Counted from the first letter of the stretch, positions 1 to 64,000 are shown. The stretch is 64,000 nucleotides of DNA from Albugo candida (GCA_040437565.1 JBDOQK010000004.1:372001-436000); one strand, 5' to 3'. Notes: generated from the letters alone by a model not told the origin. A program made the numbers and translations.

Positions 1-953
1 GTGTGTCGATGCTTTTTTCTCGCAAATGAAATGTCTAGAATCAAAGGATCTTGGGCTTGCCGAGAAATTTCTTGGGATGCGTTGTCATTTTGACGAAACC
101 CATGGATACCAGTTTGATCAAGAAGCCACCATTCGCGAGTTATTACAAAAGCATGGACTCGACAAAACTAATGCTGTGCGATGCCCAATGTGCAGAGAGA
201 ACCTGGAGTAGGCGTGTTACTGCCGGCAAATGGGCCTGGTACATCTGAATACCCAAACATCAAGACATTTCAGTCGCTATTCGGAAGTTTCGTTTGAATT
301 GCTCGCTCTACGCGACCGGACATCTCTTTTGATGTGCACCGCTCGTCTCGACGTGCCCATTTTTCTATGGTCTTTGATTTCAAATTAGCAAAACGTGTCG
401 CTCGGTACTTGGCTGGAAGTCCTGGCCTGAAATGGGCGATGAAGCGCGATGGCAAACCCGGCCTTCCACTCAGAATAGAGTGCTTTCCCGATGCCGATTT
501 TTCTGGAGACAAACAAGATAGAAAGTCTGTCAGCGGTGGCATTGTTCGTATCAACGGAATGGCCGTGGTTGGCACTGCAAGAAGCAAACGGCAGTGGCTT
601 TATCAACTGCTAAGGCGGAATATGTTGCTGCGTCTATTGGCGACAAAGATACTCTTGGACTAAAAGAATTGACTGGTGAGCTCGGTCTTCCAATTACACT
701 TCCGATGTGAACGAATATGGACAGCCAGGCTGCTATCAAACAAGTGGAAAACGAAGGCAGATTAAGCCAGGCAAGCATGTGGATGTACGCCTGAAGTTTA
801 TTGGCGATTACTACCGAAAAGTCGCTATTCAACCGACCTTCGTGACAACGCGCAATATGCTAGCTGACCTCCTGACCATGGCTATTTCAGCGCCTCGGAT
901 TCAAACTTTGGAGCTGCTGTTGATTTCGAGTAGGCGCAAGACCTGGGGAGGAG
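1..953 (+). mobile_element. Degenerate Ty1/copia LTR retrotransposon, RT/RNase H 3' end
   Basis: Frameshifted motifs KDLGLAEKFLGMR, ARSTRPDISF, FPDADFSGDKQDRKSVSGG, KHVDVRLKFI and NMLADLLT; polypurine tract GGGGAGGAG at 945-953. Confidence 0.9.
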
Positions 954-1279
954 TGTTGGAAGATGATGCCTGATCGAGTGAGATCTTGCCGGGTCTTCGG
1001 CCGTCTCGGTGACACCGTCTACCAGCATCTGCTGTTTTGAGTGCAGCAGGTGATAGGCGAGAGCGATTAGGGTGTGAGAAGACGTAGGTACGGAAAAATT
1101 CGGATAATACAGAAGTCTGCTATTAATACTTCTTTGAACCACGCTGTCCTGATTCAATACGCAGCATCCCAGATTTAAAGGCTTGAAGTGTAGAAGCACG
1201 GGATAGTATGTAAGAAGATTCTCGCGGTGCGGACCCGGCGAAGCAGAAGCGCTCCAAAGGAAATGGAACAGCAGCAACA
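954..1279 (+). repeat. Putative 3' LTR of the copia element
   Basis: Begins TGTTGG immediately after the polypurine tract; CAACA at 1275-1279 gives a TGTTG...CAACA terminal inverted repeat. The right boundary is inferred. Confidence 0.55.
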
Positions 1280-1299
1280 GTGAAGGATATAATGCTGGA

Positions 1300-4200
1300 G
1301 CCCTGAATGTAAAGAAAGCTATTCTAGTAAGGATAAAGAGAAGTTCTTCTTTGATGTGGCTGAGATACGGAATTTATTCACACTATTGGACTTCGGATTG
1401 GATTGCAGAATCGTATTCGTAGGATTGATGGGCATCTTCTAATCAAATACACTCGTTCTTTTGAGTCAGAAAACAACGCCAATGAAAATAAATACGATCG
1501 GAAGCACGCCAATATGGTCAAAACGTCGCGTTATTCTGGATTGTGTGGAATTTTCCACGTCTAGTGGACATTTCATCTGTAGAAATTTGGAGGTGATGGT
1601 AAACGAAAAGACAAATTTCTGACATTATTAATCGATGGGGTATCTTCCATTGCCTCAGTCATCACGTGTTAGACCAGCAGAGAGAAACACCCAATGTGAT
1701 ATTCTTTCAGTGCTATTTCGGGAGCAGCGAGACAAATAAGAAAAAAACATGGATCAAAGATAGTACCCTTCGTTTCGTTTGCTAGAATAATGCGACGAAG
1801 CTTGCTATTCCAACGACATCAACGTCTTTGATGAGAAATGTTATGGATCGAAAACAGTATCCGTTTGACAAAAAATTCGTTGATGAGCGAAAACTCAGAT
1901 GATGTTATTGGAGTGGTCAAGGCTGAGGATCAAAGGGATGCTGTTAATGGAAATTCTCGTGCCAAAATTCCAAGAAGCAAAAGAAAAGTCACAAAATGGA
2001 GTATCAATTTCTCGAGTGGCGTCATCACTCTACCGGTATCAGAATTNNNNNNNNNNNNNNNNNNNNNNNNNNNNNNNNNNNNNNNNNNNNNNNNNNNNNN
2101 NNNNNNNNNNNNNNNNNNNNNNNNNNNNNNNNNNNNNNNNNNNNNNAAATTCGTTGATGAGCGAAAACTCAGATGATGTTATTGGAGTGGTCAAGGCTGA
2201 GGATCAAAGGGATGCTGTTAATGGAAATTCTCGTGCCAAAATTCCAAGAAGCAAAAGAAAAGTCACAAAATGGAGTATCAATTTCTCGAGTGGCGTCATC
2301 ACTCTACCGGTATCAGAATTGTTTTAGGAACAAATTCTCAGTGGCCCCAACCTCAAGGTCCCTCCACTTGAGATGCAGATAAAGCAAAGGGAATGAGCCG
2401 ATGATGGCGAGATACAGACGCTATCCACCGTTCGACCTAGATCTTCAGAATACAATCCGATTGATTAAAATACCGACTCATGAAGGGGTAGCGCGTCTCG
2501 GATCGTTCAGAATAGCACTTTGGAAGCTATATAATGACGATGGATCTACGTGCAGTAAACGNNNNNNNNNNNNNNNNNNNNNNNNNNNNNNNNNNNNNNN
2601 NNNNNNNNNNNNNNNNNNNNNNNNNNNNNNNNNNNNNNNNNNNNNNNNNNNNNNNNNNNNNGAAACTGTGTGATGCGGAAAAAAGATCCCGGGAAAACGA
2701 TAGATTCATTATTTCGACCGAATTTCGGAATAATGCGAAATGGGACGACCATTCACTGCTGCGGATCTTAAGAAATTGTTTTGCGCGGTAAATTGAATGC
2801 GAACAATATACCAAACAACCCGGAGCTGGTGCAGACCCTTTATGATTTGTTCATAAAGCCATGCAATTGGCGGGAAGGAGAAAGATAAGAAATCTGGTGC
2901 GAGTCCGATTAGATGAACATGAAGGTCGTTCAAAGAGCGACTTTCGTAGCTGTGGAGACATGTAAACGATTGGAATCTTTTTTACTGAGAGCGAAAGGCT
3001 ACTATCTTTCACTGATCACCGTAATTTTAGAATCATTCTTGAATCGAGAAAGGTGACACCGCCATTTCGAGATAGAAAACAGACAAGTTTTGAACATGAG
3101 GCATGGTCTTGCACACTTTCGTTATGTGATTCGATATGGATCCGGTGTAAATTGTCTGGAGATATATTTTATCCTTTGGCGATCTGCAAATAAATTTCTG
3201 GGATAAAAAGAGACCAAATGTTATGCTTTTGTTGTTGAAAAATAGAAAAAGTATCGTCTTTGAAAAATATAATTCTGCTCGACATGTATTACTTCGATAG
3301 CTAAAGCTGCTTACCGCTATTTTGTCTTGCATGACATTCCCACCAACCTGAGTCGAGGTGGTTTGAGACACTTTCCCTTCTTTCCATCTTCTAACCGATC
3401 CGATGTCTCCAACCACCTCAACTCAGGTTCCAGGAAGCATTGTGCAAATCAAAATAACGGTAATGATCTTATCTTTTGAATGAAATTGGCTTCCTAAAAT
3501 GTTTTCTCAAGAAAAAAGCCCTCAGTAAAAAACTCATTAACGTAAGATTAAACGCGCGGTATATTAGTAGATGAAAAAAAAATAATATTTAGAAAATAGA
3601 TAGTGCCCCTAATGTCCAGGATCGACTTTGTATTTTGGCTTAAGCGGGATCAGTAGGTCATCGGGGTACCGCGACGATATTTCAGATTTTGCAAAATAAT
3701 TTAAACTGGAAATCCAATATCTCCACTGTCTTTTTTTCCCGGTGAAAAAGATGCCTTCACTCGATTGGGAAAACCTTGAGAGCCACCCAATGGAAGGAAT
3801 CTTGAAAGTCTCGTTTTTTTATTCCCCCAGTTGTTGGATAGTATCGTTATGTGCTCGTAGAAGATAGAATGAGCGGAATTTGTGAGGTTTCTCTCTGTGG
3901 TGGATAATACGAATGTCGCCGGGGCAGAGAAACTGGATTAATTCAGTAGGTTTCGCCCGGTATCAGTCTTGGTGTCCGACGGGGGTCATAGCTCAAGAAT
4001 GAAGTCATGTCGAAGATTTTGAAGATTCTAGACACAAATCATCGTTTTCCTACGACTTATTGGACGTGGGCAATAAGGTGATCAAAATACTCAACCGTCA
4101 AGTACTAAAGACAACGCGATATATTTCGAGCGAGAAAAAGTTAATTATTGCAGAATGGCCGAGTTTGTTGCCACTTTAATAAAGGTCATTATATCAGCTA

Positions 4201-4760
4201 CCATCAGCTTGGCTGAATGGGTACGCACCGATAACGGATTTACGGCACTTCCAGCAGGAGATTCGATCAGCGTGTTGTATCATCCGATGCATGGGTTAAT
4301 TTGGTGTCTATGACCGCGCTGGAATTAACTACAAGACAGCAAGGCCTTATTAAAAGCGTTCAAGAAATACTGGAACATGAGCATCATGCCTCACTTGATG
4401 TACAAAGAAAAAAGGAAGCAGTAAGAAGCCACCACGGAAATAAAACGTGTGTCATATGTACCCATTGGAGGGATGGATGGGGGGGGGGTTGTCCCATCCG
4501 GCCACATTATCGAGCACGCAGACAAATCGCTTTACGGTAGTGACCCCACGAAGTGGTGCCTACATCGAGCGATTGGGTGTATAAAAATTCAGAAATTAGT
4601 GGAGTCCTGCGGTGTTCATGCGCGTCTCGCATCACTTATACGCATTTATCGAGAAAGAATTCGAAGGCTACTCAGAATTTAAGGGCTCATATTGTTTTCG
4701 AGAATGCCGACCATCAAATGAAATGATTCTTGAATTGCCACATGACACACCGACATGAAA
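1300..4760 (+). mobile_element. Highly degenerate Ty3/gypsy pol remnant (RNase H, integrase)
   Basis: VETCKRLESFLL and FTDHRN (RNase H, about 2950-3030); SVLVSDGG, NHRFPTTYWTWA and EWPSLLP (integrase core, about 3960-4175); many stops and frameshifts; boundaries approximate. Confidence 0.75.
3311..3463. repeat. 60-bp imperfect inverted repeat (arms 3311-3370 and 3404-3463, 33-nt loop)
   Basis: The left arm matches the reverse complement of the right arm at 46/60 positions without gaps (hand count). Confidence 0.85.
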
Positions 4761-4899
4761 GATTCTGGTCGAATGGATCATCCTGGATAGCCACTGCAAT
4801 CATTTATGAAGATGTCTCAATCCTACTGCCGAGATGCTTCATACACAATACCATAGCTGAAGTGATTTAACGTTCTATTGTACTTGAAGCCCAACATAA

Positions 4900-7600
4900 G
4901 AGGGAGAGGTGATGTGATCTAAAACCCTTGTGTCCCGTACACATCACAAATTGTTTAACGGCTACTACGTAACGCTCCAATTGGGTAGAAATAGCTTTAT
5001 ACCTTTTCAACCTTTTCCAAAATTTTACTCGCCAGCAGAATTGTTCAAGTCGACATATGACAAAACCCGGTATCTAGCGTCTACTTGTAGGGACGCGGTA
5101 ACCCTCATGAGTAATCCTGCCTTGGGTGACTATATGATTGTTGATGATTCATCACCCCTCTGTGATGAAGTTGAAAATACCCCCACCTCCAGTTTGACGG
5201 TTCAGGGTGGTAAGGTGGTACCTGTGGTGCTGTCACTGCCTCGTCACCAAGGCAACTACAAGCTTGAACGACATGAAATGTACCGCTTTGGCAGACCATA
5301 TTAAGTCGCAGAACCCTTACGTAAGGACAAGGATAGAGCTTGAGTGCATTACTGCGAGGAGCTCTCAAAGCCGAAAGCATTGTATATTGCAGCAATATCT
5401 GAACTTTATGATGGAGAGCATCCGGAGTGATCTGCTGTTTTTGCAAATTTTGAGACAGCAAGGCCTTACAAAATTGCGAAAGGAATTTTCACAATGATTT
5501 TGAAAACGGGTCAAGCTTTGACCCTCATCACGAATGTGAAATCACTTACATCCCTCCTCCGGGACCAAGGCAAACCGATGTTTGAGTCTCTTTTAGCTAG
5601 TCNNNNNNNNNNNNNNNNNNNNNNNNNNNNNNNNNNNNNNNNNNNNNNNNNNNNNNNNNNNNNNNNNNNNNNNNNNNNNNNNNNNNNNNNNNNNNNNNNN
5701 NNTTGAGACAGCAAGGCCTTACAAAATTGCGAAAGGAATTTTCACAATGATTTTGAAAACGGGTCAAGCTTTGACCCTCATCACGAATGTGAAATCACTT
5801 ACATCCCTCCTCCGGGACCAAGGCAAACCGATGTTTGAGTCTCTTTTAGCTAGTCTTCAGATTGGACAGGTGTCTAAATTTCCACAAAAAATTCTCGTGT
5901 GATGGTCTCGTCCATTGACGTATGTGAGAAACTGAATGCTAGTCAGTCATCCTTCTGCGTAAAAAGTACTTCTTCAAAGGGTACGACACCCTCGAAAGCC
6001 GATACTATCTGGATGTATCCGGTCTCGCTCTTGAGGTCAAAAGGAAAGGTATCTCTTTCTCGATAACTTCCGATTCTTTTAAAGGAGTCGATGTGAAAAA
6101 ATTTACTCTGCCCAGGTGCCCAGAAGTATTGGTGCGTGTTGCGAAGACATGCGAGCAAATCGCATTGCTCTTCCCTGTGAGGGGCATTAATGCTCCGATT
6201 ATGAGAGAGCGACCAAGTTTCTTCCATAGTGGGCCATATTGTTTGGATCTGGGGCCACTGCTACTCCCTCAGCTGCACGTCAAAAACCAAAGAAGCAAAA
6301 AACAAAATTGACACCTGTGGTAACCTACAAAACGATCAATATACAGTCGAACGAAAAATATCCGACCAAGTATCGTTGATGTTCAGCTCTCTTCCACATA
6401 TCCCACCACTGGGAACACCACAACTCCCGCAAATATCCCTTCCACTATGACAATTCGAGGACAAACCGTCTCTACAAGGACTAACAGATCCCGTAGAGTG
6501 GTATGGGGGTATATTCATGCATGTGGTTCGTTCATGTGGAAAACATTACCATGTGAAGCCATCAGACACATGATGGCGAAAGCACGACGAAGTGCTTTAA
6601 CTGGCATGGGCGATAAAAATAATTTCTCTGTTCTTGNNNNNNNNNNNNNNNNNNNNNNNNNNNNNNNNNNNNNNNNNNNNNNNNNNNNNNNNNNNNNNNN
6701 NNNNNNNNNNNNNNNNNNNNNNNNNNNNNNNNNNNNACAGGAACCAAGTCGATTAGCGTGTTTGGAATGGCTTTCGCAGTTGGATGTGGTAGACGCTTGA
6801 TAAATTCAACATTCGACCGGAAAAATATTTACAGGACCTTTACCGCGCAAGTATCGACTAGAGTACATTTGAAAGTTGGAAGAGCTATTTAATATGATAT
6901 GCAAAACCTCTGAATATTTCCGTCCACGACATGCGGGAGATCATTCGGCACAAAAAGTATCTTTTGCGATAATATACGGGACGAGGAAATCGTCAATGTT
7001 CATTACGACTATCTGGCTATGCTCAAGTTGTCAAAGCAATCAAATTGGAAGCGAATTTAATGTTCGAACAGTTGCGGACAACCTCGAATCCCAGGAAAAT
7101 GCGGGAAAGCTGGAAGACAAAAACCAGGAAACAGCTTCAAGAAATTGACAACAACATTTGGCAGGATAGCTGACGTGATGTTGCATCTAGCCAGCGTGTC
7201 ATGGAAGGTGAGCGTCTCGATATCGTACTGAACACACCAATCCGTCAAGTAATTTCTAAATTCTAGTATCGAGCAATTTAGAAGTTCGGTCGAAAACATT
7301 GCTAAACACAGCCAAGACGAGAATTTCGATCATCAGTGAAGCATAAGAAGAACTCATTCAAGCATTATTTTCGCCCTCCAGATAGTTCTTGTCGTCACGT
7401 GCCGATCGAAAATGTCACCAAACAATGTGGCACCGTGATATCGAACCCGAGGGAGATTATCGATGGATTCAGGGATTATTGGGGTGGTTTCATGGGCTCT
7501 TTTTATCGCTCCGAGACCGACACAAAAAATTACCGAAATCGACTCAAGATCCATTCAAATTCTTCTTCAAGTTCTTCGAATCGAGAAGATATTTTGTCAT
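4900..7600 (+). mobile_element. Degenerate non-LTR retrotransposon (LINE) remnant: ORF1-like region plus APE endonuclease
   Basis: LDVVDA**IQHSTGKIFTGPLPRKYRLEYI and HAGDH resemble the APE endonuclease C-terminal motifs (DAWR..HP..FT..RLDYI, SDH); FRDYWGG linker follows; 5' boundary uncertain. Confidence 0.65.
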
Positions 7601-7649
7601 CAGACTAAATGTCATTTCGACAGTCGGAGGTGACGTTTCTTGGCCATGG

Positions 7650-10600
7650 AATTTCGGTTAAAGCAGTCACCGTGGACAGCCGCAAGACCGAAGTCATTGC
7701 AAAATGGACGACACCTACCAGCCAGACACAACTATTAGTTGCCTGGGTATGACTTGTTATCATCTTTGATCTATTCGTGAATACAGAACTCTCGCAATCT
7801 AACTTGGTTACCTCGTCAAGAAAGATCATGTTCATGCGTTTGAGTACCTTAACTTATGTCCGTTCCTCTGGACGCGCCTGTGTTGAATTTACCACAATGT
7901 GACAAACGTTTGATGGTGGCAACGGATGCCTATGGCTATTGCGTTGATGGTGTTCTTTCTCGACACCGCTCTGATTGCGATCATCCTTTTGCTTACTTTC
8001 CCAAGAAAATGGCAATTCCTGAGCTTACTTGCCCGACAAATGAGAGGGGAACGTTTTGCAGTTAAGCTTGCATTGTCAAAATGGCATTCATGGGCGTGAA
8101 CTTGACATCTACACCGCCAAACCTGCATACAGACAATTTTTGCATCATCCGAAAGTTTATCCGAAGCTGGATTGGTTTCTGACGCTCTTTCCACATCTAT
8201 CATCCAAGCTGCATCACGTTTAAGGTCATTTAATGTGGTTGCCGATTCTTAATCCCATCACCCTCCAGAGGTGTCAATGCAACCAGCGTCTACGCAACAG
8301 TGCATTGTTCACGATCTCACAAGTTTATCAATTGTAGTCGTGAATGACGCTGTCTCTAATTAAACTTCTCGTTCATCATCTCGCTTTAAGTTGTTTGAAA
8401 AGAAGTATGTTACTAGCGACTCTAATCATGATGACTTTGAGCTGACCGACGCCGATGAATTCGTACTATTACGAACTTCGCGTTTTATAAGCACCACGAA
8501 TCCTTGTGCTGTTGCGTTTTAAAGGCTACTATCAGTACCAGAATTGCACCTCGGTTATGGATATGGAACTTCTCCAGATTCTGCTTNNNNNNNNNNNNNN
8601 NNNNNNNNNNNNNNNNNNNNNNNNNNNNNNNNNNNNNNNNNNNNNNNNNNNNNNNNNNNNNNNNNNNNNNNNNNNNNNNNNNNNNNTGTTACTAGCGACT
8701 CTAATCATGATGACTTTGAGCTGATCGACGCCGATGAATTCGTACTATTACGAACTTCGCGTTTTATAAGCACCACGAATCCTTGTGCTGTTGCGTTTTA
8801 AAGGCTACTATCAGTACCAGAATTGCACCTCGGTTATGGATATGGAACTTCTCCAGATTCTGCTTGAGAAATTAAGCATCCAAAATTACTATACGTGAAA
8901 CCGGAAGGTTTGCTTTACTTCATGTCGCAAATGACGATGCGCGTGTGTGAGTTAAACACCAAAGAGAATTACCTTCGAGCTTTTCTCATATCAGGCTTTT
9001 ATGATTCCTTCATTGCCTCGTTCGTGGTGCTCAGCGCAAATTTTTACGCATCGCTCTATGGAATCATTGGCCAACATTAGATTAAGACATTCGAGACTAC
9101 ATATAAACTTGCGTAACATGCATTCACTAGAAAAACAGCAGCGCTAGCAAGAATGGGCAAATGATTCAGTTGATAAAGTTTTTTTATCTAAAATTTCATT
9201 TATTCTGATACCGGTTCCAGAAGAAAGCTGGTCTGTTGTCGCTACAGATTTCATTACGGCGTTAACAAAAATCAAACGGAATTGATGCTAACATGAAGGT
9301 TGTCGATAAAGTGTCAAATGATCAAAATATCAAGCGTGCGACCGCAATGATGATGCTCAAATGATGGTTTGTCACATCTTTGACTGTGTCGTTCGTCATC
9401 ATGGTNNNNNNNNNNNNNNNNNNNNNNNNNNNNNNNNNNNNNNNNNNNNNNNNNNNNNNNNNNNNNNNNNNNNNNNNNNNNNNNNNNNNNNNNNNNNNNN
9501 NNNNNACAGATTTCATTACGGCGTTAACAAAAATCAAACGGAATTGATGCTAACATGAAGGTTGTCGATAAAGTGTCAAATGATCAAAATATCAAGCGTG
9601 CGACCGCAATGATGATGCTCAAATGATGGTTTGTCACATCTTTGACTGTGTCGTTCGTCATCATGGTCTAAAATTGATTATCATCAGCTATCAAGATCCA
9701 AGTTTGTTTCAACGTTCTGGTCATCTCTTGCTAGATTAATGTGAATTTATCTACACATGACGAATTCTTATCGGGCAACAACCGTTGGACAAACGGAGAG
9801 TTTAAAAAATAATAATTTGAGAAGACGCTATACGCTGTATGGTTTCGTATCATGGACGTTATTGGTATGATCATCTCGGAAAAATTGATTCTGCTCATGT
9901 TACTCGCATTATTGCATCAGCTGGTTTCTCTTATTTTGAAATTGGTAGTGTTGTACGTAAGAGACACTTGTATCTGCGCATGCGCACTGTGATGGTGCTC
10001 AGTTCTCCCTAGTTCTTGTTTCTCACGCCATAATCGCTATTGGTTTCCGGAACGGTCTCATTCTTATCAATTTCTCGTCTATCCTAATCAGTGACTAACT
10101 ACGAAATATTTGATTTAGCCTCAATATTGTCATAAAAGTACTAGGACAAAACACGGACTGCTAATACTTCCAAGTCTGGAGATTTGATTATGCTGGATAC
10201 TAGAAGTATTCCTTCTATACATATGGCAGAAGAAATTGATCAGAAACGTTCGACATTAGCTGCTCACAATGTTGATCCATTTCGAGTCATTAAAATGTTC
10301 AACACGAATGATGCACAGTTGAACCTTCTTCGGACCATGAGGCGTTTGATGTCTAAGTTAGTATTGATAGTATTGACGCGTTGAGTAACTATGTTGAAAA
10401 CCAATCATGTTTTTAGACGCGTTCGACTTTGAAATCATCCCGAGTAACTTTGACGGGGACAATGACGACACGGTATACACCAGTTTTATCCACTTCCTCC
10501 CCAACATATCCATCTACCTTAGAAATCCCGGCTGATTACCTTTTGGAACATCCTAAAAAGCTTCTTCGAAAGCTCCCAATCGCTAACCTAAATTGCTCGT

Positions 10601-10730
10601 GAAGTGTCATGGACTAACCCACTATAAAACTACATGGAATTGCGAGCAAGATATTCGTCTTGTTACTCGTTGGCATGTTCTCATCACCGCTTTCGTGACG
10701 CAGCTTCAATATGTCAAGTCCAAGCGGATG
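7650..10730 (+). mobile_element. Degenerate chromodomain-bearing Ty3/gypsy element (RNase H, integrase, chromodomain)
   Basis: APVLNLP..MVATDAYGYCVDGVLS..HPFAYFPKK (RNase H); PEESWSVVATDFITAL and GQTE (integrase); GDLIMLDT..DPFRVIK (GPY/F-like); LVKCHGL..KTTW (chromodomain-like). Confidence 0.8.
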
Positions 10731-11032
10731 AAACATCCTAGAAGGTCTCATATGGCTTTCAACATGCCAGCATTGGCTCAGCCAATGTTTGTCAGAGCAT
10801 CTTTCATTTCTCTACTTGCATTCTGTCATAGTTCTATATGGTTGGAAAACAGGACTAGCAAATCTGACAGGTGACCCAGGAATCTCTGATTTAGTGCCAC
10901 ACTTCCATCTTTCTTTGAAAGCTCCGATCCCCTATAATGTACGCCTGTACGTTCCGTGAAGTCGTTGACTTCCCCTCGTTCCTATAAATTTATAGTCGTT
11001 ATGACTTACTGGATACCCCCTCGTAGTTAAGA

Positions 11033-11521
11033 TGTTGTTGTTTTAGTTGGTAAAATGGAAAGTGAATAATTTAGGGTCCTTAGTTGTTGTTACTATTCTA
11101 AGCCCTAGTCTTTACGCATTGTCTTATAAGCTCCGCTGTATCAATCTTGATTGGTGGAATATGATGCACTGTCTTTACATTGTTTCTTAACCTCGAATTT
11201 CAGCATCCGATTGGCGGGATCCTTTTCCGATCTTATGATTGGCTGATGCCATTGCGACAGTCCCCCTCGACGCGCAATGCCTGACATTTGATTTCCGTAT
11301 CAATTGTCGGAATTGTTTCGTCGAAATGACCTTCGTTAGAAAATCGGCCAATTGATCGTTTGATTCGATATACTTGATTTCTACGTTGCCTTGTATAACT
11401 TGTTCTCGAATCAGGTGATATCTTATGTCGATATGCTTCGCACGACTCTGATATCCATTATTGATTGAATTGCTATTGCACTCTGATGTCTTCATATACG
11501 ATAGTGCTGGCTATATCCCGT
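11033..11521 (-). mobile_element. Ty1/copia 3' end (RNase H, polypurine tract, start of 3' LTR)
   Basis: RAKHIDIRYHLIREQV..QLADFLTK; on the minus strand GAGGGGGAC is followed by TGTCG at 11259. The distal LTR end is uncertain. Confidence 0.85.
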
Positions 11522-11621
11522 NNNNNNNNNNNNNNNNNNNNNNNNNNNNNNNNNNNNNNNNNNNNNNNNNNNNNNNNNNNNNNNNNNNNNNNNNNNNNNN
11601 NNNNNNNNNNNNNNNNNNNNN

Positions 11622-12120
<499 letters not shown>

Positions 12121-12234
12121 TGTTCGTCAACTTTTCTCGATAAACCCTGGCAGCAACTCTTCAAGATTTACGCTCATAGAATGGAATTTGCATCGGCATA
12201 TTGTGACATACTTTTTTGTCAGTGTGATAATATC

Positions 12235-15200
12235 TCATTTGATATTGTAATTTCGAACTTTAGTCCGATCATTGATCAGCTCTGCTCGCTTGGATTGAAG
12301 TTGTTGTAGTTTCTTCATCACAATCTGTTGACTCAAAGTCGCTCTAGCCGATATGCGTACTTCCTTCGCCTCAGAGTTTGCATTGCTTTCACTGTTTCCT
12401 GTTCGTCTTCCTGTCAACATCAACAGATCCTTTGGTATGACACTTGAATTAAGGATACCTGCATCAACCTCACACACAAAAAACATGCTTAAAGAAATTC
12501 AAAGGATATCTTGTTGTAATTTGACTCGAGCGTCTGAGACTTTTGGTTCTCTTACGCAATTGATTGTTGTCGTCGCAGTATCATTTCCCGATGAACTTTG
12601 TATGCTGAGATCATTGACGGTTCCATTTCTCTCGCTTTGATGATTTCCAGACTGTCCTCTGTTGTCTTGCCTTCCAGTCGTCGACAATTCGGCATCTGTA
12701 GGAGTCACTTTCTCGTCAGCATACCTCAAACTAACTCTCTTCGATTTTGATGGGGTACCGCTAGTGACATTCTCATCTACGGAATTGGACAGACTTTGTG
12801 AGAAGTCATGCACCGAGCTGAGCTTTTGACGCTGTATTTTTATCATTCGCCGGAGTTCTTTCTTGAGTATCTTATTGTGCTGACGACATTCTTCTAATGA
12901 CTGCATGAGATCTTCGATCAAAGTCTCGTAGTCGTTTTTGTTTTGGAATTCTGCTCGCAGACCAGTCGTCTCGTCCGAAGATCCCTCTTTATGTCTTCTT
13001 GCTTCAGCGCTGAGCTGATTGCTAAGCTCCATTAATTGTATTCGTTCGACTGCTAATCTCTCAATATCGGCATTTGCAGCCACCAAACTTTTTTTGAGAG
13101 ATTTTACCTCACTTTGGAGGCTTTTGAGTTGCTTGGGTGAGGCTCTCAATTCAATGTGCTGCCTTGAGAGCTGTCGTTCTAATTCCGCAATTTGTACATG
13201 CTTTTCCACCACGGTTCTGTTTGCCTCGCTCAATTGTAATTTGTACATATTGATCTCTTTTTGAAGTAAGCTGTTGTTCTCTGCCAGGCTTCGTAAAGCA
13301 CCTTGATCGTGATCTTGATCAGCAGCATCTATTTCTTCTCTATGTCGAGCCTTCTTCCCTACTTGTTCTCTGATTGCCTCTTTCATTTCGCGGATCATGT
13401 CTGTAAGAAACGTCATAGAGATAGAACGTTACAGTGACGATGGCTCATATGCACAAGGAAACACACCTTTGAGGCGACTATTTTCCTCTATATAATTGGA
13501 GATCATTTCATTTTTATCACTTGACTTGTTGCTGCCAATTCCATCTTCAGTCATCGCTATGTGATGTTTTTCCTGGGAATGCAGCTTGTTGGGGACCGAG
13601 CTTACGGTGGGTGGTCCAAGATCACCACTCCAAAGCGGAGATAACGTTTGTGACGCTGAACCCCACTTGTTGTGAGTAGAAGCAGAATCGAATGAGAATA
13701 ACTTTCCATCTGTACGGCTTATCGAAGACTTCAAAGGAGCTGCGAAGGTCTCTGCGACATGTTGATTAGCTTGTATTGTGAAGAGCTCAGTCTGCAGTCG
13801 CTGGATTTCGATTTCTGTATGACAAAGTTGCTCTTGTAGGGTCGTCTTCTCCTTCAGAATATTATCATTTGCTTGCTGTAACTCACGCACTCGAGCTTCT
13901 TGATAAATTCGAGATTCCTGCTCTGTGTCTTGCAACTTACGCTCCCAGCTAAGATTCTGGGCAACAAGCTTTTGTTGTAGCTCTTCTTCTTTTTCATGTT
14001 CTTCTTCAATTTGCGTCTGGAGCTTTTTAATCGAGCCTTCATGCGTTTGAATTTGATCAAGCAATTCTTCTAAACGACTTTGCATTCTTTGTTGAGTTCT
14101 TTCCGAATTCAGCAGCTTTTCTGTCAAATTTTGAACAGCAACACCATGCGAGGAGTTGGTTTCATTCAGCTGTTCCGTGATTTCCTTCACTTCGACTTCT
14201 TTGATACTTACTTTGTCCTCTAGTTCCCAACGTACACGCTGAAGCTCAGTTTCTTTGTCGACATATCTTTCCTGCTCAGCTTGAAGTTGAGTTTTCAGAC
14301 TGTTGATTGACTCTTCTGTCCGCTTATTTTGACAGCGTGTTTGCTCTTCCTACAATCAAAAGTGTGTCAGAGGGCACGTCGCAGCAATATACCTTGATTT
14401 GCAACTACCATTTGCTGTTTTTCGCGAGCCATTTCGTTTAAATGATCTTTTTTCTGCTGTTCGAAAGCATTTTCCATAGTATATAATTGATCCAAAGCGT
14501 CTGCCATTCGACTTTCATATTCATCCAAAACGGCCTGTTTTTGTTGCTGTACTTGAATTCTTTCCTTCTTTAATTCGTCAATTTCTGCGTTCTTCATAAA
14601 CTTGAGATCATCTAGTTGCCAGCTTATCTCTTTTTGATCCTTTTCATACTTCTGCACGACCATTTCCAACTCTTCTACTCTGTCTTGGAGTTGTTTGCTT
14701 CGCTTCTTCCAAACTTCACAATCAGACTGAGCTTTAATCGATTCACTTCGAAGCTGTGAATACTTTGTTTCACATTCCTCCAGTTGATTTCCATGCTTTA
14801 CCGTTTGATCACGTACGAGTTGATCCACACTTTGTTTCCATTCTCGTCTTTCAGCATCGATTTCTTCATTCTTCTGATCCAAAAGACGTTCGTTCTCTTG
14901 CCGACTTTGGACCAGGCATTTTTCCAGTTGTTTGATTTTGTCTTCATAACCCCAGTTAAACTCTTCCAATTGTAGTCTGAATTCCTTTGATCGTATCTGT
15001 ATCTCGGTCTCTTTCGCTTTGACATTTTTCTTCTCCCGTGTAAGCTCAGATCGCAATTCCGCCATCGCGGCCTTTAGCTCACTTATTTCTTCTGTCTGAC
15101 AGTGTAGTTGCTTTTTCAAAGTCGTAAAAGTGCTGTCATATTCCAAAAGTTCTTCATCTCTTCCTTCTAAAAGCTTTAGCGACCACGCACTCAGAACTTT

Positions 15201-15515
15201 TAACAGATCACGTGCATTGATACCTTCAAATTGTATTGGAAATCTTCCTGTAGTTTAACGAGCTTTTGCTTCAAAATCGCATTCTCGGATTCCTATGGAA
15301 AAATAAGTAAACTAAGAAATTGTATCGGGATTGTATCGGGAACCACTCACTTTTTCACGACTTAAATTCTCCAACGATTGAATCCTAAATTCATTAATTT
15401 CGTGTAATTCTTTTTCTTTTTCCTGAACCAAAGAGCGAATTTTGTCGGGTGAGTAATAGGCTCGAGAATCGTTTGATTGAGGTTCGTGCAATTTATTTCG
15501 TATGGAATTGTCCAT
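12235..15515 (-). CDS. CCDC57: Multi-exon coiled-coil protein, CCDC57-like (centriolar)
   Basis: LVQEKEKEL, KLQEDFQYNLK..LEGRDEELLEYD, ERIQLMELSNQL and C-terminal KVRNYNIK resemble recalled CCDC57 blocks (LQEDFVYNL..ERDLELERYD; IRNYN). Confidence 0.75.
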
Positions 15516-15596
15516 GTACTTAATGGTATCGATTCGCTGTGCATTGAAGAGGCACCGACGCCATCCAGTCTAGTGTGGAAAGCACAAGTTGAGGTG

Positions 15597-18334
15597 ATGA
15601 CGGCATTCTGTGTGGACGCAGACCACGACGCGGTCAGTATAGCTCGGGATACATGCTGTTGTATCCTGTATGTCAATGGGAGCCAAAACGTTAGCACGGA
15701 GCATTCCTATGTTATGGTCAAATGCACTTTAGAAAACGGGCAGGACGTTCGCATCGCATATGCGAAACTTGTGCGGCATTTAACGGAATCTCAGTCACTT
15801 TGTAAAAGCGTAAATGCATCGGATGCAGTCGTTTTTTCGAGTGGATTGAGAGTTGCGTTGAGATTAAAGTCAGCCGAATTGACGAAAATGGATGCATCAG
15901 CATACTGCAAAGTAGAGCCAAAAGTTGACTATTTCGTGCATGAAAACCAAAGTGATACTACCTCTACGACTCCGTTAAACAATGCGAAAAGTTGCTCGTG
16001 TGAAGTAGGTGTCATTGACTCGGCCACTTTGAAGCTGCTTGATTTTCAGATTCTCAATACCGCGGCACGACGAAGCTTAATGCAAGTTACAACTCAAGTA
16101 ATTGTTTATACTACGGAGCAGCTAATGAGGAAAAAGCTTATACAATTTTGATGTAGTTAGTGCATTTATCCGTTGTGTGGGATGGCAAATACCAAGAAAT
16201 CAATTGGTTTGGTTGTCAATACACTGTACAGTTCTCAAATATCAGATGGAAGAGATATGGAAGTGGCTGCTGTGAAAAGATTGGAATAATTGACGCGCAT
16301 ATCTCCACCTTAGATATATTTGACCATGTCGCAAACNNNNNNNNNNNNNNNNNNNNNNNNNNNNNNNNNNNNNNNNNNNNNNNNNNNNNNNNNNNNNNNN
16401 NNNNNNNNNNNNNNNNNNNNNNNNNNNNNNNNNNNNTTGGTTTGGTTGTCAATACACTGTACAGTTCTCAAATATCAGATGGAAGAGATATGGAAGTGGC
16501 TGCTGTGAAAAGATTGGAATAATTGACGCGCATATCTCCACCTTAGATATATTTGACCATGTCGCAAACGTAGCCAAGCCCCTTGCCCACAATGGTTTCC
16601 TGTCAAGTCACGTGCAAAAAGCGACACAATTCATAGCCAGTAGGTTGGGAGGCGTTCAAAGCCAGGCAGAGCAAATTCTGGAGCTGATCCATCAACGATT
16701 CACCAGGCCATTTCGACAACAAAGCATTGTAGGAGACTATATCGGGTGTGTGGTTACTGGTGTGTCTGGAAGTGGTAAGACAAGCTTGGTACGGTGCATA
16801 ACGCAGAGCCTTTGCGTTCCAATTATTTGGTTATGTGAGGATGACATTTTGCCAGCTATCCAAGGTGGCCTTGACACGCGTCTGATAGATAAATTGCAAG
16901 CAGTTTTCAAGCAGAAAGAAGAATGCATTCTCGTCATTGATGGATTGGAGAATTTTGCACCAAGAAGACAATCGCATTTAACGAACACGCTGCAGCTGAA
17001 AACTTTGCTTTTGACTCTTGATTACATCAAAGAGAATTCCAAGACATTCGTTGTAGCGACCACATGTCATTTGAAAGATATCGATCAAGCAATATGTAGT
17101 AATGACCGCCTGGAGTTGGAAGTACAACTAGAGCCTCCCACTCGAAAACAACGACTTGAAATCCTTGAGATTATTGCAAAAGATTGGCCCATAACGAATG
17201 ATTTTGCTCAGTTTGTAGCACATGTCAGTGACAGTACCGGGGGATACGTTGCTGCTGATCTGGTCCGAGTTTGTCAGCACATTTTGCTGGACATCAGCTC
17301 GAGTTCCCATGCAAACCCATTCGGTGATGTTAAGTCATTTGACATCAGCGAAGAAATGGTAAGGCGAGCTCTAGCGTCAACTTTCCCGTCTGTCTTACAA
17401 GGATACACTATTCTCCGAAAAGGCTCCGATCTATGTACGGAATCCGATCCTTTTGCAAAATTCCACGGCCTTGATGATGTCATACGGGAACTTCGGATAG
17501 CATTACTGGAGCCTCTGATGAATTGTGATCGATACCTTAAATTTGGTGCAGTCCCTCCGAGAGGAATACTTCTTTCCGGTCCTTCGGGATCAGGAAAGAC
17601 GGCAGTAGCTCTTGCAGTAGCAAAGGAATGTGAACGAGCAGGTTTAGCAACATTCATATCGGTCAAATGTACCGAGCTGATCAATAAGGTTGTGGGTGAT
17701 ACTGAAAAATCACTAGCAGCGCTCTTCAAGAGTGCACGACTAGCTGCTCCATGTATCATTTATTTCGACCAAATTGAGTGCCTCGCCCCAGTTCGAGGCT
17801 TTGATTCCAGCACAGAGCAAACCTTTGATCGACTTTTGAGTTATTTGTTGATAGAAATGGATGGATTTGATACCAGAAATGATGCCGTCACTTCCAATGA
17901 GTTTGTGAAACAGCATATTGTGATTTTGGCAACAACAACAGACATCCGTCAATTAGATTCAGCGATATTACGTCCCGGGTGCGATTTGACTCTTTCTTGT
18001 GCTTGTGAAACGCAGACTCATTGACATTTTGCATTGTAGACGATTTGATATACATCTCCATCTACACTTACCCGACGGAAAAGCTCGCGAAAGAATCATA
18101 CTCGACTTATTGACTGAGATTCCTCTTCAGTACGACAGAGACGATTCAGCAATGTCTGATTGCCAGCGAGTAGCAAATCACATCGCGCAGCAAACAGAGT
18201 CCTGGACAGCTCTGAACATTAAGCAGGTTTTCCAGGAAGCGGCGATGGCGACTTTACGCTCCAATATCGACGCGAGAAACGTGCCCATTGATCAAGTCAT
18301 TCGCTCCTTCGATTCGCTCGCAGTAACGCGATAA
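15597..18334 (+). CDS. Type II (two-domain) AAA+ ATPase, CDC48/AFG2/PEX-like, with degenerate catalytic motifs
   Basis: Walker A motifs GVSGSGKT and GPSGSGKT; TGGYVAADL; spliced LRPG/RFD second region of homology; introns near 16097 and 17979; interrupted by a gap overlap at 16337-16569. Confidence 0.85.
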
Positions 18335-18670
18335 AAAATATTAGTTTAAAGGTGTAACACTTGTGCACGAGACGCATTGAAGTCTTACAAGTGAGTGCAT
18401 ATACTCACACGAAAGTGCGCTGCGCCGCGCCACGTATCACCGCTACTAATTTCTACTTCAAGCGGTTTGAAATATTGCGCTTACTCAATTTCGACATTGA
18501 ATGACACGTAAATAAGCGGTTCAACGGCAAAGGATACAAATTGCGTAATGTTTTGTCCGCTTCTTTTAGCAAATCAAAACGCACGACCCTGCTCTGACTC
18601 GAATAACAATGCGATAGAGCAATAAAGTGGAAAGTCGTTCCAATAAAAACAAAACACAGAGTTTACATCG

Positions 18671-21509
18671 ATGCCAACGTCAGCTGAATCTGATTCTGAC
18701 CAATTAAGAACAATTATTGGAGCGGAAAAGCATTGTATGGCACCTTTTGTGAGCAAGTCGGACGAGATGTTGTATCACGGATGGCTCCATATTAAAACTC
18801 GCTCTATGATGAACGTTCGACCGCGTCATTTACGATATTGTGTCGTGTATAAAGACGACGGTATACTACTAACATTTCGAGTGCAACCTTCGTCACAAGA
18901 ACTCGTTGGTGTCATTCGTCCGCTACGAAAATATTGTATCAAAAATGTACGCGAATGGAATTTACGCAAATGTGGCTTCTTCCTCACTGTGATAAAGTCC
19001 AATGAAAACGTCGAGCGAGTTTTGGAGATCACGTTACCATCTTCAGCATCAATGAATGAGTGGCGACGTGCGTTTTTAATTATGACAGAACCTCTTGCTG
19101 AGAGAAAACAAGTACTGTGCAAACTGAATGCTTCACTGGAGTTCGATACATCGATTGACGCATCGCTTGTGGAAACAAAACAGCCGAATTTCTGGGTTAA
19201 GGGAGCTTCCATTCATCGTGGCTTACTGAATAATACAGGTAAAATGCACGAGAGATATTTACACACATGTGCTCGATCTCATGAAGCGTACGCTCAGGCG
19301 AAAATAATTGCTTTCTTAACGTTATCATACAGAGCTTTTGGCATTTACAGCCAATGCGGCATTTTCTCTTGAATGCTGAGATAAAAAATGACACTAAAAG
19401 CGTCGAGACGAGTGTATTACGAGCTTTACAAGTAAGATCTATCGAGCTGTTGGTGATTGTACCATGTTTGATGAGTTGTGTAGACCATTATGATCGAATA
19501 CGATGACACATCCAGTGGTTCACTTCATTCGCGTGGGCTTCGAAAAGGCCTTAGTGTCTTATACAAAGCAGTAAGTGATCATAAGGATACCTGCGACATT
19601 CGTTTTTGACGATTTTGTGCTCGGAAGGATAAGAATTTTCAGGAAGGGATGATGTATGACGCTGAAGAAACGCTTGTACGCCACACACGTCTTTGTATAA
19701 TTCTAACGATACTGAATTTCGTTGTAGTTGGCACTATTGAATCTCATGCATCAACAAACGGTACACTTTCTCCCACAAAGGTTTTTAGATATTGCTGTCT
19801 CACAAAACGCGCAAGGATGTGACAGAATTGGATCAAAACAAGGAGAATACGGCATTAGTGAGGACATTGACTCGGCTCATTCGAAATGATGCTTACAATG
19901 ATACCTCACCGACGATTTTTGACCAGCATAGTATTCCCCATGTGGTGTTTAGCCATCAAATGTACGATAGATTTGTGTGCAGCATATGTCAACATGCAAC
20001 ATCTTGGGAGCTATCCAGCAATTTGGTCTTTACGACTTATGCAAGCGATTTTTTAGACAAATCGTTTTCGTCTATGGAAGACTTGCTTCGACATGTATCT
20101 AGCTCGGAAACGACCACTTCATGTACCAGTGGAAAATGTACCGGAACAAATCAAAAAAAGGTAATATTGAGACCTAATCAAGTCTCATGAGAGCTGACGA
20201 TGTACTGTTGTATAGCGCTCAATTTACCGTTTTCCAATGGTATTCACGATATCAATTTTATGGTCGACAGCATCGGCATCCTGCAAACAAGTCGAAACAC
20301 TCATGTCTAACATCACAAATCGTCTTGACCTGGCAAAAGCTTTTGTGGCAGGAGGCCCGGCTGCTCATTTATATCGTGGTGGAATTCGAACAACTTATCG
20401 ATTGCGGGGATTTGTGTGCTATTACGGGAAGCATTATGTCGCTATATTTTATAGCACAACTCATAAAATATGGTTACTTTTCGATGACAGCCGCGTTGTT
20501 GAAGTTGGAACTTGGAGTCAGGTTGTGGCAAAATGTTTGAAGGGAAGATCACAGCCCGTTCTTCTCTTTTACGAGTTACCGGATCGTCGAAAAGATTCAT
20601 CAGTTAATATAATTGACGACGTGTATAGAACGTCTACAAGTGATAGAACATGGCCTTCGGGATCGCTTGACAGTGTTTCAGAGGTCCCAGATGAAATAAT
20701 TGAATGGAATGGTGCCGTAGCTTTGCCGATCGAGCCCGAAGATCAAACTTCAAGTCCGAGCCAAAGCAAGACAGTGATTATCCAAGTGAAGGGTGATCAA
20801 GATAGAGAACACCTTCAAGCGACATTCAAGTTCCACCAGGATATAACTCCAGTTTCGTCTGCGATCGCCGTACAGCCACGGCTGGCAGCAATGCGAATAC
20901 CGTTGCAATCGAATGAATATGACGTTATGTATACGGATGAAAATCGCATTCTTGGCCTCCTTCTCGCCAAGTTTGATGGGGTTCTTACGATCGTTGGCTT
21001 CCCTCGTGACTCTTCTGGTGATATGTTTGGCGCCGAGTCGAGCGGTAAAATAAANNNNNNNNNNNNNNNNNNNNNNNNNNNNNNNNNNNNNNNNNNNNNN
21101 NNNNNNNNNNNNNNNNNNNNNNNNNNNNNNNNNNNNNNNNNNNNNNNNNNNNNNGGATGAAAATCGCATTCTTGGCCTCCTTCTCGCCAAGTTTGATGGG
21201 GTTCTTACGATCGTTGGCTTCCCTCGTGACTCTTCTGGTGATATGTTTGGCGCCGAGTCGAGCGGTAAAATAAAGATTTTAGACAGTTTTGTTCACGCGA
21301 ATGGACATATTCTTCATCAGTATTCTGTGAAAAGGGCGATACAAATGCTAAGGGCTCAACAACGTCCTTTAATTATTCGTCTCAAGCGTTCAACGAAGAC
21401 CAAATCATTGCTTGAAATGGGATTCTCGAATGAGATGGTTACTAACGCATTGCTGAATTCGAATGGTGACATGGAAGCAGCAAGTCATTATTGTATTGAG
21501 AAGGCGTAG
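18671..21509 (+). CDS. PH domain + USP (peptidase C19, USP53/54-like) + PDZ-like + UBA protein
   Basis: PH: YHGWLH..MNEWRRAF. Cys box GLLNNTG/ENNCFLNVIIQSFWHL after intron 19239-19297. His box VCYYGKHY..WLLFDD..QPVLLFYE. PDZ-like LGLLL..GAESSGKI..ANG. UBA LLEMGFS..NALLNSNGDMEAA. Confidence 0.85.
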
Positions 21510-22029
21510 TTACAGTATTTAGCGAGACAGCGCTTTCGGATAAAAAGCTTTAATAGAATATAAATTGTAAAATCGCAAAATAACTGCGATGATAGACGCC
21601 AGAATTTGGAATGTTGCTTGATGAGCTACTGACGTTATTGTCAAACGTGTATCACTAAACATACTATTGCTTAGTATGCAAGTGACATAGCATTCTGAAC
21701 TAAAGTGCAGTGCGCATAGATCACGTACAAGCAACAAGAAAAGCACCTTTTGACCAATGATATAATCGGAACAGGCGTTCGTATTGTGGAACGGTTTTAC
21801 ATGTACCCGTTCGAACATATTTTCGAATATCAGAGCTTATGCTTCATATAAATTCCATAAGGTATACAGTAGATACAATGAGATAGCTATTACAAACCTT
21901 ATTTCGGAATTATGAAATAATCGCGTTAATCTACTAGTAAAGGTCCCGAAATAGTTAATCCATTATCTCACCAAAGCTCCATACTTTGATTCTCCCCCAC
22001 TCGAGCAGTCACACGCTTCGCAGATCCAA

Positions 22030-24273
22030 ATGATGAAAATGCTAACTCGTCTCGGCCGAAATCCCTCAACAGATATTCAGCGGAGCGATGAGCAGCAGCG
22101 CAATAAACGCACTTGCTCGTGTCCTAAATGCTTCCTCACGCGATCGTATGGGACACTTTCTCAGACTGAACAAGATCGAACGTGTAAGGAGGAGAGAATG
22201 TCACACAACTGTATCGGATCGCGTGAGCATCACATGACTCTTCGTTCAGTCATGAATAGCGTAAAACGACATGCTTTTGTGATTGGACTGACAATGTTTT
22301 TGACGATCTCAGTGAGCGTTCTCTTTGTACACACTCAAAGCCAAATCGATTCGAAGCCAAGCGTCATTAAAAATGAGAAATTTATGGGCTCTTTAACGGA
22401 TCTCTATCAGAAAATCATCGACGACACGAAAAGAGATTTCTTGGAAGCGCAGCAATCAGGCGATACAAATTGGTCGCAGAACTGGCTAAAGCGATTAGAT
22501 CCAGCGATAACCGAACTGATGTCGCTATACTGTCATGGGGAAGTCTTACATACAATCCAAATGGCAAATGTTTTTCAGGATAGCAAATATTTTGTGGATA
22601 TGCCAATTAGAAGTAACAGCAGTGCGAAACTCATTTTTCATGATTTTGAACATCGGCAATTATCGTTAAAAAAGTTCGTTGCGGCGCATAACGGATCTAA
22701 AGATTTGGAGAAAGATAAGGCCGAGTACGTTGGCTTATTACGCGAGTTTCTCAATCGACATTTCGATCAGCCAGGATCCGATATGATTCCTGCAACTCCT
22801 AATGACTATCAAGAACACACGCTACCTCCGCTGATCAGCACCATAAAGAATTCCGAATATCAGAATTGGGCATTCGAATTGCACCAATTGTGGAAACATT
22901 TGGGTAGAATTCCTCAAAGCAGTGTGCGAGGATCGTATTTACACACGAAACCAGAAGACATGCAGCAAGAAGGCATCAAATCTTCACAATATATTGTGGT
23001 CGTGCCAGGAGGTCGATTTCGTGAATCGTATTATTGGGATTCCTTGTGGATAATCACCGGATTACTGATTAGTGATTTGAAAGAAACAGCGAGAAATGTC
23101 GTCAATAACCTTCTGAATTACGTCGCAGAGTACGGTTTTGTACCTAATGGAGGAAGAATTTATTATTTGACTCGCTCACAGCCTCCAATGTTATCGGAAA
23201 TGGTCAAACTGATTGCTCAGTATACTCGAAACACAACTTTGACGGAATTCGATTTGGAATATCTTTCATATGCGGTACCAATATTGGAGAAAGAATACTC
23301 TTTTTGGATGAAAGAAGGCCCAGGAGGTCATGCTGTCACATTTCTACGTCGAAAAATCGATGGAAATGGGCAGTATTCGGTAGTTACGCACACACTAAAT
23401 CGATACATTTCGCAAGCCAATCATCCCCGACCCGAGTCCTATCGTGAAGATTTTGTTATCGCTTCGAGTATGTATCCAACTGCGAATAATAGTGTCAATC
23501 AGGCTCGTCAAGACAGACTGAAAAAGAATTGGTACAATGATCTCATTGCAGCAGCCGAGAGCGGGTGGGATTTCAGCAGTCGCTGGCTCCGGGATGGTGT
23601 AGACTTACGAACAGTGTACACATCTCTGGTCTTACCAGTCGACTTGAATGCATTCATGTTTCGCATGGAAGAGAATTTGAGAGATTTCCATATAGCGCTT
23701 GGTAATCGTCACCGCGCCAGATTTTTCGACGCCGCAGCTACGAGACGTGCGCATGCAATTGAAGATGTTTTATGGAATGAGAAAGAAAAGTGCTGGAAGG
23801 ATTATGATTTGGAAAGGCATTCTCATCGAATGATACGAGCTGCTTCTGACTATAGTCCATTATGGGCCAAAGCTTTCAATATGAGTGACACTCAGCGCGT
23901 AAAAGATGTGATCGTATCACTGAATGTATCGGGACTCATTCAATCCGCAGGGGTTCAAGCAACGACTACGTTCACTGGTCAGCAATGGGATGCACCAAAT
24001 GCATGGCCTCCAGAGCAAGATTTGATCATCGAAGGTCTTTTGAATCTCAATACGCCAGAGTCAAACGCAATGGCACGGGACCTCGCTAGACGATGGGTTC
24101 ATTCTGGCTTCATCGCCTGGAAGCATACAGGTCTCATGTATGAAAAGTATAACGCGACACAAGCCGGCAATGTCGGATACGGCGGAGAGTACTTTCCACA
24201 ATTTGGCTTTGGGTGGGCAAATGGTGTCATTTTGAAGTATCTTACCATACATCAAAACCTGTTGCTCGATTGA
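22030..24273 (+). CDS. Trehalase (GH37) with N-terminal membrane anchor
   Basis: DSKYFVD, PGGRFRESYYWDS, TRSQPP, PRPESYRED, AAESGWDFSSRW, QWDAPNAWPP, GFGWANG; hydrophobic segment FVIGLTMFLTISVSVLFV. Confidence 0.97.
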   Translation: MMKMLTRLGRNPSTDIQRSDEQQRNKRTCSCPKCFLTRSYGTLSQTEQDRTCKEERMSHNCIGSREHHMTLRSVMNSVKRHAFVIGLTMFLTISVSVLFVHTQSQIDSKPSVIKNEKFMGSLTDLYQKIIDDTKRDFLEAQQSGDTNWSQNWLKRLDPAITELMSLYCHGEVLHTIQMANVFQDSKYFVDMPIRSNSSAKLIFHDFEHRQLSLKKFVAAHNGSKDLEKDKAEYVGLLREFLNRHFDQPGSDMIPATPNDYQEHTLPPLISTIKNSEYQNWAFELHQLWKHLGRIPQSSVRGSYLHTKPEDMQQEGIKSSQYIVVVPGGRFRESYYWDSLWIITGLLISDLKETARNVVNNLLNYVAEYGFVPNGGRIYYLTRSQPPMLSEMVKLIAQYTRNTTLTEFDLEYLSYAVPILEKEYSFWMKEGPGGHAVTFLRRKIDGNGQYSVVTHTLNRYISQANHPRPESYREDFVIASSMYPTANNSVNQARQDRLKKNWYNDLIAAAESGWDFSSRWLRDGVDLRTVYTSLVLPVDLNAFMFRMEENLRDFHIALGNRHRARFFDAAATRRAHAIEDVLWNEKEKCWKDYDLERHSHRMIRAASDYSPLWAKAFNMSDTQRVKDVIVSLNVSGLIQSAGVQATTTFTGQQWDAPNAWPPEQDLIIEGLLNLNTPESNAMARDLARRWVHSGFIAWKHTGLMYEKYNATQAGNVGYGGEYFPQFGFGWANGVILKYLTIHQNLLLD

Positions 24274-24510
24274 CCTGATAGCTTGCATGTGTCAATAATC
24301 TTTACAAATACAATACGGACTTCAAATATGAGCGCACTCGGTACTGTTTTGTCAGTTGATTGTCATTGTCACCGAATATTGAGATAAAAGACCGCGATGA
24401 TGCTATATAGAGCATGCTTGTGGTCTCTGTAGAGTTCAGAGAAAGAATCAAAGTCGCGCATGCAACTTTGTATATTGCAACTTCATTTCCGCTATTTACT
24501 CGCGTGCTTC

Positions 24511-25135
24511 CTAAGCAGTCAGAAGACATGCACCTCCTACAGCTTTGATCTTCTTCTCAGCCTATATGACAAAAAACGCATTTGGATATCATGCTATTCG
24601 AGCACGAAAACGAACCTCTTGACTGAAGAATTTGGCCTTGACAATGACTGGAATCTTTGGAAGTCGTCCTTTACCGAGAACTTTAAAAAATCCCTATATT
24701 CAATGTGAATGAGATATTGACGGGTATTATGATAATAAGAGTCGTACGGCTTTAGTCACATCAATGATTGGAGCCTTATTGTCTGTGGACTTTTCTGCTT
24801 GCTCTTTACTTTTTTCAGATACCAACGTCCATAACCGCTCGACATTGACGGTTGGGCAATGCTGACGATTTCGAAGAAGATGAAAATGACGCATTCCCAC
24901 TTTTCCAAAGTACCCAGGATGGAATTTATCCATCAAGATACGGTGATGATGTTGACCACCAGCGTTACCACGACCACCAGGATGCTTACGGTGCTTTCCA
25001 ACACGACCGTGTCCAGCGCTGACATGTCCACGTTTCTTACGAGTCTTTGAACAACGAGTTGGCTAATCAATCAAGTGCAAGACGAAATGATGAATGTACA
25101 GTCAATCTTCACTTTAAGAAGCGAATTCTTACCAT
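24511..25135 (-). CDS. RPL27A: 60S ribosomal protein L27a (uL15), 4 exons
   Basis: ATG-only first exon at 25133-25135; [43 protein letters not shown]; terminal [16 protein letters not shown]. Confidence 0.95.
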
Positions 25136-26231
25136 ATTTACGACTGGAAAAGAAGCGAAACAGCGAATATGAAATGGATGGCTGCCACTGTGATTAATAT
25201 TACGTTAAGCACACTACTTTGGGATCCATAAATCGTCCAATCATTTTGCATTGATGTTATCCTTCAGCACAGTCTAATGTCGTACCTTGCGATAGCAAAA
25301 AAAAGCGTTACGCAGTATTTTTTTGCTGACATACTATCTCATGAGATCAAGTTCACTCCGTTACATTACGATAAGCTTATTCAGGTGGCAGCAGAAATGA
25401 TAAATTTTTCTTCTTGTTACAATATAAAACTCATATCTATCGCATAGTACCCATAAATTACCTGAAAATGAGCTGATTCATCAGCTATCCGTCTGAGTGA
25501 CGTCACATGGACATTTCTCCAAATTCAAATCGAGACACATCTCATCCCTTTACATGGTGTGACTGTACGCTGCCACCTTAATCAACAAGACGCAGCATTA
25601 AGATATCAATTCTCCGCAGCGTGATTACAATCCATTTTGAGAGTCATCGCGACGCTCCCTATGCGATGCAAAGTCTACAAGTGGACAAAAGACTGCAGCC
25701 TGAAAAGATAATACGTCATTTAGCGTTGTAGAAAATGATCTGATCGCGTATGTATCCAATCTCCTATTGATATCCCAATTCCTCACTTCAATTGACATGC
25801 AGCCTAGTAATTTCGTGCCACTCAAGTTCTATAACTTCGCGCTGCAGTATCTTCTTTTTGTGATATGGCGCTCCTGGTAGCAAAAGTTTTCCTGGAGTTT
25901 GAAAAGTGAACGCTATAAACCATCGGTCTCAGTTGAACGTGTCTATATTACTAGAATTAGACTAACTTACTTCTCTAGTTGCCTAGGCTATCTTAAATAA
26001 CATACATACGTATAAAAAGGTTTCGTAAAATACCTGTGAGCGATGATAATATGTCTTCTCGTTGATATTCCCGAATTGCAGTGGCCTCAGGCACCTTAAT
26101 ACGAGACTGTGTCCAGCTTGTAAATGCTGTAAATGCTGTAAAGTTGTAAAATTGTAAAAACGGTCCCAAAGTACCGTGATTTGCAAATTGGTCTGCGCCA
26201 CACTGGGCTGAAAAGTGTCATCCAACTAGGA

Positions 26232-26604
26232 CTAGGATCCGAGCTGCACTTGCATTAGTACTTGTCTGTCTCGTACCCGCAGCAATGCTCGTCGGCTTCT
26301 GAAAAATCCACCGAATGATTCTTGCGTTGCGAGTTGATCCAGCACCTTTGCAAGCCGAATGCGTTCGTCTTGGCTGTAACACTGTCTTGGAAAGTACCGA
26401 ACGTGCGTACTAAACGTGGTGTAGATCACGGAAAGTACTGGAACTGTCAGAGTTGCTGACCGCTGATCGAAAAGACGACGATTCCGATCGGTCCAGACGA
26501 AGTGCAGTGTCACCGCTTGCAATGCAAGCCATAAATCCGATATAATTTGTTGATATTCTTTCCAATCCGACCGTAGTGCTGGTACGATTGCACATGCAAT
26601 ATGC
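26232..26604 (-). mobile_element. LINE ORF2 C-terminal remnant
   Basis: W...VTLHFVWTDRNRRLFD matches the W..RN...F motif that follows the RT zinc-finger region in non-LTR elements; truncated by a gap. Confidence 0.65.
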
Positions 26605-26704
26605 NNNNNNNNNNNNNNNNNNNNNNNNNNNNNNNNNNNNNNNNNNNNNNNNNNNNNNNNNNNNNNNNNNNNNNNNNNNNNNNNNNNNNNNNNNNNNNNN
26701 NNNN

Positions 26705-28560
26705 CAGTTGTCTTTGAGTCACCCTGTGACGAGGCAACGATAGTACCACATGTACCACCGGTACCACACGCGACACCGGTATCACTTCCGACAACGGTTT
26801 CTCCCTGTACCGTCACACTGGAGATGGGGTTCACTCCACGTCATCACACAGGGGTGATGACTCATCAACAATCATGCAATTACCCAAAAGAGAATGACTC
26901 ATGAGGGTTGCCACGTCAGCACAAGTGGACGCTGGCACCCTGGGTTGCGTCGATATGTCGACTTGGACCATTGTTTTCGAGAGGAAAGAGTTGAAAAAAG
27001 TAGTGTTTCGAGCTGTTTTGTACTAAATTGGCGAGTTACGTAGTAGCCGGCGAATTGAGAAGTCAAACCATCGGTCTCAGTAAGACGAGTGTCCGGGATC
27101 GATGCTATAATATAATTCATTCCATTTGAATTAGACACTACACAATTCCACGTGCTTTTTACATTATAAATGTATGTGCGTGTGGTAACTTGGCACAGCT
27201 CGAAAGTCTTCAAGTTTATTGTCGATATCTTCCTTCAATTCTGTATCGACTGCATTACGCACTCCAATCGGAGCCTTTGAAAAGGATATAGTGGCGCCTA
27301 TCATCGGACGAAGTAGAGCGGTCGGCACGGCTCGGATCACAGATCGAACGGATCCGTCAGATCCTTGTTCTTCTTTATTCGACGAGAGGAATCGCTAGGA
27401 TCATCTTTGCAGCAATGAAAAGCTCATGGGCTAATGAATTGTATGCTTGTTCCAAACCTTCTGTGATGTTGCTGGGTCAGCTGCAAATACTGACGGCTTC
27501 CAAGCAATACACCATTGACTCGGGCGCTTCGGATAACCCCACCTCCGAGACGTTTGGAGTGCCGTTTAATTCGACTTGCAGATTCCCCATACTGAAGTTG
27601 CTTCTTTTCATTGATGAAGAAGCTCCAACAATCGATATCAAGCACCCGCTTGTCCAAAAATAGTGATTGAGCTCCTTGAGCCATTTTTCAAGCTGTGCTC
27701 AGTGTCTCGACCGTGACGCTCTTCATGAGCTTTTTGCTCCTTTCCTTATCCCACGTACGAGTCGCCGATCTTTTCCATTATGTTCTATCGGTAATAAAAT
27801 AAAATTAGCAGCTCCCGATCCAACGTTTGCAAATGATCGCAATGGCGAAACTGTCGCTGACGCAAATCATTTGTGTATCTGATGTCGAGAAAATATCGGT
27901 GACCCACGACATGAGCACGCTTTTCACCACAGCTGCCCATCCGTCAATACCGCCCAATATGACTCACCGTAAGACGAGTTTCATACCTTCCAAGACAAAG
28001 ATTGATCACTTCGAGGTAGTCTCCGGCACGCAAGGCCACAGTACTCAACGTGATTGGGACGAAAATCAATCTTGATTTTGCATGGTCGGATATCAATGCT
28101 TTGGAAGAACCAGTTGCCTAGTCGAATATCCGTTTCTAAAGATCGATAGAAGCTTTTGGAGTCATCATTTGAATACTGTCAGCATCTCCAGGCTTTGAGT
28201 TTTTTGTCGTATGCTTCTCCACACATTGTGCCGTTGCATTCATCTGGTGTGTTGATCCCAAAGAAGAAAACTGTCTGAAGAATGACGACTTCCTGATCCA
28301 AATTGATGAGTGTGTAAGAAACGCATCTTGAGGCGGTGTTCAACACACAAATTCGGTCCTAGTCGTATCGTCATCAAACTCATCTTTATGATACTGCTGC
28401 CGGTTACTCGAGGATGGAATGGTGTCAGACTTCCAATAGCATACCATTTAGATGTAATCCAGAATCTCCAAATCTTCTACCGCTGCTACCGTATTGAAGC
28501 AGGTTGTTGTGATTCGCTATCATTGAACACATTCAAGCGCATTTGTATCCGATGTACAAA
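26705..28560. other. Decayed, probably TE-derived or pseudogenic sequence, not assignable
   Basis: Only short broken ORFs, lying between a LINE remnant and a solo LTR; no motif I can name. Confidence 0.3.
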
Positions 28561-28565
28561 GAGTT

Positions 28566-28954
28566 TGTAACGGGGTGACACGTCAGTTAGTAACCGTTAT
28601 GCAGTGTGGTACACATGTGGAACGCTTTGGGTTATTGGCTTTAGGAGCTGCCGCGTGTCAGCCACCGGATATTGGTACCTAGCTTAGGTACGTTTAGCTT
28701 AAGGTGCTCTTCGAGATAAAAATAAATAAAGAAGAGTTCCCCTTTAGATCAGTTAGAGATATGTGCCTGCTTCAGGCGTCTCAGATTGTGCATTTTGTGC
28801 TGCGTTGTCGATTCCCGGAATCGTTAGGTCCCTTGAACAAGGACCTTAAGCTTTAAAGCTTGTTGACTCGTTGAGTCTAGTTCTTTTAAAGAATTAAGTT
28901 GCTCGTTGAGCAGATAACCTTTCTCTGGCAAGGAACTGGAGTAGCTCCGCTACA
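28566..28954. mobile_element. Solo LTR (389 bp) with 5-bp target-site duplication GAGTT
   Basis: TGTAACGG...CCGCTACA termini (7/8 inverted match); GAGTT at 28561-28565 and 28955-28959; internal AATAAA. The right half is repeated after the gap. Confidence 0.9.
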
Positions 28955-29786
28955 GAGTTCCAAGATNNNNNNNNNNNNNNNNNNNNNNNNNNNNNNNNNN
29001 NNNNNNNNNNNNNNNNNNNNNNNNNNNNNNNNNNNNNNNNNNNNNNNNNNNNNNNNNNNNNNNNNNTCTTGTGCACTTTGTGCTGTGTTGTCGATTCCCG
29101 GAATCGTTAGGTCCCTTGAACAAGGACCTTAAGCTTTAAAGCTTGTTGACTCGTTGAGTCTAGTTCTTTTAAAGAATTAAGTTGCTCGTTGAGCAGATAA
29201 CCTTTCTCTGGCAAGGAACTGGAGTAGCTCCGCTACAGAGTTCCAAGATCTCTCCCGTCTTTCGTCTTGTCTTTGATTGGTAGCGGTGAATGGCAATGAG
29301 GAAGGATCCACCTATTTTATCATATCCCAAAGAGCCAGAAATACCACCAAAAATATCAAAAAATATCATATCGTGTCGGTGCACTTCCGCAGCTCGTGAA
29401 TGTATCATCGTGAGAATTCGTGAATTTGTATGCGGAAGCTGATAGTCAGAATTGAGGAATACCATCACATAGCCCCAATAGACTGGTCAAGGAGATTCAC
29501 TTATATCGGGTGTTGATGAATGCGTTCGTCCATGTACGATGATGTCATTTTTGCATTGGATATTTCTGAATGATTCGATGCAAGTCAAGTGAGCAAATAT
29601 GTGATACCGACTACTTGTGGTGGCTACAACCGCAATAAACGTTTCTCGCGAAACTCATAGTGTAAAGAAGAAATATTCTAACCAAGTTTTGTGCAAAGGG
29701 AATAGAAGCAACTACAAATACGACAACAAGACTTATATTAATTACAATTAAGTACTCACAGGTGCAATTGAGGAGCTAGATAGATG

Positions 29787-29926
29787 ATGACGTAATGAGG
29801 TCATCCATAACTTTCCAGCACTGACGAAATGAGGTCATCGGAGATTTCATTCCAGCACATGTACATGCAATGACGTGATGAGGTCATTGCCAGAAGTTTC
29901 ACACCCAGATGACGTAATGAGGTCAT
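29787..29926. repeat. Four spaced copies of an 18-nt dyad motif (A/C)TGAC-N8-GTCAT
   Basis: Copies at 29787, 29821, 29870 and 29909; consensus ATGACGTAATGAGGTCAT; short variable spacers. Confidence 0.85.
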
Positions 29927-30015
29927 CGATGCCAGTGATCGGGTTCCAATGGCACGCGTTGCCTGCATCATCTACAATGCCGTAGGGGCCATTCGATGAA
30001 TTTGCTTTGTCCGAA

Positions 30016-31437
30016 TCAGTTTCCACCTGGTAGCGTCCGAAGGGGTTTCCTGCAACCGTTGTGCGAATCTTCAACTCCCACTTTAGGATAGCGGGCTTGA
30101 TCCTGCGCGCCGCTGAAATGCTTCAATTCCACACTTGAGAGATACGCCATTATGCCATCTTCGTTCTCCGGCCGCTTTTTTTCTCTTAAGACTTGAGCTT
30201 CCGCTTCAAGCTTGGTAAAGCTCCGTCGTCTTGCTTCCCAACTCTTGTAACAAGTCTTCGGTAAGTTCCTCCGGTTGAATGAATTCCGTTTCACTTTCTT
30301 AGGGTGCCGCAAATGGACACTCCATCGTACCGGTAACACTGTTCGGTCGGTTTTCCAAGCATTCAAGAGCACATTTGAGCTGATGTATGTAGTCGTGTGC
30401 ATCTTGCACGTGAACTGCTTTTGCTTCAGAGCGAACAGCAATTCCGAACTGATAGTTTCGAGTTCTCCAGCTTCCGTTGCGCGCTTTTCGCCCGCAAGTT
30501 GCATCTCCACTGCCTTTTCCGCCGCGCTATTACGATCGTTCTCCAGCCGGGTTTCAAGATTTTTGACTTTTGAGTTGATNNNNNNNNNNNNNNNNNNNNN
30601 NNNNNNNNNNNNNNNNNNNNNNNNNNNNNNNNNNNNNNNNNNNNNNNNNNNNNNNNNNNNNNNNNNNNNNNNNNNNNNNCAGAGCGAACAGCAATTCCGA
30701 ACTGATAGTTTCGAGTTCTCCAGCTTCCGTTGCGCGCTTTTCGCCCGCAAGTTGCATCTCCACTGCCTTTTCCGCCGCGCTATTACGATCGTTCTCCAGC
30801 CGGGTTTCAAGATTTTTGACTTTTGAGTTGATTCCACTGATCTCGATCCTTGCGTCTTCCAGCTGAGCTAATTTCTCGTTCAATGAGCGCGATAGCTGCT
30901 CATTTTTTCTCAAAGTCACTAAGACGCGGTCGGTTCACTGATGTTGGTGGGACATGCGCGACGGAGTTGCGATTCCCTGTTGATGTGGGAGGCATTCTTG
31001 CTCGCACTCCGGAAGCCGCTGCTGCGTCCATGCCGCGCGCGTAACCGAGCCATTCGAATGAGTCATCGCCGGTGATGCTCGCACATTCGAGGCTGTTGCT
31101 TCGGATGGTGTCGTTCGTGATGCGTTGCCACCAGCGACGCGGGTCACGTTTCTTGTCGTCGTTGGAATGACGCGCTGCTGGATGGTGCGTGGTTGGGTCG
31201 AGCGTGACTGGATGGTGCGCTGCTGCATGGCGCATGGTTGGGTCGAGCGTGGTTGGATGGCGCGTGGGTGGTGCATGCTTGGGTCGAGCGCTGTCGATTT
31301 TGTAACGCTGACGTCTCTGTTGGGGCTCTCAGCGCATACCCGCCGCCGACACGCTTCAATGTCGGCGCTATTTCGTTTTGTGTTGGCCCGTTTCTGGAGC
31401 GCCTGTTGGTCGTCGTAGTTATCCTTTGTCGCTGCAT
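30016..31437 (-). pseudogene. Frameshifted ORF with low-complexity N-terminus and coiled coil; probably TE-associated
   Basis: GC-richer stretch; the coding-like frame switches between ORFs 31144-31443, 30900-31235, 30554-30919 and 30016-30579; heptad-like LNEKLAQLEDARIEISGINSKVKNLETRLE. Confidence 0.45.
31175..31290. repeat. Degenerate 15-nt period minisatellite
   Basis: Units such as TGGTTGGGTCGAGCG, TGACTGGATGGTGCG and TGGTTGGATGGCGCG; encodes HAPSN/HARPN pentapeptides on the minus strand. Confidence 0.8.
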
Positions 31438-32321
31438 GTTCAAAAAATAGATAGTTCTTCGTTTAAGTCAAAGCAAATAAAGAATACCGACACATATCAA
31501 CCTCACCTTGCAAGTCTCTTAGCATCATTCTATATGCTGATTAGGGAAATTGTCGTTTTGAAGAAGGCGGCGCTTTCTGAGTGATCGAAAGCGTAATCGG
31601 CAGACGAGTTGCAATCATCAATGAGAATGGATCATTCTGAGTGTCTTTTGCAGTAAGAGAATCGATGCAAAGGACACACAAAACGAGATGCACTCTTTGA
31701 TGAGTGCAAGTCATGCTGTGGAAGAGCTATTTTTAGAATATGTGGGTGATTTGGAAGGTATAGTAGAAGTATATGATAAGTCAATAATACAGATTCCTAG
31801 GTAAATAGTATTGATGTCATCAGAAGCAACTTGACAGTTAACATAAAACAGTTTTACTCAGAAGGATCTTGGTCTCCTATACACTGGCGGAAACCGACAA
31901 GAGATACACAGTTTCAAAGCAATCATGCAACAATTAAAAGGGTATTCCAATCTTTGAGGAGTATGCTGAACGTGCTAGAGTTATGACCAAGATTCATGCA
32001 GCAAAGGCTTCCTTTGTATCTCAGTCAGAGCCTCAGAAAGAGTCCGATGGGAAATTGGATGGGAAGCGGAAGCCGCATGAGTTGGAAGCAACAAAAATGT
32101 CAGGGTGCTAAAGGGTCAAAGAAACAACGGACAGAGGGTGCATTTTCTTCGGCTTATCGACCCAACTTGACCGCACTCGCGGCATTGTCTCGTTCCATTT
32201 ACCGAATGCACGAATTTACGACCAGTCTATGCACGCAAAGCTGTCACTTGAAAATGCTCGAGAAAAAAGCTCTGGAAAGATTGTAAAACTCCCGATACAG
32301 AATTGACATATGCGACTGGAT

Positions 32322-35300
32322 CTAGCTATCTGGAGTATCTTGTTGCCGAAGTATTTTCCGTGCTCGTTCCAAGAGACTAATACGGTCATCAGAGATTTCT
32401 TCATCGTCGGAATCCACAAAACTGTCAAAGTCGCAGCCGTCCTGACTTTGCATGCTTTCACGGTCACCCAATGAATCAAATCCTAGAGCTCCTTCCAATT
32501 CCTCGATCGGACGCTGAGGGTGAGTGATATCGACATCATTGCCAAGTTTATCCCAAGTTGAGTGATCACTGCCTCGAGCATCATTGCTGGATGAGATCGA
32601 TTCTTGCTCCTGGTGCAATAATAAATATGCTTTACGGCGCAATGTTTCAAATTCGCTCATATTTGATGTGAATTTCGGTGAGTTGCATTGGGTGAAGCAT
32701 ATTGCGCTGGAATTGCTACTTGAATGATCAGACAGTCCAAGCTCCCTCAATCCTGCAGCGTTGTCGAATTTATTGTCTGAGATACTGCGCTCATCGCTCA
32801 GACTACTGCTGATATCCTCCAAAGCTCTTTTCAGAACCGCTACTTCCTCAGCCGTACGCTCATGTCTTGGATCGCACTCGAAGCTATCGGACTCATCGCT
32901 ACTTTTTCTTGATACTTTGACTGGAATATCGAGGTTTCGATCATCATCCTGAGCGTGAGGTGGGCTTGAAGACCCACTTGACAAAGTCTCTACAGCTTTA
33001 CCGCTCAACTTTTCTGTCGACTGGATATGCTGACAATGATCCTGATCGCCTTCCTCGGTGGCTTTGTTCTCGTGGCTGAGAGTATCAGGTATCGAGACGA
33101 TAGGACCCTCCTCATGCGTTCTCACTTTGCACCCTTTTTTAATGGGCTCTGCAGACTTTCGATTGCCGTCTGAGTTCTCATACACTCTTCCATCTTCCAC
33201 TGTGTTCCGTATAGAGTGAGCGTCATTTTGGCGAAGTTTGCGTTCTGTAGCGATTTTCTGCAATTCTTTCTCTTTTGTGAGAATTTGATCAACAAATTTA
33301 TCTTCGAGAGTTTGACGAATTGCGTGCTCTTGTGATGCGAGAACATCATTCTCATATTTCGATAATTTCTCTGTGACCTGTCGTTCTTCTCTTTCATCTT
33401 CTCGTTTCCAATTTCCAAAGCTTTGCAAATCGGTCAATTCTTGCTGCTTTGTACGTGTGATGTATTCCTGCCGTAACTTTTGAACTCTCTCTTCGAATTT
33501 GAGTTGCTTTTGTATATCGACGATACGCTTTTCCGTTTCGAATTCGATACGTTTGAGCTCTTCGGTCTCTTTTCGAAGTGATATTTCATAATCTATTCGC
33601 TCGTGATGTGATTCAAATTCCTCTTCTAATCGAACAACTTCGTCTTTCATACGTTTTAAAGACTCATCCAATGTTTGCTGAGCAGTTTCCTCCATTTTTT
33701 GCAAACGCTCGAGTCTCAGCTTTCTCGTTTCGTGATCTAAAGCTCTAAGACTGATCACACGCTCCTTCTCCGCTTTAAACATTTCTTTACGTCGTACGTC
33801 TTCCGCTTTTTGCATCGTTTGTTTTTCTTGGAGCCATTCCGAGTGTTTTAATTCGAGCTCATTGGACTCCTTTTGCAATCGATCCAAAAGACGTTTCTTC
33901 TCTGCAATTTCTGCTTCTTCCAAAGCGATTTGCTGTCGTTCCTGTATGTCCATAAACGATCAGTTACGACATCGTACCCATCAAAAAGAGGCATTTCGTA
34001 CCTTGATCTTCATGTCCACCACGAGCTTGGAGTAATTCGTGAATGCCGGGTACTGGCCTTTAGGTAGCGCGAAATTGTTCACTTTGCCGGGCCCATAGTC
34101 TGCGCTATTGTCCGAGTACATTAGCGCGTTTGTTGTAGCCTCCTGATCGATTTGCTGGTCAAAATTGTGCATCAATTGTATCAATTTGTCAATTTGTAGC
34201 GGATTTTGTTGATGGAAAAACTGATGGATCGAAACCTGATCTTTTCCACCAAGCAGCGCTGTCCGAAAGTAAAGATTGTAGGCGAGCACAGCACTCACAA
34301 ACAGCTGAGGTCTCTTTGCGTCGGTGATCAAATGATCCCACAAGCACTGCCATTCATCTTCGGCTACAACCTCCGTGAAGATCGTTTGCAGCAGACTCCA
34401 CCCATAGATATCCGCACCGATTCCCAAATTAGAGAAATGATCGAAAAGCTGTGGATCGAGTTTTTTCAACTCGCGTTCGATAACAGAAAGTAATTTGGTT
34501 GGAGGATGAGGCAGATCCACAAGATACGATCCACACCAATGCAATAAGAGCGTCATACTTGTTTCAAAGGCAGCGAGATCATCCGATTTGTACAACTTGA
34601 CAAAAGGATAGACGATAGCTGCTAAGAACGCTGTCTCACCAAACGCCGGGCACCAGTACATCAAAGCGGACACAATACGACACAATCGACGTGAAAGTCG
34701 ATCATCACGAATTGGATAGTTATTCCTTACTTGATCAAGAATTGGATGAGGTCCTTTTGCTACAAGTGATTGAAAAGCTTCAACGTTGCTTGGAAGATCC
34801 AGTAAAAATCGCCATGCAAGTAGTCTGTATTTGTTCGGGTAGCGACCATAACAGCGAAGAACAGAATGGAGACGCTTTCGATTCATTGTTGCTTCTTTTT
34901 TAGTCGAAAGACGAACCTGTTCTGGATTCGCAAAAGGATGTTTGCCTTTCCTGTTACGATTCGATCGAGCAGATGGTGTATTAGCAGAAGCATTGACAGT
35001 CTTTAAACAACTCAATCGATTCGTAAAGTGATTATCTTCAGCTCTTTGTGCTTTTCCTTGCGCTCCAAAAACGTGATTGATGAGAGCGGAATAAATCGGA
35101 CGGTCTCCGGGTCTTCCAAGGCTATCAATATGCGACGACGAGTGTGTACTTGTGACTATTGTATCTGTGCTCTTTGACAACTCGTCTTGTGCTTGGGATC
35201 GTACGTTTAACGTCCTCAAGGAATCAAGTGACAGCAATCCTTCCTTTTCCCGAACAAGTTTGATCTTCCGAGCAGTACCCCGAGCAACGACCAAGTCATA

Positions 35301-36557
35301 CACAAGCAAGCAGCCATCGCTAGACAAAAGAGATCATCAAATACGACTCTGAGCATCTCTATAAAGTACATGAACCTGGTCGATGCGGCCAAATACGCTC
35401 CCTTGGTATCAATAGCAAAAGTTGTGAATTTTTTCTCTCGATGTGCGATTTCCAATTTGATTCTCGGTTTACGGCTTGCCACATTCAGAAAAAGGATGTT
35501 TCCCGATTCGGATAACACGACGAGAATTCTGTGATGTCCAGGTAGAAATACGTGCTACTTTGACATACAGCCTTAGATGAGAAGAGTCTCGGTACATCAG
35601 CATGCTGAATACACCTTGATAATGTGGCTACAGTTCTCTGGAAGCTCAATGATTCGAGAAATTGACTGAGTCTCCAAAGTCCACATGAATATCGAGCAAG
35701 CATGTCCACTACATGACATATTGAGATCTGCGGAAGCGTAGCTTGCAGGATCACGCACCTCGCCAAAAGGACTTTATGATCCTCTGAAACAGAGATACTT
35801 TTCAATGTTGTGGGTTTTTCGTGTGAGGGTAGAGAGAAACGATACTTCAAAGCGAGTGTTTCTAATTCCCACATCATTATCGTAGCATCCTGGAAACAAA
35901 CTGCGATAAGCTGTCCATGCAACACGAAAGTGGCCTAAAGCTATCTTTAGTATTCCAAAACACGTGCAGTGATATGAATTGTCGTACATCTTGGACTCCG
36001 GGCCCAGCATTTAGAATTCGAAATCGAGACCAATCGGTTGTTTCCCAAAGAATCACAGCATCCAGCGACCCTGTCAATGCGAGATTCCCAGACCGTTGAA
36101 AAGCTGCAGAAACCGGAGGAAATCGATGTCCTTTGAGCGTGCTTATCAATTCCATTGTATTCACATCGATACATCGTGCCTAGCAGTCCCAAATAGGCTC
36201 AGATTTCAACCAAGGTTTTGCTTCCTTTTGTACCATTTCATTCTCACACGTTACTAACAGCTCGTATTTCTGCTTTGGGTTGAAACACGAAGTTATTGTG
36301 GGCTTTCCAATGTGCTGTACGAGTGCGTATCGATTCCGTGTGAGGTAAAACACAAAGACTCGTCCCTTTTCGTCCGTTGCGGCGAGCACATCACCTGCGA
36401 TATTGAATGTCACAGAGCGAAATTGACTCGGACGTTTGTCCATTGTGCTGTGGGATACATTTCTATGGCAGGAAACAAGCCCATTGCAACTCACTACCGG
36501 TTTTCGCGTCCACAAAATCCCATTTTGTATGGCTTCGAGCTGGAAGGATTTCACCAT
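32322..36557 (-). CDS. TBC1D31: WD40 + Rab-GAP TBC + coiled-coil protein, TBC1D31/WDR67-like
   Basis: N-terminal GILWTRKP and WD repeats (LKGH..ILWET); TBC-like YGRYPNKYRLLAWRFLL..YPFVKL..DEWQCLWDH; GQYPAFTNY; long C-terminal coiled coil. The first exon is repeated after the gap (ATG 36943). Confidence 0.85.
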
Positions 36558-37005
36558 TTTACCATTTCAGACTTTGATATCGATTCTCCGTTATTTTCTA
36601 TATAGTAGCCTCCGTTGTTTCAGCGCAAAATTCGATGATATTCTCTCACAAGCTCACTTTGTCTCACGCTGATTCCAATGTAACGCGTTTGTGGAATCTT
36701 TTCATCAATAGTGCAATAGCCTCTTGTCTTNNNNNNNNNNNNNNNNNNNNNNNNNNNNNNNNNNNNNNNNNNNNNNNNNNNNNNNNNNNNNNNNNNNNNN
36801 NNNNNNNNNNNNNNNNNNNNNNNNNNNNNNGTGCTGTGGGATACATTTCTATGGCAGGAAACAAGCCCATTGCAACTCACTACCGGTTTTCGCGTCCACA
36901 AAATCCCATTTTGTATGGCTTCGAGCTGGAAGGATTTCACCATTTTACCATTTCAGACTTTGATATCGATTCTCCGTTATTTTCTATATAGTAGCCTCCG
37001 TTGTT

Positions 37006-37991
37006 TCAGCGCAAAATTCGATGATATTCTCTCACAAGCTCACTTTGTCTCACGCTGATTCCAATGTAACGCGTTTGTGGAATCTTTTCATCAATAGTGC
37101 AATAGCCTCTTGTCTTCACTCTTGGATGCGTGAAAATCTCCATATTCGCTACTGCTTTTCTCTTATCGGAGTGAGGCGAACAAAAGAGCGGTCCAACGCT
37201 CGCAGTGCTTCTCCATCGAATGGCCTGCTCGTACTGCGATTTCCAAAAGTTTTGTTTCCTTTCAGCATAGTTATAGATGCTCGCATAATCAAAACGGCTT
37301 CTTTTTGGTAACATTGGGCGTGTTTTAGAGCGTGGAATATCAAAGGAGGAAGACGTAGATGCCGTTTGCCCAAGACAACTCGATGTTGGTGATGCGAGAC
37401 GAGGATGAGCTCGATTGATCACCCATGAAACATGTTGCTTGGCCGGATGCTGCTTGTCCACGTAATGAGCTTGATTTTGTGCGTTTTCGGATGGGGCTAC
37501 GCGTCTCAAACTGCTTGTACTTGACACCATTTGCTCTGCTTCCTCCATATCCGATCGTGTGTTCTCCAGTTCTACACGACATATCTCCCGCTCTTGCACA
37601 ATTTTGACCAAAGCTTTTTGTTTCGAATGTAATTCCTATAGAAAAAAGACGTCAGCTCCCTCTGATGACAGCATTTCTTATTTACATTTCTAAGCACTTG
37701 AATTTCGAGATCTTGGGAGCAGCAACGATCGAGATAGTCGGCTGGCGCGCAGATTTGCTGTACATGTTTGCTATTCACTGACAGATTCGTATCGATAGCT
37801 TCATACGCATCACAAAGCGTCACAGACTCGTTTTCATTCGATGGGTCAGATGCATTCGATGTGAATCCATCCGACCAAGTCAGAGCAGCAGAATGCGATG
37901 GACTCAATCGCAATGTCTGCAGAACGTTCTCATTTTCCATAGCGATCCAATGAATCCACTCTTCCACTGTTTTTGAATTGCCACTTTCCAT
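37006..37991 (-). CDS. Hypothetical protein (about 2 exons, short coiled coil)
   Basis: ORFs 37572-37991 and 37006-37611 can be joined by a GT-AG intron near 37638-37684; no recognisable domain. Confidence 0.55.
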
Positions 37992-38154
37992 AAATCGATG
38001 CAGACAACACAGAAAACGTTACAATATTTCTTATTTGGTCAAATTCGTGTCATTTTTAGTACAAATGCATAAGAGCTCTTTATGACATAAAATATCGAAA
38101 AAGAGCCCAATTAAAAGATAAAGCTGAATTGTATTGCTTTTGGAAACATATTTT

Positions 38155-39880
38155 CTAATTGAATTGCGCTTCTGTCTCTGATTCGCCGTCGTCGCTGCCG
38201 GTAGTTGTAACGGATGATCGAACGCTTTGCTTCTCATTGGAGGTCCCAAGTTCTGCTTTGCTTGATGTACTGATGTCATTATCGATGGCGAGTGGGCTTT
38301 GGGTGATCATTTCCACTCCTTCTGTTTGTGGGAGCTAGCAAATATCAATAGTCATACAACGTTGATCGGTTCTTCGCACAATCGCTTACCTGCATCGAAT
38401 ATGCTAGATTGGAGCTATTCTTTGTAGGGCGCCAAATGGAGCACATTGATGCTGAAACGACAAAGTCCAAGACTGGCCAGGCCACCAATTGAGTCCATTC
38501 CCATTCAATGCTCCATTCGAAAATACCAACTCGACTTGAGACCGCAATGACCGTCAAAATCGAAAAAAAAATGATAAAGCTAGCGAGAGCCCACGCAAGT
38601 GATCGATACATTTTGAATTTTGCAAATTGCTTTTGCTCACTCAGATCAGTCAGAATGCGCTCCATAGATAAGTGAATCCATATAATAAAAGCCAAATTGC
38701 AAACCAATTGCGCAAATGACCACGCGGTAGGAGGATGTCGGAATTCAATCCCACTGGAAGTTCCTCGAGACACTTCATCTCCAATCCCACACACAAAGTA
38801 GATGAGGGAAAGAAGCGACGCCGAGGTCACCTCACAAGGCGATAAACGTTCACGAACAATCCCGTAACCGAGGCATACCACCACCAAAATCGCACGCGCT
38901 AAAGTTCGCATTAGGGTCTAAAAAGAAAACCCATGTCAATGACGTCATAAGCGACGAGCATAACGCGTACATTGAAGATCACAGCTGTGAGTAATCTCGT
39001 CGGGTACGGGCAGCAGACGGGATCCCCGGTGCTGTTCATTGAGTATAGAGCCAAAAACCATATTGCATTTGTCACTACATCACACAACACGCTAAGCTCT
39101 CATTTGTCAATGACGCGAAACAAACGTACGTGCTCCCAACAAGAGAATAATGAAAATCCCATAGTGAAGTCGGATCAACTGAGATCGATGCTGGACCATC
39201 AACAAGGCGAAGAACGCGTATAAGCCAAGGTAGCCAAGTCCAAGAAAGCCACTAAACGGAAGCATTCCATAAATTGGAGCCGGTAGTAAGCCGTACATAT
39301 TTCGAATTTCCAGCGTTCCAGTAAAGTAATAAACAGGAGTAACGTATGCAGTGTTTGTGTCAATTGAAATCTGATGGTTGGAATTATTTGTTGAATTTCC
39401 ATTCGTTGGTATCGAAGCTTCTGTGTTATTTACGGGACAAAGGAATACCTGTGTCACTATCCATCCGCTCTCTTTAACCTGATACTCAGCCGTTCCTTGT
39501 AGACTGTCATCCGAAAGAGGAGATACGTACCGTTCGATCTCTGATATTCCCCCATATGAAAAGCTCTTTTCAGTCGAACATGCAAATCGCTCGATATGCA
39601 TTTGCACTTTAACAAATGCATCGAATGAGTTTAAATGATAAATAACAGTTGTAAGACTCCATCCGTAAAGATCGTTTGTCAAATTATCGCCTCTTAGTGT
39701 CACTTTGACCGTCGAATTGCCTGTCCGGGCAAAAAGTGGACCTTCATTGCTTCCAAAAACCTTTTCGGCGTGTTGATAAGACGGGATCCACGCTTTGCTA
39801 GTTACTGGGTAGATAGATGCATTAGCAGCAAATGTCAAGAACGTATGGACGAAAATGAGAATATCTACTTCAAAGCGCAT
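38155..39880 (-). CDS. TMEM87/GPR107-family (lung seven-TM / GOST) membrane protein, copy A
   Basis: Signal peptide, luminal domain, IRNMYGLLPAPIYGMLPF, VVCLGYGIVR, QFAKFKMYR, IWRPTKNS; several introns. Confidence 0.85.
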
Positions 39881-40245
39881 TCTGTGAAGTCTAATTGCAA
39901 AGCGAAAGAACTAAAAATGCGTCACAATTCCTTTATCTCNNNNNNNNNNNNNNNNNNNNNNNNNNNNNNNNNNNNNNNNNNNNNNNNNNNNNNNNNNNNN
40001 NNNNNNNNNNNNNNNNNNNNNNNNNNNNNNNNNNNNNNNCTGTGAAGTCTAATTGCAAAGCGAAAGAACTAAAAATGCGTCACAATTCCTTTATCTCACT
40101 TTCGGTATAAAATGTGCTGAGAAGATGCCTTTCGTGTTTGCACCAATGCATGATCTCCATTAATTAACGTTGTTGTCGGATTGGCTAAATAAAGCATCAT
40201 GCGACCGTTATGTCGGTGCTTCGAATCTGCGATTTGCTTGATGAT

Positions 40246-41732
40246 ATGATGCGGTTTCTATGGCTTCTAGTGGCTCAATCGTGCTTTAGGAAGGCAGATA
40301 GCAATATACAACATCTGAATTCCGCATTGAGCAGTTTGAAATATGAGAAATACTTGTTTGCAGACCGTAATGGACCATTTGGAATTGGTGGAAGCTCATA
40401 CATTCGCATAAACGCTCATATCGAGGCATTACATCGCGAGACTTCGGCCCATATGATCACAATCCATCGTCTTGATGAATACTTTCACTTTTCAGTCGTT
40501 GTCGTTGTATACACTGAAGTGGAACAGCTCAAAGATTTGGATGAACACACTGCATGCTCACGCGATTACACCGATACTTTTGACAAAAGCTTAAAAGGAG
40601 TTTTGCACGGAGAATTGCATATTATCACACCAAAATCGCCAGTTGACGTCTTTATGGAATATCGTCCGAAAAACAATGGAAAACAATATGTAATGATACT
40701 TCCGTGTTGGAAGCAAAAGGATCAGATCTTTGGGTATCCTGTGAGTGCTTCAGAATTTGTCATGTACCCGATGGAGAATCCTGTGCTGTTTGTGAATGGA
40801 AGTGTCGAGTTCCATAATCCCTACGGATACATTCCGCATATTTTGTATGGCATTTTCCCATTCAGGTGCGATTGAATGATAAAGGGATCGATCGGCTCAT
40901 ATTTTGTCATTTAGTGAGGCTCTGTCGATTCTTTACGGATTTGGATTTGTAAACTTACTTTCACTGAGCGAGAAACGGCTCGGGAAGCTTTCGTTCTGGC
41001 TACAATCGGTCGTATTTGTAGTCGTATTGGCTTCGGGTAGGAGGAAAAGATGTGCCGCATACTTTATTGTAATTTTTCGTATGTCGCAGTCGAAATCATT
41101 TGCTGGCTACTTTCATACAAGTTTTTGAATGAGAAGAAGCGTTCTTTGGTGTGCTCTTACCCTCCGGCAATCCTATTCAATACATTTTTCAAAGCAGTTG
41201 CAGGGGTCCTACTACGAGTTCTCACGACACTGATTTCTCTCGGGTATGGAACGATACGTTCTTGTGTCACAAGGTACAATATTGTGCTTGTTACCGGACT
41301 CGGGATGTTGTACTTTATCTCTATCGCAATCGTCGAAGTCAATGATCGTCTCTATCACTCAGAAAAGCCGCGAAATCCAATGTTTGCTCTATCGGAATCA
41401 ATCACAGTGTCCAGTAATTTGATTTTCATCGGATGGATTTTAAAATCATTTTGCATACCGCGTCACAAATTGAGATTTATGCGTTGTGTCTCAGACAATT
41501 GTGATGCAAAGAATCACTCCCTTTATGCATTTATTGCGATAAGTCTGTGTTGTATGGGGATGGAAGGCGCCATGTAAGTCATCGCATTTGTTCTTTCCCA
41601 ATAACTCGCATCCTTTGTAGCTACCCTGGCATCTTGGTCATGGAATACAAGTATTTGTGGCTTGTTTGGGTCTCTAATCGACTGGCTGTTCATATTGTAA
41701 TACTTTGCATTGTGAATATGCAAAGACCATAG
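40246..41732 (+). CDS. TMEM87/GPR107-family membrane protein, copy B (divergent)
   Basis: Signal-like N-terminus, FHNPYGYIPHILYGIFPF, CSYPPA, LISLGYGTIR, terminal QRP*; several introns; 3' end uncertain. Confidence 0.7.
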
Positions 41733-41943
41733 AATCGATGCTGCCAGCAAAGATCGCGACGTCGTCGACAGGACACTAAGAAGATGAAGGAAAAGCCTCC
41801 AAGACTAATCAGAGTCCGAGTAGGGAGCCCTGGTATAGTTGACTATACAGCAGGAAGGATGTTAAAGTCGAAGAGATCGTAGTCGAAAGAAGACGGGAAT
41901 TGTAAGGGTCACTGGTAGCTACAAATTGCTTGTGGATGATTGA

Positions 41944-43542
41944 TTATCGATTTATTGGATTTCGTATCGAGTTGTGTTGAGTCAATTCTCTACTGGCGTT
42001 TTCAGGTTGAGTGTTTTCCCCAAGGGAAGCTCCAAACTGAGTCGTGTAGTCTCCAAATCCGAATCCAAACGGCGGTGGCGGGTCCCCTCGTTCTGTTGAT
42101 TCCATCAAGCCACCAATTTGATACCCTTGTGGGTTCATACTTGCCAGTTGTGCAACTGCTTCTTGTTCGCCCGTGTTTGAATAAATTACTGAATCGCTTG
42201 AGAGAAAGCTTGGACGAAGTGGTGCCTGTACTCCTTCCAATGACGATTCTATCCTTGCATTTTCCAGAATGGCGGTATTCATACGAAATTCGCCATCTTC
42301 GGCAGCGTTTAATTGGAATCCATCGACGTAATCGAGTATGAGCTTTTCGTTATGATTGACGTCCACAAAGGAAGCAACATCCTGTCCGGCAATTTGCTTC
42401 TTGTCGATCGGTAGCCTCTGTCCATTGACGGGTGATTTCTTCGGACCCGAGTCATTCGTTTCTTTACTCATTCGCGATTTCTTCCTAACCTCAGCCTTTT
42501 GAGCTTTTTCGGACTCAATCTGTTTCACTTCATCGATATCAATCATTGATATACGATTACGTTGTCTTTTGAATCGCCCTGCATCGGCTTTCCGTCGAAT
42601 TTCAGAGCTTAATTCGCTGAAATTCTTCTTCATCGGAGGGGGTAATACAGCTGCTTTGTTCTTCATCATCATACGAGCTCCAGAAGTGCTCGACTGAGAC
42701 AAACTTTGTACCTTTTGCATCTGCGAAAGATTTGACGACATCAATTGACCTTCGTGTGTTTTCTTCACGGATTCTACATTATCCATTAGCTTCATTCAGT
42801 GTCTCGGAGGATCAGTGGAAACCGTACCTCTCGCATCATTTTTCAGTGACGAAGGCGTTGAAACAGTTTGAAAATGCGCTTCCACTTGCACTCTTTCAGA
42901 TGCTCGCGTCGAGTCATTCAAAATCGCATACTCATAGCAATAAGATCCATCCCACAATGAGTTTGTCCGAATGTCATTTTCAGAGGAGTTGAGGACTAAG
43001 AATCCAAACCATTCGATGAGTATCATTCAAATTTGCATCCCGGCAGCATCTGATTACCAGTCTGTATGATTGTATCGATAGCGAGTTGCATCTTTTCATC
43101 CAAAAAAGTCTCTCTCCCGTCTTCAGTTTGTGGGAAAAGATACTTTCGAACCAAACCAGCGGTTATCTTGACCCACTAATGTCGATACTGAATCAGATTG
43201 CGACGTAAACAGCTCATACAAAACGAACCTCTTCTTTGTCGTCTTGCGCCGTCGCAATCATATCGACAATGGTCAGCTTACTGGCTTCAAACACATCTCT
43301 TTCTACGCACAAAAACGAAAGCAATAGTCGCACCTATTCACATTATAATTAACGGGAATTGGCATTGACTCCATTGCTTATGCGGTTACTTTGCTAAAGT
43401 GCGGAAGCGCTTTGTATATATGAGAAGCTTCGTTGATTTTCTCACGTGTCAGTAGCGTGCCAAACTCTGTCGAGCTCCAATCGTGTTTTAATTTGAGTGT
43501 GATCCAATTCTCAGCTGCAGGAATCTCAGTATCAGAGTTCAT
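41944..43542 (-). CDS. NELFA: NELF-A-like protein (negative elongation factor A); exons 43542-43390, 43333-43229, 43175-43058, 42995-42828, 42773-41944
   Basis: The spliced N-terminus WITLKL..DWSSTEFGTLLT..KALPHFSKVRLLLSFL..IVDMIATAQDDKEEWVKITAGLV aligns with the recalled human NELF-A N-terminal domain. All four introns are GT-AG, 53-62 nt and frame-preserving. Confidence 0.75.
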
Positions 43543-43569
43543 GTTATGTTAACTTTACTGAGTTGTTAC

Positions 43570-45161
43570 TTAAACGAGCGACAATGAAGTCAGGCGATTG
43601 TTTACGCGCTTTTGTCGATATCGTTGCAACATTGTGAGGTTTCCAGAGACACCACCCGTGTGTACATATACGATTTCATGTTTTTTACTGAGATCTGAAG
43701 GAAAGAGAAGAGTCTCCAAATTCTCAAACATAACGTGCCATGCAAAACAGCCGTATAAAAGATCAAACTCAATCTTTGTTGACTCTAGTAACTCATGATA
43801 TATGTGGTAGAATGGCATATAAAGCTGACCAAACCGCTTCTTCACTTTGGGAATCAGTATGTTTGGAATAAAAGGATCAAAGTCAAAGCCAAAANNNNNN
43901 NNNNNNNNNNNNNNNNNNNNNNNNNNNNNNNNNNNNNNNNNNNNNNNNNNNNNNNNNNNNNNNNNNNNNNNNNNNNNNNNNNNNNNNNNNNNNNGTTTAC
44001 GCGCTTTTGTCGATATCGTTGCAACATTGTGAGGTTTCCAGAGACACCACCCGTGTGTACATATACGATTTCATGTTTTTTACTGAGATCTGAAGGAAAG
44101 AGAAGAGTCTCCAAATTCTCAAACATAACGTGCCATGCAAAACAGCCGTATAAAAGATCAAACTCAATCTTTGTTGACTCTAGTAACTCATGATATATGT
44201 GGTAGAATGGCATATAAAGCTGACCAAACCGCTTCTTCACTTTGGGAATCAGTATGTTTGGAATAAAAGGATCAAAGTCAAAGCCAAAAGCGAGTTTTTG
44301 GAATTGTGTGCGAAGATATAAGTGATCACCGACGCAGGGAATTGTGTGAACGGTGTGGGCTTTATCGAGAAATTGAGCAAGATAGAATGCTGTCGTTCCT
44401 GTCCCTGATGGGAGAACCACCGACATTGATATACCCCCGGCTTGATGTAGTGCGTACAGATTCAGTTCCATTGCTAATTGCTTAATACCAAACTTGGCTT
44501 CTTGGAATGCCGCGCCGCGTGGAATGAAGATGATACGCTTTCCAGCCCCATAATCCTGAACGATAGAAGATTTGCATTTTTCCTTGACCAACATTTCAAT
44601 ATCATGTCTGGGAAGCGATATACACCGCATTCCGAGCGCGTTAGACGTTGCCATATTTCCTTCGAGTAAATTCTGGTATCGTTCCTGTTCACAGAAATAA
44701 GTAAAAGGCACTTTTTTCAGCTGTGATAGCTGTGCAATTGCAAGCATCGCATTACTGCTAGGTCCACCATAGCTGAATATGTGTGCATCTATATCATAAA
44801 ACCGTATAAACACACGTATACGCTTTTACGCCGATCATATACCATCAAAAAATGAATTGCTCTGCTGCAACAGCCAATGCAATTTTCGCATCTATTAGCA
44901 TGCATTCAACAAGTTAGCAATTCAAAGACTTCTGTATCACGATGATCTTGTGCCTTATTTCCTTCTAATGGTAAAATATCATCGCGTTTGACGTGAATAA
45001 GCTGCTGGCGAAATTGAACGCATTGGATCGGTGAGATTTTCANNNNNNNNNNNNNNNNNNNNNNNNNNNNNNNNNNNNNNNNNNNNNNNNNNNNNNNNNN
45101 NNNNNNNNNNNNNNNNNNNNNNNNNNNNNNNNNNNNNNNNNNGGATCGGTGAGATTTTCAT
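43570..45161 (-). CDS. PLP-dependent D-cysteine desulfhydrase / ACC deaminase-family protein
   Basis: MKISPIQ..VKRDD..GNK/MRKL, SYGGPSSNAM, PSGTGTTA, EFDLLY, YVHTGG; both ends are affected by gap overlaps. Confidence 0.88.
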
Positions 45162-45229
45162 GTGGTGACACATTATATAACATTCGAATTTAAGGTTCCA
45201 CACAAATATGGAATCATACGAAGATTGTT

Positions 45230-47054
45230 ATGTCCTCACAGCAGTCGTCGAAGCGCAGGAACAGCAATCGTTTTACAAACTTGTCGACCGCTGTGACTAT
45301 CGATGAAAATGACACCATATCCGAAGATACTCCGTTGATTATTGGACGGTCATCAGAACTCAATTACAATTCGGATTCCGCCATTTACAGATACGACGAG
45401 CGCGAGCGTACGTGACGAACCAGTCAAAATACAATCAGTGCTAAGCATGTCGGATCTATTTTCCATGACAGAAGCGATTCCGTTGCATCGACACGTTTAT
45501 TATGGACCAGGAACTCATTATAATGTCACTAGAGCCAGCGACGATGAAGATGATGAGAATTATTTGCTGGATGCTCCCTTCCCGAGCTACACGCAGATGG
45601 CTACACCGTCACGTCAAGGCTCGCGAACTAGCTGGAAAGGTCTTGTTGGAAAGACTAAACGAGTGGTACCCTTTTGTAACGATATAAATCCTCATTGATT
45701 GGCTCAGTTGAGTGCGCATGCACAGTCTTCTCCACCGCATGTAAATCGATTCACTCGTCGATCGAGAATGAGAAGTATCAAGAAACAGCTACGGGTGATT
45801 ACATTTGATGTTTGAGTCCATTTTAGGTCGCAAGATATTTTATTATTTCTTGTAGGAACCATTAAGCATACAAAAGCTTCGCGTTTCTGCTTATTGCACA
45901 TGTGACCAGCTTCATTTATTCAAATTTCTCAAATGGCTCGAGCGGATTGAGACTGGACAATTGCCTGGAGGAGAAATAAATCCTGACGGATGGCGTCACA
46001 AAATGTATATGGGAGCAATTCATTCCAGCATTGCTCCGTTGGCCGACAGGAGGTAGTCCCCTTTGCATGGTGCGAAAAGTATTTGGTACTGACTCGGACT
46101 TTGGCTCAGAGATCAGTCCTCGTTACCGACCGAATATGAACAAAAAGACGTCTTTTACTTTGCGTGAGTTCAATGCACAATTGTAACAGTATTTCAACTA
46201 ATTGGTATAATTGTCTTTAGAACGGGTTGCACAGTCTTCTGGGGTCTCACAAGGGCTGAGGAGCAGGAGCATTTACGTGCGCTTATTGGCTTCTCGATGG
46301 GGCCAGTGAAGCAAGTAGAAGTGGAAGATATGGATTATGTCTATGGCGACTCAAACAGGTTCGAAAAACTGATTTCCTTGTCTACTCTGATCAGTATCAA
46401 TGTATCTGCACCGTAGGATAGTCAACGATGCTATTACGCTGAGCAGTAATTGTGCCTCTGAGAAGCTAGCGATTTCATTTGCAATGGCACAATCGGCAAA
46501 ACTTGATGTTTTTGAAGAGAGAGTGGAAGAAACGATACAAAAAACAAAACACATTCCACAAAATCTCGCAACGACTGGATCGATACATTACTCTCAAAAT
46601 GACATTTCCAAACTCATTGGTCGCTTATTCATCGAGGTATGATTGAGAGGTGATAATGGGCAGTTTCTGTTTTTCTTAGCCAAATCACTTTGATAGCGAA
46701 ACGATGTCAATTTGAATTCCGACATGTTGGATGAGCCCGATTTTTTCTGGGAAGACGATGAGTACGAGCCTCTTTACAAAAAGATGATGAAATATTTAGA
46801 TGTGGACAATCGCGTTCATATCTTGAATACCCGTCTTGATATACTAAGGGAATTGTACGTGACCGATGATGCGACATGCATGTGAGCACTGAAGCCATTC
46901 TGCTGTTAGACTTGACGTTTTGAGCCAACAATTAGCACATCAGCACGATACTAAATTGGAGTGGATTGTTATATGGTTGATTGTTGCTGAAGTGGTTGTG
47001 CAGATAGTTTGGAATATCATCATCAAAGACATTCTGGGCTTCTTCAAACGTTAG
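45230..47054 (+). CDS. RMD1 / DUF155 family protein, multi-exon
   Basis: KLAISFAMAQSAKLDVFEE, LDEPDFFWEDD, YLDVDNRVHILNTRL, LEWIVIWLIVAEV. Confidence 0.88.
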
Positions 47055-49010
47055 TATGACGTACAGAGGGTGTTGGACCTTAGAAATGCAGAGTGGTCTA
47101 TTGGGATCTCCGGTGGCTTTATGTTGGGTTTCCGCCTTGTCCACTATCATGTCATAAAGTAATGGAGCTAATAAGCTTCAAAGTCTTCATCTCACGACTC
47201 CAAGTCTGTTCTCTGCCTGGATCTCACAAACTACTTGCTTCCGTTGCGCAGACGTTGTTTTTAACTGCCATTTTGTATCCGTATTTGCTGTCGATGTAAG
47301 GCATCAATGCACGAGACGAATAGGTCGCTTCATCGACAGAATCGCTGAGTGATTGTATATTTTTGAGATCAGAACACAATGACGAAATGCACTGCTAAAG
47401 TGTGCAAACGCGCAAACATTGGCAGCATCAATAACCCATTTACACACGATGAAGTCGCACATAACTGAACATTATCGGTATCTGAGCATTCACGAGACAG
47501 CGGCTAAATACGAAATTTCCAAAAGCAGTCAATGTATTGAGTAGCTAATAGCTTATGCGATGTGATGATTATCGTTAATAATCGATCGATACTGATGCTG
47601 AAACAGACTATGTGCATGTTAGAGACTCTCAAATGGGTAATTCGTTCAATGTGTAAACTATGATACACATTCACTAGGATTCTGAGTTGAGGCATTTTCA
47701 CATCCGTTCCCGTGATAAACAGTTTGACTGTGGAATGGATGACTGACAGCGCGACTATGCTTCAGGAAAGAACGTAAGGTCATCTGAAGATTCTGGCAAT
47801 CAAGCGTCAATTAAACGGACAATTGTAAGTAAAAGTGTGTTTTGGTGCAATGTTGTGATCTCATTCGTGCTTTTTCGAAAGAGATACAGTACTTTTGTGC
47901 ACAGCAAAAGTCGATCGAGCAGTCTGCCTGCATATTTGATATGAAATTGATTCATCGATATTTTCATCGGTATAAACGCACAATTCCATTACTGAGAAAT
48001 TTCTTATGTGTTTGACAAAGTGTATTCTCTTAAGCAACGATTTCGGATGTGAATTATAAAATGACACGCAGTCTTTTACTGCAAGTCACTTCCACTCCAA
48101 TCGCATCGTTTACTTTGAACCCCCAATTCAGTGAGCTTGGCCTCGTGTATAGTCAAATTTGATACGAGGCTCAGTTTACAAATCTGAACTGTATGAAAAG
48201 TAGAAGTAAGATGGACATCTATGCATCCATGAAAACGCACATCGAAACACATCAACGTTTATAGTATCTGAGCACAAAACGACGGTGACAATGCCCCTTC
48301 GTTACGTCTTATCGAGAAAATTTGAATAAAAATTGCGCCTCTGCAACCACTTCATCAAATTTCACAAAAAATGATTGTTTAAATAATCAACAATAAAGTA
48401 TCAGTGTATGATAGATTATCATAATGCAAGTTGCATCTCTTCATTGTATCGTAAATATAAATACTTCGCATACACGTCTAAGGAGTCTTGTTCGTGATCA
48501 GCAATGTAAGTGTACCGAGTTGGATCAAATATAAAACGTATCATAGGGTTCAAGACGGTGTTTACTTGTGTAGCAATGGTGAAGCAACGTATCCATGCAT
48601 GTCTGGATAGTAGAAAAACACGGGATACCGCTCCGGAAGTGTAATCGTCACGTACTGATGCAATGTCATGATCCCTCTCAACTTGAATCCGTAAGTAGAC
48701 TATCCACAAGAATTGTATACGACTACTTATCCAATTCTGACATCGCGTGATCTTGGAAATCTCTCATTTGGAAGACAAACAATGCGTACTATAACGTTTG
48801 CCGGGTAGGAAGTGTCAAGGATACGCTGCACAAAGTATGGCTACGATATGATCTTTAAAAGGGTATTGCTTGTCAGGCACAAAAGGACGAATGGCTTACG
48901 GCTCGAGGTGAACCGACGCTTAAGCGGTCCTTAATCAGCTCCCTCCAAAACCAATGGTCAAGAATAGATCTCATTCATCATTGGAAGAAATAAACAACTT
49001 CACGATCGCT

Positions 49011-49076
49011 GATTGGGAGATATTAAAAAGAATATCGAGTGATTGCCCACTTTCAAAAATTCATTCAGCAATCTAC
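49011..49076 (+). promoter_or_regulatory. EF1-alpha core promoter: reverse CCAAT box and oomycete Inr+FPR-like element
   Basis: GATTGG at 49011-49016; TCATTCAGCAATCTAC at 49061-49076 resembles the oomycete YCATTYY-CAWTT initiator plus flanking promoter region. Confidence 0.6.
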
Positions 49077-49086
49077 CAAAAAGAAG

Positions 49087-49182
49087 GTAAGCGGTTTGTA
49101 GATTATCACTTAACGGAGAGCTATATCAGCTCTTTACACATACCCTTAATTCCTCTCTAACTGTTGCATTTGCTCTGTATAG
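49087..49182 (+). other. 5'-UTR intron of EF1-alpha
   Basis: AG|GTAAGC donor, CTAAC branch point, pyrimidine tract and TAG acceptor 13 nt before the ATG. Confidence 0.8.
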
Positions 49183-49195
49183 GCTCAATAACAAA

Positions 49196-50536
49196 ATGGG
49201 AAAGGAAAAATTTCACATTTCGCTTGTCGTTATCGGTCACGTCGATGCCGGAAAATCAACAACCACAGGTCATATGATCTACAAATGTGGTGGAATTGAC
49301 AAAAGAACCATTGAAAAGTTTGAGAAAGAAGCTGCTCAGTTGAACAAGACTTCTTTCAAGTACGCTTGGGTTGTCGACAAGCTCAAAGCTGAGCGTGAAC
49401 GTGGTATTACGATTGATATCGCCTTGTGGAAATTTGAAGGAGCTGTTCATTCTTTCACTGTCATTGACGCACCGGGTCATCGTGATTTTATCAAAAACAT
49501 GATTACCGGAACTTCTCAAGCTGATGCGTCTATTTTATGTATCGCCTCTGGTGTCGGTGAATTTGAAGCCGGTATTTCAAAAGAAGGACAAACGCGTGAG
49601 CACGCATTGTTGGCTTTCACTTTAGGTGTGAAACAAATGGTAGTTGCAGTCAACAAAATGGACGATGCATCTGTCAAATACTCGCAATCTCGTTTCGATG
49701 AAATTGTAACAGAAGTTGGAACATACCTGACCAAGATCGGATACAAAGCTAACAAATGCACCATGATTCCCATTTCAGGATGGTGTGGTGACAACATGAT
49801 TGAAAAGTCGACTAATATGCCTTGGTACAAGGGTCCGACACTTCTTGAAGCTCTTGACAAATTGGTACCACCAAAACGTCCGACTGACAAGCCATTGCGT
49901 CTGCCTTTACAAGACGTTTACAAGATTGGTGGTATTGGTACGGTACCTGTCGGTCGTGTTGAAACAGGTGTACTCAAACCTGGCATGGTTGTTACATTCG
50001 GACCTATTGGTTTGACCACTGAAGTCAAGTCTGTTGAAATGCATCACGAGTCCCTTGCTGAAGCAACTCCAGGTGACAATGTTGGTTTCAATTGTAAGAG
50101 TGTTGCAGTCAAAGATCTTAAACGAGGATATGTTGCATCCAACAGCAAAGAAGACCCAGCTGTCGGAACTGAAACCTTTACCGCACAAGTCATTATTCTC
50201 AACCATCCAGGTCAAATCTGTAATGGTTACTCTCCTGTGCTCGACTGTCACACCGCCCACGTCGCTTGCAGATTTCAGGAAATCATTGAAAAGATGGATC
50301 GTCGTTCTGGTAAAGTTCTCGAAGCAGCACCAAAGTTCGTCAAGTCTGGCGACGCATGTATGGTAGTGTTGGCACCAACCAAACCCATGACAGTTGAGTC
50401 ATTTTCCGAGTACCCACCTCTGGGACGTTTCGCTGTGCGTGATATGCGTCAGACCGTCGCCGTTGGTGTCATCAAATCTGTCATCAAGAAAGAAGCAACT
50501 GGAGGCAAAGTCACCAAAGCCGGTGCCAAGAAATAA
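49196..50536 (+). CDS. EEF1A: Translation elongation factor 1-alpha
   Basis: [41 protein letters not shown]; intact 446 aa. Confidence 0.99.
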
Positions 50537-50889
50537 GCGACAAAAACAGCACACGTCGGATTTTTTCTGACCCATCACTAAGAGTAGGAGTTAGCTAATA
50601 AGCAATTTGTCTTTTCTTGATGAATTACAGTGCTTCATCGGTTAGATATAACACGCGACGCTAAATCATCATCTCATATTTCTCGATGTCCGTCTGTGTA
50701 CACGACTCCAAATATCAAAGCGCGACCTTTTTTTACCACACACATAAAATGCAGTCTTTCAAAGTACCGCTCAAGTTGCACAATTGCATCGTAAATAAAT
50801 GCATTACACTGAATCGGGTCCAAGCATCAAACTTTACTCTTTTCGCGCACATACCGCGTAATTCTAATGGGGCTGTGCGCCATGGTGTC

Positions 50890-51543
50890 ATGTTTCCTGG
50901 CGGTTTATATAGTCGAAATAGAGATGCTTTTGCGAGTCAAACGTTCTCCTTGTTATTTAGTACGCAATCACGACAACCTTTTGATTATATCAACGAAGAA
51001 ATCGAGTTTCCGTTTGTACACGTGGTCGATCAAAATAACAATCTTGTAAAAGATATTTCGATTGAAGATGCACTCGAAATGGCGGACGCTGCGGGAATGG
51101 ACTTGGTTCAGGTTGCGCAACCTAAGAATGGAATGGGAGCACCGATATGTCGTCTACTCGATGCCAATAGACGAATGTTCGAATTGAAAAAAGGAACGAA
51201 AAAGGCGGCAAAGGATAAAGAAATTACGCTTACACCCAAAATTGCGGTATTGTCATGAAAGTGGCTTCGTTTTTCTCACATTACTTATCGCTCGGTCATG
51301 CTGCAGACACACGATTTAGATGTCAAAGTGAGACGTATTAAATCTTTTCTAGCAAAGGGAAGCACTGTCAGAGTCACAGCTCGCTGGAATCGTTATGAGA
51401 ATTTGTTGGAAAAAGCCGAAGAAAAGATGAGCGAGATTACAGAAAAGTTGCTACAAGTTGGTAAAACGAATTCTTCCAAGCAAGTTGAGAACACGTTGAG
51501 GCTTATATTCGTTCCATGCAAAAATGCACAAAGTAGCGAGTAG
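50890..51543 (+). CDS. Organellar (mitochondrial) translation initiation factor IF-3; start codon uncertain; intron about 51247-51306
   Basis: INEEI..VHVVD..EDALEMA..MDLVQV..PICRLLD (IF3-N); KEITLTPKIA/THDLDVKVRRIKSFLAKG (IF3-C). Confidence 0.9.
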
Positions 51544-51794
51544 ACAGGAAGTGTGATTGAACGGAATTCCAGTAAACTTTGGATAGACGACTGATTTCTT
51601 TGTCGATGTCGGTATGGTACTATAACGAGCAAATCCTAATAACATCCTTTGACCAAACTGCAGAATGCAAACGCACGGGCAACTATATCAGCGCAAATGG
51701 TTATGTTAGTGCTCAAGCAGTCAGTAAGGATCATTGAGCTTTTACACGTGTTATAGATTATCCATTCGCTGCCTGAGCTCGATGCATCAATGAC

Positions 51795-54477
51795 TTATCG
51801 TGTTGTTCGCTTGACAAACTGCTCAATGTCAGCTATCAGATCATGAATCGTGCTTTTGATGATGACGTTGACGCGACGTTGATGCGCAAGATCACGTTCT
51901 CGTTTCCGTATTCGGATGTTGAATCCGTAAATTGGACACTCTTGATTAATTGCTACATCAATGTCTTGTGAGGTGATATGGCCAATTCCGATGCGAGCAG
52001 TCTAAAACAGAGAAAAATTGGTAGGCACGTAACAACAGCAATATCAATCACTACCATCAGATTAGGAATGTCGTCGACAGTGTCTTTAATGGTTGCCAGC
52101 GATCCTGCGCTATCGGTCTTGAGGATGATGAAATTCATTTTTTCGTCTTCGTGTGAAATCACTGTCGGTGAAGACTCTTCTTTTTCTGACGATATCTCTT
52201 CAATTTCTTCTGCATTTGATTCCTCCATAGTAATTTCTTTCTCCTCGAATTCTAATCGAAGCTCCCTGGAATCGATACGCTTTCATCTCACCACGTTGTA
52301 CTGAATCAATGCATACCTTTGTTCCAGCACTTGAGATGCTTCCTCGTTAGGTAAAACATAAAATTCCTGCTCAATCGGAGTATCGAGATACTTGACTTTT
52401 TGCGAGTATGTGATATCAATTACTTTGCCTGGGAGACCAGTGGTAATGCTCATTTTAGAATCTGCACAGTGTAGGCTCCGTACGACCCCGTGTATCATCC
52501 CCGAGACAAAATGATCATTCTTCTGAATTCGTCCATGTTTGATCAATACGCGCAGAATAAGTCCCTTTCCGCGCTCTTTGACACTTTCCAGAACAATTCC
52601 CTGTGGAATCACTGAATTTTGCTTCCCTACATACGTCTGAAGAGAAGAAAGCGCATTTTCCTGGAGACTTTTGGTTGTCTTGACGATTTCATCTTTCAAT
52701 CCTGACAAATTCTGCTTGTATTTCGCTGAAATGGGAATCACAGGAGTCCCTTGTAACGCAACGAAGCTTCTTAATTGCTGATGCACGCGATCAACGACAC
52801 TTTTCGCCTGCGCTTGACCATGCTCGTCTTCATTCGAACCAAACACATCCATCTTATTGATACACACAACGCTTGGAATATTCATTTCTTCGATACAGCC
52901 AATTGATTCTTCTGTCTGCAACAAACATCCTTCGTCTGCAGCGACCACCAGCAGAATCATATCCGCTACTTGAGCCGCACTATTTCGCATTCGAAAAAAA
53001 TGAAAGTGTCCCGGAGTATCCAAAAATGTTGCCTTGATCCCATTTTCAAGCGAGACTTCGCATACGTTGATTTTTTGCGTGATTCCCTCGCGCTCTTTCG
53101 AAGCGATGAAAGAATGCTCTCGCAGTGAATCCATTAGAGTCGTCTTCCCGTGATCAACATGACCCATCACGGCGATTACAGGCCCACGTGGTACAATTTC
53201 TGCATGGGAACAGAGCTGAGATTTTTCAAAAACAAATGGCTCAGGCTCCACATGATGATACTCTACATCCACTTTGAAATGATTTGCCGCTTGTTTTGAG
53301 ATCTCAAACGGTAGAACGATTTCCTTGATATTTTTGTACGAANNNNNNNNNNNNNNNNNNNNNNNNNNNNNNNNNNNNNNNNNNNNNNNNNNNNNNNNNN
53401 NNNNNNNNNNNNNNNNNNNNNNNNNNNNNNNNNNNNNNNNNNTGACAAATTCTGCTTGTATTTCGCTGAAATGGGAATCACAGGAGTCCCTTGTAACGCA
53501 ACGAAGCTTCTTAATTGCTGATGCACGCGATCAACGACACTTTTCGCCTGCGCTTGACCATGCTCGTCTTCATTCGAACCAAACACATCCATCTTATTGA
53601 TACACACAACGCTTGGAATATTCATTTCTTCGATACAGCCAATTGATTCTTCTGTCTGCAACAAACATCCTTCGTCTGCAGCGACCACCAGCAGAATCAT
53701 ATCCGCTACTTGAGCCGCACTATTTCGCATTCGAAAAAAATGAAAGTGTCCCGGAGTATCCAAAAATGTTGCCTTGATCCCATTTTCAAGCGAGACTTCG
53801 CATACGTTGATTTTTTGCGTGATTCCCTCGCGCTCTTTCGAAGCGATGAAAGAATGCTCTCGCAGTGAATCCATTAGAGTCGTCTTCCCGTGATCAACAT
53901 GACCCATCACGGCGATTACAGGCCCACGTGGTACAATTTCTGCATGGGAACAGAGCTGAGATTTTTCAAAAACAAATGGCTCAGGCTCCACATGATGATA
54001 CTCTACATCCACTTTGAAATGATTTGCCGCTTGTTTTGAGATCTCAAACGGTAGAACGATTTCCTTGATATTTTTGTACGAAAAAGTCTTTCCATTCCAT
54101 TCTAAATGATATTGACGATTTCGTTTTTTGACAAGAAATGTCAGCACTTTATCCAAAGGCTGCTTTATCTTCTTTGCAAAACTGCGCGCCCGAATGAAAG
54201 CTGGTATTCGAATTGGATTCACTGTATCATTTATCACGTGTTCAATCAGCTCATTTCCATTGTATTCTGTTTTCCGATCAATTCCACTGCTCGTTCGTCT
54301 TTTTGTACGTAGGCCTCGATTCTGAGCCAGCGGTTTGCAAATACCGTTCCAATGCCATTTTTCAACGTTCAGTCTATTGTGGGAATGAATCATTCGCAAT
54401 TGTGAATTAGGTACTGATACATTTCGCCATATTGCAAACTGTGTACTGAGAATCGATCGCACCATGGAGCCATTCAT
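51795..54477 (-). CDS. Organellar IF-2-like GTPase ending after domain III; contains an artefactual internal duplication
   Basis: PRGPVIAVMGHVDHGKTTL, GITQ, FLDTPGH, INKMD, ISAK; IILKTDSAGSL and IGHITSQDID..IYGFNI (domain III); stop at 51795-51797. Confidence 0.88.
52704..54081. other. Largest example of the gap-flanking overlap duplications (assembly artefact)
   Basis: 52704-53342 is repeated at 53443-54081 across a 100-N gap. The same pattern occurs at the gaps near 2047, 5603, 8587, 9406, 16337, 21055, 28967, 30580, 36731, 39940, 43894, 45043, 55385 and 62535. Confidence 0.92.
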
Positions 54478-54633
54478 CTGATCGGATACTTGATACTTGT
54501 ATGTGATACTCGGTAGCAAGTATCGCACTTGACACCTTTTAATACGCACATAACATCTTTATACTACTGTTTATATGCGCGACAAGTCATCAATACGCAG
54601 GTGCCTACGACTATCTCTCGAAGAAGAAATCTC

Positions 54634-55916
54634 TCAAAGTGTCGAATATGCTGAAAGACTATATAGCAGCGGTGTTACGTGCATTCCACCGTTCGTATCT
54701 CGAGCTACACAGCAATTTTTTCAGAACAGTTGACGTTGTTCACAATTGCGATACTTACAAATTCCTGCCACAGTGTACGCTTGCCTTGCTGTAAGGAACG
54801 AATCGGCGCGTTCTTCGTGGGCAAGCGATAAATTGAGACATTCGCCATTTTGCCCGATCAAATCAATCTTTGCGTCACCGGCAATCAGATCTGAACTACC
54901 ACGAATTCAAAACGGGTGAATAAGCTTTAAACACAGCTCAACAACCTTTTACGTATTTATTTGCTGTATGGATGATAGCCAATTGTCTTTCGACCTCTTC
55001 TTTCCTGGCTCGAGCACTTCCCAATTCAAATTCATCCTCCACAGCCTCTGTTTGAGAAGGCGGCATTTCTGGACAATCTTTCACAGCTGTAGACTTGATC
55101 TTAGACCTGTTTTTGACTTTTTTCTTTCGTGGATTTTTAACTGTGTCTTCTTTGACACTCTGAATGGCTGCAAGACCTCGCGTTTGCAGTACTTTAAGCG
55201 CCGAATCCAAATCAATACTCAATTGAACAATCCGATGGCGACAATACTCTTCGACGTCGCAAATGTACGCTGCTTTAATAAAACTCAGTAAAATTGGACA
55301 AGGAACATTTATGTTATATTTTTTTGCTGGAATCGTCTCTATGTAAATTGGGACTTGTAATGTATCAAAACCATTAGAAATACANNNNNNNNNNNNNNNN
55401 NNNNNNNNNNNNNNNNNNNNNNNNNNNNNNNNNNNNNNNNNNNNNNNNNNNNNNNNNNNNNNNNNNNNNNNNNNNNNNNNNNNNTTCGACCTCTTCTTTC
55501 CTGGCTCGAGCACTTCCCAATTCAAATTCATCCTCCACAGCCTCTGTTTGCGAAGGCGGCATTTCTGGACAATCTTTCACAGCTGTAGACTTGATCTTAG
55601 ATCTGCTTTTGACTCTTTTCTTTCGTGGATTTCCAACTGTGTCTTCTTTGACACTCTGAATGGCTGCAAGACCTCGCGTTTGCAGTACTTTAAGCGCCGA
55701 ATCCAACTCAATACTCAATTGAACAATCCGATGGCGACAATACTCTTCGACATCGCGAATGTACGCTGCTTTAATAAAACTTAGTAAAATTGGACAAGGA
55801 ACATTTATGTTATATTTTTTTGCTGGAATCGTCTCTATGTAAAGTGGGACTTGTAATGTATCAAAACCATTCGAAATGCAGCACTCACCAAAGCCATAGC
55901 GCACATAGACAAACAT
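54634..55916 (-). CDS. CXorf65/C22orf15-like protein, multi-exon
   Basis: MFVYVRYG..NINVPCPILLSFIK and KIDLIGQNG..ADSFLTARQAYTV resemble recalled CXorf65 blocks (MFIFIKHG..NTNC..LL; IDL..ASKYLTARSTY); middle exon duplicated across a gap. Confidence 0.6.
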
Positions 55917-55941
55917 CCCGCGAGTCGCGCCTGCTCAAGTG

Positions 55942-57981
55942 TCAAGGATTTTTGTGTTGGCGTGCCCACATCTCCGCATACTTTCCATTCTGAATTCGCA
56001 ATAGCTGTTCGTGTTTACCGCTTTCAATCACTTTCCCGCGATGAAACACAAGGATTATGTCCGTGTCTTGGATCGTAGATAAACGATGAGCGATAATGAT
56101 CGCAGTTTTATTCGCCGTTATATTCTTTTTGAATTCCTCCATTATGTCCGCTTCGGTTTCCGAGTCGAGAGAGCTTGTGGCTTCATCGAATACGATTATC
56201 GAGGATTTTTTCAAAATTGCGCGAGCGATGGCGACCCGTTGTTTTTCGCCTCCAGAAAGCTTCAATCCACGCTCACCGACGACCGTATTGTATCCATCCG
56301 GAAAATGTTTGATAGACTGATCCAATTGCGACATACGTGCTGCTTCATAGACTTGTTCTTTTGTGGCGTCAAGACGACCATAATTGATATTGTAAAATAT
56401 AGACTCATTGAATAAGACTGTATCTTGTGGCACCACTGCGATCGCTTTGCGCAAACTATCACTCGATAAACTACGGATATCAACTCCATCAATTCGGATT
56501 GCTCCTTGGTCAGGATCGTAAAAGCGATACAGTAGTCGTAAAATTGTCGATTTACCGGACCCGCTCGTGCCGACGACACCGACAGTGGAATTCCCTGGTA
56601 CTTTGAAGGACATATCCTTTAGAATTGGATGCATCGGACGGTATCCAAAGTGAACATTTTCGAATTCTAACCCATAAGGTGCTGAGGTTGATGGAAGCTC
56701 TAATGTGCCGTCAGTTATTTGTGGCGTGATGGCACCCAATGTGAACATTGTCTCCATATCCGTTAATGCTTGACGGACTTCACGGTAGAGACTACCAACA
56801 AAGCTCAATGGAATCGACAATTGAAATAACAATCCGTTCACCAATACTAAATCACCGACGGTCAATGCGCCTTCCATAATATCACGTGTCGCCATGTACA
56901 TGATAGCCGTCAATCCGATACTAAAAATACCATTTTGTCCAGCATTTAGCAATGAAAGGGAGGTTTGCGTTTTCAAAGCGGCTTTCTGGTATCCTTGTAG
57001 CGATGAATCATATTGCTTTGCTTCATGCATTTCGTTATTAAAGTACTTTACTGTCTCGTAATTCATCAGCGAATCAATTACCTTCCCAGCAGCCTCATTT
57101 TCGAGCTTATTCATTTCCCGTCGTATATCATTTCGCCACTGCGTGATCACAATCGTGAAGACTGTGTATGTCGTAAGCGTTCCAAGAGTGACAAGCGCGT
57201 ACTCAAACCCATACGATCGAGCCATAATCGTTCCGACTAGACCCAGCTCTAGCACAGTTGGAATCACACGAAAAGCCATTGCACGAAGCACATAATCAAT
57301 CGATCGCGACCCACGATCCATTGTCCTCGCTAATGCTCCTGTCTGACGATCCAAATGGAATTTGAGATCCAAAGAGTGTAAGTGTCTAAATACGCGATAT
57401 GCCACTGATCGGATTGTGTCTTGTGCCACTGTTGAGAAAATCGCATTAGTCAATTCATTGGATGCATTGGCTGTGAATCGAGCAACTCCGTACCCCAACA
57501 CAAGTGATAAAGGAACGTAAAACTCGGGGGAAGCCGTAGCGATTTCAATGGCAGGGAATGCACTCATTTGATTCACGAGCGCTTTGAAAAGGAACGGTAC
57601 CTGTATCGTCAGAGCTTTTGATACTATCACAAGTGACGCTGAAATGACAACTCTTCTCTTGATTTTTCGTGCTTGTTTCGATTTCTCATCCGGCCACAAA
57701 TGACTCAGTAAGAAGCGTAAAATCTGTTGTGTTGTTTCCTGCGAGCGATTGGGAAGAATACCATTTGGAGTTTGAGTAAGCTCCTGAACCTTGCTCGAGG
57801 TCGAATGAGCAAAATGAGGCCAAGGAGCACGAAAACGTGGACGAGAAAGTCTATTGCCAGTGGAATAGAGTCTTAACGGCAGATAATTGACTGAATCAAT
57901 AGAAATTGCAAAGGATGAAACGATACGGAGCTGAATTCGGCTTATTGGGAGCATATAACGCTGACGTACGACAGTCAGCAT
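55942..57981 (-). CDS. ATM1: Mitochondrial ABC half-transporter ATM1/ABCB7 (Fe-S cluster export)
   Basis: Arg/Ser-rich presequence, FHLDRQTG, DSLMNYETVKYF, GTSGSGKST, LSGGEKQR, DEATSSLD, IAHRLST. Confidence 0.96.
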   Translation of the reverse strand: MLTVVRQRYMLPISRIQLRIVSSFAISIDSVNYLPLRLYSTGNRLSRPRFRAPWPHFAHSTSSKVQELTQTPNGILPNRSQETTQQILRFLLSHLWPDEKSKQARKIKRRVVISASLVIVSKALTIQVPFLFKALVNQMSAFPAIEIATASPEFYVPLSLVLGYGVARFTANASNELTNAIFSTVAQDTIRSVAYRVFRHLHSLDLKFHLDRQTGALARTMDRGSRSIDYVLRAMAFRVIPTVLELGLVGTIMARSYGFEYALVTLGTLTTYTVFTIVITQWRNDIRREMNKLENEAAGKVIDSLMNYETVKYFNNEMHEAKQYDSSLQGYQKAALKTQTSLSLLNAGQNGIFSIGLTAIMYMATRDIMEGALTVGDLVLVNGLLFQLSIPLSFVGSLYREVRQALTDMETMFTLGAITPQITDGTLELPSTSAPYGLEFENVHFGYRPMHPILKDMSFKVPGNSTVGVVGTSGSGKSTILRLLYRFYDPDQGAIRIDGVDIRSLSSDSLRKAIAVVPQDTVLFNESIFYNINYGRLDATKEQVYEAARMSQLDQSIKHFPDGYNTVVGERGLKLSGGEKQRVAIARAILKKSSIIVFDEATSSLDSETEADIMEEFKKNITANKTAIIIAHRLSTIQDTDIILVFHRGKVIESGKHEQLLRIQNGKYAEMWARQHKNP

Positions 57982-58072
57982 AACGACCACAAAGTCTCGA
58001 GAAATTATAAGCTTTCGTACATAATAAATCGGAAATTTATATCGTTATATTTTGTATTCGTCCGTCATGATG

Positions 58073-59478
58073 CTACTCTGTATCGTCATCGGTCAAGGCG
58101 CTCAGTTTGGCTTCCATTCGAGCGACAGCACTTGCTAATTTGTCGATATCTGCCGAATGCCGACCTAGCTTTGTAAACATAGCCCCTTGTTGCGTGGCAA
58201 GTTGCTGTTGTGTTTGAGTTGTTCTACAAAGTAAATCCATTAACATGCTCTCCATTTTTGGTCCGGCACTAATTTCTGCATTTTCCGACTGATTCGACAC
58301 CACAGTATTGGAAGGAATCGCAACTGAGGTTCCTTTGATTTCTGCTATCCTATCTACACAAAGTGATGGCTGTTCCAGTGGAGGTGGTTGGCTCTGGTTT
58401 GGTTCAGAATGTTGGTTGCCGGTTGCTCTAACATGGGACCGATCTCGAGCCATTTGATCTAAGACACACCTTCTATCCTCCAGATTCTTCATTGTCACAT
58501 TGGAAAGCTTCTCCAGTGTCGCGACATCGCAATGAGTGCGGGGGACAGTGTCGAAAACGAATACTGTTCCAAGTAAATAACCTTTGGAGGTGCAAATAGG
58601 TGCTGCAGCATAAAATCGTATTTTTGCTGCACCGGTGACAAGCGGGTTTTTGACAAAGCGCTTATCCGCTAATGTGTCGCTCACAATCAGTGGCTCTTTT
58701 GTCATGATCGCATGGGCACAGAAAGAAACAGATCGAGGAATCTCATTCTGTGCGAGCCCTACACTTGCTTTGAACCACTCACGGTCTTCGGCGAGCAAGC
58801 TGATTGCTGCAATTGGACATTTCAGAGCATTACTAGCTAAATCGCAGATAATGTCAAACACATCTTCATTTGGTGTGTCCATGATTTCGAAGCTGCTTAG
58901 GGCATCCAAGCGTTCTAATTCGAACGGAGGAATAGGAGGCTTAGGCCATGGATGATCCCAGCCAAAATCCAAGGTATAAGTAAAGTCTTTTTGCTCGAAA
59001 TCTGATGCGGATTGTATCAAACTATCACTTTTCGGCATCAGAGAATGAGACGTATGTGGCTCCCATTTCTTGTCGTCCAATGGAAGGGAACCTGAAGAAT
59101 TAGTCGACGGTGTGGCTGCAAAATTCGTTTGCTTACTTGCTTGCGACAGTATACAGGACATACACACGCGAACTAGAGATCGACCAATAACAGGAAGGTC
59201 TGCTTCCTTTTTCAGCGTGCAGTTGCCACAAACAACTTCTCCGCACTATCGTATACACAATGTATCAGTTAGTGAATGACACAGTTAACTCAGGTAGAAA
59301 TAGGAACCTTTCTGCAATGATGTTTTCGACGAAAGCGCGTAAAGTTACGTGTGCACACGTTACACCGATAGCGTTCAGTGTCGAGTACCCAATCATCCTG
59401 ATGGCGTAGCTGATCAATAGTCAAAACAGTCTTTCCTCTATATTCAGAATTGCTCTCGCTTTCTCCACGTCGTGCCAT
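58073..59478 (-). CDS. FYVE + GAF domain protein; intron 59246-59307
   Basis: WVLD..CNVC..RRKHHCRK/CGEVVCGNC..CMSC (FYVE); ERLDAL..FCAHAI..IRFYAAAPI..LGTVFVFD (GAF); C-terminal coiled coil. Confidence 0.93.
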
Positions 59479-59978
59479 TAAGCAACTATGGTGCGATCGC
59501 TAGGATCCTAAAACCAAATGCACAAGTCCAGCAAATCTAGTATACAAGAGGAGAAGCTTTGGTGCGTCTCAAGAAACCTTTTACTTTTTATATGTGTGCA
59601 AAGATGAATCAATTTATGTGCGTAAAGGATTGTAGAGCCTTATGTTATCATGCTATTTATTTCACCATCACCTCGCTTTTACAGCGCTAACGAATATATG
59701 CCGACATTCATCGAACGCAATGCCAACCAAATAAGGGCCTCGTGCTTGAGAGCTATCGTATACATCATTCGCCAAATTCAAAGCCAAAAAACCACAGGCT
59801 CTCGCTCGTAGAAGTCAAAGGGTACATGCATTGGGATAGTATGTCCGATTTTCAATGCGGTGGAAGAATTACCAGGTTTAGATGCGCTACCGCACCTCTA
59901 CCAGCAGCAGCTGCACATTTCTGTTCAGAATCGGATCTATATGTACCGTAAAAGGCACCAGTTGGTTCACACAAAATT

Positions 59979-61201
59979 TTATTGGACGCTTATTATGTCG
60001 GCAATTACAATTCTAGGTGTGAGCATTTCAGAAGTTTGCACAGAGAATGTGAAATTCCATCCATACCCAACACCAGCATATTCGCCGAAACGATTCAGGC
60101 AAACCAATCCTCCTTTGAAATTTGGGTAGATTGCTCCAATAGAGCTCAATGCTTTATGACATGCAACTCGCGGCTATAAAACCCACTCAGATGTGATCTT
60201 TCATATAGGTAACTCGACTTACATGGAAGCCATTGGCCATATGCTGAACCGCTTGTGAAGATGGCAAAAATCGCATCATTATATCGCCATCACCTGTGGC
60301 TGCCGCTCCTCCAATTTTAGAATCAACGTATGCACCGGCACCTGGAATAGTGGCATCACCTACGCGACTACTGTTGATCAGAATATAATCATACTCGAAA
60401 AGTACTTGTGCTTCCTACCCAGCAATTTTGTGATTGGCACCATTAGAACTCGTTCCAGCTGACATACAGAGTCTCTTAGTCATATTTTTTGTCTTGTTAA
60501 GTAGAGTAGAACTCAGTACCACCCATATTGCCATGAGAATCTAATACCACTATACCGATTGTGTCATGATTACTTTCAGCCACCAAGGACTGTGAAGCGG
60601 TATCTTCCGCCGGATGACTTTGCATATCTCCGTCGTAGGCGATGGGACGATAAGGTGGACAGGATGAATTTTGAAGATAGACATTGCGAAAATAATTTGG
60701 CTGACATTTCGCATGTTGCCAATTCCTAAATAACGTCTCCGAAAATGAAGTTGTCAGCGATTCCTCTTGGAATCCCATCACCTTTGCAAATTGAAGAGCT
60801 CCATCTCCCACTAAAATACTATGAGCAGAATAATGGAGAACCGCACGAGCTACTTTGATTGCAGCTTTTACACGTCGCAATTGGCCCACAGCGCCCATTT
60901 GTTTGTACGTTCCATCTAAAATCATTGCGTCCAAAGTTGTCTCACCATTTGTATCTGGGCTTGCACCATATCCAACAGTGTGATCACACTGATCAATCTC
61001 GCAACGGTTGCAACCTGCCACGATCGCATCTAGCACATTATTTACGTCTCCGGGATGATGTTTACTATTTGCAAGAACGTCGAAGGCTGACTTTGTCGCA
61101 TCTGTGAAGGACCACGTATTAATTACAGTTATACCCTTCACTAACAGTAGATAGCCAGCCAGAGACAAGAGAATGATTGTACGAGTATTTTCCATGGTCA
61201 T
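59979..61201 (-). CDS. AGA: N4-(beta-N-acetylglucosaminyl)-L-asparaginase (glycosylasparaginase), 4 exons
   Basis: Signal peptide, [26 protein letters not shown], autocleavage site HD|TIG, GTSSNG..KIAG/RVGD..GAGAY, ATGDGD. Confidence 0.95.
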
Positions 61202-61638
61202 TTCTAAAATCGAAATATTTTGTCCAATAATGAGGAGGATAACTGCATACGATTGGACCGAATGTTTGATCGACCGTAGCAATAAACACAGACAATTGAC
61301 ATAGTACCGCTTTGAGCAAGACAAATGATCTCTCGATACTGCCATCTTCACTATCTTGAACTGATCCAAGCCTCATCACCACGTTATTGACTGCTCATTA
61401 AGCGCTAGGAATCATCTTGCAGTATAAATATCAAGTCAATGTAGGAAGGCATTATTTATTCTTGGACGTTGCATTCCCATAAAGCAAACGTTTTATCCGT
61501 TCTTAGAGGTCATTATGTTTGTTAGTGTGTCAAAACCTCGTGGTGACGCGCCTCAATCGTCAACAATCGTATTATCACCCAATCATATCGCTAGTTCTCG
61601 CTTTGTCGTTGGGATCTTTCATTTGCATTCATTCTCTC

Positions 61639-63753
61639 ATGGCTCCCGAGATTCTCGAAGCAACTACGCGCCGTCTTCGTCATGTACAGGAGCACTTGAA
61701 GCAGGAGAGCTCTTCCCTTTTGCAACAATCTCGTTCCTCCGATGAAGAAAGCTTGTACGCCAAACGTCTGCAAGAAATGCGAGCATTTTTGTCTGATGGT
61801 CGTTTTCGTTATGTTTCCCGTCCATACAAAGCTGAAGACGTCGTCAAGTTACAAGGTAATCTTGATGTCACTTATGCTTCTTCCGTCTTGTCAAGAAAGC
61901 TGTATACTATGCTGCGAGAATTGCACGATTGTGGACAAGTTAGCCATACATTTGGAGCCCTAGATACCATACAAGTGATTCAAATGGCAAAGTATATGTC
62001 AACGATTTACGTAAGTGGATGGCAATCGTCATCAACAGCTTCGACGTCGAATGAACCAGGACCCGATGTGGCAGATTATCCAATGGATACTGTCCCGAAT
62101 AAAGTAGATCAACTCTTTCGGGCGCAACAATTTCATGATCGTAAACAATATGAAATGAGAAGACGCTTAACAGATAGAGATCGTGCAGAAAACCCACCAG
62201 TGGACTATCTTCGCCCGATTATTGCTGACGCGGATACCGGCCATGGTGGCCTGACTGCGGTTATGAAGCTAACTAAGATGTTCATTGAGCGTGGAGCCGC
62301 TGGCATACATATCGAAGATCAAAAACCAGGAACGAAAAAGTGTGGTCACATGGGTGGCAAAGTCCTGGTTTCTACCCAAGAACATATTCAGCGCTTGGTC
62401 GCCGCTAGACTTCTAGCTGACACACTCAAATCGCCGCTGGTCATTATCGCGCGAACTGACGCAGAAGCTTCAACATTACTAGATAACAATATTGACGGTC
62501 GTGATCATCCCTTCATTATCGGAGCAACAAACATNNNNNNNNNNNNNNNNNNNNNNNNNNNNNNNNNNNNNNNNNNNNNNNNNNNNNNNNNNNNNNNNNN
62601 NNNNNNNNNNNNNNNNNNNNNNNNNNNNNNNNNNCGTGCAGAAAACCCACCAGTGGACTATCTTCGCCCGATTATTGCTGACGCGGATACCGGCCATGGT
62701 GGCCTGACTGCGGTTATGAAGCTAACTAAGATGTTCATTGAGCGTGGAGCCGCTGGCATACATATCGAAGATCAAAAACCAGGAACGAAAAAGTGTGGTC
62801 ACATGGGTGGCAAAGTCCTGGTTTCTACCCAAGAACATATTCAGCGCTTGGTCGCCGCTAGACTTCTAGCTGACACACTCAAATCGCCGCTGGTCATTAT
62901 CGCGCGAACTGACGCAGAAGCTTCAACATTACTAGATAACAATATTGACGGTCGTGATCATCCCTTCATTATCGGAGCAACAAACATGGAGACGGAGTCC
63001 TATGTCGAGGCTTCAAAGCGTGGTACAACTGAAGACTGGGATATCCGTGCCCGAGCTATGACTTACCCGGAAGCTGTACAATTTGCAATTGAGAAATCAA
63101 ATCATCCTGACAAGACAAAACAACTTGATACTTGGATCAGCAAGTATCCAGAAATGAATATATCTCAGATGAAAGCATATGCACTTGCAATGGGTCTCAA
63201 AATCATTTTTTGTTGGGAACGTGCTCGTACTGTCGAGGGCTACTATCGTATCAGGGGTGGCGTTGAGTACTGTATTGCGCGAGCAAGAGCGTACGGGGCA
63301 TACGCTGACGTTATTTGGATGGAGACAGCAAAGCCCGGGATGTCTCAAGCGAGACGATTTGCAGAGGGTGTTAAATCCAAACTTCCTCATCAAATGTTGG
63401 CATACAATCTATCCCCTTCTTTCAACTGGAATGCGGCTGGAATGAGCGATCGTGAAATTGAAAGTTTTGTTGATGACTTGGGCAAACTCGGTTTCTGTTG
63501 GCAATTTATCACGCTAGCAGGTTTTCATTGCGATTCACTTGCGATTACCCGATTTGCACGCGATTATCACCAAAGAAAGATGTTAGCGTATGTGGAAGGG
63601 ATCCAACGAGCCGAACGAGATGAACAGGTCGAAACCTTGAAACATCAAGCATGGTCAGGAACGGAGCTGGTCGACTCGATGCAAAATATCGTTACTGGTG
63701 GACTATCCTCGACTAAAACGATGGGTAGTGGTGTGACAGAATCGCAGTTCTGA
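61639..63753 (+). CDS. ICL1: Isocitrate lyase (about 550 aa once the gap overlap is removed) with N-terminal PTS2
   Basis: [66 protein letters not shown] near the N-terminus. Confidence 0.97.
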
Positions 63754-64000
63754 ACAAGCTTAGCTGTGGTAGCACATAATGAAAGCAGCAATCTTATTCC
63801 CTTGCGTTTCTTGCTTCATTTCTCTCAAACGCTTTTCCGATTTCCATTCTCACCAGCGTGCGATGTCAATTTTGTTGCCAAGTTATCTGACAGAAACTTC
63901 GATCAATATGTTAGAACTCAGGGGCTCACTTTGCAGGCATCAATGCATAAGTCATTTGTGTGGATTTGGGAACATACGACTCTCCTATGCTGCCACTTGT

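Follow-up and report, generated by a model that had tools for sequence, protein, structure and literature searches.

Introduction

Does an oomycete possess NELF-A, the protein which in animals helps to hold RNA polymerase II (Pol II) close to gene starts, and if so, which of its parts have been kept and what could they do there? The question is raised by a locus of Albugo candida, contained in a stretch of 64,000 nucleotides (GCA_040437565.1 JBDOQK010000004.1:372001-436000), which is called the window in the following; all positions are counted from its first letter. The original prediction, made from the sequence alone, was that of a hidden, spliced NELF-A-like gene, which would keep the NELF-C-binding domain and part of the so-called tentacle and would imply a NELF complex and possibly regulated pausing.

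According to a preprint by Chivu et al. (bioRxiv 10.1101/2023.02.19.529146), NELF-B and NELF-C/D are widespread in eukaryotes, and species with a NELF-B-C/D core have higher pausing indices; NELF-A and NELF-E are treated as later additions. The same source reports NELF-E in metazoans only, apparent NELF-A homologues without the HDAg-like domain in some unicellular eukaryotes, and the HDAg-like domain itself only in animals and Capsaspora; Caenorhabditis elegans is described there as lacking NELF. The literature searched for NELF or Pol II pausing in oomycetes contained no relevant study, with the broader queries being judged by their top-ranked results.

Methods

Sequence profiles: Five NELF-A proteins, from animals and choanoflagellates, went into the holozoan profile, 13 non-oomycete members of the family into the broader profile, and three animal NELF-A C-terminal domains into the C-terminal profile.

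Splice junctions: Assembled contigs of four public runs were compared with the window over positions 41800-43700.

Structure prediction: An AlphaFold2 model was built with a 52-sequence alignment for the orthologue P0002 of Albugo laibachii, not for the window protein itself.

Tail motif: Matches to a strict regular expression for the motif occurred in 8 proteins, in one of them (P0051) inside the N-terminal domain; counts over alignment columns were used instead.

Results and Discussion

Gene Structure

The NELF-A-like gene occupies positions 41944-43542 on the minus strand and consists of five exons and four introns (Table 1). Its joined coding sequence of 1374 nt is translated into 457 amino acids followed by a single terminal stop, and an in-frame stop is located two codons 5' of the ATG (ORF 43378-43548). 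Each intron has the form GT..AG on the minus strand, and the reading frame is kept across all of them.

Table 1. Positions in the window of the exons, introns and protein regions of the NELF-A-like gene of Albugo candida.
Feature	Position	Strand	Remarks
Exon 1	43390-43542	-	Codons 1-51; ATG 43540-43542; junction in contigs of X1, X2 and X10
Intron 1	43334-43389	-	56 nt, GT..AG; skipped in three of four runs (joint 43331/43388, 'cut +2')
Exon 2	43229-43333	-	Codons 52-86; junctions as in A. laibachii protein P0002
Intron 2	43176-43228	-	53 nt, GT..AG; skipped in three of four runs
Exon 3	43058-43175	-	Codons 87-125 and first base of codon 126
Intron 3	42996-43057	-	62 nt, GT..AG, phase 1; skipped in three of four runs
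Exon 4	42828-42995	-	Rest of codon 126 to first base of codon 182; YEYAILN (146), AHFQ (165); NELF-A_N-like region ends here
Intron 4	42774-42827	-	54 nt, GT..AG, phase 1; skipped in three of four runs
Exon 5	41944-42773	-	Codons 182-457 and stop 41944-41946; predicted disordered 'tentacle'
N-terminal domain coding region (spans introns 1-3)	42862-43515	-	Residues ~10-170, helical; profile, PDB and Foldseek matches to NELF-A
Basic block	42478-42606	-	Residues 238-280; ISMIDIDE (256-263) at 42529-42552, then Lys/Arg cluster

All four introns are exactly skipped (CT..AC on the plus strand) in one contig each of the runs X1, X2 and X10, of which X1 and X10 are equally large and possibly a double entry of the same data; run X7 carries the unspliced form of the locus. 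For none of the runs does the record state RNA as the source, and X1 and X2 bear this label by a guess; what these contigs demonstrate is the existence of a spliced form, not a level of expression. The window protein and P0002 of A. laibachii (464 aa) can be aligned from end to end without interruption at any of the four junction positions, the identity being 349/457 residues overall (76%) and 140/170 in the N-terminal domain (82%). The five-exon gene model is confirmed, and with it the original claim of a gene spliced in frame at GT-AG junctions; the peptide quoted there is the product of exons 1 and 2 and of the start of exon 3. The gene looked hidden because only the ORF of the last exon stands in the protein collection, where it is the sole entry identical to the window (283 aa, P0001). 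The model is directly transferable to the annotation of the Albugo gene, which is of modest value.

One might suspect a decaying or unexpressed gene copy, since the assembly is fragmented, the window (G+C about 38-44%) containing 19 runs of exactly 100 N, and since none of the runs is recorded as RNA. Against such a suspicion, which we regard as hardly credible, stand the open frame through all five exons, the intron-less contigs in three runs and the identity of 50 out of 51 residues with A. laibachii in the conserved block of the tail, compared to 76% overall.

Surroundings of the Gene

A perfect direct duplicate of 295 nt (43600-43894 and 43995-44289) flanks the 100-N run at 43895-43994. 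The 3' portion of the minus-strand gene located upstream is thereby repeated, and the duplicate looks like overlapping contig ends which were joined by a scaffolder. The ORF of this upstream gene (43570-44070, minus strand) continues past the gap to about 44825 and has no Pfam family; its stop is found 27 nt before the NELF-A ATG (43543-43572). The intron-less contigs cross the boundary between the two genes without a joint, and either the genes are very tightly packed at the 5' boundary of the NELF-A-like gene, or their transcripts overlap. Downstream, a convergent ORF (41041-41577, plus strand) encodes a GOST seven-transmembrane domain (36.8 bits). At a greater distance from the gene, an eEF1A/EF-Tu-type GTPase with all four domains present is encoded at 49091-50536 (plus strand).

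N-Terminal Domain: Sequence Comparisons

A profile search against NELF-A, proposed with the original prediction as a check, gave a significant result: the spliced window protein scored 62.9 bits (E 1.8e-18) with the five-member holozoan profile, of which residues 1-170 alone reached 57.1 bits, and 89.4 bits with the 13-member non-oomycete profile. The best scores among 1000 shuffles were 6.4 bits and 12.7 bits, respectively; with 62.9 bits against at most 6.4 bits, a resemblance by chance is excluded.

In the Pfam database, NELF-A_N (PF23553) was the best family for five of eight oomycete orthologues. The curated cut-off of 27 bits was exceeded by one of the eight, the A. laibachii protein P0002 (31.5 bits, E 1.9e-7), and the proteins of Phytophthora kernoviae (25.4 bits) and Plasmopara (24.9 bits) were placed just below it; the full-length Saprolegnia protein P0010 had no NELF-A_N match at E<=1. 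When the translations of the five exons were scanned singly against Pfam, NELF-A was not found, only a sub-threshold match of exon 4 to YKL104W-A (E 0.097), which is uninformative, because the exons are too short. The last exon produced 0 matches in the PDB by phmmer; the protein search with it produced 13 proteins, the named ones all from oomycetes and several of them with a precomputed PF23553 domain.

A profile of 11 oomycete sequences, run against all PDB sequences, retrieved human NELF-A as its sole credible match, with the chains 5l3x_A (E 5e-7), 6gml_U (E 5.6e-7) and 8uha_U (E 3.7e-6), followed by matches with E 1.1 and 9.3. The alignments cover residues 17-165 and 22-191 of human NELF-A, including LECQYLN...KHFQ. 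The human strings quoted in the original prediction are correct where they are visible, namely LWAPPSIASLLT, FHGLSSAVKLKLLLGTL, LMEIIQLASLDSDPWVLMVADIL, LECQYLN and KHFQ in the PDB alignment, and VKLLDISE by way of the barnacle alignment described below. As a single sequence, P0002 matched NELF-A in the PDB weakly (E 0.011-0.13).

Searching 1.84 billion representative sequences with a 10-sequence profile resulted in 381 matches at E<=1e-3, 89 of them at E<=1e-10. Names were checked for 20 of the 150 matches listed. Among these 20, the proteins of a barnacle (Pollicipes), of Hydra and of a coral (Montipora) bear the name 'negative elongation factor A'; further matches came from two choanoflagellates, from Amoebozoa (Polysphondylium, Balamuthia, Vermistella), from ochrophytes (Choristocarpus, Chrysoparadoxa, Mallomonas), from the glaucophyte Gloeochaete and from the streptophyte alga Mesostigma. 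NELF-A_N was above its cut-off in eight of ten non-oomycete matches scanned. The sequence comparisons thus support the view that the window protein is a NELF-A homologue which keeps the domain that in human NELF-A binds NELF-C/D, as had been claimed.

N-Terminal Domain: Predicted Fold

The model of P0002 had a mean pLDDT of 61.6 and was confident only for the helical N-terminal domain, where blocks of 10 residues over residues 11-100 had means of 88-98; the region of the exon 5 tail was mostly below 60. Comparison of the structure with NELF-A, likewise suggested with the original prediction, was done by Foldseek, and the five best matches of the model were all NELF-A chains, with E-values from 2.8e-5 (6gml_U) to 1.8e-3. 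Their TM-scores were modest, 0.41-0.52 when normalised by the target (5l3x_A, 0.52), and identity in the fold alignment with human NELF-A was only about 22%. The nearest named clusters of the ESM Atlas carry NELF-A_N, which can serve as a lead only. NELF-A is paired with NELF-C in the entries 5L3X and 6GML; the fold predicted for the A. laibachii orthologue matches that human NELF-A domain which pairs with NELF-C/D.

A generic helical-repeat domain joined to a low-complexity basic tail could resemble NELF-A by coincidence, and a few observations would fit such a coincidence: CLASP2, importins and armadillo designs came next in the fold search (E 0.06-1), HEAT-like clusters of the ESM Atlas were found by structure at TM <0.3, and the E-values of the single sequence P0002 against the PDB were weak. 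It is nevertheless effectively refuted, since the profile scores are at least 50 bits above those of 1000 shuffles, Pfam, the sequence comparison with the PDB and the first ranks of Foldseek all pointed to NELF-A as the sole family, and a profile search starting from the oomycete side recovers animal proteins named NELF-A.

Tail and Conserved Basic Block

In a comparison of 11 oomycete sequences ranging from Albugo to Saprolegnia, each of the 33 invariant columns lay within one block (P0002 residues 239-280), with the pattern K/R-x-hydrophobic-hydrophobic-D-hydrophobic-x-E followed by a Lys/Arg cluster. Between the window protein and that of A. laibachii it is the stretch with the 50/51 identical residues mentioned above. 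Outside of the block the tail is lineage-specific. Judged from these alignments, the basic block is the only strongly conserved element of a low-complexity tail which is predicted to be disordered.

HMMER paired the oomycete RISMIDIDE with RVKMLDINE of the barnacle, which in turn aligns to VKLLDISE of human NELF-A (residues 254-261), followed by KRRRK. The matched PDB chains comprise only 177-199 modelled residues, and the human VKLLDISE is therefore outside of the modelled part. In the MAFFT alignment of 52 sequences, the Asp column of the motif was D in 24 of the 34 non-oomycetes; the residue preceding it was L or I in 28/34, and E or D was present two positions after it in 24/34. The tail alone (residues 182-457) scored 19.0 bits with the 13-member profile, a value reached by 0 of 2000 shuffles; with the holozoa-only profile it scored 0.7 bits, which was equalled by 334 of 2000 shuffles and is not significant. 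Homology of the motif rests therefore on the colinear extension of the N-terminal match and on the wider family. Taken together, the alignments show that NELF-A of animals, Amoebozoa and algae has this element too, in a corresponding place relative to the N-terminal domain. YEYAILN, AHFQ and ISMIDIDE do occur in the order given in the original prediction, and the alignment of ISMIDIDE with human VKLLDISE supports its claim that part of the tentacle, here a proximal piece, is kept in the window protein.

Hepatitis delta virus (HDV) antigen, or any other family, was considered for the basic block and rejected: in eight orthologues, Pfam at E<=1 yielded nothing in this region except weak low-complexity matches (Atrophin-1, TAF4, Nop14).

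Orthologues from Pythium, Phytophthora, Saprolegnia and Aphanomyces share a conserved ...YWR C-terminus, and several of them a tail block Y-x-PDGTQALLNAAF; both Albugo proteins are without either.

Absence of the Animal C-Terminal Domain

The C-terminal microdomain of human NELF-A (residues 431-528) binds the PHD finger of INTS12, as stated in a recent preprint (bioRxiv 10.64898/2026.06.30.735463). With the profile of the animal C-terminal domains, the window protein scored 1.7 bits (E 2.3), and none of its oomycete orthologues was above 1 bit; hhalign of the oomycete tails with this domain returned a probability of 0.3%. The remark made at the outset, that the animal C-terminal domain is not clearly present, is in agreement with these values, and the comparisons support a window protein which lacks it. 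The ...YWR end mentioned above resembles, by eye, an animal ...W-R/K-R terminus; its interpretation as a diverged C-terminal domain of animal type was rejected on the hhalign probability of 0.3%.

The same profile gave 62.7 bits with the protein of Polysphondylium, 31.3 bits with that of Balamuthia, and 33.8 and 26.9 bits with those of choanoflagellates. A C-terminal microdomain is thus detectable in amoebozoan and choanoflagellate proteins (P0087, P0056, P0072, P0073) and is older than the animals; in oomycetes, it appears to have been lost or to have become unrecognisable. Since Pfam defines NELF-A by its N-terminal domain, proteins without the C-terminal microdomain represent a variant and are not excluded from the family.

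Possible Function

We consider it probable that the locus encodes the Albugo orthologue of NELF-A and that its product acts as NELF-A does in animals. By analogy, the N-terminal domain would bind to the NELF-C/D (TH1) subunit of a NELF-B-C/D core, with the disordered tail extending across Pol II and DSIF. For the conserved basic block, a role as contact point, as nuclear-import signal or as both is conceivable, by which it may stabilise a slowed or paused early elongation complex. With no C-terminal domain and probably no NELF-E, any such pause should proceed without the Integrator-linked checkpoint of animals. By the same analogy, oomycetes may plausibly have a NELF complex and regulate pausing.

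Descent from a common NELF-A ancestor would, however, also be compatible with a protein outside any pausing complex, which had an older role in chromatin or transcription and was recruited into NELF later, by animals. An origin of this kind, not connected with pausing, is proposed for non-animal NELF-A homologues in the work by Chivu et al. (bioRxiv 10.1101/2023.02.19.529146), where NELF-E is reported in metazoans only; the absence of the INTS12-binding C-terminal domain and the lineage-specific tail outside of the conserved block would agree with it. Yet the part which the oomycete protein has in common with animals is precisely the NELF-C/D-binding domain and the proximal tentacle motif, and NELF-B and NELF-C/D are described as widespread in that preprint (bioRxiv 10.1101/2023.02.19.529146). 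A weak argument in the same direction is that, of the 20 named matches among the 150 listed, 0 were from yeasts, land plants or C. elegans, lineages which are reported to have lost the NELF core. A role apart from pausing is in our opinion rather improbable.

Returning to a NELF-A which acts as in animals, a more far-reaching scenario can be formulated, which is tentative and which we would rate as somewhat unlikely as a whole. NELF-A with the proximal tentacle motif would date back to an ancestor which stramenopiles, Archaeplastida, Amoebozoa and animals have in common, instead of having been added late, in Holozoa; a reduced NELF (A, B and C/D) without NELF-E and the Integrator-binding domain would be at work in oomycetes and could still impose a real pause at the 5' end, and the block of 43 residues, hardly altered between Albugo and Saprolegnia, would be the contact to Pol II and DSIF. 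This block is an obvious target for mutagenesis, and culturable oomycetes could be used for testing the action of a NELF without NELF-E and without the Integrator-binding domain.

Previous Annotation and Novelty

Public annotation already records the NELF-A family, also for oomycetes. A precomputed PF23553 domain was carried by 23 of the 42 matches of the oomycete search; three matches bear the name 'Negative elongation factor A' (Plasmopara halstedii, Bremia lactucae, Phytophthora megakarya), another ten are called 'NELF-A N-terminal domain-containing protein', and for one, P0029 of Peronospora effusa, the UniRef name is 'HDAg domain-containing protein'. As the family name stands already on public oomycete proteins, the finding is not very surprising; and since apparent homologues from some unicellular eukaryotes are reported by Chivu et al. 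as well, the novelty implied originally was overstated.

In the ESM Atlas, the named NELF-A_N clusters nearest to the query occurred most often in diatoms, Apicomplexa and Nematoda. One of them, that of the nematodes, has 179 members, 99% of them with NELF-A_N, which is worth mentioning in view of the reported absence of NELF from C. elegans.

Three points seem to be under-described in the literature searched: the tail motif, which is common well beyond Holozoa; the C-terminal domain of animal type, present in Amoebozoa and missing in oomycetes; and the exceptional constraint on the basic block within oomycetes. The Albugo gene is a well-supported data point for the occurrence of NELF-A beyond animals and their nearest kin. 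That oomycetes, algae, amoebae and animals have the conserved tail piece in common qualifies the view, expressed in the preprint by Chivu et al. (bioRxiv 10.1101/2023.02.19.529146), that the part facing Pol II arose in animals and Capsaspora.

Comparison with Known NELF-A Proteins

With human NELF-A (WHSC2; 5L3X chain A, 6GML chain U; PF23553), the Albugo protein has in common the helical N-terminal domain and the ...YLN...HF... signature. The human protein possesses a long disordered tail with KLLDISE and then a basic cluster, the counterpart in Albugo being ISMIDIDE; the tail of the Albugo protein is otherwise unrelated, the whole protein is shorter (457 versus 528 aa), and the C-terminal microdomain is missing. 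The orthologues of other oomycetes (A. laibachii AlNc14C122G6704, i.e., P0002; Plasmopara halstedii P0006; Bremia lactucae P0027; Phytophthora) have the same architecture as the window protein and the same near-invariant basic block. The amoebozoan homologues of Polysphondylium violaceum (P0087) and Balamuthia mandrillaris (P0056; NELF-A_N 46.8 bits) share the N-terminal domain, and their motif forms KMHFIDLDQ and KLRVLDIKE correspond to the motif of the oomycetes; unlike the oomycete proteins, however, they keep the C-terminal domain of the animal type.
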